Of a stretch of DNA of 12,324 nt, positions 1 to 12,324 are shown one piece after another. A model generated the notes under the pieces. It saw nothing but the letters and a program-made list of their open reading frames with translations. It did not search any database and was not told where the DNA came from. The first letter of the stretch is position 1. Each line of letters starts with the position of its first letter. A program made the translations under genes and the position numbers. Source of the stretch: Candidatus Hydrogenedentota bacterium (GTDB lineage Bacteria > Hydrogenedentota > Hydrogenedentia > Hydrogenedentales > SLHB01); contig BTVY01000086.1 in the NCBI GenBank assembly GCA_045863335.1, positions 1 to 12,324 on the forward strand, given 5' to 3'.

Positions 1-69
1 CGATACCGATACCGATACCGATAGCGATACCGATAGCGATACCGATCCCGATACCGATACCGATACCGA
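1..69. repeat. Tandem hexamer array (CGATAC)n, 11 full units with CGATAG x2 and CGATCC x1 variants; truncated by the window start
   Basis: Read directly: cgatac x3, cgatag, cgatac, cgatag, cgatac, cgatcc, cgatac x3, cga. Confidence 0.97.
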
Positions 70-146
70 GAAACCACGGGTTCGATGTCTGGAGCTAAAC
101 TGGAAATCTTGCCAATTTCATGCAACGTGCGGCCCTCTCCGGGGAT

Positions 147-3274
<3,128 letters not shown>

Positions 3275-3278
3275 CGTC

Positions 3279-4079
3279 ATGGCCGAACCCATCATCGAAG
3301 TGAAGCACTTGGTCGCCCATTACGGCGAGAAGCTCGTCTTGGACGACGTCTCCTTTCCGGTAAACCGGGGCGAGATCTTCGTGATCATCGGCGGCAGCGG
3401 CTGCGGAAAGACGACGCTCCTCAAACATATGACGGGGCTGTTGACGCCCACGTCCGGCCAAGTCATCCATTCCGGGACGGATATCACCAAACTCGACGAG
3501 GACGAGTTGAATGCCATCCAGCGCAATATCGGGATCGCCTTTCAGTCGGGGGGGCTCTTCAATTCCATGACGGTCGGCGACAATGTGGCCCTGCCCTTGC
3601 GGGAATACGGTGCGGTGGACGAGGCGCTTGTCTCCGCCATGGTCCGGCTTAAACTCAGCCTGGTCGGTCTGGGTGCCGCGGAAGATCTCATGCCCGATGA
3701 ATTGTCGGGAGGGATGCGCAAGCGCGCGGGCTTGGCCCGGGCCATAGCCCTCGATCCCCCGATCATCTTTTTTGACGAACCGTCCGCCGGTCTGGATCCC
3801 ATTATGGCGTCGGGATTGGACGACCTCATATTGAACCTGAAGCGATTACTGGGGATTACCTTCATTATCGTGACGCATGAACTGGATTCCATCCGGAAAA
3901 TCTCCGACCGAATCCTCATGCTCGATCAGGGTTCCGCCATCTTTCTCGGGAACTTGAAAGAGGCGGAAACGTCGGATGTGCCCCGGGTTCGCCAGTTTTT
4001 TGAAAGGCAGGCGGACGAGTTCATCGCGCAACGTGTGACGAAGGCAACTGGAAACGCGGACGTGGATGCCGCAGAATGA
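3279..4079 (+). CDS. mlaF: MlaF/Mkl-family ABC transporter ATP-binding protein, 266 aa
   Basis: Walker A GGSGCGKT, Q-loop FQSGGLFNSMTV, signature LSGGMRKRAGLARA, Walker B FFDEPSAGLDPI, H-loop VTHE. Lies between mlaE and mlaD. Confidence 0.95.
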   Translation: MAEPIIEVKHLVAHYGEKLVLDDVSFPVNRGEIFVIIGGSGCGKTTLLKHMTGLLTPTSGQVIHSGTDITKLDEDELNAIQRNIGIAFQSGGLFNSMTVGDNVALPLREYGAVDEALVSAMVRLKLSLVGLGAAEDLMPDELSGGMRKRAGLARAIALDPPIIFFDEPSAGLDPIMASGLDDLILNLKRLLGITFIIVTHELDSIRKISDRILMLDQGSAIFLGNLKEAETSDVPRVRQFFERQADEFIAQRVTKATGNADVDAAE

Positions 4080-4112
4080 CCCGATTCAGCAATCGGAGCA
4101 AAGGGTAAACCC

Positions 4113-5093
4113 GTGGCGACCAAGACACAGAAGACCAAGGTAGCCGTTTTTCTCATCGTGAACCTGGTGGTGGCCAGCGTCTGCCTGGCCCTTGTCGCGG
4201 GGTACCGCGCCGGCAACGAACTCTCCTACAATATCGTGTTCGAGAATTCTGTTCTCGGCCTGTACGTGGGCGGCATCGTGCAGTATCTCGGCGTGCCGGT
4301 GGGCACCGTTGACAATATTTACGTGGGAGAAGATGGCAAAGCTTATGTCAGTATCCTGATCGACCCCGCGAAAGTCAGCCTTCACGAGGGTGTCGAGGCG
4401 AAACTCGAGTACTACAGTTTTGCCACCGGCACCATGTGCGTGGCCCTGTCCGGGGGAGATCCAACGGCGGCAACCCTTGCGCCGGGCGCGACCATACCCG
4501 CGGGCAAATCGCTGGTCGAATCATTCAGCAACGAGTTCGCCAGCGTACTCGAGTCGTTGAACAACATCATTGCCGAGATTGAAACGGGCATGGAAGGGAT
4601 GGAATCGGGCGAGTTGACCGAAACCATCCGGGAAACGAAGGCATTTATTGAAGAGACGAAAGAGTTTGTCGCCGATGCGCGAGGCACCCTCGAAACCGTG
4701 GGTGAAGATGTACACAACACGGTTGACGACGTTCGCACCGGAATCGAGCGGTTTAACGAACTCGCCAATTCAGCTGCCGAGACGGCCAAGTCAGCCAACG
4801 AAACCATCAAAACGCTTCAGGCAAAGATCGAACCACTGGACCTTGCCGCGACCGAAGAAGCTTGGCGCTCTCAATTCGAGAACATCGCTGATCGATTCGA
4901 CAAAACCAGCGAATCCTTCGATCAAACCGCAAAGACCCTCATGTACGGAACCGACAATTTGCAGCACGGCCTGCTGGATACCATGCAGACACTCAACGAA
5001 GCCCTGAACGCGGTCCGCGATCTGGCCGAGTACCTGCAGAACGACCCCTCATCGATCGTTCGGGGCAAGGCCGAGCCCCGGGGAGAGAACTGA
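4113..5093 (+). CDS. mlaD: MlaD/MCE-domain protein with a long helical C-terminal region, 326 aa (GTG start)
   Basis: N-terminal TM anchor, MCE motif F..SV.GL..G..V.Y.GV.VG.V..I, coiled-coil-like C-terminal half ending in L..DPSSIVRG, typical of long MCE proteins. Confidence 0.9.
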   Translation: MATKTQKTKVAVFLIVNLVVASVCLALVAGYRAGNELSYNIVFENSVLGLYVGGIVQYLGVPVGTVDNIYVGEDGKAYVSILIDPAKVSLHEGVEAKLEYYSFATGTMCVALSGGDPTAATLAPGATIPAGKSLVESFSNEFASVLESLNNIIAEIETGMEGMESGELTETIRETKAFIEETKEFVADARGTLETVGEDVHNTVDDVRTGIERFNELANSAAETAKSANETIKTLQAKIEPLDLAATEEAWRSQFENIADRFDKTSESFDQTAKTLMYGTDNLQHGLLDTMQTLNEALNAVRDLAEYLQNDPSSIVRGKAEPRGEN

Positions 5094-5680
5094 TGCGTTA
5101 CGCTGCTCTCGCTCTGGCCATTGCCATCACAGGATGTGCGACCCGAAGTTACAATCCCCCGACCCGATATCTGCTTGAACCGAAGGTTGAGGTGCTCGCG
5201 GCACAACCCCTGCGCCAGACGCTTGCGCTGCGCTCCCTCGACCCCGCGCGGCCCTATCGCGAAAAGATTGTCTACCGGGATGGACTCGAACTCGGCCAGT
5301 ATCAGACGTTGGAATGGGCAGAGCTCCCAGCCAATGTGGTTTCTCGCGCCCTCGGTGACGCCCTCCGCGCAACAGGCCGTTTCGCGGACGTGGGCCCTGC
5401 ACCGGACGTAAGCCAGCCCGACTACACGCTCACCGGCTCTATTCGCGCTTTTGACCTTCGCAAAGACACGGAACCGTGGACGGCCGTGTGTGAAATCCGT
5501 GTGGAAGTGCGGCGCTCGCTCAGCCAGAACGCGCTCTTCGCACAGACATTGACCAGCGCAGTTCCATTGGAGTCCAACGATACGGCCGCGCTACCCGCCG
5601 CCATGAGCGCCGCCGTGGCTGAAGTCGTCACGGAAGCGGCCAACGGGATCGCGGCGTCTGAAGCCTCAGTCGCGGAATAG
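5093..5680 (+). CDS. PqiC-like / ABC-type transport auxiliary lipoprotein, 195 aa
   Basis: Signal peptide with lipobox (AITG-C), Y.L motif, WAELP, L.G.I..F. Last gene of the MCE cassette, with a TGATG overlap with the mlaD stop. Confidence 0.85.
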   Translation: MRYAALALAIAITGCATRSYNPPTRYLLEPKVEVLAAQPLRQTLALRSLDPARPYREKIVYRDGLELGQYQTLEWAELPANVVSRALGDALRATGRFADVGPAPDVSQPDYTLTGSIRAFDLRKDTEPWTAVCEIRVEVRRSLSQNALFAQTLTSAVPLESNDTAALPAAMSAAVAEVVTEAANGIAASEASVAE

Positions 5681-5713
5681 CGTTAGGAATTATCGACGTG
5701 ATGGGGGAACATC

Positions 5714-5880
5714 CAAAGAACATCCCCCTTGCCCCCTTCAAAGGGGGAATTGTGCGTAATGGAACCTACGTTCAAGTATTGGATGCATCCTCCCATCCCT
5801 AGGGAGCTGGCGCGACAGTGCACACCGCAAAGCGGTGTGGGCCAGTCCTCCTTTGAAGGGGGCAAGGGGGATGTTCTTTG
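5714..5880. repeat. REP-doublet/MITE-like element: 31-bp perfect inverted repeats (5714-5744 and 5850-5880) around a 105-bp spacer
   Basis: caaagaacatcccccttgcccccttcaaagg is the exact reverse complement of cctttgaagggggcaagggggatgttctttg. The left arm overlaps its own mini-hairpin ccccctt-ca-aaggggg (5732-5747). The spacer holds hairpin cacaccgc-aaa-gcggtgtg (5821-5839). Confidence 0.9.
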
Positions 5881-5946
5881 TGAACCCTGCGTAGCGTGGA
5901 TGGGAAGGCGCTTGTACGGTGTGTCGATCTTTTCGGCGGACACCGA

Positions 5947-6456
5947 CTAACGTCGGTCGGTGCCGTTACCCTCTTCCCGCAATGAATCGAAGACCCGTTC
6001 CTCGTCGCCGCGGTAGATGAGGTGTTCGTCGATGACCAGGGTTTGTTCCGCCGAGAGCGGCAGGAAACGACCTTCCGCGCGGGCGAAGACTTCGCCTCCG
6101 GCATCGTGAAGCGCGCCGATGGCGTAAACCAGCCGCCGGTTCGCCTTCGTCACTTCGGCCCAGGCATGGATGTCGCGGTCGCCGGGTACCGGCTGCACGT
6201 AGCGGACCGTGAGTTCTCCTGTAACCGTCATGCGCGCGATGGCGCGGTTGGCGGCCCAGGCCATGGTCTCGTCGAGCAGCGCGGCGACGATCCCGCCGTG
6301 CAACACGTTCGGGTAGCCGCAATGATGGGGTTTCGGCGTGAAGATCGCCTTGGTCTGCTCCCTTTCGACGAAGAAGCGAAGCTGAAGTCCCGCCACATTC
6401 GATTCGCCGCACGCGAAACAGGATTCGGAATTGGGTAGATAGACTCGGTTATTCAC
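5947..6456 (-). CDS. PaaI-family (hotdog fold) thioesterase; start probably GTG at 6456 (ORF open to 6486)
   Basis: CFACGESNVAGLQLRF N-terminal motif and G.P..LHGG..AALLDE.M hotdog motif, followed by T.EL.VRY..PVP. Start choice is inferred from a purine-rich stretch upstream of 6456. Confidence 0.88.
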   Translation of the reverse strand: MNNRVYLPNSESCFACGESNVAGLQLRFFVEREQTKAIFTPKPHHCGYPNVLHGGIVAALLDETMAWAANRAIARMTVTGELTVRYVQPVPGDRDIHAWAEVTKANRRLVYAIGALHDAGGEVFARAEGRFLPLSAEQTLVIDEHLIYRGDEERVFDSLREEGNGTDRR

Positions 6457-6497
6457 AATGGCCCCGTTTCTCCCAAGGAAAGACACTCGAGCGGACT

Positions 6498-6533
6498 ATG
6501 GACGATATGGACTTGATGGACGGTATGGACAAA
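6498..6533. repeat. Tandem 9-bp array (ATGGACNNN)x4
   Basis: atggacgat atggacttg atggacggt atggacaaa, preceded by a partial ggac. Confidence 0.85.
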
Positions 6534-6651
6534 TTCACGACTTCCACACAACCGACGAAAACGTCTAAGTTCTTTAGATTGAATATCATCCAGATAGCTG
6601 GCCGCCCTGCGTTGCCGTGCGCGACGTCCGTCGAAGTGCCTATTGCCCGAT

Positions 6652-6681
6652 TTGACTTGAGACGGCGTATTATGCCATCAT
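6652..6681 (+). promoter_or_regulatory. Candidate sigma70-type promoter for gap
   Basis: TTGACT (6652-6657), 18 nt, then CATCAT (6676-6681) with TG at 6673-6674. TATTAT at 6668-6673 is an alternative -10. Imperfect match. Confidence 0.35.
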
Positions 6682-6926
6682 CTGACCCAAATACGAAAGA
6701 GGGATAAGACGCGATACCCTAAGGGCTACATGCTCTTCCAACCGCAGACTGCGAAGTAGGGTATACGAAACGGGCCAGAGATGGGTCCGCCCCCCGACAC
6801 TTAGACCTCCGAAGTGGATGTTTATCTTGCTCTGTACCGGGATACCGGTGTGTGTTTTTGTGAAGCGGGATACCCGCATAGAACGGCTGCGAATCTCGCA
6901 GTGCGCAGCGAAAGGAACCAGGGGAC

Positions 6927-7922
6927 ATGGCCACAAAAGTAGGGATCAATGGATTCGGCCGCATCGGCCGTAACGTATTCAAACTGCTCATGGAAAGCAG
7001 CGACTTCGAAGTCGTCGGCGTGAACGACCTCACCGACCCGAAGACGCTCGCCCACTTGTTGAAATACGACAGCGTCAGCGGCGTGTACAAGGGCGAAGTC
7101 AAAGCGGGCGAAGGCGCCATCATCGTCGACGGCAAGTCCGTCAAAGTCAGCGCCGAAAAAGACCCGGCGAACCTGGCGTGGAAAGACCTGGGCGCGGAAC
7201 TCGTGCTGGAATCGACGGGCGTGTTCACGACGAAAGAGAAGTGCATGCTCCACGTCAAGGCTGGCGCGAAGAAGGTGCTGTTGAGCGTGCCGCCAAAGGA
7301 TGCCGTTGACGCCATCATCGTGATGGGCGTGAACGACGATACCCTGAAGTCCTCGGACGTGGTCGTGTCCAATGCCAGTTGCACGACCAACTGCCTCGCC
7401 CCCATGGCGAAAGTGCTTCATGAGACCTTCGGCATCAAGCGCGGCTTCATGACCACGATCCACGCGTACACCAACGACCAGAACGTGCTCGACATGCCGC
7501 ACAAAGATCTGCGTCGCGCCCGTGCGGCAGCGGTCAGCATCATCCCGACGACGACGGGCGCGGCCCGCGCGGTGGGCAAGGTGCTTCCGGCGCTTTCCGG
7601 CAAGCTCGACGGTATCGCCATGCGCGTCCCGGTGCCGGACGGTTCGGTGACGGACCTGGTGGCGGAACTCGACAAGACCGCGACGGCCGAAGAGATCAAC
7701 GCCGCCATGAAGAAGGCTGCCGAAGGTCCGCTGAAGGGCATTCTGGAATACTGTGAAGATCCGATCGTGTCGAACGACATCGTCGGCAACTCGCACTCCA
7801 GCATTTTCGACTCTCAGTTGACGTCCGTAATGGACAACAATTTCGTGAAGGTCGTCTCCTGGTACGACAACGAGTGGGGTTATTCCTGCCGTTGCGTCGA
7901 CCTCTTCAAGAAGATGGCCTAA
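6927..7922 (+). CDS. gap: Type I glyceraldehyde-3-phosphate dehydrogenase, 331 aa, probably NAD-preferring
   Basis: [13 protein letters not shown] (Asp typical of NAD-preferring enzymes), LLKYDS, active site [28 protein letters not shown]-like aaagga and gggg upstream. Confidence 0.99.
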
Positions 7923-7931
7923 GGAAAACTT

Positions 7932-7966
7932 ACGGCCCCGCGCGGCCAACCGCGCGGGGCCGTTTT
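7932..7966 (+). terminator. Intrinsic terminator-like hairpin between gap and pgk
   Basis: acggccccgcgcgg-ccaa-ccgcgcggggccgt, a 14-bp perfect stem, followed by only a short T run. Confidence 0.75.
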
Positions 7967-7993
7967 AGTAATGACGGTGGTAGGACAAGAGCC

Positions 7994-9226
7994 ATGAACA
8001 AACTGACCATAGAAGACTTGGACGTCAAGGGGAAGCGCGTCCTCATGCGGGTAGACTTTAACGTCCCGCAGAACGAAGACGGCAGCGTCCGCGACGATAC
8101 GCGTATCCGCGCCGCGTTGCAGAGCATCAACTACGTGCGCGAGAAGGGCGGAAAACTCATCCTCATGTCGCACCTGGGCCGCCCCGGCGACCCGAACAAG
8201 GCCGAGTCCGAAGAGGAGAAGGCCAAGATTCTGAAGAAGAACGCGACGCTCAAGATGGACCCCATTGCGGACCACTTGCGCAAGCTCGTCGGCGGTAACG
8301 TGAAGAAGGTGGACGACATCGTCGGACCGGACGTGGAAGCCGCTGTGGCCGCCATGGAACCGGGCGACATCATCCTGCTTGAGAACACGCGGTTCAACAA
8401 AGGCGAGACGAAGAACAATCCCGAGTTGTGTGAGCAGCTCGCCAAGCTGGGCGACGTGTACGTGAGTGACGCGTTCGGCACGGTACACCGCGCGCACGCC
8501 TCGACAGAGGGCGTCACCAAGTACGTGAGCCAGAGCGCAGCCGGATTTCTGGTTGCCAAGGAAATGGAATACTTCGGCCGGGTGTTAAACAGTCCAGATC
8601 GACCCCTCCTGGCCATCCTCGGCGGCGCGAAAGTCTCGGACAAGATTACGGTTATCGAGAATCTACTGAACCTGGTCGACACGCTGGTGATCGGCGGCGG
8701 CATGGCCTACACCTTCATGAAGGCCCAGGGCTACGAGATCGGAAATTCCCTCCTCGACGAAGGCGGCATCGACGTTGCCAAGACTGTCCTGGCCAAGGCC
8801 AAGGAAAAGGGCGTCGAACTGCTGCTTCCCGTCGACACCGTTGTTGCCGATGAGTTCTCGAACGACGCCAACACGAAGGTGGTCAGCCTCGGCGAGATCG
8901 AAGCGGGTTGGGAAGGGCTGGATATCGGCCCGAAGACGCTGGAGATGTTCTGCGACGCCATCAAGAAATCGAAGACTGTCGTGTGGAACGGCCCGGTTGG
9001 GGTGTTCGAGATGGCGAAATTCGCAGTGGGCACCAAGACCATCGCCGACCTGCTCGCGAATTCCCTGGACATCACGAGCGTGATTGGCGGCGGCGATACG
9101 GCGGCCGCCGTGGCCCAGTACGGGCTCGCGGACAAGATGTCGCACGTATCGACCGGAGGCGGCGCTTCCCTTGAAATGCTCGAAGGGAAGGAACTGCCGG
9201 GATTGGCGGCGTTGACGGACAAGTAG
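7994..9226 (+). CDS. pgk: Phosphoglycerate kinase, 410 aa (true start ATG 7994, not 7874)
   Basis: [85 protein letters not shown] at 7982-7985. Confidence 0.99.
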
Positions 9227-9231
9227 GAAGA

Positions 9232-9454
9232 AAATCCGAAATACGAATCACGAAATCCGAAACAATTTGAGATCTCAGATTTGAGATTTCAGAAGTGAAG
9301 AAAACAGAAATTGAGACAGGGTGGAAACCAGGGATTTGGCGGGATCTACTCGATCGCTCTTGAGTGGTTGGAGATGGGCCGAACGAGATCGTCTTCGTTT
9401 TGAGTTTTGGTCATTCGTGCTTGTTTCGGATTTCGAATTTCGGGTTTCGGATTT
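9232..9454. repeat. 223-bp inverted-repeat element with heptamer-built arms (34-bp arms, 29/34 complementary) plus an internal second heptamer array
   Basis: Left arm aaatccg aaatacg aatcacg aaatccg aaacaa (9232-9265). Right arm ttgtttcggatttcgaatttcgggtttcggattt (9421-9454). Internal tttgaga tctcaga tttgaga tttcaga (9266-9293). T6 at 9457-9462. Confidence 0.88.
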
Positions 9455-9570
9455 GGTTTTTTGGCGTTGCCTCGGTTGGCGGCGCGTTTAATACAGTACC
9501 TGGCTCTCGGGCGTGCAACTCACCGATGCCGATCTGGGACCGGGTGAATACGAAAGGAAACGGTGCAACT

Positions 9571-9843
9571 ATGTCGACGATTACGAAAGAACGCAAGCAA
9601 GCCATCATCAAGGAACACGGGTCGCACGAAGGCGATACCGGTTCCGCGGAAGTCCAGATCGCGCTTCTGACGGAGCGTATCAACGATTTGACCGAGCATT
9701 TCAAGGCCCATCCGAAGGATTTCGGCGGCCGTCGCGGGCTGCTCAAGCTCGTGGGACGGCGCCGCCACCTTCTGAACTACGTGCGCAGCCTCGATATCGA
9801 GCGCTACCGCGCCATCGTCAAGACGCTTGGTCTGAGGAAGTAA
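9571..9843 (+). CDS. rpsO: 30S ribosomal protein S15, 90 aa (true start ATG 9571)
   Basis: [24 protein letters not shown]...[15 protein letters not shown]...LGLRK. RBS aaagga at 9553-9558. Canonical rpsO-pnp synteny. Confidence 0.99.
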
Positions 9844-9880
9844 GTATCAACGAAAGAAAAACATACATTGTAATGTTGCC

Positions 9881-9904
9881 TGGAACGTTGTGGGAGACGT
9901 TCCA
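9881..9904 (+). promoter_or_regulatory. Hairpin in the rpsO-pnp intergenic region (pnp leader)
   Basis: tggaacgt-tgtgggag-acgttcca, an 8-bp perfect stem with no U tract, just upstream of the pnp RBS (ggag). Confidence 0.5.
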
Positions 9905-9928
9905 TCAAAAACGGAGAAAGAAAGAACA

Positions 9929-12220
9929 ATGGTAGAACGTCTCTCAATCCCTATCGGTACGGAGGAGATCATCCTCGAAACCGGTAAGATCGCCAAGCAG
10001 GCCCATGGCTCGGTCATGGTCACCTGCGGCGAAACGATGGTGCTTTCCGCGGTCTGCGTAGCCCCGGAAGCCCGGGAAGGACAGGATTTCTTCCCGCTCA
10101 CGGTCGACTATCGCGAGAAGAGCTTTGCCGCAGGGAAGATCCCCGGCAACTTCTTCCGGCGCGAAGGCCGCCCGACGGAGCGCGAAGTGTTGGTGTGCCG
10201 TCTCACAGACCGGCCCCTGCGCCCCCTGTTCCCCAAAGGGTTCCTCAACGAACTCCAGGTTTTCTCGACGGTCTTTTCGACCGACAACGAAAACAATCCC
10301 GACATCCTCTCGCTCATCGGCGCATCCGCGTCGCTGCATCTCTCGAAGATTCCGTTCCTCGGGCCCATCGGCGCGGTGCGCGTTGGACTGATCGAGGGTG
10401 AACTGGTCGTCAACCCCAAGATGTCCGACATGGTGGAAAGTGAACTCGATCTGGTTATCGCGGGCACAAACGAAGCCATCACGATGGTGGAAGGCGCGGC
10501 GAACCAGGTCCCTGAGGAGAAGATGCTCGAAGCCCTCGAGTTTGGGCACAAGTACATCAAGCAGATCTGCGAAGCCATCGAGACCTTCCGCCAGCGCGTG
10601 GGCGTCGAAAAGATGGAATACACCGAACCGGCCAAGGATGAAGCCGTAACCAGCGACGTGGAGGGTATCGCCCTCGAACGGTTCAAGGCTCTGCTTGCTC
10701 CCATGGACAAACAGGATCGGGCGGATGGAATCAAGGAACTCAAGAAAGAGGTCCACGAAACGCTTGCGGCTCGCTACGGCGAAGAATCGTATGCGGAGAA
10801 GAGCGGCGAGATTAGCGCCGCGCTGGGCGCGCTCGAAAAGCGGCTCATGCGCGACCAGGTCATCACGACCAATACCCGGCTTGACGGCCGCGACCTGACC
10901 ACGGTCCGCCCCATCTCCATCGAGGTGGGCGTGTTGCCGCGCGTGCACGGATCCTGCCTGTTCACCCGCGGTGAAACACAGGCCCTTGTGACGACGACCC
11001 TCGGCACCAGCCGCGACGAGCAACGCCTTGACGAACTGACCGGGGAAGAGTTCAAGCGCTTCATGCTGCACTACAACTTCCCGAGCTGGTCGGTCGGCGA
11101 AGTGCGCCGGATATCCGGTCCGGGACGCCGCGAAGTCGGGCACGGCAAGCTCGCGGAACGCGCGCTGGAAGGGATCGTGCCCAACGAGGACGATCCGGAA
11201 GCCACCGCGTTTCCGTACACGATCCGTATCGTGTCGGACATCACGGAGAGCAACGGGTCCAGTTCCATGGCTTCGGTGTGCGGCGGCACGCTCAGCCTGA
11301 TGGACGCCGGCGTGCCGGTGAAAGCGCCTGTGGCGGGTATCGCCATGGGACTTATTAAGGAAGGCGACGAAGCCCGCGTGTTGAGCGACATCCTGGGCGC
11401 TGAAGATCACCTTGGCGACATGGACTTCAAGGTCTGCGGCACGAGCGAAGGCATCACGGCCTTCCAGATGGATTGCAAGGTCATGGGCGTTTCGCGCGAA
11501 CTGATGAGCCAGGCGCTCCATCAGGCGCGGGAAGGCCGCTTGCACATCCTCGAGAAGATGCGTGAATGCCTGGCCGAATCGCGCAGCGAGATTTCGCGCT
11601 TTGCGCCGCGCATCATCACGATCAACATCAACGTCGACAAGATTCGCGACGTCATCGGACCGGGCGGAAAGGTCATCCGCGAGATCCAGAAGAACTCGGG
11701 CGCCGAGATCGAGATCGAAGACGACGGTACCGTCAATGTCGCGGCCGTGGACGCCGAAGCGGCGCAGGCGGCTGTCGACATGATTCGCATGATCGTCGCC
11801 GAGCCGGAAGTCGGCCAGGTGTACCAGGGCAAGGTCACGCGGATCATGCCCTTTGGCGCCTTCGTGGCGGTCATGGGCGGTAAGGAAGGCCTTGTCCACA
11901 TCTCGGAACTGGCCATCGGCCATGTTCGTGAAGTCACCGACGTGGTGAATGTCGGCGACGACGTTCACGTGAAGGTTACCGAGATCGACAAGCTCGGCCG
12001 CGTCAACCTTTCCAAGGTCGAAGCGGACCGCGAACTCGGTCTGATATCCGACGAAGACTACGCGGCCCATGAGGCCGCACCGAAGGGTCGCGATCGTGAT
12101 CGGGGCGACCGCGGCGGCGACCGCGGCGGCCGTGGTGGCCGCGGCGGGGACCGGGGTGGCGACCGGCGCGGTGGCGGCGGTGGTGGTGGCCGAGGCGGCC
12201 GCGACCGTTCACGCCGCTAA
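9929..12220 (+). CDS. pnp: Polyribonucleotide nucleotidyltransferase (PNPase), 763 aa (ATG 9929)
   Basis: ETGKIAKQA.G, DFFPLTVDY.E, RLTDRPLRPLFP, FTRGETQ, HYNFP, RREVGHG, SNGSSSMASVC, DH.GDMDFKV, KH domain (IGPGGK), S1 domain and an RGG/RD-rich tail. Confidence 0.99.
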   Translation: MVERLSIPIGTEEIILETGKIAKQAHGSVMVTCGETMVLSAVCVAPEAREGQDFFPLTVDYREKSFAAGKIPGNFFRREGRPTEREVLVCRLTDRPLRPLFPKGFLNELQVFSTVFSTDNENNPDILSLIGASASLHLSKIPFLGPIGAVRVGLIEGELVVNPKMSDMVESELDLVIAGTNEAITMVEGAANQVPEEKMLEALEFGHKYIKQICEAIETFRQRVGVEKMEYTEPAKDEAVTSDVEGIALERFKALLAPMDKQDRADGIKELKKEVHETLAARYGEESYAEKSGEISAALGALEKRLMRDQVITTNTRLDGRDLTTVRPISIEVGVLPRVHGSCLFTRGETQALVTTTLGTSRDEQRLDELTGEEFKRFMLHYNFPSWSVGEVRRISGPGRREVGHGKLAERALEGIVPNEDDPEATAFPYTIRIVSDITESNGSSSMASVCGGTLSLMDAGVPVKAPVAGIAMGLIKEGDEARVLSDILGAEDHLGDMDFKVCGTSEGITAFQMDCKVMGVSRELMSQALHQAREGRLHILEKMRECLAESRSEISRFAPRIITININVDKIRDVIGPGGKVIREIQKNSGAEIEIEDDGTVNVAAVDAEAAQAAVDMIRMIVAEPEVGQVYQGKVTRIMPFGAFVAVMGGKEGLVHISELAIGHVREVTDVVNVGDDVHVKVTEIDKLGRVNLSKVEADRELGLISDEDYAAHEAAPKGRDRDRGDRGGDRGGRGGRGGDRGGDRRGGGGGGGRGGRDRSRR

Positions 12221-12236
12221 GACATAGTCTCACACG

Positions 12237-12274
12237 CACTGGCGCTTCCCGCGGGAAGCGCCAGTGGTTTATTT
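12237..12274 (+). terminator. Rho-independent terminator of pnp
   Basis: Perfect 30-bp palindrome cactggcgcttcccg|cgggaagcgccagtg (12237-12266) followed by gtttattt, beginning 16 nt after the pnp stop. Confidence 0.9.
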
Positions 12275-12324
12275 GTGCGCCCGGCAGGGCGCGTTCACTT
12301 GAGGGTGCAAGTCCCTTACAGGCC
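12275..12324 (+). mobile_element. 5' end of a class C (IIC) group II intron, truncated by the window end
   Basis: Begins with the GUGYG 5' consensus (GTGCG), followed by CCCGGCA.GGGCGC and GGGTGCAAGTCCC. This matches my recollection of IIC 5' ends (O. iheyensis-type GUGUGCCCGGCAUGGGUGC...AGGGUGAGAGUCCC). It sits directly 3' of a terminator hairpin plus T tract, the known IIC target. Confidence 0.82.

Follow-up and report, generated by a model that had tools for sequence, protein, structure and literature searches.

The window, by which we mean the whole 12,324-nt stretch analysed, is the entire contig C86 of a metagenome-assembled genome (G000; 105 contigs, 6.75 Mb), and its right-hand part carries an rpsO-pnp pair on the forward strand. 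Upstream of that pair, a Pfam domain search places pgk, gap, an Mla-like ABC transporter set and ligA. The gene for ribosomal protein S15, rpsO (9364..9843, forward strand; Pfam Ribosomal_S15, 118.1 bits), is listed as an open frame of 159 aa in which only residues 78-158 make up the S15 domain; its true start probably lies further downstream, internal to the listed frame, and a leader of about 230 nt would then precede the gene. The polynucleotide phosphorylase gene pnp (9890..12220, forward strand; Pfam RNase_PH twice, PNPase, KH_1 and S1) is the 5’ exon gene of the element discussed here. Its product has an unusual Arg/Gly/Asp-rich C-terminal tail after the S1 domain (RDRDRGDRGGDRGGRGGRGGDRGGDRRGGGGGGGRGGRDRSRR; window 12086-12217), coded in part by 12- and 21-nt tandem repeats. 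The opposite end of the window (1-69) is a hexamer array of 11.5 copies (consensus CGATAC, 90% matches), and GGTATC/GCTATC arrays of the same kind end contigs C12, C44, C58 and C72. A sequencing-run search found the pnp region in bioreactor and sludge metagenome runs.

Behind pnp, on the same strand, lies the stem-loop CACTGGCGCTTCC-CGCG-GGAAGCGCCAGTG (12237..12266), an intrinsic terminator with a perfect 13-bp stem, 9 of its 13 pairs being G-C, and a 4-nt loop. It is followed by the T-rich tail GTTTATTT (12267..12274) and then by GTGCG at 12275-12279, just as the initial annotation had described. Folding the RNA of 12225-12274 gave -27.9 kcal/mol, compared with -12.7 ± 2.5 kcal/mol in 200 shuffles (z -6.04, none of the 200 reaching the observed value). 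The terminator scan over 9000-12324 as a whole was unenriched, with three sites versus 3.4 ± 1.8 in shuffles; the other two sites have just 5-6 pairs each. From 12275, which is 54 nt past the pnp stop codon, the contig reads GTGCGCCCGGCAGGGCGCG..., includes a GAGGGTGCAAGTCCCT stretch at 12300-12315, and ends at base 12324, the whole of this portion being GTGCGCCCGGCAGGGCGCGTTCACTTGAGGGTGCAAGTCCCTTACAGGCC. A class C (IIC) group II intron almost certainly starts with these 50 nt (12275..12324, forward strand), having inserted in the sense direction 8 nt behind the pnp terminator stem and been truncated by the end of the contig. The final three nucleotides of the T-rich tail (12272-12274, TTT), or possibly four (ATTT), are then IBS1, and the pnp stem-loop occupies the place of IBS2 in IIA and IIB introns. 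No Rfam family matched the window at its gathering score; such a miss is to be expected of a 50-nt piece, as the first of the models covers the intron from position 86 onward.

G000 contains this 50-nt sequence 12 times, in every case at a contig end and with 100% identity over 50 nt (eight copies), 48 nt (two) or 46 nt (two). All 12 copies begin exactly at GTGCG and the DNA that precedes them is different in each, and this recurrence at 12 contig ends, always from GTGCG, makes the arrangement in the window more than chance. A hairpin stands upstream of every copy (mean -23.2 kcal/mol for 50 nt folded, versus -13.3 kcal/mol in control windows taken 120-520 nt further upstream), with 1-9 nt between stem and intron (8 nt at pnp). 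The last three exon bases are TTT at 11 of the 12 sites and ATT at the site in contig C41, whose hairpin is the weakest of the 12 (-13.6 kcal/mol), and ten of the copies lie 30-69 nt past the stop codon of an open frame that runs in the same direction and encodes 80 aa or more. The initial annotation had proposed that other copies of the element would also be found after terminators, and all 12 are.

When all 210 contig ends of G000 were clustered, four groups of 12 emerged. One of them is the 5’ end described above. Another is the intron 3’ end, ...CGTACGGTGGTGTGAGAGGACGGGGGAGGAACTATCCTCCCCCTCCTACTCGAT in intron orientation, followed by unique DNA; each of the 12 members of this group contains domain V’s 3’ strand, the hairpin of domain VI and a terminal ...CTCGAT. 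The first base of the 3’ exon is T in 11 of the 12 copies. Seven 3’ exons begin with TGC and one with TGG, which exceeds the need for a single IBS3 base and may reflect a further target preference or chance. A 13th copy of the 3’ end sits inside contig C19 (C19:71866-71963), where a 53-nt IS end directly abuts 55 nt of the intron 3’ end in mid-contig; both pieces are of about k-mer-overlap length, and the junction was probably created in assembly rather than being real. The remaining two groups of 12 belong to an unrelated IS-like repeat, one group for each of its ends (TGTCAAAACTTGCTGATAATGTCCTCT... and TGTCAAGACTCGTTAGAAATGTCCTCT...), further contig-end repeat families have 9, 7, 7, 6 and 6 members, and the contig breaks of this genome fall mostly at mobile elements. 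We are confident that the assembler broke at every copy of the intron, and the length seen per copy (46-52 nt) would correspond to the k-mer overlap into the repeat.

Two genomes of the same genus, G026 and G024, carry the pnp 3’ region without an insert (...CGCCAGTGGTTTATTT|TGCGGT...), the intron-less allele that the initial annotation had suggested looking for in relatives. This region is 95% identical to G000 in G026, and 97% and 90% identical in two pieces in G024; the pnp hairpin is kept in both, unchanged in G024 and with one stem mismatch in G026. The next 1400 nt of both genomes match contig C35 of G000 (length 77278) from position 77227 downward with 91-92% identity, and what is left at the end of C35 is precisely 51 nt of intron 3’ end (...CCTACTCGAT). 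Since C86 and C35 flank a point across which G026 and G024 run on without a break, they represent the two sides of one insertion: G000 reads ...GTTTATTT|GTGCG...CTCGAT|TGCGGT... across the two contigs, where the other two genomes read ...GTTTATTT|TGCGGT.... Judged from the aligned sequences, the insertion at pnp is precise and lacks a target-site duplication. We see little room for doubt that G000 has no fewer than 12 copies of the intron, each behind a different terminator, and that the other end of the pnp copy is the one on C35.

It could be argued that the 50 nt are a dead 5’ intron fragment, or an artefact that the assembler created at contig ends, as only 46-52 nt are visible per copy and the IS-intron join in C19 shows that odd repeat joins do exist in this assembly. 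However, 12 intron 5’ ends are balanced by 12 3’ ends at contig termini, with the 13th 3’ end in C19, and the pieces on C86 and C35 flank the exact point that is uninterrupted in the two intron-less alleles, so that we consider a fragment or artefact very improbable. A genuine insertion at pnp remains our reading. The 50-mer (with up to three mismatches) was missing from all five congeners searched and was present in 1 of 53 other genomes of the family, G011, which belongs to another genus.

The intron of G011 (L018:2001-3881) is 1881 nt long, lies behind a hairpin and T-run of its own, and is identical to the window in 49 of its first 50 nt. A second full-length relative (L107, on a metagenome contig) is 1885 nt long and 87.1% identical to the G011 copy, with one mismatch to the window in the first 50 nt. 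Both have Rfam matches in D1-D4 and in domain V/VI, with RF02001 at 143.6 bits in G011 and 143.9 in L107 (gathering score 32), RF01998 at 46.9 and 68.2 (gathering score 35) and RF00029 at 47.0 and 46.1 (gathering score 40). The 3’ end of L107, CGTACGGTGGTGTGAGAGGACGGGGGAG...CCTACTCGAT, matches the 3’-end group of G000 except in the distal domain VI hairpin, and since L107 has both ends, the two end groups of G000 belong to one element type. A scan of public metagenome contigs for the 5’ end gave four loci, and L107 is the sole one of them to be both complete and close (L106 stops at a contig end, L105 aligns over 110 nt and L108 is 68% identical); all four have the base of G011, and not that of G000, at position 22. 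The 3’ end of G000 had no exact match in public metagenome contigs.

The lack of an Rfam match at gathering score within the window is also what would be seen if the 50 nt were ordinary conserved intergenic sequence, another non-coding RNA, or a repeat of some other kind such as a REP or an IS end. The GTGCG start of every copy speaks against such an origin, and the idea is refuted by the absence of the sequence from the same site in two congeners and by its continuation into a complete group II intron in both G011 and L107, leaving it with a negligible probability.

Several features of the relatives place the intron in class C. In the RF00029 alignment, domain V of the G011 copy is AACCGCCGUAU... 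where the consensus has gaGAGCCGUAU..., CGC replacing AGC, and four model positions are deleted at its tip. The AGGAA motif is found in UCUGAAGGAAG at L018:2102-2112, within the RF02001 match, and the intron ends in ...CCCGAT. The intron-encoded protein (IEP) of G011 has 431 aa and consists of RVT_1 (64-271) and GIIM (287-365) only, without an endonuclease (En/HNH) domain, and it contains FCRYADDCNIY with the YADD motif. Its best solved relative is the GsI-IIC reverse transcriptase (RT; 501.6 bits, E 1.8e-149), followed by 7uim (364.5 bits) and 5hhj and 5hhl (about 285 bits), with LtrA (142 bits) and 6me0 (138 bits) far behind. We take 7uim, 5hhj and 5hhl to be IIC proteins, LtrA to be a IIA and 6me0 a IIB protein, and this ranking indirectly suggests that the IEP of the G011 copy belongs to the class C clade. 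The reading frame is intact in L107, runs through domain V and ends with RTVV-TGA, as in the 3’ ends of G000. In G000 and L107 this stop codon lies in the linker between domains V and VI; in G011, TGG takes its place at L018:3844-3846, and the frame stays open for 112 further codons, into the next intron. The initial annotation had predicted a class C group II intron behind the pnp terminator, and the CGC triad, the AGGAA motif, the EBS1-IBS1 pairing described below, an IEP that carries no En domain and the closeness of GsI-IIC RT, all read in relatives, bear this out; domain V, an RT/maturase with YADD and a 3’ AY end (...GAT), which it had suggested looking for further downstream, are likewise present in the full-length relatives, G011 and L107.

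Within G000 itself, searches with RF00029 and GIIM gave no match, and when the G011 intron and its IEP served as queries for blastn and tblastn, they recovered the intron ends only. The interior of about 1.8 kb was presumably lost from the bin during binning, as a short high-coverage repeat contig. A different explanation is that the pnp copy, or all 12 copies, are ORF-less or internally deleted IIC derivatives that have kept their ends and core and are either mobilised in trans or immobile. RT or maturase sequence is found nowhere in the G000 bin, a short interior would fall under the size of its smallest contig (1510 nt), and the RTVV-TGA codons overlap domain V and would therefore be retained even without the ORF. 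On the other hand, 12 copies that are identical at both ends suggest that the intron moved recently, for which one copy at the least must have supplied an IEP; the full-length relatives do carry an RT/maturase ORF (intact in L107, complete but without its stop in G011); and a 1.8-kb repeat at 12-fold coverage would be the type of contig that binning drops. We therefore think an ORF-less derivative unlikely, though it deserves more weight than the fragment or artefact discussed above, and treat the pnp copy and the others as an ordinary IIC intron of a known and very common lineage.

A wider set of relatives was used for the exon pairing. The IEP has 604 confirmed relatives in reference genomes, and the best 80 (78 distinct loci) share 55-74% identity with it and come from many phyla. 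The 5’ end and its flank could be placed in 68 of these 78 loci; four lacked a 5’-end match, two had a partial one and four had a short flank. A GTGCG/GTG[CT]G start is seen in 44 of 44 loci that were picked by a regular expression requiring it, and in 22 of 24 further loci placed with a profile. The 46 nt upstream fold with a mean of -20.5 kcal/mol in the 44 loci and -21.4 kcal/mol in the 24, versus about -10 kcal/mol in controls, and the last 8 nt before the intron contain on average 5.3 and 4.6 T’s, respectively. Domain I was aligned for 66 loci and the two introns of G011, giving 68 rows, of which one was gapped and 67 were scored. EBS1 corresponds to the three bases that follow the conserved GGC of a hairpin loop (intron positions 181-183), and these pair at 3/3 with the last three exon nucleotides in 59 of the 67 rows; in 50 of these the pairs are all Watson-Crick. 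When the exons were permuted 2000 times, such rows numbered 13.3 on average and 24 at most, and sliding the columns gave 3-16. The short 3-nt EBS1 covaries with IBS1 in the relatives, as in the EBS1/IBS1 combinations CTA/TAG, GAT/ATC, GGG/CCC, TAC/GTA and CCA/TGG, and the TTT (or ATTT) of the window matches the EBS1 AAA(T) as read in the G011 copy. The eight unpaired rows include the second, tandem intron of G011.

That second intron (L018:3882-5775, starting GTGTGCC...) is a different group II intron that begins at the base after the terminal ...CCCGAT of the first. It matches RF02001 at 122 bits and RF01998 at 52.7, has a domain V of 27.1 bits, below gathering, and carries its own RT/maturase ORF of 487 aa. 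It appears to use the domain VI hairpin of the first intron in the terminator’s place, and no pairing with GAT is seen at its EBS1 position. Comparable arrangements occur among the other relatives: L104 has four intron 5’ ends (at 311, 936, 2824 and 3448), L089 and L088 are likewise tandem or nested, all within about 4 kb, and the ‘hairpin’ that lies upstream in L089 and L104 belongs to another intron, of which it is the 3’ end. A literature search for tandem IIC introns returned no report, and the part of PMC12584367 available to us reports tandems for the IIB1 groEL intron only.

The following sequence of events is established for class C introns, and we propose that the G000 intron would follow it too. 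Rare read-through of the terminator would transcribe the intron, and the RT/maturase would aid its splicing. The resulting RNP would then reverse-splice into DNA at a terminator-like hairpin followed by a 3-nt IBS1 (TTT, matched by the AAA of EBS1) and a single-nucleotide IBS3 (T). As the IEP lacks an endonuclease domain, synthesis of the cDNA would probably be primed at replication forks. By analogy with the class, it is reasonable to suppose that expression of the pnp copy would likewise depend on read-through of the pnp terminator, as the initial annotation had assumed.

A bolder proposal would treat the intron as a ‘burst’ element, acquired not long ago and active at present, which arrived by horizontal transfer, proliferated rapidly and has its pnp copy transcribed whenever the operon is read through. 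Horizontal transfer and proliferation are suggested by the 12 end-identical copies, the lack of any in five congeners and the 49/50 match of the 5’ end in another genus. We hold this as doubtful speculation, with the odds well against it, but if it were true, intron mobility would be tied to the conditions that induce PNPase, through read-through of the strongly regulated rpsO-pnp operon. In E. coli, pnp is induced by cold or stress.

The biological weight of finding one more such intron is low, as descriptions of class C introns behind terminators go back to 2006-2007. Its practical value lies elsewhere. The intron accounts for 24 of the 210 contig ends of G000 and can help in scaffolding, C86 being joined to C35 through one intron, and the case illustrates that such an intron can be recognised in raw sequence from 50 nt and their context. 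In addition, the 67 loci form a natural data set in which a 3-nt EBS1 visibly retargets with its exon.

The features seen here agree with what has been published for class C. The available portion of Toor et al. (2006; PMC1702495) describes IIC introns as having an IBS1-EBS1 pairing of 3-4 bp, a terminator stem-loop instead of EBS2, a short domain V with CGC for AGC, and a conserved AGGAA bulge motif. Insertion after intrinsic terminators is reported in the accessible text of the same paper and of PMC4424553 and PMC7306698. As far as the excerpts of PMC4424553, PMC7306698 and PMC12584367 go, IIC introns recognise DNA hairpins together with short EBS-IBS pairings, are devoid of the En domain and draw on primers at replication forks, lack a promoter of their own and are rarely transcribed behind terminators. 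Class C makes up half of the bacterial group II introns mined in one survey, according to the part of PMC7306698 at hand.

Among known systems, the closest by its protein is the GsI-IIC RT of Geobacillus stearothermophilus (PDB 6ar1; 428 aa). Residues 2-415 of the G011 IEP align end to end with residues 5-417 of its chain, and both proteins are about 430 aa long and comprise RT and maturase/thumb only. In the title of a 2018 paper by Mohr et al., GsI-IIC is reportedly termed ‘highly proliferative’, which resembles the at least 12 copies in G000. The hosts differ, and the element of G011 and G000, known from its sequence, is a relative and not an orthologous copy.

The class C-attC introns (for example S.ma.I2, as cited in the consulted extract of PMC4424553) are of the same class and recognise a folded DNA hairpin plus a short IBS1 in the same way, but they target the attC sites of integrons, whereas the copies in G000 target terminators at gene ends, 10 of the 12 lying after a co-oriented frame. 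The Pfam domain search of the window’s ORFs revealed no integron context.

B.h.I1 of Bacillus halodurans, as portrayed in the available portion of PMC1702495, resembles the G000 copies in its site and architecture. It belongs to a different sequence lineage, its stem is 3-11 nt from the splice site versus 1-9 nt for the G000 copies, and its self-splicing and the role of its stem-loop were tested by experiment, while the same properties in G000 are predictions from DNA sequence. Other features are alike, with the interior of the G000 copies read from their full-length relatives: both have a terminator stem-loop and U-run, a 3-4 bp IBS1-EBS1 pairing that lacks an accompanying IBS2 in B.h.I1 and probably also in G000, a short domain V with the CGC triad, the AGGAA bulge motif and, within domain IV, an ORF of about 1.3 kb, and both are present in several copies per genome at different terminators.
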